From: Hydrolagus affinis
Lineage: Eukaryota
Assembly (NCBI GenBank): GCA_012026655.1
Contig: JAAILG010000163.1
Location: 1-64,000 of the forward strand
DNA: 64,000 bases
Direction: 5' to 3'
The translations under genes and the position numbers were made by a program. Below are positions 1 to 64,000 of the stretch, piece after piece; the stretch's first letter is position 1, and every line of letters starts with the position of its first letter. The notes beneath the pieces are model-generated. The model was not told the origin of the DNA. It ran no database searches and was given only the letters and a program-made list of their open reading frames with translations.

Positions 1-88
1 CAATTGACGACTGTGTTTTGCCCACAAATATACAGTCAATTCACTTCACAGTATATATCAAATGCAAGGATTTTTTAAATTATTATTA
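1..88 (+). mobile_element. 3' fragment of young tRNA-derived SINE (family A), internally deleted
   Basis: cccacaaatatacagtcaattcacttcacagtat...atcaaatgcaaggat(tta)n matches the core/tail of the full copies at 60459-60777 and 15412-15722. Confidence 0.85.
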
Positions 89-217
89 ACTGCTTTGTGT
101 TCCCCCCCACCCACCCGACCCCCCCACCCCACCCCTAACAATATTAATGGAGCAGTATTTTTTTCCCTTATTATACTTTATTAAAAGCATCGTCCAAAGT
201 GTGAACTGTGTATTTAC

Positions 218-460
218 TCTGCCTGATATTCAGGTGTTGTACTGAGAGAGCACCTCTCAGAGGTGCCGTCCTTTGGATGAGACACGATACAGTTTAGCAG
301 GTGGAGGCTAAAAGGTTTTCATTGCTTATTATTAAAAAAAAGTGAAGGTATTTCTCTCTCTGGTTCTGCGGGTGTCCTGGCCAACAATCCTCCGGTTCCC
401 TTAACCACCCGCTGTTTTAGGAAAGCCTTTTCTGCGCTCCAAACGGCAGCTGTGTCTCCG
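218..460 (+). mobile_element. Decayed Deu-domain SINE (SacSINE1/AmnSINE1-like)
   Basis: gtactgagagagcac..gaggtgccgtcctttggatgagac..caggtggagg..gggtgtcctggccaac follows the recalled Deu-domain consensus (GGAGGTGCCGTCTTTCGGATGAGAC..CAGGTGGAC..GGTGTCCTGGCCAA). Confidence 0.75.
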
Positions 461-570
461 TGCGGAGTACGGTTGCGAGACTGGACGGCAGTTGCTGTCC
501 ACTATTTTGAGTGGCTTCGTCAAGCTCGAGAAAGGCCTTTGAATTCCTGCAGATAAATCGTTTCGATGAG

Positions 571-606
571 TTGCATTTCTGGCGTGTCACCTGCAGGGGG
601 CGCTAT
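571..606 (+). promoter_or_regulatory. Candidate CTCF site with upstream module
   Basis: tcaCCTGCAGGGGGCGCta (587-605) is one mismatch from CCASYAGRKGGCRS; TTGCATTTCT (571-580) lies 6 bp upstream, the spacing of the TGCAG upstream module. Confidence 0.6.
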
Positions 607-913
607 TATTTTAGCCTTCCGCGCGAGGTGGTCTGAGCTGGGGATTGCAAAAGCCCTGACAATCTCCACTAAAATTGTGTGATTGAAGTACTGTACATGT
701 TGTACGTTAGCGGCCAGCAAATGCCTGTCTCGGTGTCCGTTTTATTGTGACGCACGGTGTATATTTAGCTCTTGAGGTTCGTCTTGTGCCTCTGTTCCTG
801 CAGATGATGTAGAATTGCAGGGCTCGGAAACAGACCATGTAATCCAGCAACTGGTATCTCTCTCTCTGTGTAACTCAGCGCTTCTCCATTTCACCTTTAC
901 AATATATACCTGT

Positions 914-1306
914 GGAGTCCAGCAGTCCTCGGTGGTTAGAGCGCTCGCCTTACAAACATGAGACTTGTGTTCGAATCCAGGCAGGTCGGGGCCAAATCTT
1001 GGGCAAGTTTCCTTACTCCACATGCCTAATAATAATAATAATAATCCCTCCCCCCCAAACAATACAATAATAAAATCAGTCATTTCAACCCACGACTGTT
1101 TGCGGGGACGCCGCTGTGCGCAATTGGCTGCCGCGTTTCGCCCACAAACATACAGTCAATTCACTTTACAGTCTCCCGCTCGGGTCCCAACCTAACTGTT
1201 CAGTGCCTTGGGATGTCCTCCCGACGTGAAAGGGGCTCGATCAATGTAACTTTGCTGTTGTTTAGAAAATGTGAAAAGCGCTATATCAAATGATTATTAT
1301 TATTAT
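914..1306 (+). mobile_element. Full-length SINE family A with nested L2 3' tail
   Basis: A-box ggtggttagagc, B-box gttcgaatcc, core gactgtttgcggggacgccgctgtgcgcaattggctgccgcgtttcgcccacaaa; tail remainder gtgaaaagcgctatatcaaatg(att)n resumes at ~1263. Confidence 0.85.
1173..1262 (+). mobile_element. L2-type LINE 3' tail nested in SINE
   Basis: cagtgccttgggatgtcctcccgacgtgaaaggggct..aatgtaac..(gtt)n, same tail as the L2 3' end at 26595-26926. Confidence 0.75.
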
Positions 1307-1365
1307 TCTGTGACGCGCTCGATGACTTGATAAGGTGCTATATCAAATGCAAGGATCACTATTAT
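1307..1365 (+). mobile_element. Second SINE A tail fragment
   Basis: gataaggtgctatatcaaatgcaaggatcactattat. Confidence 0.7.
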
Positions 1366-1378
1366 GTTTCTCTATTCA

Positions 1379-1480
1379 GAGTGGAGTAAGGAAACTTGCC
1401 CAGGGTTTCATCCTGTCTGGAATCGAACCAGGGTCTCTCACTTGCAGGGCGAGTGCTCTCACCACTGAGCTACAGGAGCT
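1379..1480 (-). mobile_element. tRNA-derived head of SINE A
   Basis: Reverse complement agctcctgtagctcagtggtgagagcactcgccctgcaagtgagagaccctggttcgattccagac..caagtttccttactccac, with A and B boxes. Confidence 0.85.
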
Positions 1481-2741
1481 TCACCACTGATAATGTTACG
1501 AATTGCAGCCTCTCGGCTTCTATTCCTATGCTGTTTTGGGGGAGGTCAGGAGGCTGGGGTGGGGCGGGGGGGGGGGGTGGGTGAAGAGAGAGAAAAAAAA
1601 CCTGAAACATTTGTGCGTCATATTAGATAGCTGAGGAATCACATTTACAGTGAGAGACAGGGCCAGTGTGAAGGCTTATTAGGGATGTATTTACTGTACT
1701 TGGTGAGGAGATGGAAAGGCTTTTTTTTGTAACCTGTCTCCGATCTTTTCTCTTTAAATGTACATTTTCTTCTTTGACCAAGTTTTTCTCTCTCTCTCTC
1801 TCTCTCTCAGCTCGCATTTGCAGCCAGTGTTCATTTATATGGGGGAACAATCCAAAGAGAAGAATGCGGGTGGTTCTGTTTTTTATTAGTGCTGTGGCAG
1901 GGTCCATAGACACACTTGAATTTCATTAAAAAGCCACAGATGTGGGGGGAAAAAAAACCCTGCGTTTTATTCTTTCTTTGGCTTATTGCGGTTCTGCTGG
2001 CCTGGCGCTAATTGAATATGACTGAAGCTTTTTCACCCTCGAAATGCTGTATCCATTTTTCGGCTGTGTGGGTTAAGCATCATGCTGTTAAATATATGGT
2101 TAAAAGCACCTACACTTTGATGACCTGTGACATCGGTAGAAATGGGATTTTTATTTTCTCTCTCTTTCCCCCTCTCTCTCTCTCTCTATCCAGATCTGAG
2201 GAATGTGAAAGGTGGTACTTCTATTAAATCCAAATCTGTTAAAATCTCAGTCCATGGGGCCTGGAAATACACGAAGCAGATGTGTAAATCTTATTTAGTT
2301 TAATTTAAAATTCATACTGTGGAGACGACCCAAAAGGGGTGAGGTGGGCAGTTTTAATAAAAAAAATTCTCCTTTCCTTACATTAAATTGATGTAAGCCC
2401 TGCAGAGTTAATTTCTCTGGATCTTCATCACATTGCACGTGTGATCACACAAGCGAGATAAGGGAGAGGCTGAAGGTAAAATCTTAATTGAGGATATAAA
2501 ACCAACATCATCGCTCCAGTGGGTTGTTAAAAAAAAAGGAGAAAGTCACCCAAGAAACGACCATTTGTGAGGCTGCTTTGAGAATATCCGTCAACAAATT
2601 CATACCTTTTAGGGTTGAGGCTTGGTTTCTTCGCTTACTTGTTGAACGTTAGACTCCTTGTGTTAATTTTTTTTTTAAAATGTGTCATTCCATTAATGTA
2701 AGTATTGTGTTATAAAATAATGCACATTTGAACTTTATGTT

Positions 2742-2792
2742 TTACATAAGAAAGCGCAGAGGAAGAAAAGTACATTCGGGCCATCGAGCCTT
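2742..2792 (-). mobile_element. CR1-type 3' end fragment
   Basis: cataagaaagcgcagagg..cattcgggccatcgagcc resembles the reverse of the shark CR1 tail (ggctcgatgggccgaatgg..tcttatg). Confidence 0.5.
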
Positions 2793-3449
2793 CAGTTGGT
2801 CACACCAAATGTACCTGATCATTGATTCTTCACCCACCCCCACCATGGCTTCCACTCAGCCAATGTCTCCATGACACATGAGCCCTTCAGTTCAGTTAGT
2901 TTGTGCTTTGATCTGGATTGCTTTACATAGAATGAATGGTACCCACTGCAGGCATTTCCAAATAAAGAAACCAGATTGACTTATTGCACATTAACTGGAT
3001 ACTGATTTGGGAAAGTTTTCTACATTCTGTACAGTTTTTGGTAAAAAAATAAACAAAAACAAAATTTCAATTGACTTGAGAAATGAGACATAAGAATCCG
3101 GACCTTCTAATGAAATGGATGCTTGAAGCGAGTTTTGTATTTCTCGAAATCTGTTTACTTTTTCGTGTTTGCTTCTGATTGTGAGCCGAGTGGGTTTTTT
3201 TTCTCCTTGGTCTTCACCACGGTGTTGTGTTGCCTCACCACGTCAACTTGTTAATGCTTGGCAGATTCTTCCTGCTGCCTGGCCCCTTACATACTTTAGT
3301 CATTTCATGCTTTCCTAATGTCGTACAGAATTCAACATTATAATCCCTTTGATGACCTCCACTTTTGCATCAATTAGTGATATCACAAGACGCGAGGTAT
3401 TGGCTTTCAATTTCCGGATCCTGTTCCACCTTCCCCTTGTGTGCCAGCC

Positions 3450-3620
3450 TGGCTCAGGGACATTGTTCTCACCTCTGAGTCAGAAGGTTATGGGTTTCAA
3501 GCTCCCCGTCGATAGTTGGATTCATCTAAGATGACTCCGCAATGCTGGGATGGGGGTGGGGGGAGGGTCTGTTGTATTGTCGAAGGTGCCATCCTTTGGA
3601 TGAGACAAGGTTCCGACTCC
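3450..3620 (+). mobile_element. 5' part of Deu-domain SINE
   Basis: tggctcag..ctcacctctgagtcagaaggttatgggtttcaagc head followed by gtcgaaggtgccatcctttggatgagac. Confidence 0.75.
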
Positions 3621-3657
3621 CCCCTTACCCCTCTTTTCCCCCTTTCTCCCCTGGCCC

Positions 3658-3900
3658 CACTTCCATGACTGTTTGTGGGACACTGCTGTGTGGTATTTGG
3701 TTGTCACGTTTCGCCCGCAAATATACAGTCAATTTTCTTACTCTCCTTCACCTTGCCCCGACCACTTCCCCCCTGCTCTTGTACCTAGCTAACCGTACAG
3801 CGCCTTGGGACGTCCTCTCGACGTGAAAAGCGCGATATAAATGTAAGTTTTGATTGATTGAACTGCCTGTTCAGATGGCTATATCACATGCAAGTGTTCT
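3658..3900 (+). mobile_element. SINE A core interrupted by L2 3' tail (3734-3860)
   Basis: Core ccatgactgtttgtgggacactgctgtg..atatacagtcaatt, then pyrimidine-rich L2 3'UTR plus cagcgccttgggacgtcctctcgacgtgaaaagcgcgatataaatgtaag, then SINE remainder gctatatcacatgcaag. Confidence 0.75.
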
Positions 3901-4894
3901 TCTGATTATTTGGTGCAACAATTTGGTGAATCCACTTTTAATGCTTACATTTAATTCACTACGTAGCTCACAAATTGCACAAATTGCGTGGCTTCTGAGG
4001 GGAAGGGTTTAATGGTTGTAGAGTCAGTCCCGTCAAAACAATGTGGTACCAATGGTTTATTGTATTCTGGGGAGGACGGGCGAGGGGGAGTTGTATCACA
4101 ACTGGTGAAGAGTTTATTCTTGTGCCTTTTTTTTTTAACAATCCGCTCGGTGTTCTGTGGGGACGGAACGTGTCTGTGGAGAGCCACGGATATCCTCCAC
4201 CGGTGGAGATTTTTTTTTTTTCGGAGGTGGCAAGAAATCGAGGGAATAGAAATGATTACCGCTGTGTGCAACGTGGAATGTTAAACACTGCTTGAACTGG
4301 TTAGGTTTCTGGATCCCTTTCAGTAGTAATTTGATGCAAAACAGGAGCAATTATAAATCCACTTGAGACAAAGTACAAGCAGCCTGACAACTCGAAAAGG
4401 AAGAGCAAATGTCAACATTGTGACACTTACACTCTGGTTTGTTTTTTCAAACTCACAATTACATCATTAAGCTTTTTTTTATTCGGCGCAGTAATTGTGG
4501 GTGGGGGGGGGGGGGGGGAAGGAGGAGAAAAAAAACATCCAGTGTGTTTTCAGTTGTAATTGTTGCATGATTTGAACTCTCATGATTGATTTATAGACAT
4601 ATTCCAGAGCCCTAATGTACCACTTGTTCTTTGTTTGTGATTTTTTTTTCTTCTTCTTCTTCGCTTTCCCTCTCTGTGCACGTAATTTTATTAATTCCCA
4701 CAAAGGTACTCGGTGTTCTACAAAAAAAAGGTTCCAGAGAGTCTGTGGAAAGCTCAACGTTTATCATCTCCAAGATCCTTAAGTGCGGTTAGCATATTAA
4801 TGCTGTCTCTCTAACTGCGCATTTGGTGACTAATTGCCATGATGTTGGTGTACCTTCTGTCGTAGTTCTATTCCTGATACCACAACTCCACTCA

Positions 4895-4980
4895 CTCCAC
4901 TTTAAAGTATATATTCCGTGAAGCGCTTTGAGATGTCTTGAAGATGTGATCAGGTCTATGTCAACTCCTATTATTATTGC
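4895..4980 (+). mobile_element. SINE A 3' tail
   Basis: gtgaagcgctttgagatgtcttgaagatgtgatcagg..tattattatt. Confidence 0.75.
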
Positions 4981-6137
4981 TACCACTTGAGATTAGAATG
5001 AACCAACACTCTTTGGAGTTGAAGGTGACTTGAGTTTCCTTGTTGCAGATCACGGCCCTGGTGGACAGTCAACACTGCAGTGTTTGTAGTGGGATGGGGG
5101 GAAAAGCACAAAAGGTGTGCAATCTCCTTGATTTGCAAGATTTGGGAGTCTGAGCGCTTGCAGAGAAGATCTAAATTGTTCATCTGTGCACAGAAGGAAA
5201 GTATGTGATGGCCTAGAAAGGAGTTCACCCCAACAGTAAGCTGCAATACAGGCCAAATTTACATTTATATGGTGCCTTGGCCATTCTTATGGACATCTCG
5301 CATTTACATAACGCACTTCATGCTGGGAGGTGGCCTGGAGCATTTAACATCGATCTGGTATTAAATGTTATCATCTCAATCTCATCAATGAGATTGAGGG
5401 CATCGGGAGAGTGGTGCACAAGATTGACTGGTGTGGAAAGTGGACTCGTACGTTCCACTAACTTAAGGTGGAGCAAATTGGAGGTCCAGAATTCCACTCT
5501 GTCTTCACACACAAGTCTTGAAACGCTTAAATTTCAAAATAAATGCTGCAGCACTTGGAGTAATAGAATGTAGAACGTGGCTGGAAATTGATTTAAATGT
5601 TCTTTGAAAGAAAGAACAGAAAGAAGAATGGGTTTTGAAGTTGAAGACAATTTGCTGGCTTTGGTGACTTTAGAAATGTTTTGTTAAAGAAAAATAAGGC
5701 ATTTGTGATTTTTAAAAAAAAAGGCATTCAAGCCTTGCTCTTTAATCAACCTCTGGTTCAAGACCTCGTTACAAAGACAGATGTATAATTTTGGTGCAAA
5801 AGTGCTCAATGGGTCTCCATCTCCTGAAACCATCCCAATTTGCAAGAATTACCCATGTCATACAGAGAATATCAAATGAAGGCGCAATAGATTGTTCACC
5901 TTGAGGTTGCTGTTCCTTTTCCAAATCATATTATTCCCCACACACTCCATTTCTCATCTTCCTTTCTTGCCTCTGGTCCATCGGTCTTATGTTTATTACA
6001 CTTCTAACTTAGGATTTCTGCATTAGTGGCATTTATTTGAGTTTCGGTAATTGCAAGTTCGCAGGAAGACTCTTTAACGTTTTTTTTTGTGTGTTCAGCG
6101 GGTTCACAACCAATACATTTCATGGCAAACCATTGGG

Positions 6138-6237
6138 AACAGCGTTTGAGATGTTTTGACGACGTGATAAAGTATCACATCAACAACAACAAAATTACAT
6201 AGTGCCCTTCACGTCAGGAAAGGACGCCCCGAGGCAC
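6138..6237. mobile_element. Tail-to-tail SINE A tail (+, 6138-6181) and L2 tail (-, 6181-6237)
   Basis: cagcgtttgagatgttttgacgacgtgataaag abutting caacaacaacaaaattacatagtgcccttcacgtcaggaaaggacgcc. Confidence 0.65.
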
Positions 6238-7629
6238 ATCAGATGAAGGGATTCTTGTTACTTTTGTCTCACATAAGAAAAGTGAGTAAACGATGAACTC
6301 TTATGTCCTCTTATTTTACGACACAAAGCCGATTATTCATTTTAAAAGCAGGTGTTTTTCGTTGCCTCGTTTGTCCCATTATTTAACCCTGCTTCCAATT
6401 TGCAAGCAAACTGCATTTCAATACACAGTCCACTGCATCTCTTTTTGTTCGATGTTGCGTCAAACAAAACTGCATCATCTCCCCTTCATATCCTGGGCGG
6501 GCAAGCGAGCTTTGGAATGTCTATGTCACTTCTGATGGAAGAGGTTTCAGAGTGGACAGGGACAGTTTTTGATGGAACTAATATTTGTTCTTAAGCCCTT
6601 AGAGTGGGAATGCCACCTCGTAACCCAAGATGTGATCAAACACTCACAAATATGGTTTGAGCATCTGCTGGGACTTTGAATGAAAGCCACACTGTATGTG
6701 CAGCCAATGTTTGGCATTGGGCCATTCACATAACATTAGTGTTCACATTACACGGAGCTTCTTCCAACATCTGCTGTGTTCTTTAAAGCCGCACGTTGAA
6801 CTGCTAGAACGAGTTGCTTGGTGAGAGAGAAAAGAGAGAAGAGAGAAAAAGATCAATTATTCCACACTTTGCAAACTATTTGATTGTATCATATCGTCTA
6901 GCATGATTAGTTAAATAGGTAGAATTTATGAAGAAAGGGACAGGGCAAGACTGGACGCAAGAGAATGTTTTCTCTTCTATGTATAAAGAGAGAGGAGAGG
7001 CGGGGGAGAAATCTTGTGAATAGCGAATAATAAAAACTGACCATCTGCGAAGAGAATTGACTGGAACAAGGTGCCGAAAGATGATGAGATGGCATTTTAA
7101 AAGAGGGAGCGTATAAACGTAGAGAAAGATAAAGGATGACAAGAAAGTGAAATAAAGCTTGGAGCAAAGACAAAACTGGTAAACGTAATGCTGCTCACAA
7201 CACAGCAAAGAGACATAGCTTCACTCTTGGAAGGATATTGAAGGAGCTGTGAAGGAAAAGCTAGGTTTGAGCCTCTGTTGGTTTTCCTTCCTTCCACTCT
7301 TTCACTGCCCCTCGCTCTGCCCCATGTGTGACTAACCCAGTTTGTACCAAACTTTTTTTCACACCTACACACACTGGGGTCTTATTTTCAGGCCGATGTA
7401 CAAAGTTTTGCAGCTTGTGTGAACAGATGTGGAAACGCAAGCAGCTGGACTAAATTGTGTAATTAACCGGCCTGTGAAGGATTCCAGGATCACCTGTAAT
7501 CTTTTTCTCGTTGGTTTAACAATTAACTGGTAATGGGCGAGCCCCTGAGATCAGCAGCTCACAGGTTCAATCCTTTCATAAAAGTGCAATTTCCTCCCCA
7601 CATGTCCTTTTTGAATATGGTTAACATTA

Positions 7630-7752
7630 GAATAATAATAATGAATCCCTGCATTTGATATAGCACCTGATCACATCTTTCGGACGTCGCAAAGCGCTTC
7701 ACAGAATATACCTGTCCAGTGAATTGACCGCGTACTTTTATGGGCCAAACAT
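7630..7752 (-). mobile_element. SINE A 3' half
   Basis: (aat)n..ctgcatttgatatagcacc..aaagcgcttcacagaatata..gtgaattgac. Confidence 0.85.
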
Positions 7753-7938
7753 TTTTCACGTAATGCGCAAGCTTGTCAAGATTTAACCCTTGCAAATTAA
7801 ACACCAGCTCCCAACATAATTCACAATATAACTGTTGGCGACAGCTGATAGTTGACAGACGTTTGAGCAAAACATTTTTAAAAAATAGTTTGAAAGAGGA
7901 TCATAAATATACATATATATACATATGTATATATATAG

Positions 7939-8062
7939 AACAACAAAATTACATTTGGATAGCGCCTTTGACATTGGGAGGGTGTCCTGAGGTGCTGTAT
8001 TAGAATATGTGAGTTGAAGTCTCTGCTGTGGAAGCTTGAACCCATAACCTTCTGAAATTCAA
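7939..8062 (-). mobile_element. L2 tail (7939-8003) plus Deu-SINE head fragment (8030-8062)
   Basis: caacaaaattacatttggatagcgcctttgacattgggagggtgtcc; cttgaacccataaccttctga. Confidence 0.6.
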
Positions 8063-10479
8063 CCCGAATGCATGGAAGGATCTATTCTCATACTGGTGGC
8101 TGCTATTTTCTCTTAATATAAAATCTGGTAGTATAAAATCTGCCCAATTTTAATTCTGTTTTCAGTGGGAAGAGAATTTACAGCACACGAGCCCGCACCC
8201 CCCACCCTTTATACAGACATTTACAATTGGTAGGATGTATCCAACACTAGTAAAGTTTATTATAGCCATCGGCCTGCTTCCATTTTGTTCGTCATCTGGC
8301 AGAGTTTTTGATATCTCTCTGGGGCAAAGGAGGTTGATCAAACCTGAAGGAATATTCAACGTGAATAAAGGTGGTTGGGCGGGCCCCTGAAACGAACACA
8401 AAATTAAGCGAAACAATTCTGTGTGTGTGTGTGTCTCTCTCTCTCTCTCTCTGCATTGATATAATTTAGCTGATGCAAGTTCTAATAATTTTACAACGAA
8501 CAATAACAATTCACCGTGTGGTGGAAAGGAATTATTTGGGGGGCAAGCTGGAAAACACGGAGAGTACTCTGAAGATTAAAACACATGTGCAGAAAGCTGT
8601 AAATCAAACGGCAGTTTGTAAATTTACATTAAGGCTTCCAACATTTTTATATTGAGAAATGTCCAGCATGCTAATTATATTAGATCATCATTTTCATCTG
8701 GAACTAAGCAATCTCTGGCTAGAATTCTCTATAGATGGGCTAAAATGGTGGTGTGTTGCCAGTTATTGTACTGAAACCTTGTTTGAATTAGTGTCTGCTA
8801 AATGAACGTACCCCACTGTGATGTAAAGACTGAGCTCCCAGTGGTTTAGACTATCTTTAGTGAAAGGCATATTTATATCTTCCAGACTGGTTATTAATCA
8901 CTCAGTGGGTTTTTTGGGTACGTACATTCATAGAAAGTCTTTTTGTCCTGCCAGAAAGCACAAGAATGGCTGTAATTAAAACACTGATTTAATTTATTGC
9001 ATCAAGGCACGAAAGGTGCATGTTTTAAACAATGCTGACTCAAAGCACCACCTCTGTTATAAATGAAAACAAAATGCTGGAAGAAATTAAATAATTTTAA
9101 TTGCATTTTTTTCACAAAAACCTTGTGGAGTGGCGGAGAGCAAGGTTTTCGAGGGGAGAAAGTGACATTGGATATTTGCACGTCGGCAATAGAGAAATAG
9201 ATTGAAGCAGTCAAATGTTGGATAAAAGGTATATTCATTTTGATTTTTGACAATTAAACTTGCACCTCCTTCGCAGTTAAATATACCAGCCTCTTTAACA
9301 TTCAGGCTGTTTTAAGTAATTTTTAAGCCACAGGTGGGGGACCGTATATGTACAATTCAGCAAAAAAAAAAGTATCCAATTTTCTTTGTTCAGTAATAAG
9401 AAGGTCTCTTGTATAATAACTCAATTTCCCTAAGCTCATAAGGAAACTTAATTTCCTTCAGCCCACGTAGTTATGAGTAACATTTTATGCTGCATTATGA
9501 TCGTGCTTTGACGGGAAGAACTACTGAGCCTGAATTAATATTTTTCATGGCAACACAATACTTGTGTTGTATCCATAACTGGTTCGTTTTTTTAAATGCA
9601 AAAACAAAGTTGAAAAGGAGGGACGATGGCTAGGGAGAGGACATCATGAGCACTCTCGTGCCATTGCTACAAACTAGTTCCAGGTAAAATAAAGTGGCAA
9701 AATCTGGAGTGACATTATTGATGTATAATATGCTTTAAGACCTGTGACCCAAAGTCTTTCTGAGAGAGGGTCAACTTTGGACCATTTGATCTCACCCTCT
9801 TTGGAATAGTAATTCCACCGTCTCCCTGAAGCGATGAACAATGGAAACTTTATTTTCCCAACAGTTTTGAATAGTTTGTGTGAATTGGCACTGAGTATAG
9901 CTCAGTTCTTCTGTGAAATTGCGTACATATTCTAAAGCCCAGGTCTCCAGCGGACCTCACATTAAACACATGATTTCCACAAGACCTATATTTGTCATTA
10001 TGTTGCGTCCCAAGGAGGTTATGAGAATAAAAAGGGATTTTTATATCTTGCAGTTAATTTCTTTTTCTTTAAAAAAAAGCTAAGTTGCAATGGAGGGAGG
10101 GAGAGGGAAGAAGCACTTAATGTATACTCTGTAGGCTTTGGCATATTAACTGCACCAGGGCAGATAATTTGATGCTGCTCTATGTAACTGAGTTTGTACC
10201 TAATGTAAAAACATAACACATGCTGGGATCAGTAGATTATCAAGGCTGTTTCAATAATGATTAAGATTAGCATAGCTCAGTTTACATTCTGACGCCTTCC
10301 TCACTTTTGTAATAAACTTTTTTTATATAAACTGTTCCCTGTTGTGTATATCATACTTATTGAAAGAGAATGAACACCACTGTCTTTATTTATTAGCTCA
10401 TTAAAGTTGCGTTGATGCACTTGGGATTTTTTTTTTACATAACCTACATATTTGTTTTACACACCCTGTCAATCGAGCA

Positions 10480-11250
10480 ACTTGTGGATTCAATCCCATT
10501 GTCAGGATTTCACCTTGTAGTCTAAACGTGCAGGGGGAAAGCATGGCATGATGAGAGATGTCACTCTATTTGTATGAGACTTTAGGCTGACTCTCTATCT
10601 GGAGGTGCTATCAATTGGATGACTTGTGAACTCTAGGTACAGTCTGTCTGTTTAGATTAACAGTTAAAAATCCTGTGGCACTATTTTACATGTATTCTTC
10701 TGGTATCCTTGCCAGCAATCACCCAGAAATAATTGGTCATTCTCTTCATCATAATAATAATCCTTGCGTTTGGTATAGTGCGTTATCAAATCTTCGAGGC
10801 ATCTCAAAGCACTTCACAGAGTATACTGTACTGTAAAGTGAGTAGACTGTGTATTTTGTGGGTGAAACATGGCAGCTTAATGCACAGAGTAGTATCCCAC
10901 AAACTTGTGGATTGAAGTGACCGATTTTTTCATTTTGTTTTTAAAGGAATTATTTCCACGGAAAAGCCAATTAACCAACAAGCAGTTTGCTACTTACTCC
11001 TAGGTAATCAGAGATGTGTGGAGTAAGGAAACTTGCTCAACCTTTTGCCCTGCCAGGAATCGAGCCCAGGTCTCTCGCTGGCGGGGCGAACGCTCTAATC
11101 ACTGAGCTATGGGACTCCATGCGGCTTTTGTGGGACACTGTTGTGCCCCAATTAACTGCTGTGTTGACCAACAAAACACATAGACACAACACTCTTCATT
11201 AAATTCCTATTGGAATTTTTTTTTTAATCAGCCTCTTGATGCGAAAGCCA
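10480..11250 (+). mobile_element. Old Deu-domain SINE split by a younger antisense SINE A
   Basis: Deu motifs (ggaggtgc, aaaaatcctgtggcactatttt, tggtatccttgccagc, ggtcatt) stop at ~10750 and resume at ~11120 with ggcttttgtgggacactgttgtgcc. Confidence 0.65.
10751..11118 (-). mobile_element. Full-length SINE A (long variant)
   Basis: Tail, core, tacctaggagtaagtagc segment and tRNA head (ggagtcccatagctcagtgattagagcgttcgcc..gggctcgattcctgg on minus). Confidence 0.85.
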
Positions 11251-13046
11251 GAATATTGTGAAATCCATCAGCATAACTCCTAGCTTGGTCTACACAAACA
11301 CTTGTGCGGTAATCAGCTGTGAAGCATTTTGAAACATTGCAATGTGAAAAGCACTGTGTGTGTGTATGTGTGGGAGAGGGGTGCGTGGGTGTATTTTTTT
11401 TAAAAAGTGTTCTTTTTGAAGGCGGAAGTAATTACCAACGGGAACTGTTTTTTGGACGGTTTTGAATTGCTTATGAGGGAGAATAGGAAACTGACTCTCT
11501 TTGCCTGCATCAAAGCTGGTCAGGTTGTGAAAAAGCTGAAAGTCGATGCATGTTTTCAAACCCAGTTGCTCACATATTGCTCCCAATCCCCCATCGCCCA
11601 ATGTGGAAACCATCTTGTGTTTAATGGGTGCCAAGATAATCATAATTGTCATTTAAAATAAACTTGGAATATCATTATTACAGTGGCTCTGTTATTGCGA
11701 ATAACATTCTAACTTTGTATTTAGTCTGTAACTTCTCTGTAATTTTAAAATCTGGAGGTAAGTTTTGAAGTGCGTTGCCAAAGAAAGCAATGTAAAAGTA
11801 TACAGCTGCAGGTAATTTGAGGCAAGCTTTGCTATGGCTGGAAATACAGAGTAAACATGGATTTTATCCACAGTCAACAATGCTCTCAACTCTGTGCCAA
11901 GGAGGCTACTGAAATCCTGAAAATGTGCTGGGGGAAAGAAGGTATGAAAGAGCAGATGGCGATAATCAAGTCCATATAGCACGATTTTGACTTGCTCTTT
12001 TTTTTGTTGGAAGCAACATCACAAAAAAAAGATGTTTTTCTAATAGGGAAACTATAGAATCCAGGTCCCCCGAGTCTCAGCTGCCTAACTAATTCTGACA
12101 GGGCGATTACTATATTAGTTTTTCAAATGAAGAGCTTTCTTAATATTTGCTGAAGGGTTCCAGTTATTGGCACTTTCTTTTTTCTTTCTGTGTGTGTTGT
12201 TGAAATCTGTTGTTTTTTTTTCCCCTCTCTCTGCTTTCCGAGGTTCGCTCTCCATAGCTTGGCAGTACACATTGTCTGGAATTGTACAATTAACAGCTTC
12301 CTCCCGTGTGGTCGTGTTGAACAGTCACTCCCTGTGCGGGAGGTAATTGCACAGATGCTGCACAGTCTTTGTCCTGTTCGAAATAACTTGCAGAAGTGTG
12401 ACATTTGGAGAAAATAAAAAAAAATAGAAGGGGGTGGGGAGTGGGGTGGGGTGGGGGGTGGGGTGGGGGGTGGGGTGGTGGTGAGAGTGAGGGAGGCCTT
12501 GAGAACATACATATTTCTTTTAAATACATGTTTAACAGCTGTGCCAGGGCATTGACTTGTACGAGTTGGTCTATGTGCCATTCAACTGAGTTGATTTCCC
12601 CCCCCCACCCCCCCTACCCCATTTAGGTTTTAGTTGGAACAATACATACCATGAAGGGGAAACGTTAGGAAATAGATTTGGTAAAGTTGTGGAAACTAAT
12701 GGTTTGGATGAATTACGCTCGTGCAAACAATCCTGCGTTGGGTGGGAGCCAGGCAGAGTGTTGGTCGTGAGTACGCATATGGTAGAAGTCTGAAACAAGA
12801 GGCTGCTTTGCACATCTGTATTTCGTCTTTAGACCATCAATTATTTTGTACAATGTATGCAAGTTCCTCTTGATTCCTTCACTTTGTTTGAGGATTAAAA
12901 GGCTCAACTGTGTTCCTCAAGCCCTCGTCTTTGCCTGTGAGAGTTTTGGGGCTTTTAACAATTAGGCAGAATTGTGGAAAATTCTTAACCTTAGACACGG
13001 TTTGGAAGCAGTCTTCCAAATTAGAATTCGACTTGATAGGTTTACA

Positions 13047-13090
13047 ATAATAACAGTAGTAATAATAATCCTTGCATTTGATATACGCTG
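13047..13090 (-). mobile_element. SINE A tail fragment
   Basis: aataataatccttgcatttgatatacgct. Confidence 0.7.
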
Positions 13091-13163
13091 GAAGCTTAAA
13101 TGGTAATCTTAAACAGTAGTGCACTATGTTTTTTTTTAACAGCTTAAGAGAGGATGACACTTC

Positions 13164-13200
13164 AGTCCTGATGAAGGGTTGTAGACTTGAAACGTTGACT
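13164..13200 (+). ncRNA. Minimal type I hammerhead ribozyme motif (Penelope type, probably decayed)
   Basis: Stem I AGTC(13164-67)/GACT(13197-200); CTGATGA core 13168-74; extra A; stem II GGGT/ACTT around TGTAG; GAAA 13189-92; loop-less palindromic stem III AC|GT; cleavage triplet GUU. Confidence 0.65.
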
Positions 13201-13298
13201 CTTTTTCCTTTCTCCATGGATGCTGCTTGACCTGCTGAGTTTCCCCAGCAACCTTTGTTTTTGTTTCAGATTCCCAGCATCTGTAGTATTTTGTGTTT
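13166..13298 (+). mobile_element. Short Penelope-like-element-derived insertion with 11-bp TSD
   Basis: Flanked by exact TGACACTTCAG at 13155-13165 and 13299-13309; body resembles a common chondrichthyan repeat (ctgatgaagggt..gaaacgt..gatgctgc.tgacctgctgagtt..ccagca..ccagcatctg). Confidence 0.75.
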
Positions 13299-13536
13299 TG
13301 ACACTTCAGGGCTCTGGTTATACAGAACAGGAGATTGTGGGCAAGGAAGCAACGCGCTGTGACATGTAACAAAGTTCACACTAGGTGGATGACACCAATG
13401 GGTGTACGACGACGGAATGAAGCGAAATAAGTTGTGGGAGCGCTATCTCCACACACAGCAACTGAAACAAGTGGAAACCTGGCAACACACCTCAAAGCAA
13501 TAAATGCTCAACTTGCTGAGTATCTCCCATATCCAT

Positions 13537-14170
13537 TTGGTAGCACTCGCCATAAGTCAGAAGGTTGTGGGTTCATGTCCCAAATTGGGATTTTAAACCC
13601 ACACAGTTGAAGTCGATACTCCAGTGTTGTGCTGGGGGGAGAGCTACATTTGTCAACCTTCAGATTACACGTTAAATCGAGGTCTTGTCTGCCTATTCAG
13701 GCAGGCATTCAGGCATTAAAGATGGCATTATTTAATAAGAAGAATGGCATTATTTAATAAGGAGAATAATAAGAATATTCCTTGCATTTGATATAGCACT
13801 TTTCACATCTTATCGATGTCTCGAAGTGCTTCACAGAATACACTGTAAAGTGAATTGACTGTATATTTGTGGGTGAAACGCGGCAATCAATTGCGCACAG
13901 CAGCGTCCCACAAACAGTCGTGGATTGAAAATGACAAAAAAAATATTATTGTGTTTTTTGTGTTTTTTTTGCAAAGAGAAGGGAGTTTCTCCTCTTGTCC
14001 TGACTGACATTCCCTCGGATAAAGTTGGTCACTCGCTTTGTAGCTGTTTGTGTGACGTTGCCAAATTGGCTGCCAATTTGCTGACAGTCACTACACTTAA
14101 CGGTGAATCCTGCGAAGCATTTTGAGATGTCCTCCTGACGTGAAGGTTGCTGCAATGAATGAAAAGATTT
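13537..14170 (+). mobile_element. Old Deu-domain SINE split by antisense SINE A
   Basis: Head ggtagcactcgcc..agtcagaaggttgtgggttca; Deu ctccagtg..cgttaaatcgaggtc; resumes ~13972 agagaagggagtttctcc..gctgtttgtg..aaattggctgcc..gagatgtcctcctgacgtgaagg. Confidence 0.8.
13764..13936 (-). mobile_element. SINE A core plus tail
   Basis: ccttgcatttgatatagcac..aagtgcttcacagaata..gtgaattgactgtatatttgtgggtgaaacgcggc..cccacaaacagtcgtggattgaaaatgac. Confidence 0.9.
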
Positions 14171-14880
14171 ATATTTATCCCAAGAAACAGTTAAAAAAAA
14201 AAAAAAAACAGGGTCTGTTTGACAACAAGTACAGGGTAGAAAAAGAAATGATGTGCACAGTACACTCTAAACATATTGCAGACAGTTAAATTATAGCCCC
14301 ATTTAAAAAAAAACACATACACACACTCACACACAAATCTATCGGGATATAGAGGAGCAATATGGCACTTATTCCCAGGGGGTGTTTTTACCTAGTGATT
14401 GCAGACACATTTTTAAACAGCTTGAATAATTGCTCAAATGTGTTGCCCAACTGTGCCCTGATATTTGATTGACAGCCGTTGGTGAGTCTAATCATCAACA
14501 GATGAATTTTACCGCAGTGAATAATTGCTGTCGAAATGAAAGTGATTTGTTCTATTCTGCTACAAAGGCCCTAAAACAGTTTGGATTTAGGAGAGACGAT
14601 GCTCACTTCAAAGCCTGACTCGGGTTGAATTGAACCTTTACGCAGAAAATATAGTGTCGATCAGTTGTTTTGGTGGAATTGACTGTTTATTCAGTATTTA
14701 AGTTGAATTTATTTTAGGTCCCAAGCATGCAACATCTTTCAGTACATTGAGGGTTTAACTTTAAGCCTAGATTCAAGGCTCTAGCCATTTCCTCATTTCA
14801 AGGGTTGAGATTCACAGGCTGTTTGCATAGCGTAAGTGACAAGCTCTTGATGGCTGTAAAGTGCCTATTTGATTTTGACT

Positions 14881-15140
14881 CAACAACAGCAACAAAATTA
14901 CATTTGTATAGTGTACATCAGGAGGATGTCCCAAGTCAGTGTATCAGACCCATGCTGGGATTTGGGAGAATGGAAGGAGTGGAAGGAAGGGAGGGGAATG
15001 CGGGTGACCGATGGCAGGGTCGAAGCGAAGGGTCTTGAGGTGGGACTTGAAGGAGACTAGGGAGGGGTCGAAGCGGAGGGATTGCAGGATGGAATTCCAA
15101 TGGTTGGGGGCAGAGTGGCTGAAGGCTCCCCTGCCGACTC
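14881..15140 (-). mobile_element. L2 LINE 3' end (RT C-terminus plus UTR)
   Basis: Minus-frame GRGAFSHSAPNHWNSILQSLRFDPSLVSFKSHLKT matches the L2 ORF2 terminal motif G.RAFS..AP..WNSLP..LR....L..FK..LKT; ends in (gtt)n. Confidence 0.85.
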
Positions 15141-15151
15141 CATTGAGTTCC

Positions 15152-15208
15152 ACAACAACAACAGCAAAATTACATTTATGGAAAGCCTTCCACATCGGGA
15201 GGACGTCA
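15152..15208 (-). mobile_element. Additional L2 tail
   Basis: caacaacaacagcaaaattacatttatggaaagccttccacatcgggaggacgtc. Confidence 0.7.
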
Positions 15209-15224
15209 ACAACCATGGGTGCAA

Positions 15225-15370
15225 GGCGGCCTTGAAGAGATGTGGAGAGGCGATCAAGTTCACCAGATAGACATCTGAAAAGGAGCTCTTTCAAGGATGT
15301 GGGGGATAACAAGGCTGAATAGATTGCTCATTCAAAAGACCAGCATGGACATGATGGGCCAAATGGGCTG
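15225..15370 (+). mobile_element. CR1-type 3' end, decayed
   Basis: agattgctcattcaaaagaccagcatggacatgatgggccaaatgg resembles the shark CR1 3' tail. Confidence 0.55.
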
Positions 15371-15411
15371 AGCACATGTTTTGGCTCAATCATTGGTTTG
15401 TTCAAAACGAC

Positions 15412-15722
15412 AAATAATAATAATCCTTGCATTGGATATAGTGCTTTTCACGTCTTCTAGACGTCTCAAAGCGCTTCACAGAATATACTGTAAAGTGAAT
15501 TGACTGTTTATTTGTGGGTGAAACGCTGCAGCCAATTGGGCACAGCAGTGTCCCACAAACAGTCGTGGATTGAAAATGACTTATTATTGCGTGCTTTTTT
15601 AACGGATCATTATTAGGCATGTGGAGTCAGGAAACTTGCACGAGGTTTCGCCCTGATCTGCGTGGATTCGAACGCAGTTTTCACGCTTGTGAGGCGAGTG
15701 CTTTAACCACTGAGCTCCAGGA
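15412..15722 (-). mobile_element. Full-length SINE A (short variant)
   Basis: Tail, core and tRNA-Val-like head (gagctcagtggttaaagcactcgcctcacaagcg..gttcgaatcc on minus). Confidence 0.9.
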
Positions 15723-15799
15723 CAACATAACTGGCGTCTGAGGATTTGGGGATTTCCTAAATCAACATATCAGTGTATCTATATCAAGCCACACTGACC

Positions 15800-16082
15800 C
15801 GTCTCCTTCCTTTTCTCAGCAAACTTTATCGCTCTTTGTAACCGCTGACCTATCCTCCCCACCGTTGATGGGCAGTTTTTCAGCCATTTTGCCTCCACTC
15901 TCTGGAATTCCAACTCGCTGACTCTCTTTCCTCCCCTCCTTCAAAGCCTCTATCAAGACGTAATCTCTTTGACCACACTTTCGGTCAAAGTTCCCCACAC
16001 CAGCTTTGCTGCCCAGCCAGGATTTAGCAGGGGCTTTGAGATCTCCCCCTGATGTGAAAGGAACAGTAAATGTAATCTGTAG
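15800..16082 (+). mobile_element. L2 LINE 3' end, decayed
   Basis: ccaccgttgatgggcagtttttcagcc..ctctggaattccc..ccttcaaagcc..ctctttgacc..gctttgagatctccccctgatgtgaaagg. Confidence 0.75.
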
Positions 16083-16699
16083 TGCACCTGGCGGTTTAGG
16101 TGACCCAGACCAGATGGAAAGTCCAAGTCAAACTATTTCAAATATCCTCGTTTCCAGTGCTGACCAAATACCCTCAGCATGAAGGGAATTTCAAAGAGAC
16201 CTTTATAACTTCATAGTTCACGTATATCCCAATTGTTGGCAGAAGTTTTGAAGATTTGGCAGGAAAGACTTGACTGTTATTGGTGCATGTTGGTCAGTTT
16301 TGCCTGAAGAAGATAGATGTTCACTGCGCGCATGATTCATGCAAACAATTTTATTGTCAGCTGCTGTACTATTAATGTCTCACCCAGCATCACTTCAAAG
16401 ACTGTACAGTTTCCATTTGGTCCCATTCCATCGAGTACATAGTGGAGCCTTGGAATCCCTACTGATTTATACTTTGACTTTCCCCCAAGGTTGCTCACCA
16501 AAGCCTTTGCTCAGGGCCAACTTTATTGGGTGAATATCCTATCAATCTTAGGTTTATGAGTGGAGAACGAAAATAAACTTGCCCGAGTTGTGGATCTCTT
16601 TGCTCGTTGTTTATTGCGATGATTCTATATTTTAAGGTACTTTGTTGCTTTTCAGCATTTTAGTATTTCCTGTGTAAAATCTATTCCATGCCTCGTTGA

Positions 16700-16893
16700 A
16701 CACCACTTCTCATTCAATTGCCCCCTCCCTTCCCACCTTCAAATCCTCCCGAAAGTGTTTCCTTTTTGATCGTGTGTATGGTCACCTTCCCCTACCTCTC
16801 CCCTTGGCTCTGTGTCAGACACCGCCACTGTGAAGCCCTCTTCCATTGTGAAGGATGCTGTATAAATATAACTTAATGTCGTCGTTGTTGTTG
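16700..16893 (+). mobile_element. L2 LINE 3' end, decayed
   Basis: ccttcaaatcctcccgaaa..tttttgatcgtg..ggtcaccttccc..gtgaaggatgctgtataaat..(gtt)n. Confidence 0.65.
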
Positions 16894-16944
16894 TAGTAGT
16901 GTGTGTGTGTGAGAAAGAGAGACGTGGAGGTATTCATTTCTCAT

Positions 16945-17050
16945 TAAGAATCCTTTCTTCAGCCACAGAGTTGAAATTGGAATATGCCAACATGGGTGAT
17001 GTAGAAACACTTGAATCTATTTAGTTTAAGAGAATTCAGATAAACTCATT
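16945..17050 (+). mobile_element. CR1 ORF2 C-terminal relic
   Basis: ttcttcagccacagagttg..tggaat..tttaagagaattcagat resembles FFSQRVV..WN.LP..FK..LD. Confidence 0.45.
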
Positions 17051-18481
17051 TTACCGCTGGGACATGCCCATCTTCCTATGCTGGATTTAAATGAAGAAGT
17101 ATAATTTATTTCTGTGCAATTGTATATCTCATTTTATATAATCAGTTGTACTCTGAGTGAGCAATGCTTACGTTTATATCACTAATGGTCTATCGTAATA
17201 AAACGCTAGGCAGAATTTTATTTCAGTGGGGCATTAAAATTCAGTGTGAATTGTGTATTTAGCTTCAATCAAGTCTCCAACCTATACCAAAACTCGTAAA
17301 GCTCCTATTATTCTCTCCTTCCGAAATTGCAATGATTTGCATGCAAGCTGGTAATATGCTTTCCTAGGATTTAACAATTTATCAAATATGTTAATTCACC
17401 AATGAAGGAGAAATGAAATTAGTCTGGCAATGCGCAACTGTCATTAAAAATGTAATCAAACATAAAATGAGATCAGTAAGAGTTTATCTGGTTTTGGAGC
17501 AAAAAGACATTCTGTCTGACAGAAGATTTAATAGACAGGATGTTAATTCAGTTCGTCTGTAACAGAATTCCTTCAGGCAAAAAAAAACTGTTTATCTGAC
17601 AGCTATTGTAAGCCCAGCTAATTTTTTACACTGCTTTTTAATAGTCAAGCCTTATCATTTATTCTAAGGGTTGGTTGAATGGGGGCTTAAGACGTTTCAC
17701 CTCAGACATTTCTCTGTACAGAAATTCATTTGCATGGTAAATATTCTTATAAATGAGAGGATGCTTATGCTGGAATTACTAACCCCCACCTTCCAACACA
17801 CACACACACACACACACACAGCAACTTAACTCAGTAGTAAGACTGGCAGATATAATTTTACTGACAAGTTTGGGGGTTTTCTGTGCTGTACATTTCTGAA
17901 GTAATGAAATAATCAATACCAAAAATCAAAGGAGAAAGAAAGCCTACCTTAAAGCTAAACTAGAATTTATTTTGGGGTGGTCGAGGTTGATTCCAGAGAT
18001 TAAGTTCTTCAGTGCCTCCACTTCACTTTGAATGCTATTCTGGTATTCAGCAAGTATGAATCTAACTGCGGCATAGAGACGTTTGTGTAAAAGCTGATTC
18101 TCAATGGACTTATTGCAGGAATACAATAAGATCAAAATCGTTTCACGAAGCAACAAAAATGTGCAGCGTTGTCTGTGTTATGTGCAGCAATGTATAAGCA
18201 AACATTTGTACATTCAGGATCTTGCCTTCTGGAATTATTAAAGTGTAACTCCTAACGTAATTGATTGTAAAGGGTATTTCATGTTGGAAGTTTCAGTGAT
18301 ACTTAAGTTCATTGAATTCCTTGCTCTGAATGGTTTAGTGCATGAACAGAAACTGCCTAATGTTGAGGTAAATAGTGATGGAAAATCCGACTTGACTTTG
18401 CTGATGTGTAATGTAATTGCATTTTAACACTGACTGCTACTTTCTGAATTGTAAGTTTGATACATCTTTAAAGTAAACTTG

Positions 18482-18572
18482 CAGTCACTACACTTCACAG
18501 TAAAATCACGTCAAGCTCTTTGAGACATGTGGCAGACGTGGTCAGGTGAACTTCAACTGCAATTATTACTAT
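18482..18572 (+). mobile_element. SINE tail fragment
   Basis: cagtcactacacttcacagt..gctctttgagacatgtggcagacgtgg. Confidence 0.55.
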
Positions 18573-19821
18573 AAATCTCTTCATACATACAAAGAACGAA
18601 TAAGTGAGTTTGTCAGCAAATCAGTTTCAAAAGTCACCAAGGATTGAAAATATATGCCTTTATGTGTATGTCTTTCTTTTAACTGTCCTATTGTAAATTG
18701 TTGTTTAACAATAAGACAATATAGAGAGATGTAATAGAGAGAGATGGATGGTGGACCATACCTTTTCAATTAGAAATTGTTTACATTCCATCCCTCCTTG
18801 TCTTTTTCAGAGATTTTGTTTTGGTTTCTCAGCTGCATCTGAAGATGACTTTATTTGAACAGGGGTGGGTAGGGTGGGGAGAATTTAATGCAGCAATTGT
18901 TAAGAAGAGGCTTTTAGTCAATGGAAGTAATTCAACCCAAATTATAATTGTGTTTTGTTCCTTTTGGAGAGAGGTTTAGAAGCCCTGCAATTATCTGGAA
19001 AAGCAACTCCCTCACCCATAGAAAAGTGCATCACAGTTCATTACATGGGGGTGGCTCTGATTGTTTCTCACCTTTAAAAAATAAATGGTCTTTTCAGATG
19101 CTAATCAGTCCTTGCAGTGTTATCTGACTCGTTCTCCAGTTATTTGACTTAATAATTTATGGAGTGAATTGAGTTATAATTTTACTGTGTCAGAGTAAGT
19201 TGTAATTATACTAATGCTACGTTTGAATTATTTACAAAAAGATGAGTTGATGGTTATAATAACACCATGCCTTTTTGCCTTTTCCTTAAACTGAACCTTT
19301 TTTAAAAAAAAAGAATAAAAAGCTTATGGAAACACAAAGGAGACATCAAACCATTAAGGACATGCTGGCAGAAATTGTGCAGTGCTTCAGTAAATTTCTT
19401 TTGCACCCAAGAGTTTTTCTTCTCTCTCTCTGGAAATCAGTCCAGTTTTCCTTTGCTCTTGACTTTAATTTTATGCCAAGGTTTTGAAAGGTGTATATTT
19501 ATTAAAAGTTGTGGTATTGTAAAATTGATAATTCTACATACATACATTGTATATTTCGGTCAATTAAACAGCAAAATTATTGACATTTTATGAGGAATTC
19601 ACCAAGAATCACTCGCGTCCTGTGATCTTTTTCGAGCAGCTTTTTTTTTCGCACACTGGGGACCAGTAATGTTACTGAGATATTGACTTTGGTTTGGGGA
19701 ATATGCCTAGAGTGTTGTCTAACATTTAGAGGGATGCCAAGCATGTGCATCAAGATGCCTTAAACCATCCTAACGGAACAAACCATGTTTACTCAGCATG
19801 ATTCTTCACATATAAAACACT

Positions 19822-20420
19822 TCAGCTATATCCTTCTCCACGGATGTGATCATCTTGCCAATGACTTCTTGAGGTATGTTTCACTGAGGTTTGGATGGGC
19901 AGCCATCCAGCTGGCTGAAGTCCATCTCCATAGTGAACCTGACCTAGGGTGAACCTTCCTGGAAGCCAACAGCAAATCCATTCCTGAGATCTGCCAGCTC
20001 TGTCCTCAGAACACATGCTATGTGACTCAGTAGAGGTTTCAGAAATGATTTTCCAGAAACCATCAAAAAGGGTGCTTTGTGGTCCAATATCATCGAGTAT
20101 TCTCCAACCTCCCCTCTGCTGCCTGATGAGTGGGCTCTTGCCCTCAGGGCCTACCCGCAAACATCTAAACAAATTCGGAGTTGGCCTTGTGCTTTCTTGC
20201 AGGCAAGAGGTGAAGTACAGTGGGTGAATCATTGTACTGTATGTAGTTTCATGCAACTTGCAACGCAATTTTGGTAGAGGGTTGGGAGCACTTGCTGGGA
20301 TGCAGATGATGCAATCTTTGCAAGTTCGGAAAAAGTTGCAAGATGAAATGTAAAGTGTTGATGAGCCCAGCTCTCCACTGGAGCCTTGTCACGTTTTGTT
20401 GTTTCCCACCTTCGTGAAAC
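19822..20420 (-). pseudogene. Highly decayed IS630-Tc1-mariner-type transposase relic
   Basis: Colinear minus-strand peptide pieces across frameshifts: KD..LHPSK (~KDL.LHPYK), LYFTS (~I.FSDE), DIGP..LFDG (~IGP.FF.G), EDRA..QEWICCWLPGRF (~QQDGA..Q.WL...PGR), SP..MDFS (~SPDL.P.DF), NIPQEVIGKMITSV (~IP...I...I.S). Confidence 0.5.
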
Positions 20421-20935
20421 TTCTTTTTGATTACAAATCACAGTAGTTGGCTGTTGCACCTCTTTTAGCTATTTAAAAAAAATTAAAATAAATATCGATT
20501 TAGAGTATAGGTTTTTTGTTGCCAGCAAAACTGGGAGAGTGGTCTTGTTTTTTAAAAGAATTATAACATATAAATGAAATCACTCCAGTGAGTGAGTGTG
20601 TGTGTGGAAGCAAGCATCATGGGGTATCTAAATAAAAGCATTTTGTGGACTTTCTGAAGTAACTCGCCTACTGTTTGTGAACCAAAGCTAGCCGAAAAAT
20701 AGAACTAAAACTGAAAGGAGCGTGGAGCGTTGCTGTAAATATTTTCCTCTCTCTTAACTTTCCTCACTTCGTTCAGATGTTCAGTAATTTTTGAAGTGGA
20801 AATGCTAATAAGCTTTAGTGAGTTACTTTCATGTGCTTCCTGTGTCTTTTCATATTTCATTCTCCTTCTGCACCATGATACTAAAAAGAAACTTTTGACC
20901 TCATTTTCCAAACAAAGAAGTGATAGAAGTCATAC

Positions 20936-21056
20936 CACGTGTACAGTTGTGTGTGAAAGCTGTTAAATTTTTAATACAAAGTTCATTTGTCCATCCGATT
21001 GATGCAATTGATGTTCATCGCCTTCGCCCCAGGATACAGGTTAATAACCCTCTAAC
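20936..21056 (-). other. Candidate non-coding (5'UTR) exon, 121 nt
   Basis: Minus strand: branch-like ctttaat plus T-tract plus cacag|GTTAGAG acceptor and GTG|gtatga donor; stops in all three frames. Confidence 0.35.
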
Positions 21057-22289
21057 CTGTGAAAAAAAAAGGATTAAAGCGAACCACCCTGTGGTTTAGG
21101 TGATTGTTAGTATTATTTTATTGCAAAAGAAAAGGGGGGGATTTATTTTTCTTTCTATGGATTTTGACTGGGACTGAAGCTTTATCACTTGATCGCTGCA
21201 CCTATGTCACACATTTCACTGATTTTAAAATAACTCGCATTTTCAGGCATGAAAACGAAGAAATTTAAACTGGACAATATTACCCTATAACCATTTTCTT
21301 GCTTTGCCTTGCCTTTGGCTTTTGGGGAGTATCTTGTAGTATTTGGTGGGTGGAGGGGGTGGATTACCCCATGTGTTGAGGATAAAGGTAGTTTCAGAGA
21401 GTGAGTAAGGAAGGATGCCTGTTAAGCCAGCCTGTCTGATGATGGTTCCTGGCTTCACACCGGTGATAATTATGAGAAAAATATCAGTGTTGAGAAAGAG
21501 GAAAGTTGATAAATTCGGCAGGTTAATGGGTTTCAATACGTACTTTAGTTGTTTTACACCGAAGGCAATTTGGTGGCACAGTGAGTTTTGGAATACTCAC
21601 TCTTCACCTCTTTCGGTTTGGATTCAACTATAACCTGACCCAGCGAGTTGAACTAAGTCTCTTCTGTCTATAAACTCTAACAGCACTTAATGGGAGCAAT
21701 AAGGAGCCAAATTATCCATTAATGTGCCTCCTTACAGCCACTGTAATTTTGTTACTAAGTGTAACCACACAGACATTGAGGCACAAATCTCAATTAAACC
21801 TCCTGTTTCACCCACAAGTTTCTGCGCCACACACAGTAGTTGGATTGAAAAAATCTTTAAAGGCGATTCATGCAGCTTTTATCCAATTCCTATTAGCTGC
21901 AACCCTGCAAAACAGGTCTGTCGAGATTATACACTAATTGGTATTAGATTAAAAACCACAGGCCACGCGGATGTCAATTGCAAGCAATGGAAAATTCATG
22001 CGGGAGCTATCTTTTGAGGTTGCATCTCAACACAGAGTTGAAGTTAGCTCTCTGGAACTATCAGTATTCAGTGTCTGATCTGAGCTGCAAAATATGTTTT
22101 GTGTTTGTAAATGCTAATGATTAGTCTCACTGGTGAGCAGAATCATCTGTCCAGGAAAAACGAATAAAGCATTGTCAAGCCGTGATACCTGGATTTTTTA
22201 AGATCCTTAACTTTTTCCCCCCACGTGTTTGGTATTTGATTGCCAAAAGATACATTGCGCTTGTCAGAATTGTCAGAATTATTTATTTC

Positions 22290-22676
22290 AGAGTACCGTA
22301 GTGTAATGGTTAGCGCGCAAGCAAGAGAACTCAGGTTGGATTCCCGGGGTGGGGCAAAACCTTACACAAGTGTTTTTTTTCACTGTACACATTGCTGTTT
22401 ACCTAGCAGTAAGTAGGAACCCGATTGTTTTTCAATCATTTTCCAGGGGTAAAATTCCACCCCCCCAGCCCCCCACCCTCCCCACCTAAAAAATACTATA
22501 GTTACTCAATCCACAATTGTTTAGGGCACTGCCGTTTGCAAATGGTTGCTGCTTTGTACCCACAAAATACATGGTCAATTCACTTTACAGTATATTCTGT
22601 GAAACGCTTTGAGACGTCTCAACAATGTAATAAGGTACTACATCAAAGGTTAAAAAAAAAATTACTATTATTATTG
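22290..22676 (+). mobile_element. Full-length SINE A (long variant)
   Basis: ccgtagtgtaatggttagc head, tgctgtttacctagcagtaagtaggaacc segment, core, and tail gtgaaacgctttgagacgtctc. Confidence 0.85.
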
Positions 22677-23042
22677 CTTGCTTGCCATTGCTCACACGCA
22701 GAAGACTTGTTCAAACTTCCAATGGAGCTGGTAAATCAACACCTGAGATTTAGAATATGAACTGAGAGGTGAATGTTAGCTACTGTTTGGGTGTCCAGGA
22801 GTTTAACAGGCTGGCTGAAGGCATTGGGCCTATCTGTGTTAAAAGCACTTTGCATCTAACTGTTCTCCTCTGCTGACAGGCAATGACTCATTCTGGGCAG
22901 AGTTCCATGGGACCCATCATTGCCCAGTGTGGTGGACTTGACATCACTCATGCTATTGACAGTGGAGTTAAAGTATTTGCCTCTTCAATGACCAAGTATT
23001 TTCAGTGTACTGAACATCAACTATATCACTAATTTAATCCAA

Positions 23043-23352
23043 ACAATGTCCCATAAAGCAGCCATGAAGTGTACAGCCAAATCTATCTGGGAAATTGTTG
23101 GCCTGGACACAGGGAGAAGCTCCCTTCACTTTTTGAATAGTGCCACGGGATCTTTAATGTCTAGTCAAACAGACAGATGGGACCACGTTCTGAAAACTCA
23201 TACGAAGGAGGGCAGTTCAGTTCAGACAATGCAACCCCTCTCCCAGCACTGTGTGGGAACATCAACCTCGATCCTGAGTTCAAAGTTCCGTCTTGGGGCT
23301 CGAACCCATAATTTTCTGATTCAGGCGAAAGTGCTCATGAATGAGCCAAGTT
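23043..23352 (-). mobile_element. Deu-domain SINE
   Basis: Reverse of head and Deu core: ggcctggacacagggagaagctccc..gaatagtgccacgggatcttta..ctcatacgaagg..ctcgaacccataa..aagtgct..tgagcca. Confidence 0.85.
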
Positions 23353-24799
23353 GACACCTAATTATTACCTATAATGTACCACACATTCCATTTGCACTAT
23401 ATAATGTTTGAGCTTACACAGCAGATGGTTATATTTTTCATGGCATGCATAGATATTAATGCAAGATTGTGTGATGTGCAGAGATTTTTTTTAAAAAAAT
23501 GAGTAATTCCCACTGAATGGCATTATTTTTTCATATCCGTTTTGTTAGCAATAAATCTTGGGATTTTTTTTCCACCCATGCTTTATTCATTACTAATAAA
23601 ATGCCATTATTTTTTTCTCTCAGAGCTCTGAAAAGTAGTTTCAGCTGATGACATTTGACCTATTTTGGGTGCATGTCTCTTTCCATCACTCAGTTTGTGA
23701 GGTCTTTCTCATCCGTGTCTTATTGCGGCAGGGTGTAAAATTTGGAATGCAGAATGTTGTTTGTTTGTTTCTTTGCAAAGTATCGGCTCTCTGGTTTAAG
23801 CAAACTTACAATTACCAAAGTTTTAGGAAAGTGGAATTAAATACTGCCCAGACATCAACGACTTAATGTGGGACTTAATGTTCTCAGAATCAGCATCTGG
23901 CAGTTTATTGCTTTCTGTGGAGGAGCAAATATAAAGAGATCACGTGTATTTTCGAGTCGATTTATGTTGTTTCTTGAAGCTGGAGTGGAGAGATGTGGAG
24001 TTCAATAGTGCCTGAAAATAAGATGTTCGTGCTTTTTAAAGTACCAAAGGAAGTATTTGCGATATTAATGGCAGGTGTGTTTTAAAAAAATAATAATAAT
24101 TTAATGCTGAAATAGCGATCAAACATTTCACAATGGAGTTTCCAAGCTGTGTGGTGTTGGAAAGTGTTACCTGAAATCATCACGCATTTCTGCACATTGG
24201 GAGACCTTTTATTTCCCTCGTCAAAGGTGCTTGAAATGTTTCTATCAACTTTTATTTATATTCAAAACGCACCTTGACGAGTCCCCAGACTTTAACGTGG
24301 AATAGAGTGATTCATTATAAAAAATAACAAACGCAACAATGGCACTGCAGTCAATTATGCCTGTGGAGAAATAACTTGGAACAAGCATAGGGGATAATAT
24401 TAACTTTGCAGAGAAATAAGAGAATGATTGACTTTTTCAGCTTGAAACTAATGTTTTTGATCTCCCTTTATCGGTGAAGGATTTGCAGGTACAATATTAT
24501 CTAAGAGTGCTGGATTTTTGAGATTCCTAATTAACCATGGTATAGTTATTGCATAACTCGCAAACGCAAGTGTTTTTCTCATTATATTGCAATTGCTTCA
24601 GAAACCCAGAGCTCAAAGGTAGAACCTTGCTCATTCCAGGCCAATATTCCTGCTGCCAACTATGTCCAAACTTATGTAAACCGAAGCTAATGAGACGTTG
24701 GTGCAATTTCTCGGTTGTGGCATTCTGCTATTAGATTACCAGTGTGGTTCATGGCAAATTAGTCAACTTATGATTCTTCCAATGACATTATGTAAATAT

Positions 24800-25700
24800 G
24801 GAGTGATTCTCTGAATGCTTTGTGCCTTCATTAGTTCAAAGCATGTTCTTCCAACGAGACATCGTGTGATGTATCTGAGCTGACGACCTCGATTTTGTGA
24901 CTCCTTCAAAGAAAGTAAATATGATAGTGGGTATCGGTTAATGAACATTAATCTTTTTGTCGGTCCTCCACACAGGTCTCAAGTCCTTAGCCCTATTCTA
25001 TTTATCAAACAATTGGCAGACAGATAGTGTCTTACCAACAGTGCTGAGAAAATGAAGTCAATAAGTCAGTTCAGAGAGATGGATGTTGCTTACCCATCTC
25101 TCTAGCTGTAGTAAACTATCTTTAGTTCGACAATAAGGTACTTGGCTTTAGAGTTAGATCTGATCTATGCTGGAGAAGAAATGGATAGTAAAGAGGGCCA
25201 GAAAGGTTGAGGGAACAGTAGAATTTCTCAAGAAATCTGAGCCCTTCTTGTTTACTATTGGAAACATTGAATTATGCAAAGCCTTCTTTCTAACCGGTGA
25301 TGGAATATTGCAGCCCTGTTTGTCAGACCACAGAGAAGATTCATGACTCACTCGCTCTTGGACTTTGTGAAGCCCCAAACATTGAACACCAACGGGCAGC
25401 TTTCCAGCATCTGTTTTCTTATTGTCAATTGGCCCAAGATAATGACAGAAGCAGTCAATCGGGGCCATTTTCTAGTTTTCCTGTATTTGTACCAGGAACA
25501 TGTGAATTGCTACAGCCAGCATTCGCACCAATTCAAAACCTCTGCACAGAATTCCGGTGGAAAAGTTCAACACCCTGGTGTCTCTTGCTGTTTATACCCT
25601 CCCAGGTGGTGTAATCGACTGGAACAATGATCCCATGATAAGGATCCTTGGATGCACAACATTCAACATTCCCAACGCAGTTGAGGACGGTTGAGCTAAG
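24800..25700 (+). pseudogene. Ancient non-LTR retrotransposon RT/ORF2 relic (CR1/L2/Jockey group)
   Basis: Frameshifted motifs in order: GPPHRSQVLSPILF (~GVPQGSVLGP.LF, ~24962), IRYL.G..SDLCW (~KYLG...SDL.W, ~25132), LCKAF/PVMEYCSPV (~LYKA.VRP.MEYCSPVW, ~25270-25325), EHQRA/LSSICFL. Confidence 0.65.
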
Positions 25701-26447
25701 GTTGCTGAAACACGCATTAGGGCTGAAGGAAATCTGTTGACTTTGGATGACCCTCCCACCAGTATTATTCCTCAAAAAATTCCCAGGAGCCATTGGCCCA
25801 ATGTATCTGATCTTGCGCGAGTTGTGTCTTCCTGTGCCCTGTTACACAGATTATTGTCAGATGCATTTTGCGAGTATCTATCTGTGTAAATGAACATCGT
25901 AGAGAGCGTGTAGTTTCACAAACTCTTCAATCTCTGATAGTTCTGGGGTCAGTAAGTTAAAGAATTGAATGTGCTCTCAGAGAAACATTCACAGGTATCC
26001 AAATTAAAAAAAAACCCCCACACTTTTAGCCACATTCCTTTTTTTTCCCCAGATCTGATAATCAACTTAATATTTGCAAATTCCAATTTCATGCGATTAT
26101 ATTACAATCAATTAAATGCCACCAACTGGGCAAGATGGAAATGGAGTTCAATTAGTTTAAGTTGCCACATTTTATCTGCACAGTAGGAGAAAACCGTGCA
26201 GCGATAAATCAACTTAACATTTACATCCACTCATGAGCGTGTCTGTACATGTGCATGTCTGATGGTAGGTCTCTCGCTTCTCTCTCTCCGAGTTGAAGTC
26301 CTAATGATTAGAAAAATTGTGCTGTGCCCCTGTGTTCTTTTGTTTTGTTAAACAGTGTGAACAGATATACTCTCAGAATGGATTTCAAGTTTCAAGAAGC
26401 ATTTACTGCTTCTTAGATGAGCATTGTTGCTGTTTAATTTTTACGTA

Positions 26448-27075
26448 GACGATGACAACAACTGGAGAACCTTTCACATTCATTAACATCTCGCAGTGTT
26501 CTACGAAGATGTGATTGGACACCGAGCAAGGGAGGAGGGGGAGGTGACTGTAGGTGCAGTCAAAGAGGTAGGTTTTATGGTGTTAAACAACTTAAAAGCC
26601 GGGCTGTTAGACCGGGTTTCAGTCTGCTCCATGTCTCCCACCCAACCCGCCCTACCGTCGGTGGCCGGGCTTTCAGCCTCTCTGCCCCCACACTCTGGAA
26701 CTCCATCCCACAGTCACTTAGCCTCGCTTCCTTCCATGCTTCCTTCCAGACAGGTTTCAAGACCCTCCTGTTCGATCGTGCCTTATGTTGTCTTCTCACC
26801 TCTCTCCCTCCCTCCGCTAGCCCTCTCTCGTGCTCAGGTCCTGAACCCTGACTGTTCAGCTCCTTGGGACGTCCTCTTGACGTGAAAGGTTTTCTATAAT
26901 TGTAATTTTGGTTGTTGTTGTTGTTATTTAAAGATGGATAAAGAGATGGTGAGATGGAGGGCATGAGTCAGGGTGTTCGAGATTAGAGAAGCGGAGACTG
27001 AAGACTGACGGTGGCATCTTGTGGTAGCTGAGTGAAGATGTTGGGCGGGAGTGGAGGTGCAAGCAGGTCCAAAGT
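26448..27075 (-). mobile_element. Old L2 3' end interrupted by a younger opposite-strand L2
   Basis: ggacaccgagcaagggg..ggtgac..tcaaagaggtaggtttt stops at ~26590 and resumes at ~26927 with tttaaag..gagatggtgagatggaggg. Confidence 0.6.
26595..26926 (+). mobile_element. L2 LINE 3' end
   Basis: Encodes PTVGGRAFSLSAPTLWNSIPQSLSLASF..FQTGFKTLLFD, then 3'UTR, hairpin tail and (gtt)n. Confidence 0.9.
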
Positions 27076-27093
27076 TATTGGTCAACTCACAGA

Positions 27094-27155
27094 ATAATCA
27101 TAGTAATAAGAATAATCCTTGCATTTGACATAATGCCTTATTGAGACATCTCAAA
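27094..27155 (-). mobile_element. SINE A tail fragment
   Basis: aataatccttgcatttgacataatgccttattgagacatctcaaa. Confidence 0.7.
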
Positions 27156-27874
27156 TTGAACATTAAAATAATATCCAGTCATTTTTCTAGTTTTCAAATA
27201 TTGTGAATTTCCAAATACTGTATTTGGAATTCGGAGAGGAAAAGATCTTACATCAGAAATGGCCATGCAAAATCTTCATCATAGTGCTACCAAGATTATG
27301 AAGTAGTACCTTTTTAAAGAGATTTTTTAAAGATTGAAATAGCTGCTGAAAAACAATAAATTGGCTTCCAAAAGTAATGTCAATGAATCATCAAGTAAAA
27401 GTAACTTTTGTCATTTTACTGCACATAATTTGCTATTAGTAGAATTGGGTGTAATTTTACAGAATAAAAAACTGCATTATTGCTTTGTATTCTGACATCT
27501 TTGACAGGGAACATTGCTTACTTTATTCATATTATGTAAAACAGAGTTGGTATTTTACAGAAGATTTAACATTTCAACTCGCTGTGAAAAATTACCAATT
27601 CTTCGCATATTTGTACTACTTGAGCTGAACTGGTTGCAGTTCTGTAATCATAAGATCAGAAGTTTAGAATTCCTGAGGTTTACTGGACAATAATTTCAGC
27701 TTACCCCTTACTATTAGGCTTTCAGAAGTTCCAACATGATCTATGTTCGCCCACACACATATATACAGGTAATTTTTTCAGTCTTTACAGTATATATTCT
27801 TCTTCCTTCATCACTCAAACCAATCTTGTGGTCATCTGAAAGAACCCTGTAAGTAGATTAGATAATTTGGATGT

Positions 27875-28360
27875 TGGTGTGGCTCAATCAATGGCACTCA
27901 AGTCCCTGATTCAAAAGACCATGTGTTCAAGCCCAATGTTGAGACATTCCAATCCAGTGATGTGAGGAGCTACATTTTTGCTGTCCTGGATATGATGTAA
28001 AACCAAATCAGGTAGATGTTAAAGATCCTGTGGCGTTCGTTGAAAAGAGAAGGGAGTTTCTCCCGGGGATCCTAGCCAGGGATCCCTTTGATCGTTCATG
28101 TTTCATGGCTGTTTGTTTCGACTTTGTTTGTGCAAATTGGCTGCTGCGTTAGTCTACGAAATACACAGTTCACACTTCCTCAGCTCCCACCCCCAGCCAG
28201 GCCGGGATTATTAAACACCGTAAGATCCCCTTCCAGGCATGAAAGGTATTACATAAATGTACAGTTGCATTGCGCTTGTAAATCCTGCTCAATATTTTGA
28301 GACATCCTCCTGACATGAAAGGCACTGTATCAATGCAAGGATTATTATTATCATTATTAA
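27875..28360 (+). mobile_element. Deu-domain SINE with nested L2-like tail (~28176-28272)
   Basis: Head tggctcaa..tgttcaagccc; Deu caggtagatgttaaagatcctgtggc..gagaagggagtttctcccgggg; gtgcaaattggctgctgcgtt; two successive tails. Confidence 0.75.
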
Positions 28361-29239
28361 GCACTCTGGCTTTTCCCATCTGTGGTTGTCCTTGTAACTA
28401 ACATATAACATGTGATGTATTATCTGATTATTGGCGAAGTGCCGGTTGGAAAATTGATTTTATTTCGAGGTAATCCATATGTTTTTAAAACCAATACATT
28501 GTCACTGCGGGCAGATCCCAAGAGCAACTTTAACAGCCACGAGTCAAGTTCCTTCTGATGTAGGTGGGAGAAGGAACCAGATTAGCACATCATTTCTAGT
28601 GAGCAAAAAGAGGCACTGAAAGAAGATATTGAGGAGCATAATTCCATGGGACATTGAGGAGCATAATGGCAACAACAGCAGCTAGTGGGGATGCTTTGTC
28701 AAAGTGGTTGTACTTTTGCCTTCTGACCATCACTGCCTTCTTTCTGGTTGATGCCATTACTTAGAATCAATGGGAAAGTAAAGCAAGTAGAGCAATGCTT
28801 TGTGCTCTTCTGTCTTCCAAAAAGCCATATTACACAAAATTACACCACTTACCATCGACAAATGAGAGCCGAATGATGGGTACATTTGGCTGCTGCTTGC
28901 CACTATATATCAGGTGTTTGATGCACTCGTTTGTAATTACTTTTCATAAAGATAAATGTGCTAATAAGGACCAATGCAGTGCACAAGTATTCACGCCAAG
29001 AACCCGTGTACCCGATGATCAGTATTGATGGGTTGGGTCTGCAATGAACGTTTTAACAGGATGAGACACAGCAAGCTTCCTGCACTAATATCTTATCAGC
29101 TGTTTTAATTTTAAAACCTTCCCTTTCGTCTGTTCCTTTAGAACCTGAATTTCCTTTGTAACTAGGAAATCACTCGAGATGTGAAGTTGAGAGTTTTGGT
29201 GTTCTGGGTGGTCTGAAGGGCCTTCTTTATCTGAAGAGA

Positions 29240-29610
29240 GGTTTTAAGCACATAGTCTAGGCTGAAACTTCAATGCAGTGCTGGGGATGTGTTGTATTCT
29301 TGGCGGTGCCATCCTTTGGATGAGATGTTAAACTGAGCTCCCCTCTGCCTGCTCAGGTGGCACTAATCAAAAAGAGAAGTGAGTTTCCCCCCGCTTGGTG
29401 ACCAGGGTCACAATCCCCCGAATAGAATTATTCATTCATTTTATGCCTGTTTGTGTGATATCATTATATGCAAACTGGCTGCTGACAAATCACTGCAAAT
29501 CACAGAAAATCCCATGAACCACTTTAAGTTGTTTCTACGATGTTTCTACGATGTGATAAGGTGCTAATCAAATGAGATTACAGTATTCATTATTGTTAAT
29601 ATTATTATTA
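29240..29610 (+). mobile_element. Deu-domain SINE
   Basis: tctaggctgaaacttcaatgcagtgctgggga..ggtgccatcctttggatgagatgttaaactgag..tctgcctgctcaggtgg..gtgataaggtgcta. Confidence 0.8.
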
Positions 29611-30887
29611 TAAGAGCTATTTCTTCATTCTTGGATAGTATTATAATCCTTATTGAGACCTGACTTGAGGGATGTCTTTACACTGACTGATGCTCTCACT
29701 TGTCCTGATGGTCTGTGCGATATCTGATGTTGTAGAGCCGTGGGTTTTGTTACTGTTAAGGTGGCCTGTGCCTGAAACATCACATCCTCTTAGATAGTAG
29801 GCCATTATACAGAGCTTCACTGATTAAAATGAAATTGTCAAACAGCATGTGGTCAAACCATCAATTAACTTTGGTCTTTAATTCCTGAAGGCAAATCTCA
29901 TTCATAAACTCCATTGTGCAAAGACTATAATAGCTAGAATTTATTTCAAAATTGGCAACAGCAATGGACCCACACACCCATCCCCCACCTAGTTTTACCC
30001 TTCACCTCATAAGTTATTGATTTTGCAAAATGAAATGTGGGGGGAATGTTATCTTTTGTGACAACTTTTTTTTGTCAACTTGGTGTCTGACACATGTGGA
30101 AACCCATTACCATACTTAAGAGTCTCCAAACCAAACTAAGAATTCCATGCTTCCCACATAGAAATCCCAGAGATAGAATGTCGGAATGAAATGCACACTC
30201 TCTCCCTCCCAATCAACCCATTCCAGAAAGCATTAGGCGTAAGTTGGCAAGAGCCAAGCCAAGGAACCCTAGAGTGTGTGCTGGGGTACTGCTGGAGTCG
30301 AACCAGCTAAAAATGTTTAGCTTGCTCTTAAGAGCACCGTGTTACGTGGAATCAAAATTGGTTCCAAATAACTCATTCACATGGACAAAAAAAGCTGACT
30401 GCCAGAAACTCTAGGAAGAAATTTGGATCCTCGCTTCCAAGCTCGGCACAGCAGTGTTTTTGAGTTCAAAAATCTGGCGTGCATTTGGAGCGCCCGGAGA
30501 CGCGTTGTAATCAAGTTTATTCTGTTATCATCGCTGCCAGTGTGAAACCTTTCCCCAGCATGTTTTCTGAGTTAGGTTGCCCCCTGCTGCTTGTGGACAA
30601 TCAAAAGAGTTGAAAACATCATTGGAAATCTTCCAACATCATTGGAAATCCAATGTGGAAGGATACTCTGAGCCGTTTTCAAACACATTCCAGAATAATT
30701 TGTTTTAAGAAAGGAGCATTTTTCCATTGCTTACTGCATATTTTAAGATTCTAATATCTAGTATGCTCAGTTCTGACAAATGGTAGATAGATCTTAAGAG
30801 AGAAATATGTATGTTGAACTTTTTACTGGAGAAGGAACCTTTTCATGAGATTTTAACAGTATAAATCTAACTTGTTTGCTTTGAAAA

Positions 30888-31180
30888 ATACTTGCATTTG
30901 ATAGCACATCTTGTCCAGTGAAAACGTCTTAAACACTTTGCATAATCGTTTACTTTGAAGCATAGTGGCTGCTTGTTATGTTGGCAAAAGCATAAATAAT
31001 CCTGTCCCATCAAAGACCATTAAATGGATCAATTTCATTTTGATCCTGCAGGTTTCGGTGAAGTAGAAATAGGGTTTTGGACTCCGGAAAGCTTTACCTC
31101 TGTTCTTCAAAAATATCATCGCATCTAAGCCATCAGAATAGATGAACTCTGTTCAGCACCTCCAGGACTATGTCGGCAGA
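30888..31180 (-). mobile_element. Decayed Deu-domain SINE
   Basis: cttgcatttgatagcac..aaacactttgca..tactttgaag..ggactccgg..tgttcttcaaaaata. Confidence 0.5.
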
Positions 31181-31524
31181 AGTTAACCTGGGTCAAATTC
31201 ATAAAACGTTGCCCAAGAAGTGAAGCGAAACGTACTGTAAACCTTTAAAAACAAATCCGGCCACCTTTGGTTCAGTTTATACTGTTACAGATTGAGTGCT
31301 GCCATACTTCAGGTGTGGTGCAGGCTTATGTATAGAATAGAATACAAAATCAATTAATAATCCTTGATTTGATATGTCTCAAAGCGCTTAGAAAGGGCAA
31401 AATGCATGCTCCACTCCAAGCAAAGTGGAAGTTGAGTTCTGTTGAAGACTGGAAGTGAAGATTAATGGTCGAATAAAGATTGAAGGTTGTAGGATGAATA
31501 TGGATCAACTGATCCATATTCAGG

Positions 31525-31703
31525 ACTCAATCCATGACTGTTTGTGGGACACTGCTGTGTGCAATTGGTTGCAGTGTTTCACCCACAAAATATGCAATTC
31601 TGTGTTATTTATTCTGTGAAGCGCTTTGAGATGCCTCCGCAACGTGATAAGGCGCTGCAGTATATCAGATGGCAAAAGATAATAGTAATAAAAATAATAA
31701 TAA
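31525..31703 (+). mobile_element. SINE A core plus tail
   Basis: tcaatccatgactgtttgtgggacactgctgtgtgcaattgg..gtgaagcgctttgagatgcc..acgtgataaggcgct. Confidence 0.9.
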
Positions 31704-34700
31704 CTGTTTGAAGGAAACTTATGCTTCCTCCACTGTTGGACCGTGGAAATGTCATCTGTGGATTGCAGCTCATCAGGGCTGAATAACAGAAGGTAATAAC
31801 TTTCCCTTGACTTCTCTTTGAAGGTCTGGGAGAAACTCAACAATTTCCTCAGAAGTGTTACCTGCAGCCATGCATCTCCCTCAGGATGTTAAATAAATTG
31901 GGAAGAGTCCATGGCTCTGCGGGATGTCATGGTCTCTTAGAAGGAATAGACGCACTGGACCAAGTGGTCTTTTCTTATTTCATGTTTTGCCATCTCATTA
32001 TTTCAGATCAGTCAAGTTCAACATTTTAATACATTTCTCACCGTGTCATTTTTATCCATATCATAAATAATAAGTTTCAATCAAAATTGGTTGGATTTAA
32101 GTTGAGTGGGGAGGAGGAAATGATTTATTTTACTTTCTACCAGGTCGCGTTTATTTGATAAGGAGTCGGAAGGCGTAATTGAGATTTCTGTAATAATTAA
32201 TTGATTCTAAAATAAAATCACGCATGGGTATTAAAAAGAGAGAGAGAGAGATCATAGTTGGTAAACACCTACTGGATTATTCCCTATTCCTCCCTCAAGT
32301 AACCATGGAACCGTTGCAATATAAAACATAGCAGACGGTAATTTGGCCCATTGTGTCTCTTTTAAGTAACAATCCTTTCAGTCTCATTTACCGTCCTCTT
32401 TAGACAAGGAAATATGCACTCCCAAAGTGTTACCTATTCAATTTTTTTTTACTAATTTCAACCCAATGGATTCTGTCACTGTATCACGTGTACCCATAGT
32501 CACCCTGAAATTATCATCATAACCTAAGAACTACACTTGTCACAGCTTGGCATGCGCGGTACCTTCTGCGAAAACATCTACCCCTCACCGATTCTCTTCA
32601 GTGTATTATTGGTGCTGCAGAGGAATGAGGGATTACCCCTGACCTAATGGGTTTGATGAAACACTGTTAAATACTAATTATCAATTACCTAATTCAATTG
32701 GGGTGAGGAGTGCTGCTAGAGTTTTAGTTCCCGCTTGAGATGCAGAATGAATTAGTACTTGAGTACTCGCCTTTTAAAGTGTATGCTCACAGGGTGGAAC
32801 TAATGCACAGCTGTGAAAGGGAGTGTTGTTAGGGCAATGGCAGCTTTCGGGGACTGCAAGATGCAATAATTCACCTGGCTCGTTCTCTCCTATCACAGAC
32901 CAACTCACGTGTCAGGGACCTTATCTGAAATGAGTGAAAGGATGTATTTTTTTTAAAGCCTTTCTTCTCACCCAACCACCCACCCCAAACCTTGTAGAAC
33001 TGCTCTATTATTTGCAGAATGTGATGTTACAAGATGTGATCAGACGGAATAAATCTCCATTTGGAATCAGTTGTGTTCTGCACACCGGCAGAGTACAGTC
33101 GTTTCACTGAAAGCAAAACATAGTTTACTTGAGTAACTATTTTTTTTCCTTGCTGATGTAGCGTACTGAATTGTTACCTGGGTTCACATTGTGCATCCAT
33201 TATTCGGCACAGAGCTCACTCCAACTGCTATGATGGTCTCAGTCCTCCACAGCACATTTGATTAACCCGTTGAACCCAGAGGTCATTTGTAGCTTTCAAA
33301 ATAGATGTTTCCTGTCGAAACTTTGCTGAAATGATTCATCTTTATTTGTTGCCTCCACGTATGATAAATTAAGAAAGCCGTGGAACTGTGAAATCAAAGG
33401 GACGCGCAGTCTTTTGAAGAGGATTCTCACCTAGGATACACGTGACTTCCTTTTATTTTGTTCCCCTAAAGAGCAGCCCCATGTGGTCATCGTCAATTCT
33501 GCCTGCGGAAGCCAATTCTAGCAGAGCTCTGCCGCTGTGTGGTTCATGAAATTAGTCATGGTTTATAACCCTGGGCTGGTGATTTGAGATGAGTACATCT
33601 GAGGGAATGCCAAGCCATTTCTCTACATCTCTCTACATCTAAAGAGGAAGTATTTTGACCTGGTTTTCTTTTACCAGAGAATAATGAGGGATAACAGTTG
33701 GAGGCTGCGAATACCCTGCCTTGAATTTAATATTGGGGAGCCATCACTGAATGCATAAGTGGCGTCTTCATGGTGCTGAACACGGTGAAGTTTGCCAAAA
33801 GAATGTCAGCATTGAGCCCACACTCTGTAACCATCCGGGAAGTCCAGTTCCTTTACCCCAGGGCACTGCTGATGACAGCACAGCCTGGTTGATTGGCAAG
33901 ATTTGGAAGGCCAGACTAACCTCAGGGGCAAGGACTCTTTCTACTCAGCTCCCATTAACCCTACAAGCCAAAGACCAAATGGGTAGAGTGGTCTTAGCTG
34001 GTCCATCAGCGAGAAAGCTTGCCAGACAGTGCTCTCAATCGCTAGCTGTATGATTTGGCTGGTTGGATTCCAACAGCATCCAAATGTGCAAAAGCAGGAT
34101 GTATCCCTCTAGGGTGCCAAGTATAGATCTATAGTTTGTCGGTTGTGCTGCATTGACAGTGTTAGTCGCATGGACAAAGGGGATTATAACCTTATTTAAT
34201 TATTAATGTACATCCATTAAAACTTGCTTGCTTCTTTTTTGCAAAATTTGCCACCAAATAAAACTGCCACGGTGACGGACAGGGCATCTTTTGGCCAAAG
34301 CTTTGCGCCGCCATACCATTACAAAATTGTAAAGTGTTTTAGCAGAGGTCAGACCATCAACGACAGAAACCTAGATACGATCTATTTTGGGCCAAGCAAT
34401 AACAACCACACAAGCTCATTATGTTTGCAAAGCATTCCGGTTGAAGATCATGTTAACATGATATTAATATAAATGCAATTCAATACACAGAAAATAAATT
34501 CTATACAGTGTACTGGAAATGTATTTAACATAGGTTAGCTCCTTTTAAAATGCATAAATCACGTTAGCTTTTCTCCAGACAATACATGATGGGGTGAATG
34601 AAATTAGCAGCAAAAGTATTAAAATATTGATAGCAATCATTCCATGTTCACGCTTTGCCAATTAATTATTAATTTCACCTTGAAGGTAGTATGAAAGACA

Positions 34701-35317
34701 GACTTCATTTTATCTTCGCCATTCGCAGCAAGATGTTTGATGCCTTTCACATCATTTTCCAGCAGTCACCAACATTTTGACTTGTAATTATTGGAATCTT
34801 TTATGTTGCTCTGTGAAGGGACTTTGCATTATTAGTTTTCTATGGAAATGGATTAGAGCTTAATCTTTCCTTCAATATCAATAAATGATCACTCCTTTGA
34901 TGAAAAGAAATTAGATTGCGCGCTGTTGGTCAAGCCCCTGCAAAGGAAAGCAATAAGATAAGTTTTACACATTAAAAAAATAAAAGCTTTCCTTTCTGGT
35001 CCCAGTATAGCTTTTTCTTGGCCACAACTCAAAAGGCCACAAGCGTTTAGAGTTGGAATTGGCTTACTTAATTTTGTGAAGAAGGATATTTTTGACCACA
35101 ACAAGTCAAACAGGTTTGATTCTAACACTGTGAATGTATTGCACCTTTTCGTGCGCCAGCAGAGGTTTTGATGAAAAGTATTAAAAATCAGAAGTACCAC
35201 AAGGGGGAGGAAAGAAAGTGGAGAATAGGTCATCCTTCTGGCAGTGACATTGGAAACATTTACCTTTTCGAAAATAGAGGGGTATTTAAAAAAAAATTCA
35301 AACCTGAATGAAACAAC

Positions 35318-35445
35318 GAATATTCCTTGTATTTGATAGAATGCCTTATCAAGTTGTTGAGGTGTCTCAAAGCACTTTGTCGAATATATTGTCATGTGCA
35401 GTGACTGTGTATTTTGAGGGGTGAAATACACCAATTGCACACAAT
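35318..35445 (-). mobile_element. SINE A 3' half
   Basis: ccttgtatttgatagaatgccttatc..gtctcaaagcac..gactgtgtattttg..caattgcacaca. Confidence 0.8.
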
Positions 35446-36894
35446 ATTAAGGAGTGACTTCGCATTAAGGAGTAACAATTTATTGTGTCGAATGGAGTTT
35501 TGTACCATTCTGAAGTCAAAGCCTTGTTCAGTATGACCGAAAGCGCGACATAGGCCGGCTCAATTCCTTCCCCGTGCACAGGGAGGCCTTCAAACAACTA
35601 GGCGAGGATCGGTTACTGGTTTGTAATTTGCAGTTAAAGCATTTATTTCAAATATAAACTTTTCCACATTTCAGCGGTTGTATTTCATCCGAAAAAAACA
35701 AACAAGCGTTTCCATCTATTGCCAGAACAGTAAATGTAACGCAGACTATTGAAAACAAGATTACCTCTCTATTTGGGAGCAACATCCTTTCTTTTCGTGA
35801 ACATCTGAGCTTGGGTTGAATCTCTCAGAAAAGAAAAGGTGCACTTACATTAACACTCTTTCTGATGTGAAAGGGACCTTTTCGTAAACGCAGGATAAAA
35901 AGCTGGGAAACCACTCTATTCTGTGGAGAAGAGCCAGAGAGAGTTGCAGCATTGTCTGGTGCACTAACAGCTGAGTATTTGGACTCTATACAATGCCCAT
36001 CAGTCACAAAAATAAACATAAAAGGACACAAAGTGCAAAGGAGAAGCATTTGTCAGTGCTGTTGCTGCTACACAGTTTTTAGCTGCAAGGTCAGCGGGGT
36101 AGAATTTGCGTAGTCTTTCTGTTTGCCAATCTTAAAGTTGGTGCATGTCCGAATGAGTTTTTTTCCAATACGAAAAGCCTCGGTTTGCTCCTGGTTAGGG
36201 TTAGGCATCAATGATTTGGGAGCAAGTGCACCCATTTGTTTTTGCTTCCTACTTGTGTAAAGCGACCACCAGCACCAGCAAAATGAACCAAGGAGTTTTC
36301 CAACCCTTCTTGACTGAACATCAAGTACAGAGAGAGAGAGACAACCCACGGCACCAAAGCTGAAGTTAATGGACTCTTGTAAGACGACCAGGTCAAAGTC
36401 ACAAACAAAGCCACAAGGTCTTTTTAAGGAGAAATCCTTTTTTTTCTCACATTTTAGAATTTGGTAATCCAAATAGCTAGAAACTATACATGCATCCTGT
36501 CTAGTGGAACACAGAAACTGACACACCGTAGATTGCCTTTCTAATGAACGTTTCGATTGAGTAGTTACATTTTTATCTCTTTCAGACCCTCGGTGGCGTA
36601 TAGTTTTATCACCGTGAAAACAACACTAAATAATTAGCATCTGAACACTGTCTAATGAGGTGTTTAATCTGGATGTATGTCTCCATTAGTCCCACCCGTA
36701 CAGCACATTGTAGTTTTTAAAAAAAAAAATCTGCAATTGGTATTTTGGTCAAAATAGTAATAGTGCAGTAGTAATTTTGTTAGTTTGAACAGGACATATT
36801 TCTGGAGTGAATTCTCAGCATTATTTACAGGAAATGCCTCACCTCCTGTCTTTGCTCACTACTAATATACAATGATTTAACTACACGTAACATA

Positions 36895-36962
36895 AATCTT
36901 GTGCAGTGCTTTGAGATGTTCTGATGTCTTGATAAGGCCCAAAATCAAGGGCAAGGATTATG
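36895..36962 (+). mobile_element. SINE A tail fragment
   Basis: gtgctttgagatgttctgatgtcttgataaggc..gcaaggattat. Confidence 0.65.
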
Positions 36963-37374
36963 TTGCCAGTTACTAAAATGTGCAAAGCTTTCCAGCTCAA
37001 TTTGCATTCTTTTACTCTTTTTATGCCCCATTTCACAGCATCTCGAACTTGCCAAATTATTGAGGGCAGATGTGATTTTGTAGCCGGTTTGCTGTAGCTT
37101 GTCGGAAGAACCACAGAAATCTGACTTGAAAGTTGAGACTGAATTCAACAATTTGCCAAATTCTGGATGATATAAAATGCTACATAAATAGAGCAAATCT
37201 GAGACTCAAGAGTTTTTCGCAATGCTCAAGCAAGCGTAACCAGAATGATAACCTTGAGGTAGACTGTAACAGGCTGGTCTATGCGTTTAATTTCCTTCCC
37301 AGCTTCTTCCTGTCATTGTATTTTGATTATGAAAAATTGTCCGAATGAATATGTGTACAGTGGTGTATCCTGTT

Positions 37375-37487
37375 AGGAAGGGTACCAAGGGATTGGGGCA
37401 AAGGCGGATAATTGGAGTTGAGGTACAGATCAGCCATGATCTAATAGAATGGTGGAAAAGGCTCAAGGGGTTTCTGTGTTCCTACAT
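37375..37487 (+). mobile_element. Shark-type CR1 3' UTR
   Basis: tggagttgaggtacagatcagccatgatctaatagaatggtggaaaaggctcaagggg matches the recalled chondrichthyan CR1 tail. Confidence 0.75.
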
Positions 37488-37496
37488 GGTGCATGA

Positions 37497-37559
37497 AGTT
37501 CAGCGCCTTGAGATGTCCTCCCGACGTGAAAGGCGCTCTGTAAGTGCAAGTTGTTGTTG
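37497..37559 (+). mobile_element. L2 tail
   Basis: cagcgccttgagatgtcctcccgacgtgaaaggcgctctgtaagtgcaag(ttg)n. Confidence 0.8.
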
Positions 37560-37872
37560 AAGTTATGCTGCAAAATATTATTCTTAAAGCATTTCTCTTT
37601 ACTGTGCAAGTAAACCCTTCGCAATATGTTCATATAGAAGTTTCAACAAGTTTCTCTGCAAACTTAGGGATGGTGTTGGTTGCAATCGAAACTGAGGGCA
37701 AAAAATTCCACATAGTCAAAGCCTGCAAGGCTCTTTATTGAGGAAATTGTAGGAAATTATTCAAATCTTAAATTCTGTCTCAATTTGCAAGTGTATATCC
37801 CCCCCTGTTTCATACTCTGATTGAATTCAAGAATTTTCTAAAATTCTGTGAAGACCACATAGTCTTACAAGT

Positions 37873-37939
37873 CAACAACAACAACAGAATAACATTTATA
37901 GAGCGCATTTCACGTCGGGAGGACATCCCAAGGCGCTGG
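37873..37939 (-). mobile_element. L2 tail
   Basis: (caa)n..catttatagagcgcatttcacgtcgggaggacatcccaaggcgctg. Confidence 0.8.
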
Positions 37940-38095
37940 CAAAGATGAGGTGGAATTTCAGGCTTGTCTGTGTTTAGTGGGGGTGTTCCCTGTGCCTTCA
38001 CATCTCTCAGGAATATCCAACAAATATTATTTTCCTTTCCCTCCCACTATTTTCTGCATCTCTAAAGATACTTACCTTGCTTGGGAACTTTGTGC

Positions 38096-38201
38096 AATAA
38101 TAATCCTTGTATTTGATACAGTGCCTTATCAAACCATTGAGACATCTCAAAGCGCTACATGGAATAAATTGTAAAGTAGATTGACTGTGTATTTTGTAGG
38201 C
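38096..38201 (-). mobile_element. SINE A 3' half
   Basis: aataataatccttgtatttgatacagtgccttatc..catctcaaagcgct..gattgactgtgtattttgt. Confidence 0.8.
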
Positions 38202-41039
38202 ATATTCTGTATAAGGGTGTATTCTATAAAGTCTCAGGAAAAATTTTAATCCTGTGTAAAGAGCAGACTATGAAACTGCCATTGGTAGCAACTTTGCTGT
38301 AGTTGGTAAACATAGTTGGGTTACCTCTCCTGTTCCCCTCAATGGTCTATCTGGGATCTGCCCGTTGGGGGAATCTGGAAATTGGCAGCAAGGAAAGGAG
38401 CCAGGAAAGACGGTTCAAGAGGAGAGAAAGAAAGAAACTTCAAGAGCTGTACACGAGGGGAACAGGCTGGGAAAGGAGTGATGAGGAAGCAAGTGATTAA
38501 CTGTCAGCTGACAGTTTACTGGGAAGAAGATGGGACTTGTGTGATGGTGTGGGAGAATGGTTTCAATAGTGGCACACATCAGAAGCGAGGCACTGCTATA
38601 AAATCATACATGTGGAATACATACTGTACGAGACCACAACCACTTTCTCCATTCAGCAGCTTTGTGGTATTTAAGTAAAGACAGAGCGCGTTCAAACAAT
38701 ATTCTGTTACTCAAAGTAACCAGTTATTCTTTTGTTTTAAATGCATGTATGCATACTTAAGGCGCTATATCATCTGTACAAGCTTTTTTGGGGGTTGTCT
38801 CCAGTCAGCATGTGCATTGCTTTAGAAACTGTTAAATATCTGGTATGTAGCAGATAATGTGAGCTATTTGACACGATGTAGTGTGATTCCCTCAGTCTGG
38901 ACCATTTTTCAGAAACTTGACTCACATTGAATGGAATGTGAGGGGTTGGTGGTGGTGGGGGGGTGGGGGTGGGATGGGAATGGGGTGGATGTTGAGGCAA
39001 TGGGTTCCGCTTGACACCTACACCCAGTGAGATGGTTCCACGTAGGATTTAGCGCCTGTGCTGAGAAGGCGGTGAGTTGGTGACTGAGATCCATCCTGGA
39101 CATCTTCCTGATATTGAAACCCCTCGTCAACCCCTTCAATGTTGGCGCATGGTTAAAAGGCTATGTTTAACCCTTTGTAAAGCAAGGTATTATCTTGTTC
39201 ATAAAAAAAATGAATCACTCTTGCCCTGGCTTCACTCAGATCCTCATAATTCACTAAAGGAAGTTTTGATAACTTGTCCTTCACTATTTTATTTAAATTT
39301 GATGCATTTCACAAAGCACTAAGCCCACGTTCCGTGTCTGAAAATATAACCAGCGAGTAAAAGATTGGCTTTAATAGAAGAAAGTCCCTACGACTGGATT
39401 TTTATTAGCGAGACAAGACAGAGGGAGAATATCAAAGCGTCTCTGATTGTAATAACGCAGCTTGCCTGCAGGGGTTAGTCTTGTCCACAAATCAGCACAT
39501 TTGCTTATGCTTTGTGGACTTGTGCCTGATAAAGTATGAAAATAATGTTTGGATTATGACAGAAAGCAGTTAACCTGCAATGAGAGAAAAAAAAAGACTC
39601 CGTGGGTGCAGCTGAGAAAAAGCCAGGCGATTAAGTTTAATAATTGTTCCTGCTGGCTGACCAGTATACACACATATGTTCGTGTGTGTGTGTGTGTGTG
39701 TGTATTAAAAAAATATAAAAATCACCCCCCAAAAAAGGTAGTGAAGATCAAATGCCAATAGATTGCAATAAACATAACTATGGCATTAGCTTTGAGAATA
39801 TAATGGCAGGAGGCTCGACATGCTGCGATGCCAAAAAAAAAAGGCGCAGTTTTAGTTGGGAGAAGATAGTTTTTTTTAACAAAAAACCCACACAAATACA
39901 CAAATAAAATAAAAAAATGTGTGCCCATTGGAGTGTGAGGCGTACTTTATCTTCACTGTCAGACACTTTGACCAGTGTTAGGTTATCCTGATGCATTCGG
40001 CATACCTTCATTGCATCATAAATAAATCAGACAAATGACTTTCTTCCGAGGGTGGAACAAGCACAAGGGGGAAGCTCTGAGGTTGCTTCTCTATGAATCT
40101 CCTGATGGCAGCTGTGAACAATGAGTGAACTGCAGCCAAGCAATTACCCAGAATCCTTCCTTATCCAGACGCAGAAATTATATTGCTCTGTGATGGAGGT
40201 TTTGTATATTGAATTCAATAGCTCAGAGAATAAAAGACAGACATAAGAGGGGCAGAGGCTATTTAGACGAGTACCACTTGCTGCTTCGGGCAGTTAGATA
40301 GAATTAAATAGAATACTTTAATTTTCTTTCCCCCCCCGCCCGCCCCCCCAACCCGCCGCCCGCCACCTCTCTTCCCATCCCCTTACCTGACGCACCACGT
40401 CTCATTCCCTCTCAGCCTTGCTAAAAGGAAAATGAGCAGGATCCCATGCATTAGCCAGCAGTAATTTAAATATTACATTATAAAAGCATTAGAACTCTTC
40501 TTTTTGTCTTAATGTAATGCATCGGATATTTGCTTGTTTGTGTTTTTCTTTTGATTGGAATGTAAACTTTGCATTTTACAGGTTATAATTTTAATGAATA
40601 TTTCTTGCCATCTTTTAAAGCATCCCATTGTTTTGGAGAATCTGATCTCATTATCATATATTTCAACACTCCTTAATATTTTATACTTGCCATAAGCAGC
40701 AGCTATTATTTTGAAGTGCATCAATTGGAAACAACATAACTACCATTTGCTTGCGAGACAAATGCATGTGTGTCTCAGAGAGTGTTAGGATTCAGCTGTA
40801 CATTACAAAGCATTAGTGACTCTTTGTGTTAATGTTGAATATTTATGCGTGAAAATAGATTATTTCGGTTTGATCCTGCAGTTTGAGGTGATCTTCAATG
40901 ATGGCTGTTTCAGCTGATTACTGCAGTAAATGATTTGCTCTGAACACTTGAAAAAAAACACTTTTTGCCAAAAGAAAAGCTATGTTAGTGTTTCGATTTA
41001 GCTTTTTTAAAAAATAAAATGGTTTAAAAAAAAGTATAT

Positions 41040-41190
41040 GGTTACTCAATCCATGATTGTTTGGGGGGGCACTGCTGTGTGCCATTGGCTGCCGTATTTC
41101 ACCCATAAAATACACAGTCAATTCATTTTACAGTATATTCTGAGAAGCTCTTTGAGACGTCTCAACGACACGATAAGACACTATATCATA
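41040..41190 (+). mobile_element. SINE A core plus tail
   Basis: tcaatccatgattgtttgggg..cagtcaattcattttacagtatattctgagaagctctttgagacgtctc. Confidence 0.85.
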
Positions 41191-44100
41191 GAAATAGTCT
41201 CAGTAATTCGGGCTTATATGAGTAGTTTGTATACATGGAACCTGCAATTTCATTCATTTCAAATTAAAAGATAAAGATAAAGAAAATCGTAAATCGGTGA
41301 AGGAAACCAAGTAATCAGATTTCTGACTCAAAATAACTGGATCTGCTTTATTATATTGTGAATACAGTTGTAAAAAAAATTGACAAGTCAAATTTTTTCC
41401 TGGCCTGAATTATTATTTGAAATCAATAAATGAAAAAAAATGGGGGGAAAAAATTATCCCCAAAAATGTTTCAGCTCCTGTTTCCTGTAAGGCTCAAATG
41501 ATTATCTTTGTGTTAAATGTGCAATTAGTTTGTCAGTGTGTCTGAGAAGTAATTGCAAACAGCTATGAATGTGATAACAGGAAAAGAATTGCATGGATAG
41601 ACATGAATGTGCATGACATCATTAAAACTAGTGTCCTTGGAATGAATACATTTTGAGTTATAGGTTATTTGTGGTCACAGGAAAGCTTACTGGCTGCAGA
41701 ATGTAGGCCAGCGTCTAGCGTTTAGTTGAAATTTGCTGCTCAAACTCTGAATAAGTTGTGTTTTGTTACTAATAGAAAACTTATTTCTGAAGTTGAGGGA
41801 GCAGAATCTACACAGATGAGCTGCAGAAAACCATGAGCAGTGTACAGCCTGCCCTGGCAGTAAAATGAATGTATTGTCAAACAAAAAGACACGTGTAATG
41901 GTTTGCAACAATCCTATGCAGCTGGCTACGATGCAGAATTTCTCATGTTGAAGTCTCGAGACAGAAGAGATGCTGAGCCATAAATAAGGCAGCCACACAC
42001 CTGGAATGAATAAATTGCTTGTGTTGCCTTTGCAATACGCTGTGAGATTTATGCCCGTTTAGTGGATTTTAGGAAATTGGTGAGAAATGTGTTAAATTAC
42101 CACATAGATTGCCGGCAATCTCTACTCCTGTTTTATTTGGTTTCCTCAAAGATTCTAAAGTGGTTCCAAAGTGGTTCAGTAATCAACCATGTGTGTATAT
42201 GTGTGTGTATATAAATATATATATATATATATAAAAAACGAGCGTCGGTGCTTCAGTGAGAGAAAATAGTCTGTTTCTGCACTTTAGCACCATAATAAAC
42301 CTTTTTAAATAGATCATATTCCTATCGCCCACCTTCTATGCTGGGGTATAGACAGACCAGGGAACACAGACAGGTCAGTGTGAATTTGATGATAAATACT
42401 GTGTGGAAACAGAAGTCCAGTACGTAACCTATAATTGATTAGGTGGTAGATGAATTAATATGCTTAATCTTTTCCATATTGCATAAAGTGGACTTGTGTG
42501 CCATCTTAAAAGAAATGTAAGCCTTTAATGCACTGCCAGATTTGAAACAGTCTTTAATGTCTTCAATCCATCCACTGTATTTATCCAATCCTTCTCTCTT
42601 TAAACACCCCCACCCCCCACAACCCCCACTCCCTCTCTTTCTCTGTTTCTCTCTTTCTCTGTTTCTCGCTTTCTCTCTCTTTTTCTCTCGCTCACCCTCT
42701 TTTACTAAGTGTTTACTTCTCTGGCACAGAGAAAGCATTTAAAACTGATGTTCATGGTCTGATGCTTCGGATTCCTTCACTGCTGGTTTAAAAGGCTCAC
42801 TGTCTGAAATTCAACTCCAGTTACCATATAGCAATCCCCTAGGGTTTTCCTGATATTTAGCAAAAAGGAGCCCTGCAACCACTTATGAGTGGGATTTAAT
42901 AACAGGCAAATGTGTTTCTTATTTTGCATCTTGTTAAGAAAGATGCATGCTATCAAGTAGTCTCTTGGTGTAAGGTTTAGTGCAGTGCCTGCAACTGTAA
43001 TGATGCTCTGACTGTTAACACCACCATACGTCGACCACTTAAAATCCCAGCTGAGCTGAGACAAAATTACTTCATTTGTGCACTGGGCCGAAGATTGAGA
43101 AAGTTCTTCATATCTCGTCCTTTGACGATTCGTTCAGCATTTAAATTTTGAAATATGGAGTGTTGGCATGACTACAGTGCTATAATGCATGCTCCTGTTG
43201 GAAGCTGCCACACCAAGCTTTGTTCAGTAAAGCTTTATTACATGCTGATGTGTCCAATTAAGTGGAGTTTCCAGAATCCAACTCTGCAGTGCCATGAATG
43301 TTCTGAAAGCATCTCGGATATGTCGACATTTATTCAGTTTTTGGCAAATGTATCCCTCTTTAATGCATCCCCTCTGTTCTGACGAAAAGGGGGTGCAGCC
43401 AGGACAGGGATATATATATATATATTATCAGACTCGCACTTAATGTGACATGCTGTTTAGTAGAGAGGCATTTAACAATAAACAGAGAATCAAATATTGC
43501 TCAATAAACAGGAGCCGTTCATCTTGTGTCAAATGGAGAGTGCGTGCTACTGGGTAATAAACATATTATAACCCCCTCACGCCCGCCATTTCCTCTGGGT
43601 GAATTGGCTTTTCTGATCCACGAGCTGGTCATGCAAATTAATCTCCAGCCACATTTACATCTCTCATTTAGCCCAGCATAACATCGGATGTTGGAGTCAG
43701 ATACCTGAATTCTTCAAAAACAAATTCCTACCTCATTCCCTCCCCTCCTCCAACTCCCAAATGCCATTTACGTAAAAAAAAAAGGAACATAATGCTTGCA
43801 AGTAAACAAACAAACAAACATACTTGGAAAGTCCAAGAATGAACACAAGATTTCACAGTACTGTATTTCGTTTGTCTACCTTGAAAAGGCCACAATATCT
43901 AATAGGTGTTCATTTTACTCCCATCCATAGAGTTGGGTATGAAGTCTGTTCAATATAGTTTTGTGTTCCTTCCAAGCGGAGTCTTGCAATAAGAACCGTT
44001 CACTGTGTTGAGGGATATTTACACGCAGCCTAGGAATATCCCAAACTCTAGCTGGGATAGAAACTCAATCAGAGGCCCCAACATACGATATGAGCTGGAT

Positions 44101-44957
44101 TATCCCTAGTGCTTAAAGCACCGAGGGCGAAGGAGGGACAGTATCGTGGTCTGGATGACTGTCTCAAATGTTCTATTTGTGGCAGCGTTGAGGGCAAAAT
44201 CAAGTTGTGCTGACACATACTAAGTGCTATATTTTGCTTGTTGCCCCCGGAATATTTATTTAATTTATACAGTATAGTGCAAATAGCAGGCAAAATTGAC
44301 GGTTATACGAGGCCTTATCCATAGGATATGTAATTTCCTGCACAGTTCAGATATTTAGTGCAACCCCTGCCCACCGCCCCAACCAGGTTGTTTCAAGTAT
44401 CTTAAAGCCGCAAAAAAAACCTACACAATTATCAGATAAATGTGAAGTGAAACCAACAGTCAATTAATTGACCTCTGACTGCTCTCTTTGTTTATATTAA
44501 AAGTATCTAAGCCATCACTTTTTAATTGAATATTTTAGTTTCTGCTTTTTTTTGTTTTTTTAAAAAAAATTGAAGTGATTATTTGATTGAAATATTTTGT
44601 GTTCCATGAACTGTCTTTGTAGCTTTTTCTTTTGCACTTTAATCTAGTTTGTGTGTGTTTTTTTGGATTGATAGATTTGCTTTAATCCCTTGTCTAATAG
44701 CAGAATATAAGTAAGATGCACTGAATGAGCAAAGCTTAGTGCTTAGATTTAAGACCTTATATGTGGCAACATGCTGCATATTAAATAGGAGAAATGTTAT
44801 TTCCTAACTTGTAGTGAAAATATACGCCCAGAACCAACCTCCTCCTCTGTTTTGTGTTCACCTTTTATGCTCAGGAAAATAAATGCAAATTTCAATAAAA
44901 TTTTTACGAATTTGTCCTGATGCCATTTTTCTCGTTTCTCCTCCCAAATAAATACGA

Positions 44958-45070
44958 TAAATAATCCCTGCATCCCATAAAATGCCTTATCACGTCATTG
45001 TGATGTCTCCAAGCGCTTCATAGGATATACTGTATACTGTAAAGTATATTTTGTGAGGTGAAATGCCGAC
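44958..45070 (-). mobile_element. SINE A 3' half
   Basis: aataatccctgcat..gccttatcacgtc..ccaagcgcttcata..actgtaaagt. Confidence 0.75.
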
Positions 45071-46135
45071 AAATTTAAATATATCCTGAAATGTGCGGTA
45101 GCATTTATCAGCCTCTATTTTCTTATCTTGGGTGGCAAGATGAATTTTAAAGGGGTTTGAGATTTTTAAAGGGTGAAATGGAGATGGTGGGGAGAACAGA
45201 GAAAAAAAATGTACGGTTTGTTTTAAAAAAATGGTATTCGTGATTAATGCTGATACCAATGAAGCCTTGGATGCAAATGTGTTATCGGCTGTATTTCATC
45301 TCGTGTTTGGTAAAATATGGGGGGTGGTAGGGGGGATGCTAAAATAATAGGAGGGTAAGGAAACAATCTCTGAAGGGCAGCTGTCTTATGGCCCTGCTTG
45401 GAAAAGGCTGTTCAATAGGATTACTGTCCTACCTCATAACCTATCAGGCTGCTGATCAGAAATTCATAATGCACGCCATCTATTTTTCAGCTCCTGCAAG
45501 GTTGCATGATTGAATTTAAATGAGCAAATGCCAGAAGTGGGCTTTGACATTCACTCCTCATACTGTCTTTCTCTCTTCTCCCCCCATCCCCACCCCCAAC
45601 ACCAACCCCCACCTTCTCCCGTTCCCTCCCTCCCCGCCTCTCCCTCCCCTGCTTGCCACCATCTCATAGCCTGCAAAAAAAAATAATAGGAAGCTGCGAT
45701 CGATCACAAAATGGAGGAATACAGCAGAACGGGGAGAGGGAGGGAGGAAGGGAGGGAAAGGGTGGGGGGTGTGTGGGGGGGAGAGATAATGTAAATGGTT
45801 GCTGGCATGCTGTCAGTGGTGAAATTGCTCTTCTGAAGCCATTTGCGTGGAAATTAAAAAGAATTAAAATGATCTCAGCATATCTTTGCGACTGGCATCC
45901 ATTTCAAACGGCCATTTGCAATCCCTCTGTTTGAGACACTGTTTGATAATCGTACCACAGCAGTGCATTTGTAGGCATCTGAAATAACAAGGATTCTCTT
46001 GGAATTGTGATGGCATGTAACGTTGCGAGAGAGAGAGAAAAAAAACCACACACAGCAAATTTAGAGCCCATCGATGCATAAATAGGCAAATTCTGCAGGA
46101 GAATGTAATGTCAGTGGTGTCGCGTATGGGTCTAC

Positions 46136-46290
46136 CTTATTAGTTCTAACAGGCTGGTTAGTATGGGGTCACCTCCATGGCTGCTGCTCGCCACAGCAGG
46201 GTCATACGTCTTCAGGCAAGAACTAGGCAAAGCGAGCTGAAGATTCTGTCACATCATTCCAGCAAGCAAATTCTCATCCTTTCTCCCCAC
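46136..46290 (-). other. Candidate non-coding first exon with uORFs
   Basis: Complex sequence downstream (minus) of a (GA)n tract; ends AATAAG|gtagac at 46136/46135; contains uORFs MRICLLE*, MM* and MTLLWRAAAMEVTPY* with in-frame gcagccATGG. Confidence 0.45.
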
Positions 46291-46660
46291 TCTCTCTCTC
46301 TCTCTCTCTCGCTCGCTCGCTCGCTCTGTTTCTTTCGCTCTCTTTTTTTTCTATTTTTCTCTTTTTAATTTCAACCTGTGTTCTTTTCCTTGCCTCTTGT
46401 GCTCTCTTATCTTTCCATCTCTCTTTGCTTTGCTTGCTCTCTCGTCTCTGTCCCTTTTCCCATCTTTTCTCTTTGTTCTCTATTTCGTGATCTAACTCTT
46501 GATCTCTTTCTTCCTCCTCCTCTCTCCTTCTCTCTCTCTCTATATATACACACCTATATTTATGTACTGTGTATATGATATCTATGTGTGTGTGCATATG
46601 TAGATATATATATATATATATATAGTTCCGTGTATGTGTGTGTCTGCATGTATATGTCTG
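46290..46660. repeat. Polypyrimidine (CT)n/(CTCG)n tract followed by (AT)n/(TG)n microsatellites
   Basis: Read directly from the sequence. Confidence 0.9.
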
Positions 46661-48200
46661 TCTGTGCTACATCACGTGACCCAGCTCAGGGCATACGAGA
46701 TGAAATGAGTTCACGAAAGGGAGGAATAAAAAAAAGGGCGTCAATTCATGCTCGTCTTGTTTGACACTGTCGTTAAATTTTCGATCGGATTTGAAGCCGT
46801 TAAGATGTTTGTAAAATTTGAACGGGAGCTGGGGAGGCCTAAGGATTTTCCTGATCATTTCTGGTTGCAAAAATTATGAAGTTCCGTACCACATTCTGAC
46901 TTCCTTTTAATATGGCTGACACATAAAATGAGTAATCTATCACCCTCGGGATACTTTGTTTTGAGGATTACATTTTGTTAGCATTAAAAACAATTTATGC
47001 CGCACTCGCTCTCTCTAGCTCTACCGTTCTGCTTCACGTATAAGAATACATGTTTTTTTTGGTGTGTTGGAGACATGCGATTTTCTGCTGTAGGTTTGGC
47101 TCCTGTCAAGAACGTTTTCATCAATTTCAGTTTCACAGAAAAAAGAAAGTCCGCAGACACGCAATTTTAAAATTACCTTTCACGTGCAGGATTTTAGATC
47201 AATACAAAAATAAATCCACCTCCTCAAGTCATGTTTCTCGTTCTGAATTTATGTCACAGGCTATTTATTTATTTAAGCATTTTTTTTTACACACTCCAAG
47301 GTCTCATTTTTTCTTCTTCGAATGCATCTAATATTTTCGCTTTATGTCTTTTAACCCCAGGCATATGTTTGCATTGTGGGCAAAACCCCAAACCACCAAC
47401 TCCTCAGAGCAATGTCTGGGAAAAGTGACTCTTACAAGTTGTGAAAGCCTTCAGGTTTTCCTTTGTAAAGCATTTAACTGTGACCCACCCCTCCTCTCTT
47501 CCCTCCCCCTATCCAAGGCTTCACGATGCCTTGCCTGCTGGGTTAACATGTAGTTGTCTTTTTATTTTTTTATATACCAGTCACAACTCGGGGAGAGGAG
47601 GGGAAAGCAAACCCTTGAAGGATGAAGCTCAAAATTCAAAGCAGCCACAGGGAATTCCAAGGCAGGAGCGCAAGGCAAGCCAGCTGAGGTAAGGCAGTTC
47701 AGCCCTTCTCTTCATTTTATTTATGCCCTCCGTAGTGCGAGACTTCTTAGAAAAAAAACTTGTACTTGGCCTGCCAAAGCAGATGAGCATGGAAATCATG
47801 TGAATATGCAAAGCAGGCACACAGTCAGCATTTGTGACACGTGTATGTGTGTGTATCCAACCACCCCCCCCTTGCCCCCCACCCACCCCCTCCCTCCTCT
47901 TTTCCTCCTCCTCCTCGCCTACTGTCTGATCCTCAACAGATTGCTGTTGTTTCTTCTGATCACCAGCCCTGTGTGAATAGGGGGGGGGTTTGAAGCTCGG
48001 AATCATGACATGATTTAATGCGCGCTTTTCTAGCTCATTTGCATGTCAAAGCCACAGAGGTGTGAGCGCAGAGATTAGCATGGATATGACATAATGATGT
48101 AATGAATTGAATGTGATCGCTTATGCAAGTAAGCCGCTGAAGAGTTCCGATTTACTGTACAAGGTTGATTGGTGCCAGAGGCTGTTGGAATGCATTCTTT
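46660..48200. promoter_or_regulatory. Candidate promoter/enhancer zone
   Basis: Locally CpG-enriched 46670-47040; E-box TCACGTGAC 46672-46680; octamer ATTTGCAT 48037-48044; minus-strand CCAAT 48168-48172; no repeats. Confidence 0.45.
47581..47688 (+). other. Candidate 108-nt exon (phase 2-2, one open frame HNSGRGGESKPLKDEAQNSKQPQGIPRQERKASQL)
   Basis: T-rich tract plus ccag| acceptor at 47580 and GAG|gtaagg donor at 47689; purine-rich body; peptide not recognised. Confidence 0.35.
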
Positions 48201-51200
48201 ATTGAAGCTGATTTTTTTTTGGGGGGTGGGAGTGGGGGGGGCGGGGTGGGTGGGGGGGAGGAGGGGTTGGTGGGAGGATGGGAGGGAGGTGGGGGAAGTG
48301 GTACTGCAAATTTTTATTTGTTTTCACTTTTTGTGCAGCACCATTTTCAAGCCTGATATTTTCTTTCCCCACTGCACAATTCTCCACCCCACAACCCGCA
48401 ACACACATAGACACACGCAAACGCACACCAACCTCTCTTTTTTATTTGCATGACGTTTTATAATCATTAAACACCAAAAGCATCCTTGACAGAGGTTTAC
48501 TGCTGAATTTTACGGAATGTGAAATGGTATTTATATCAACAAAGGATGCTGAATCATGGACACATTGCTCAATTTGTTTTTTTTATTTGCAGCTGGAACT
48601 GAAGCCCAACAATTGCATTGATGAATTAAACATATGAATACTGAAATTTCTTGCGTCAAAACTGATATTTTGATTCCTTGTTAAAATTCGAGCGCTTCAA
48701 TTTAACTAAGCCGGTAATTGCATCCATTCCTGCCACTCAGTAACGAAAACAGCATGTTTATTACAATGAAACTTCTGATTGTATAAATAATCACCCACCC
48801 CCACACCCCACCACCTTTCCCAAACCACACGTGTACATTTGCTCAGAAACGAGCAGAATTGAATCTTTGTTATCTTTAGTTTTTAAAAAAAAATAAGTCT
48901 TATTGATTGTTTTTTTAAAAAAGGACATTTGGATATTGCAGTAAACAAAATCACAGTCAATAAGTAGTATTCCGAAGCGAGTATATGTAAAAAGAAAGCT
49001 TTCTGTTTCATGGCTTTAGCTCTCCACCTTGAATATAATTTTTGCAACTGAAGTGGCTACAACCATATTCGCATGTAAACGCGAAAGTTGTCTGTGGTCT
49101 ACCCTAGCGTTTAACTTGCAGAAAGTCTGTTTCGCAACGCATCCAGGGCTTTCAAGTTGTTGCCTGGCTCCCTGCGAAAGAGGAAAAACCTCAGTCTACA
49201 GTGCCAATAAGGAAGAAAGGCAGAAAAGAGGATTATTACTATTGATCCACCCAAGGGGATCATTAAACATCAGTATCAATCCACAAATCAGCAGTCTGTG
49301 GTAGTTGCTTGGGCAGTCATTGGCAATTTGTCCCTATTAGATAGCCTAGCCTGGAGGTGTCGATGATGAGAGTGTGTCTTTATCAGAACTTTAATACTCA
49401 CTTCAGAGAGTAATTTTACATTTTGTTTTTAATTTTGCCACTATTGGGTCGTCAAAGCACTTTTTGCCACTTTTTTCTTTTTTTGTGGGGGTGGAAAAAA
49501 AAGTTGCTGGTTTTATTGAATGCGATCAAACAAGGGAAAGGCACCTTTTTAAAAAAAAATTCCAAGTACAGTAAAAGTCAATAATATTTATTTGAAAATA
49601 ACCCCAACTTTTTACTTGTTTTGTTGCTAAACCACAATTCATTGCCACTGACCCGCTGTTTAAAGCACAAATTGCAGTCCTGCGAGGCGACAAAAAAAAT
49701 GCTACCCATCGTTTGGGTTTAATATTTATGTGCAAAGGAAAATTGAGCTCTGATAACATCGGTAATTTACTGATCCAATAGCTGATATTGATCTTCAATA
49801 ATCATAAATCTATGGTAGTTATTCCTTAATACTTTTATTTTAGCCTTTTACACAGACAATATAGATGTTTAAAGTGAATACCTCCTGTATTTAATTTCAT
49901 TCAAATGTTTATTGTTTATCAGCTTAGTGTTAAACCTTGGCAACAACTACCGAGACTCAGAACTGAAACTTGATGTGTGTATCTTTTCTTTTTCGTGGTT
50001 TGAAGGATGTGGAGATTTCCTGCGTAATTGCCGACTGATTACAAAGGTGGTAAAGATTGCTGTGTATCCTATCCATTCTTAGTAAAATCTCATTGATTAT
50101 CTGTTCGAGCTTTCTTAAGCGAATACACAGATTCAGTAGTTGATACCCGACGAGTGACTCGCCTTTTAGCCCTCGGCAATCAGAAAGTTTTTCCAAATTA
50201 ATATTCAAATTTTAAAAATGTCCCTATTGTACCTTCAGCACAGTATTTAAATCAGAAAAAATCTCTTAGAGACAACCTCTATTGTCTTTGATGGCAGAGG
50301 ATCTCTCCTCTTCACAGTGTCAGCACCACACAGCAAAAAAATAGCGAAACTCAAATGTACACTTAATCCTCATTATTTGGATAAGAGATTTGAAGGCGTC
50401 AGGTTAATTGAGGCCTATTACTGGTCAAAGAGTTTCTTTCAAACCAAATAGACCTTGGGTGAAAACTTTCCAATATTTTCTACCAAAACGCTTCTATTTG
50501 AAAGAGAAACCAACAAACGAGTTAATCTTGCACATTTCTGCATTTCAATCTGTCAGGGTACCACAGAGTGTGACGGTAGTGTTTTTACAAATTATTCCCC
50601 ACTCCTCTCTTCCCCCCCAGAGGTGTTTTTAACATCGGTGCAATCGTTGGAACGCACCAACGGGCCCCTCATATTGAGGGCCCGCAAAGTAATGCAAAAA
50701 ACCAGAGGTCTCCCCAGCCTGGCGGAGCAGGCGTTCTGCCTAAAGAGGCATTGCACCCCCCGAAAGTTAATTTTTGCATAAAATAAAATTGCGCATGCAT
50801 ACTTATTAAACTCACCATCAGTGACGGGCCCCCTAAGAAAATTGCACTGAGTAGTTTGAAGTCTTAAAAACGCCTATGCTCCCCCACCACTCCTCCCGGC
50901 CCCCATGCCACTCCCCACATAAATAACAAAGCACAGGATAAAAATTAATCCTTAAAAAGTGTTGCAGAAGCAGGAAGAACATTATCGTAACAGCAAAATG
51001 GTAACTTAGACCTTTAAAGTAAAGCCAGTGTAAAATACCACGAGTGTCGTTGAGGATTCAATTGATGAAACTGAGACCAAATGCAAGAACATGTGTGTGA
51101 TGTAGAAAAATTAGCCAACAAAATATAGCACTCCATACTGCGTGTATTTAGTGGTAAACTCAGTTTATCGCCCTGTTCTGTAACCAATATTTTGCATTAA

Positions 51201-54200
51201 GTTTAATCTTTCAGCTAATTTTCACTACATTTCCCCATTTATATTGTTGCCCCAAAAGGAAGTGGTTTGATTTTTTTTTTCTTTTTTGCTTGACATCTGC
51301 CAGGACAATCAAGTATTTTAGTCATATTCTGTTGATGAAAACACAGTTTATCAGTCAATAATTTTGCTTGAAAATGTGGATGCTGGGTTTTGTTGCACAT
51401 GGCTGCGAATTCTCACTTGTTTTACGCAAACATATAGTTTCTCTCGTATCTTTCAAGGGATTGTTTGAAGTGATCCTGCAGTGGTGCGCACACATTGCAA
51501 TTATTTGTTGTAATTCATATTATTTAACACGAGGATTGGAACCATCGCAACATTTAATATAGGTCATTCACTGGAGTAGATACAATATTATTGCAAATTC
51601 AGGATGAAGTCAAAATGGGTAATAGAACATTGCCCTGTAATGTGTGCTGCAGGAAGCATTACTAATGTGAAGGTATGGAGTAAATGACTGGTTCATTTTT
51701 GCAAAGCAATCTGGATGTCTGTTACAGAATTAATGCAAATAACTGCTTGAAAATAGGAGAAAGGAGAAATTGCCAGCAAGACTGAGCCTGGTCAAATTAA
51801 CCCGAGGCTGCTGTCCTTTTGTACTATTTTAGCGTACACCATTGCTACTCCTTTTTATTCCCTCTAAAAACTTGCGTTTAAAATCTGTTTATCTGTTAAC
51901 ACCGGCAATTTTGTGCTTCTGAACTAAACCAATCTGACATCGGTCCCTTGACGACCTTTGTGTACCTTGTGTCAATTAAACGAGATATTTCATTTGAATC
52001 TCTTAATGTTCAGGTACAGTTTCCCATCGACGTTCTCCTGTCATAACTCGACATTTAATTCCATTATGTATCCGATCCAAACTTTCGCAAGTGGAAAGGC
52101 AGCTTCAGCGTTTTGCAGACTGCAGCAAGGTAACTAATCCACATTGCGCCCAGGTCTCATACTCAGGGGTTTTTATAATATTAATTGTAACCTACAAATT
52201 ACTGACAAGATCAGAAGTAATTCCATAATGCTGTCAAAGGGCTTCATTTTACTCTGCAGATGATGGATGTAGCAGAAGAGACTTCCTGGATTATTAATGC
52301 ATATTGTACTTTTAGAGTCTTATTAAGCCGCAGTGTGTCTTGCTCACTGGAAGCCATTCTTGTTTCTACGGCCATGATTTCTGTGTTACCATGAAATAAC
52401 ATTGCATGCCATTTCTAGACTACAAAAAAAAATCATACTTCGTAAAAATAACTGAAAGGAAATTAATACTGACTACTAGTCTGGCTTGGACAGCCCCAAC
52501 TCAATATCTTCCAGATTTTTTTTCCTGAAACTTTTTTTTTTGGCTTCCTTAGTTCTGGTATAATTATTTTACTCTGTTGACCCTAGGGTTTGCCATGGAA
52601 AGTGAAAGTAATATTTATAAGATGCTTTTATGCCTTGGGAAATTTGGATTTAATTACAACTCCAGCCCCGAATTTCAACACAAGAAATTCTGAAAAATAA
52701 ATCCACATAACCATATTTCTCTCCTTCCACAGCCGTCCCCTCCTCTCCCCTCCCCTCCTTCTGTATGAATCCATGATCGTGAAATGTTGGTTTGTGCTAA
52801 ATTTCTGTGGCTTGCAAATACCAATGTCAACCTATCTATAAATCAGTGATACATGCCTTGCTTTTTATATGCAGCATAAACAGTAGCAAACTGGAAAATA
52901 CAGGTATATCAACTGTATGCACTATGTGCTATTCATAGCTGATGTTGAGTCTTTTTCCTTGTATTGCTGCTACTGAAACTCTGCCCAAACAAAGCAATTG
53001 CATATATGCACATCAATATGGATTCTGCCGCACTGTGTTTTTCTGAAGCATCCAGGTTTTAAATAATGAGTTTTTGTTCTAATTTGAAACATCTGTACAT
53101 GCAGGTTAACACCTGTAGGTGGCAATACAAGCTTGCAGCCTATCTCATCTCCTTTGTCAAGTCCTTTGATTTTTAAGGCTGTGTGTATCTCGGTATTGTG
53201 TAAAATGACAGTTTTTTTTTAGACAAAGGATGTTTTTTTTTAACTGGAATATTGTGATTTATTTTTTAAAAATTGGTTTCAAAGACTAGTGTAGGTGGTT
53301 TTATTTTGTTGCTGGCGCAGAGGGCTATATTTTAATTTCTAAGTTTGAATTTTGTGCTGGTGATGAACGTGGAATATTTTTTAATTTGGTATTTGACCTG
53401 TACAAACAAAGGAATAATGTTACCATTATCACCAAAAGGTTTTGTGGTTACGTTTAGATACATGCACTTGAAATCTTAAATGCCTGCATTATTCCAAATA
53501 CATTTCAAGTGCACAGTGCTCTGATTTTTGACAATAAACTTTGACTAACACAATTTGTTTGTTTTAAGAGCTACGTTTTTATTATATACACAAAAAAATA
53601 GTTTTCATCATTTACAATTTCTGTTAAATTGTGAATGTTCGAGCAAGATTTCCTAGCTGATATGTGCACATATGTTTGCTTTTAATTTCTTTTTACATTT
53701 TTGTCTTTAACTCGCATCAGTCAAAATAGTGCAGTTGACCTAGGAGTGAAATCCCTTTTACATCCCCTGTCTATTCTCTATTTTGTTTGCTAATATTGGA
53801 CTTGGATGAGAAGTCCCCAAAGAGATCCACTTCCCATATAAGAAACGAAACAAAGAAAAGCTCAGCTAATTTGTGTTCTGGTAATTAAAGATAAAAAAAA
53901 CCCTACCAAAATAAGCTCTAATTTTGCTGTGCTGCCATTTTTTAAAATTTTTTTTTGATTACTTCTGAACTAAGGGAGCTTTATTTTTTTATTGCTCGTC
54001 TCCTTGACAACTATTGATGTCAGTTCAATTTTTGACATTTTCTCATTTGGTAAGATTTCAAAATTGCCATCATCCTGCCAATGTGTCACGAAAAAATTGT
54101 ATGAAATATCTAATGGTGTCTGCTCTGCTCCCCTTCACCCGTGGCATGCAAGACGAAACTGATGAAATGTGAAATGTATTCAGAGTGGTTTGAGACAACA

Positions 54201-57200
54201 GCGTGTCAATAACCCCTTTCGTCTTGTTATGCTCAATGCAGAATACATGCTTGTCATGACACTTAGGTTTGTAGAATTCAGATTAACATTTGTCACATTC
54301 GCCCCTAATGTGCTGATTTATTCCTAAATTAAGTCTCTAAAATTTTTTGAAATATAAGGAACAGGGGGAGAGGGGGCGGGGGGGAAAGGAAATAAAAAAA
54401 AACTAGGTTTCTTTCATAGCTGAGATCATAAATTTTTTTATGCCTATGATTGAGGCTGTGTGCATGTCCGTGTGTGCATGCAAGTGACTTGGGTGAGGTC
54501 AGAAAAGCAGCTACCTTTTTCATTCATTGAATTAATACCATTTTATTCACTCCAGCAATTTTCAGTCAAATGCTTTCTTTTACTTTAAAAAAACACATAC
54601 CCTGATAATCCTCATGTCAGTGTTTCTGCGATCGACCACTGCAGGCCACATGTAACAGTAGGAATTGTCTTATTAAGGCAGCAATGATTTTTTTCCAAAG
54701 GTTCCCCATGCCGTGCTTTCGTTCTGAACAAAAAAAAACTGCCTTTGCAAGCTATTTATGTCTGCACTGTTACATCTTAGATAGCTTAGTAACCTGGCTG
54801 CTCTCAAGGCCTTTCTTTATTCTGAACATCAATTTGACGCATTTCAATTAGAGTAAAATATTAATAAAATAAGGTGGTAATGTTTGACACCTAATGTTAA
54901 CCCTGAGCTAAATAATTGCAGAATAGCAAATTTTATTTTTAAAGTATACACCTCCGATCTTATAAAAATACCAATGATATTTGAATCTTTGTTATTTATT
55001 CTTTTGCAGAAGCTGTGCTGGTTTATTATTCAAAAATATTTTGGTTTATTAAAATGTACAATGTGACGGTCGTAAAGTGACACAAATAAATGAGAGACTT
55101 AAGTGATTTGCAGCAAGATGCAAAAATTTTGATCCTAAAGACAGAGTTTCCTCATCATCTATCAATTCTGGTTTTGGTTCAGTCAGCCAGTCAATCAGTC
55201 AGTGAGTCAGTCTATGATTCTGCAGTTTGATTCACAATAGCTTTGAGAATTTGAGACTGAATTACATAGTACGACAATATTTGAATGATACATTATTGGC
55301 AAAATATCTCTGTGATGTTCATATGCATTTTAACTAACGAACCCAGTGTATTTTACCAAGATGGACTGTTTCATATTTCTAAAGGTATTTTCCAATATGA
55401 AATATGATTATCTATTAATTTGACCAAATAGTCTTTTTAGCAATTCATTGCCATTTGCTACTGTTAATATTATAAGTCGTATCACACTCTAATTGTACAC
55501 ATTTAGTTGTTTTAAATAAAATCAGTTCAATATTCTAAGCATTAGTGAATGAACCTGTACTGTATGTTGCTGGTATGTGCTAGAGATGTCAAAAATAGCT
55601 CGTTTTTTGTCTTGTTTTTGGTATTGGTGTGAAAATTCTGCAGTGTAGAAATTGTTCCCTCATTCGTACAATAGTATATTTTTTAATGGAACCAGTTGAT
55701 GGGTTGTTGCGATAGGGAAGGAGAGGAAGGGGCTATGAGATAGCTGATGGAGGATTTGTCTTTGTCAACTATTGAATGAATTTTTTTTAAAAATCCAGAG
55801 AAAAAAATTGTCATTGCATGGTATAAATGAGTGAGGGGGAAAGTAAGGGGAGCTGGTTCCGTGAGACCACAGATGCATAATACCTTCTAAAATATACCTT
55901 ATTCATTTTTCTCTTTTGAACTCAGTCAGGGGTATAATTGGAATCCAGACATCAAAGAATTCCACCACTGACTCCATTTTGTTTCTCATTGTGCCTTTTT
56001 CTCATTTTATAATTCTGCATTAATCGTATATTTGCTAGATTCGCCCCTTTTATTATTGCCAATTCATTTTGTTTAATGATTTCAAATATTTTATGTCACA
56101 TAAACTGCGGCTGATAGAATGCAGGCAAGCTATACAGCGGTCTCCATATATTTGCAGAGCCGTGTATATGTATGTCTGTGTGTGTGTGTTTTTGAAGTAA
56201 CTGGAAGCTGTTTCAGAAATGTAACCTTAGTTCAGTCCAAGGGAGCTTAATTTTATTTAAAGGTATTTATTTTACAGACTAAATTTAATAGCCATTTTAT
56301 CATTAAAAATCATCTTAGTAATAATTATAAAATATTCAATCAAATCATTGTTAATAATTGCAGCTTAATTACCAGAATTACTTTGTGTATAACGGTGCAT
56401 TGCACTTTTAATGTAACAAATGATATGTAGCTTCTATTTTATAAATTTGCCTGTTAATTGGCCACTAATTTTTTCTTCTGTGTAAAAGGGCCTTTAACTC
56501 AAATTCAAAACACACCTTGTGTAGAACATTAACAAACTATATATCCAAAATATATGTTGCCTTTATGCAACTGAGTGTAAATATGAGCAGTCTGCATATC
56601 ATAACTGTCTTTATTCTAATTCTGTATGATCTAACAAATCTGTAGCTGTGAAATGCTTTCTTTATATTAAAGAAAACCTACATCATCAAGCAGAGAATTA
56701 AATATTCTATCCTATCTGAAAATAATGTCCTCAGCAATATACTGTAACCAGATGCAGTACTCCTAATTTATTAAAGATAATCTGCCAAAACACATTCCTC
56801 ACTTAGGCCTAGATTACACTATATTTGCATGGAGAATAACATATTTGTGTCACTTGGGGCTATTTTGGGGACATACAGTAACCAGCTACTTTTATCGTTC
56901 TTACAGTGAACAGAATTTGAACTTAATATTCCATGAAATAAGGCAACACCATCAAGTCATTGTAATCACTTCAGGTTAATAGAAGAAGTAAAATTGTCTT
57001 CCTCGCACACATTAGGGAGCAAGACAGCATTATTAAAGTTTTGTGGACAGGCAGTTAAAATATATCCTCTGTGGCTGACGCAAGTCTTTTCAGTTTGGAT
57101 GACAGCTTTTCAAATCTTAATAGGCTGCTCATTTCAGGTCTGAGAGTTTGCAGCACTTCTTTCGAATGTGGGCTGTAACACGAGGTAAAAACTGACATAA

Positions 57201-59319
57201 CGAAGTGTCATGTATTGCAGAAACCTTTATTCAGTAAGTGCCCAATGATAAATTGGTGTCAATAAGCAAACAATTAGTAATCGTTTGTGCTACCCTTAGG
57301 GGTGTCTTTTTATGATTTGATTTTGAAACCCTCCTTTTCGGCTCTTATTAGTTACTGTATTATGCAAAATAAAAATGATGTACTGAAGCTCTGAATTTGT
57401 TATGTACGCACGGTTTAAAAACAGCGTAACATTTAAAACCTTCTGGTCCAAGACTTGAAACGACAAACAAAAGCTAATATAATTCACGCTCCACCTCAAA
57501 TAAACAGCTTCTATCTTTATAAAGTAAAGGCTTTGTGTTAATGAAACTGTAGAAAATCACTGTCAAGGGTGTTCTGATCACTGTGTACGCTTAATGCGTA
57601 AATTAAGGGAAGATATTTGATTGCAAACTGCAGAAATTTTATTGTGCCCGAAAATAGAGTTTATGTTCATCTGTTTGTAATTCAGTCAGAATTTGAAAAC
57701 AAGCAGCCTCGTCGTAATTCAGCCTGATTCAAATCCTGACCACAGTGTATTTTTTTGTAAGCACATTTTGCCCTTTATTATTTACTTATTGTGCCCATTT
57801 GTAACACCCAGCTGCTTATTTGCAGAATGGCTTGACACTCTGATCTGCTGTGGAAGGTTTGCATATGGTTTTAGTCTTCTCTAAACCCACACAGATTACC
57901 TGCCTTCAATATTCTTCCCTATCACAATGCTGTGTGAACACAGGATTAGGCAATGCACCGGTCTGAAGCATAACTATTGAACAATATTTTTGCTTAAAAA
58001 CACGACATCCCATAGCTTTAAGTGTATTGAAAAGAACTTTGGTGCAGAATAAATATCTGCTTTAATACAGAATGTCACGTTTCTGCTTCCTTCATCTTAA
58101 CACTGGTGGACAGTCGTTAGATATCGATATGCAGACATACAACAAGTACCTTTGAAGATCCCAATCAACCATATCAATATTGTGTGGCTTTGCCTCATTC
58201 CTCAAACATAATTTTTTTTGTGTGGTTGTACATCACACGTTGCAAAAATTAATATTTGATTTCCTGAGAATCTGGTCTTCAAGCAAAATAAAACCTTTGA
58301 GTGTACATATTTTGGCACAGCTGCGCAAGTGATGGTAATCTTAACACAAATCAGAAAAATAACAGGAAAAAATTACAACACAAATGTCAAGCAGGAAAAT
58401 AGAAATGTTATTGCTGTAAAATTAGACTGAAATTGTTCAGGCGAAAGGTTGCTTGACAAAACAAAAGCATATCAGATTTGGTTAAGAAAACGCAACCCGT
58501 AGAAATAACAGAAAGATGTGAAGGCAAAGCCCCGACATCACATTGTAATGCAAACCTTCTGTACGTTATACAAATGAAGTGAGACTTGACATTGGAGCGA
58601 CTGAAAAATATACTTCATTCTGAAGGACTGAGGCCTGCTTGTGGGGACTGTGTTCACTCTGTTACACTAGTGATGCTACAATAGTCATGTTGTACTTACC
58701 TCAACTACCACTCGTGAACAAGGAGGAGGGAGGATAGCCACAATTTAAACTGCAATTATTGAATTGGAATTGCTCTATAAATTGCTTATATTTTGCCGCA
58801 TCCCAACAACATCGAATCCTGTTTGATTTAAGGTTTTTTTTTAGCCCACCCCCGCCCACCCAACATAGGAAAACAAAATTAAAGCCTAAAAATACTGTCT
58901 TATCTTTTCACCCTGAGCAGAGAGGAAATATTGATAACTGTCAGTTTGCTGGACTTACTGAATACAGTGACAGTGAGAAAACCAGACTGGCACATCAAGT
59001 TACAGGTCAATGATGTTTAGCATAGTTTATGATGAATACAAAATAAGCTGTGGTGAAACACTTAATTTAAATTGGAATTTACATTTCTAATGGCAATCTT
59101 CATCAATTCCATTTTTTTTCCCTCCTGCTAAACTATTTATATTGTTGTGCTACCACTCCCACCCCCATCCCCACCCCCACCCATAAACCCAAAGTATATT
59201 TACAATGCGTAAAGCATATTTATTTTCAGTTGCAACAATTGAAATAAGGAGCTGCTTTTAAACAGGGAAAATGTTCATTAAAATTATTGTTATTAACAAT
59301 TTTAATTAAATGGTCATAA

Positions 59320-59467
59320 TAATCCTTGGTGCCTTATCACTTCTTTGAAACGTCTCGAAGCGCCTCTCAGAATATAGCATAAAGTGAATTGACTGTGTAT
59401 TTTGTGGGCGAAACATGGCAGCCAGTTGTGCACAGTAGTGTGAGTCCCACAAACATTCATGGATTGA
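59320..59467 (-). mobile_element. SINE A core plus tail
   Basis: gccttatcac..gtctcgaagcgcc..gtgaattgactgtgtattttgtgggcgaaac..cccacaaac..ggattga. Confidence 0.85.
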
Positions 59468-60458
59468 GGCACCAAATATATATATTTTTTGAAGCAATTA
59501 TTATCAAGGGTTAGTTCATGTTGCCTTTGCGAATTGCTTTATTCATTAGCTTTTGCCAGATTGGGAAATGTGTATATGAGGCAAGTTTTTTAAAATAAAA
59601 ATAGCTTCCACATTGCCGCATTACACCTTTCAGCCTGTTTATGGTTTAATTCATAATGCATTTTTTTTGGATCAGTAAATCATCTCTTTAGCTATAAACA
59701 GTTTCAAAAAAGAATAAATTCTGATTTTGTCCCCCCACCCCCCAATATTCTTGCAATAATGTCAATCACCAACGCATTGAATGTTTTATTTAATAGATTG
59801 ATTATTTCATAGCTGGCCTTTCTTGGTCCCAAAAAACACTTGAAAGAATAAATTCAGTGTAGCCTTGTTGTGGGACTTGAGGAAGTGACAGAAACATGAA
59901 ATAATTTATATGTCACGCGTTCCTTCTATCTGTTTTATTTCCTGGTTTGTGGTTACCAGCGGAACAGCATAAAAATTCTTTCAGTATCAATTTGCGCTTT
60001 GGGCTATTGTTTAAATTAGCGAAATGTAAATTGATGGTTTACCATACAATGTCTAATCATAATTTATTTATGAGAGATGTCATACATTGTGAAGAAACAA
60101 GTGCCTGTAGAAATCCACACAGGTGCGCACCAGCAATACTGTTCATACAGTGATTAGAAGCGTGTAAGTGCTTGTATTTCCCCTCTAATTCCCCCACCCT
60201 TCCATGCAAGCGCGTGCACACACACACACACAAAAGTTGCAAGTGCTTAACTCAAATGCAGTGTTGCTTTAAATATTTAGAACCTATTGATTCTGGTGTT
60301 CAAACATAATAGTGAACAAAATTAATAGGTAGCTTGCCTCGTAACGCATTACGTGCTTTAAAAGTTATCACAAGCTACATGAGTATCGCAGTGTCACATC
60401 TCCGACGGCATGCCTGGCTCACTTTTAGGAGTATCTTTTTAATGTTGATCCAGCAATA

Positions 60459-60777
60459 AGCTCCTGTAACTCAGTGGTTAGAGCACTCGTGTTACAAGCG
60501 AGAGACCTGAGTTCAATTTCAGGCAGGGCAAAACCTTGGAGAACTTTCCTTACTCCACACGCATAAAAATAATCCCTAAAAAAAAATCAATAATAAAATT
60601 GGTCATTTCAATCCACGACTGTTTGTGGGAACCTGCTGTGCGCAATTGACTGCTGCGTTTCGCCCACCTATGTTCAGTCAATTCACTTTGCAGTATACCC
60701 GTGAAACGCTTTGAGACATTTAGAAGATGTGAAAAGCGCTGAATCAAATGGAAGGATTAATGTTATTATTATTATAA
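60459..60777 (+). mobile_element. Full-length SINE A (short variant; reference copy)
   Basis: agctcctgtaactcagtggttagagcactcg..gagttcaatttc head; core; tail gtgaaacgctttgagaca..gtgaaaagcgct..(att)n. Confidence 0.9.
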
Positions 60778-62374
60778 GCTCAGACCATTTTGAGCCAACG
60801 AATGCAGCTGAGTTGATAACACACACAAAAAAAACCCTTGCAATTCTGTGCCATTATACTGGCCCTGCTGATTTGCCCGTGACATGTCATTAACTTGATT
60901 TTGGTCTGTGTTTGGAAAAGTTGGGGGACACTCTCCTGTTAAATCCAAGAATCGCACGTTTGCACAGTGTAGATTTTAATATCTGGGAACCTAATGACCT
61001 GGCCTAGTAGCATACGTCAGCGCTAAACCACAAAGTAGCTACATCTGTTTTGGCTTTGTTCGAGATACTGAGGGAGGGGAAGCATTGCGTGGTCAGGGGC
61101 CAAACTGCATGTCATATTTCATTACCTTCATTAGCTGTTACAGAAGGGTCTATTATGAAGAGGATCGGAACCTCTGTTTAAAAAATAATTTAAACTTAGA
61201 AATCACAAAGTCAAGCACAAAATTGTTTGGGTAATGGAAAGATTATATTTTTTTCCGAAAACACTTTGGGTCTGTGCGCTGTGTTATGAGGTTGAATTGA
61301 AGGCACAACGCTAAAATGGATTGGGAGGTGTGTGTGTGTGTTTGCTTGTGTGTGTGAGAGAGAGTATTGCATGCTATAAGTATTGAACAATAAACTAGCT
61401 ACAGTACTTGTATTTATTTTGTCATTGACGTGTGTAGTGGCACAAAAAAGCCCTTGATTTAAATTGTAATCAAGTAGCCAAATAAGTCATTAACCCTTGA
61501 TTTTAGGGAGGGGGAACTGTTCAGAAGCAGACTTTGTAATTTGTTCCTAAGCCTCCAAATCGCCTTTTATTTATTGCTGCCATTTGCATGATAATTTTCA
61601 AACACGCTGTGTTCTCCTTGGGGACGTGGGGGAGTGGGGGGGCGGTGGGAATCAGAAACGAGAGAGAAAGGAGGCAGGGAGTTGTTGGGTGTGTATGTAT
61701 ATGTATGGAGGGGTGGGGGTGGTTGGCAGTGGGGGGGGTGTGGGGTGGGGGGAGGAGATTCCAAAGGAAATCTGTTGCGATTTACAGATATTAATTGTTT
61801 TTCAGCCAGTTGGACATTGCAACCTTCTGCACACCTGTGATTGCCATGTCGATTTTTTCCACTCCTGTTTGATTGCTATCCCCCTCTCGTTTGATGTATG
61901 AAGTTTTTATAACTATTCTGCCAAAATTCATCACAGGCACAATGTTGGACGTTTGCCAATAATTTATAGCAGTAGTCTGTCAGAAGTGTTTGTGGGAAGG
62001 TCCATTACTAACTTGCTTGTTGTTATGGTTCCAGGAGAAGACAACACATCAATCACTGGCTGAAAGATCCCAAATGCTCATCAGATTTACAGCATAATAA
62101 AATTACATTAAGGCGAAACTACCTGTAACTTATTCAGTAAGTTGCTTGGCCTCCCCCCCAAAAAAATGCGCGTTGAATACAATATTGCTGTGTCTTTATT
62201 TTGACTCTCATCAGCTGGAGATTGGAGGGCTGAATACATCTTTAAATCAAGTGAGAGTGGCATTTCGAGAGGGGTGGGGGTGGGGTGGTTGGGTAGCATG
62301 AACCGTGCATTTAATTCAGTCTTGTTACTGCATTTGCCTGAATTCCTTAGCAGGAATTCTGATCAGGGTTCTGA

Positions 62375-62490
62375 CCACAAAACACACCATCAATTCCCTT
62401 TACAGTGCATAGCACGAAGCGCTTTGAGACGTCTCAAAGTCACGATAAAATGCAATTTATTAAATCCAAGAGATATTATTATTATTATAA
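62375..62490 (+). mobile_element. SINE A 3' half
   Basis: ccacaaaacacaccatcaattccctttacagtg..gaagcgctttgagacgtctc..(att)n. Confidence 0.8.
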
Positions 62491-63492
62491 TCTGTACAAA
62501 GCCCTACTCTCAGCATCACAATTCCTGTTTTTTGTAGATGAGACGTTTATGATTATCATTGTGTAGCGATGGGGGCATCGCAGATTAAAAAAAGAAAAGG
62601 AAAGTATTTTCAGTATTGATTGCTTTTCTGATCTTAGGCACCTTAAGGACTGAAAAGGATCCGGGGAATATAATAAGACCAGGGACACAAGCAGCACAGG
62701 GGGGCATGACCTTTATTTGCAATCATAGCCGAGATTTACAGTTTATTACTGATAGCTTTCATAAAGAGCCATTCAGTTCCGAGGTGAGTGGTTTGTCATC
62801 TGGAAATGCAATTAACTTCATCCTTATCCCAATCCCTGGTCTAGATGTGAACAGCGCTCCAATAACATCACATTTTCCCTAATTTCATTTTATTCTCCCG
62901 GATCTATCCTTTGAGCATTAGTGGAGTTGCATAATTATTATCCATCCAAAATTGCCTAAAAAAAAGGCACTTGTGAATATTTTTTAAATTGATTACATGA
63001 TTGTCCGGGGTCATTGTGGCAGACACTTTCCTTTTCAATCATAAAAAGGGGGTGGGGGAAAAAAAGATAAGAAATAAACCTTCTGCAAGTTAATTTTTTT
63101 TAAAAATTCCATGCAGGTAAAAGAAATTAAGAGTTTGTGCGAAAGACAAAAAGAATGCCTGAGTGTTGGTGCAAGTGACACACTTCAAGGGAAGGGGTCA
63201 ACGCTGTAATCTGCCAGCTCACTCCCTGAAGCAATGTTCAGCATTATGTATGTTTTCTGTCTGCTAAGCGGGTCTGTAAGAATTTAAAAGCCAGATTCAA
63301 ATAGCCAATATGTTAGTATCTGAGCGAACATTCATCTGTTAATCTAAAGTCAGAAGTGTTTCTTTTTTTTACCAGGGGGGAAGAATTGTTTTATTTTTGT
63401 GCAAATGTTTCCATATTGTTTGGGGAAATAACTATCATTAATATTCACATTATCGAAAATAGCAAGTCTGTGACGTGTTGCAAATGATACTA

Positions 63493-63598
63493 AATAAATA
63501 ATAATCCATTGAGAAGCCTCAAATCGCTTCGCAGAATATACTGTAAAGTGAATTGACTATATTTTGTGGGAAAAATGCAGCAGTCCTTTACGCACAGT
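63493..63598 (-). mobile_element. SINE A 3' half
   Basis: aataataatcc..cgcttcgcagaatatactgtaaagtgaattgactatattttgtggg. Confidence 0.8.
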
Positions 63599-64000
63599 AT
63601 ACACGAAAGGTAAAATACTACCATTTCCGTTCAATTCGTCAATCGAAATGCACTTTCGATTTTATAATTAAGAATCATTTACGATCCTTTATATTTGCCT
63701 TTTATATTAAAAAAAACCCTTTGCTTTTTAATTTTAACAGCTTTACTTAAATTCTAATACCTTTTCCAATTAAACCTTAAATTTGTCAGTTAAAGCAATC
63801 AGTAAGAAGCACTGAAACTCAAGACCATAAAAAGTGATTATAATTTGCTAATGTCTTAACTGAAATTGGATTTGATAGTTTTTTTTGATAAGTTAATGAA
63901 GAATTGGCTGATTGTTGGAGTATTTTCATGTGTATTTTTTGGTAACAAGTATGTTGAAATTTAGCATAGCACATATAATGCAGAACTGAGACGTCAGTGC

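Follow-up and report, generated by a model that had tools for sequence, protein, structure and literature searches.

The insertion at positions 13164–13300 (+ strand) of the window, the whole 64,000-nt stretch of DNA analyzed here, is one decayed member of a 137-nt hammerhead repeat family of very high copy number, and it is likely a dead-end stub derived from the end repeat (pLTR) of a Penelope-like retrotransposon. It likely represents a known kind of feature and not a new mobile element. For comparison with relatives, 21 public sequencing runs were listed (best share, 0.41) and five of them were aligned, namely four DNA runs from four organisms and one RNA run.

Limits and abundance of the repeat unit

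The preliminary description had proposed a 133-bp mobile unit flanked by an exact 11-bp direct repeat. The direct repeat around a short element is real: two exact copies of TGACACTTCAG, and no more, are present in the 64-kb window, at 13155 (left copy, 13155–13165, + strand) and at 13299 (right copy, 13299–13309, + strand), and the two copies are separated by a spacer of 133 nt. Such repeats by themselves are not rare, as 17 exact 11-mer pairs lying 50–300 nt apart were present in the window. Among arbitrary pairs of boundaries, 6 of 9,072 had an 11-mer pair within 5 nt of both ends, and both copies of TGACACTTCAG are placed on family boundaries seen in the alignments of the public runs, in which family pieces begin at 13161–13168. 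The final two to three letters of the left copy match the element too, forming a 5' microhomology. Because CAG at 13163–13165 and TG at 13299–13300 also match the repeat family, the latter at its 3' end, the homologous unit measures about 137 nt (13164–13300) and the duplication is partly microhomology. The 133 nt thus stood as the distance between the repeats but not as the length of the unit, which was delimited by depth, pieces and loose ends in the public runs and likely corresponds to the 5' end of the RNA of a Penelope-like element (PLE). The unit is single-copy within the window. As in EN+ Penelope-like elements, its 3' end is sharp and carries neither poly(A) nor a tandem-repeat tail, and the TSD is short.

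In the public runs, 3,281–20,751 contigs per run were aligned to a 901-nt stretch, other repeats included. The summed depth, which is not equal to a copy count, was 1e4–5e6 on the unit (about 13163–13300), compared with 3–22 on the single-copy flank. With a 149-nt stretch, 5,612, 4,058 and 736 contigs were aligned, nearly all of them on the element part. The family homology stops sharply at 13299/13300, beyond which the flanks are A/T-rich and unrelated to one another (agreement 0.40–0.44); among the rows listed, the loose ends behind these two positions comprised 200 and 382 contigs in run X1, 143 and 258 in X7, and 33 and 75 in X9. The segment 13163–13300 is a very high-copy family with a sharp 3' end, and the mobile insertion of a high-copy family was borne out by depth and loose ends in the four DNA runs.

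One X1 contig covers 13060–13202 with seven differences and one gap, which indicates that organism A has the same insertion. In a record of X13, a run without cover of the left flank, 13046 is joined to 13542 over 331 nt, compared with 495 nt in the window; the record is 164 nt shorter, its middle is without a listed alignment, and the insert plus one repeat amounts to 144 nt, as against this shortfall of 164 nt, so that the record gives at most a hint of an empty site. Two further high-copy repeat fragments flank the insertion, at 13046–13085 and at about 13542–13600, and the upstream consensus of the latter resembles a tRNA A-box. Some family 3' ends in X7 (13300 joined to 13062 or 13064) adjoin the AAT-rich repeat of 13046–13085, and these joints hint at insertion into AAT tracts, comparable to the ATT preference of the anole Poseidon protein discussed below.

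The window looks intronic or intergenic, and 30 self-similar repeat segments were present in it (1–64000). The segment 12800–13046 is single-copy and possibly a conserved non-coding element; three organisms differ from it at 2–4 positions over 236–279 nt, and a fourth is about 88% identical. A tRNA-Ala(TGC)-like sequence at 1408–1479 (- strand) and a weaker tRNA-like sequence at 60460–60530 (+ strand) both lie in dispersed repeats and are probably SINE heads. At about 12430–12620, G-rich and C-rich tracts form an imperfect inverted pair of low complexity with weak miRNA matches.

The hammerhead motif and the decay of this copy

The minimal type I hammerhead noticed in the preliminary description was recovered at 13164–13200 (+ strand). 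The core consists of CTGATGA (13168–13174), an extra A (13175) and GAAA (13189–13192). Stem I is formed by 13164–13167 and 13197–13200 (AGTC/GACT, 4 bp) and partly overlaps the duplication, as had been stated and as the family boundaries in the public runs confirm. Stem II (13176–13188, + strand) is formed by 13176–13179 and 13185–13188, to which 13180/13184 may add a U-G pair; the palindrome ACGT occupies 13192–13195, and the cut is predicted after U13196. A descriptor requiring the core, the 15.2–16.2 pairing and 4 bp in each of stems I and II, which was written with the motif already known, matched once in the window and in none of 200 dinucleotide shuffles (both strands). The Rfam hammerhead models, proposed earlier as a check, gave no match at the gathering score nor at E values up to 10, and weak Rfam matches to CRISPR and miRNA models were attributed to chance. 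Pattern scans of viral contigs and metagenome contigs yielded no matches, and four pattern matches in prokaryotes, which were alike over only 21–22 nt, were likewise rejected as chance.

Minimal hammerheads (min-HHR) in solo Penelope fragments were published by Cervera and De la Pena in 2014 (PMC4209133), here and below cited, like the other papers, from the available part of the text. That study describes genomes that each contain thousands of solo motifs, which it ascribes to truncated PLEs; the available part makes no mention of cartilaginous fish. We found the PLE-type core (CUGANGA, GAAA and UH) in the present motif, together with A13175 as the unpaired base between positions 9 and 10.1, a palindromic 15.2–16.2 and a helix I of 4 bp, within the 4–5 bp of this type. 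The core, the extra base, the palindrome and a 4-bp helix I are shared with the published motifs, as are G10.1-C11.1 in the dominant subfamily and the occurrence of thousands of mostly solo copies; of the four min-HHR marks of that paper, the family shows three and weak signs of the fourth, covariation. In alignments that favour matches, no variants at 3% or more were recorded in the family for 13168–13171, 13174, 13195 and 13196. In contrast, helix II contains 4–5 bp here and 7–8 bp in Schistosoma, and this copy has a G-U pair at 10.1-11.1. The claim of a Penelope-type minimal hammerhead in a mobile family held.

This copy has decayed at stem II, since most relatives have G-C at its two G-U pairs, and the earlier suggestion that these pairs reflect decay was correct. 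In particular, 13176/13188 and 13177/13187 are G-C pairs in the dominant subfamily but, with T at 13187 and 13188, G-U pairs here, and this copy has neither G10.1-C11.1 nor a stable stem II. C at 13187 was found in 97%, 99%, 93% and 92% of the depth in X7, X1, X13 and the RNA run X19, respectively, and C at 13188 in 79%, 82%, 17% and 66%; these and the other base shares in the family are biased by an 80% likeness filter and by end clipping. In a 46-nt fold, the pair probability of stem II was about 0.04 for this copy, compared with 0.97–0.99 for the four outer pairs when the two majority letters were introduced; with the family-majority letters it was 0.06, a poor fold, in a 155-nt context and about 0.9 in one of 256 nt. 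G10.1-C11.1 is present in the family in X7 and X1, and loose-end consensuses of X13 and X1 (agreement about 0.5) suggest one two-sided change, from G-C to A-U at 10.1-11.1, in a second subfamily that appears in X13. Changes at 13167, which alternates between C and T opposite G13197, and at 13180 are one-sided. N7 varies freely, with C in 72–77% in three runs and 31% in X13. Additionally, about 8.5% of the depth in X7 and X1 shows A in place of core G12; this CpG-type change is as expected for unselected copies under neutral decay. This copy would probably be unable to cleave or to move again.

Coincidence of a hammerhead motif with a duplication by chance is exceedingly improbable. Although no Rfam hammerhead was matched and this copy does not fold into one, a chance origin is already largely refuted by the 0 of 200 shuffles, by the relatives that restore the pairs and by the repeats lying on family ends.

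A second structure had been described downstream of the ribozyme, in which GATGCTG (13219–13225) would pair with CAGCATC (13275–13281). The nested TGCTG/CAGCA inverted repeats at 13219–13289 (+ strand) gave a weak hairpin on folding, with a z-score of -1.65 and 10 of 200 shuffles folding equally well, and the GATGCTG/CAGCATC helix had a pair probability of 0.11.

5' end classes and a longer parent element

Two classes of 5' ends were drawn from the best six loose-end rows per run, with 226 rows beyond these, and class fractions are not derivable because only these six rows were used. Class 1 shows unrelated flanks before 13168 (agreement 0.38–0.39) and includes at least 103 contigs of X1, 46 of X7, 34 of X13 and 120 RNA reads of X19. 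Since only the last four or five letters are common to its members, the start of class 1 lies near A13164, where stem I begins. Class 2 shows a common sequence before 13163 (agreement 0.50–0.69) in at least 57 contigs of X1, 40 of X7 and 181 RNA reads of X19; it was absent among the best six rows of X13. Because class 2 continues into shared upstream sequence, a longer parent exists. In the upstream consensus, which is the ungapped majority of a mixture, TTAAAAA is located at -29 to -23 and is followed, 20 letters on, by CCAGT around A13164. By their letters, the former tract appears TATA-like and the latter initiator-like, and the usual TATA position is near -30. The upstream motif of the parent was not found in the 64-kb window. 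Further downstream, a pyrimidine tract precedes the ATG at 13220, and the frame from there runs through the 3' end of the unit (13204–13300, + strand). At 13218, A is found in 92% of relatives in X13 and in about 18–23% in X7 and X1, which produces a splice-acceptor-like AG before this ATG. ATG 13220 might be the start of the ORF of the parent.

A few opposite-strand joints (13163/13193 and 13164/13202; three contigs and four reads) were present. They fit the inverted copies reported at the 5' end of PLEs and agree with an EN+ Penelope-like element. For the Adineta Pen2a pLTR, a putative TATA 20 bp from an Inr-like TCACT and a TSD of 9 bp have been reported (PMC3846280). The present family resembles EN+ Penelope of Adineta vaga in putative TATA-Inr spacing, short TSDs (8–10 bp there), inverted pLTRs, solo pLTRs and microhomology junctions. 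In contrast to the present family, the copy number is low there, and the available part of that paper describes no stub class with its start at the Inr.

Alternatively, A13164 might not be a transcription start, and the pLTR stub might have arisen by ordinary 5' truncation, with the reverse transcriptase (RT) stalling at the hammerhead or jumping at the AG microhomology. PLE copies are reported to be heavily 5'-truncated, microhomology is present at this junction, and the RNA run is without 5' ends there: in X19, a poly(A) single-cell library of which 27% was read (2,443 reads, both directions), ends did not accumulate at 13164 or 13197, which is a weak test. However, TATA-like and initiator-like motifs surround the same base at promoter spacing, and a stall at structure would be unexpected once the last helix is unwound. 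We consider ordinary truncation improbable.

Relation to Penelope-like elements and proposed origin

No RT or GIY-YIG gene tied to the family was found among the window ORFs or in protein searches of the unit frames, and the autonomous partner anticipated in the preliminary description did not emerge. In the 160 ORFs tested, Pfam gave no matches (20 of the 43 window ORFs of at least 100 aa and 140 of the 437 of 50–99 aa), so these ORFs revealed no host gene and no partner. Protein searches with the + frame from 13199 and with the - frame each gave no matches, and the single match of a profile-free full protein scan was of low complexity and was rejected. That no Penelope ORF was linked in protein searches would suit a retroelement other than Penelope, such as the end of a LINE, with a similar ribozyme; however, the hammerhead variant is of the PLE type, the 5' joints are inverted and no poly(A) or tandem-repeat tail is present, making such an origin very unlikely.

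A self-propagating, non-autonomous 137-nt unit of the SINE or retrozyme kind, transcribed alone and copied by a Penelope RT, would account for the fixed ends, the own duplication and the very high copy number. An internal promoter is known in Drosophila Penelope, and animal retrozymes, which are pLTR-derived, have been reported from one chondrichthyan, their mean unit being 363 bp (bioRxiv 10.64898/2026.07.22.740005). Against this, the same unit was found within a longer element, the listed loose ends and joints gave no head-to-tail signal and the window contains one copy, the anole Poseidon requires RNA past the RT start, and the CpG-type changes hit core G12 in a manner like neutral decay. 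Head-to-tail monomers are not the main form, because the listed loose letters of neither end match the other end; the check for tandem dimers thus gave none in the window or in the listed loose ends and joints, although rare tandems are possible. The unit had no match to a tRNA, 5S or 7SL (Pol III) head of the kind that defines a SINE. Animal non-LTR retrozymes (PMC7229834; bioRxiv 10.64898/2026.07.22.740005) are similarly non-coding and pLTR-related, carry a type I hammerhead and also occur as monomer copies, but they are defined by circular RNAs and by a tandem arrangement in which two or more hammerheads are present, whereas a lone unit with a minimal hammerhead was found here. The separate retrozyme- or SINE-like family proposed earlier was not sustained, given the longer element with shared upstream sequence, the lack of evident tandems and the lack of a tRNA-derived head, and we regard a self-propagating unit as unlikely. 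There is also a slim chance that the 137-nt unit is a minimal self-propagating ribozyme retroelement. Its transcription would begin at its first base under internal promoter elements and read through into host DNA, and the internal RT start of Penelope would set its size, so that tandems, a circle and a 3'-end signal would be unneeded.

The stub reading draws on Anolis Poseidon (PAc) as described by Frangieh et al. in 2024 (PMC11167929). The PAc protein nicks AT-rich DNA with an ATT preference, and its RT initiates within the RNA at +111–118 past the ATG that lies at the hammerhead; the template is uncut RNA and must extend to +172. In both systems, the hammerhead lies about 110–150 nt upstream of a sharp 3' end, which in PAc is set by internal RT initiation on an uncut template. 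The two systems are not identical: the ORF of PAc has its ATG at the hammerhead, whereas most relatives here have ACG and the frame stops at 13228, and no ORF was found for the present family.

We propose that the parent RNA would start at A13164, downstream of the TATA-like tract, and that the GIY-YIG nuclease of the element would nick host DNA. The RT would prime inside the RNA, about 137 nt from its start, on a 2-nt pairing (TG) and would copy the uncut RNA as far as the 5' terminus, after which joining of the second strand via AG/CAG microhomology would leave the 11-bp duplication. An internal RT start and an uncut template are proposed by analogy with the anole Poseidon protein, and the template would have been uncut because the copy holds the whole ribozyme. 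A start defined by cleavage was rejected for this copy, in which everything upstream of the cut site is present. Run-off to the RNA start is supported by the promoter-like spacing and by the existence of two classes of ends. The resulting stub would be without the upstream promoter tract and without a partner ribozyme. We argue that such stubs would be unable to jump again, because the anole Poseidon RT needs template past its main start; promoter activity could nevertheless persist in them, because the promoter of Drosophila Penelope is TATA-less and internal.

In the literature searched, most subscription papers and Repbase being outside its scope, no account was found of chondrichthyan stubs that start at a promoter site; the supplements of PMC4209133 and bioRxiv 10.64898/2026.07.22.740005 may list this family. 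This copy is ordinary and probably inactive, and the single promising lead lies in the fixed ends of the family. Thousands of fixed-end stubs could record both the start of the Penelope RNA and the priming point of reverse transcription. Whether hammerhead cleavage has any use, a question left open in the available parts of PMC8557442 and PMC11167929, could likewise be read from them.
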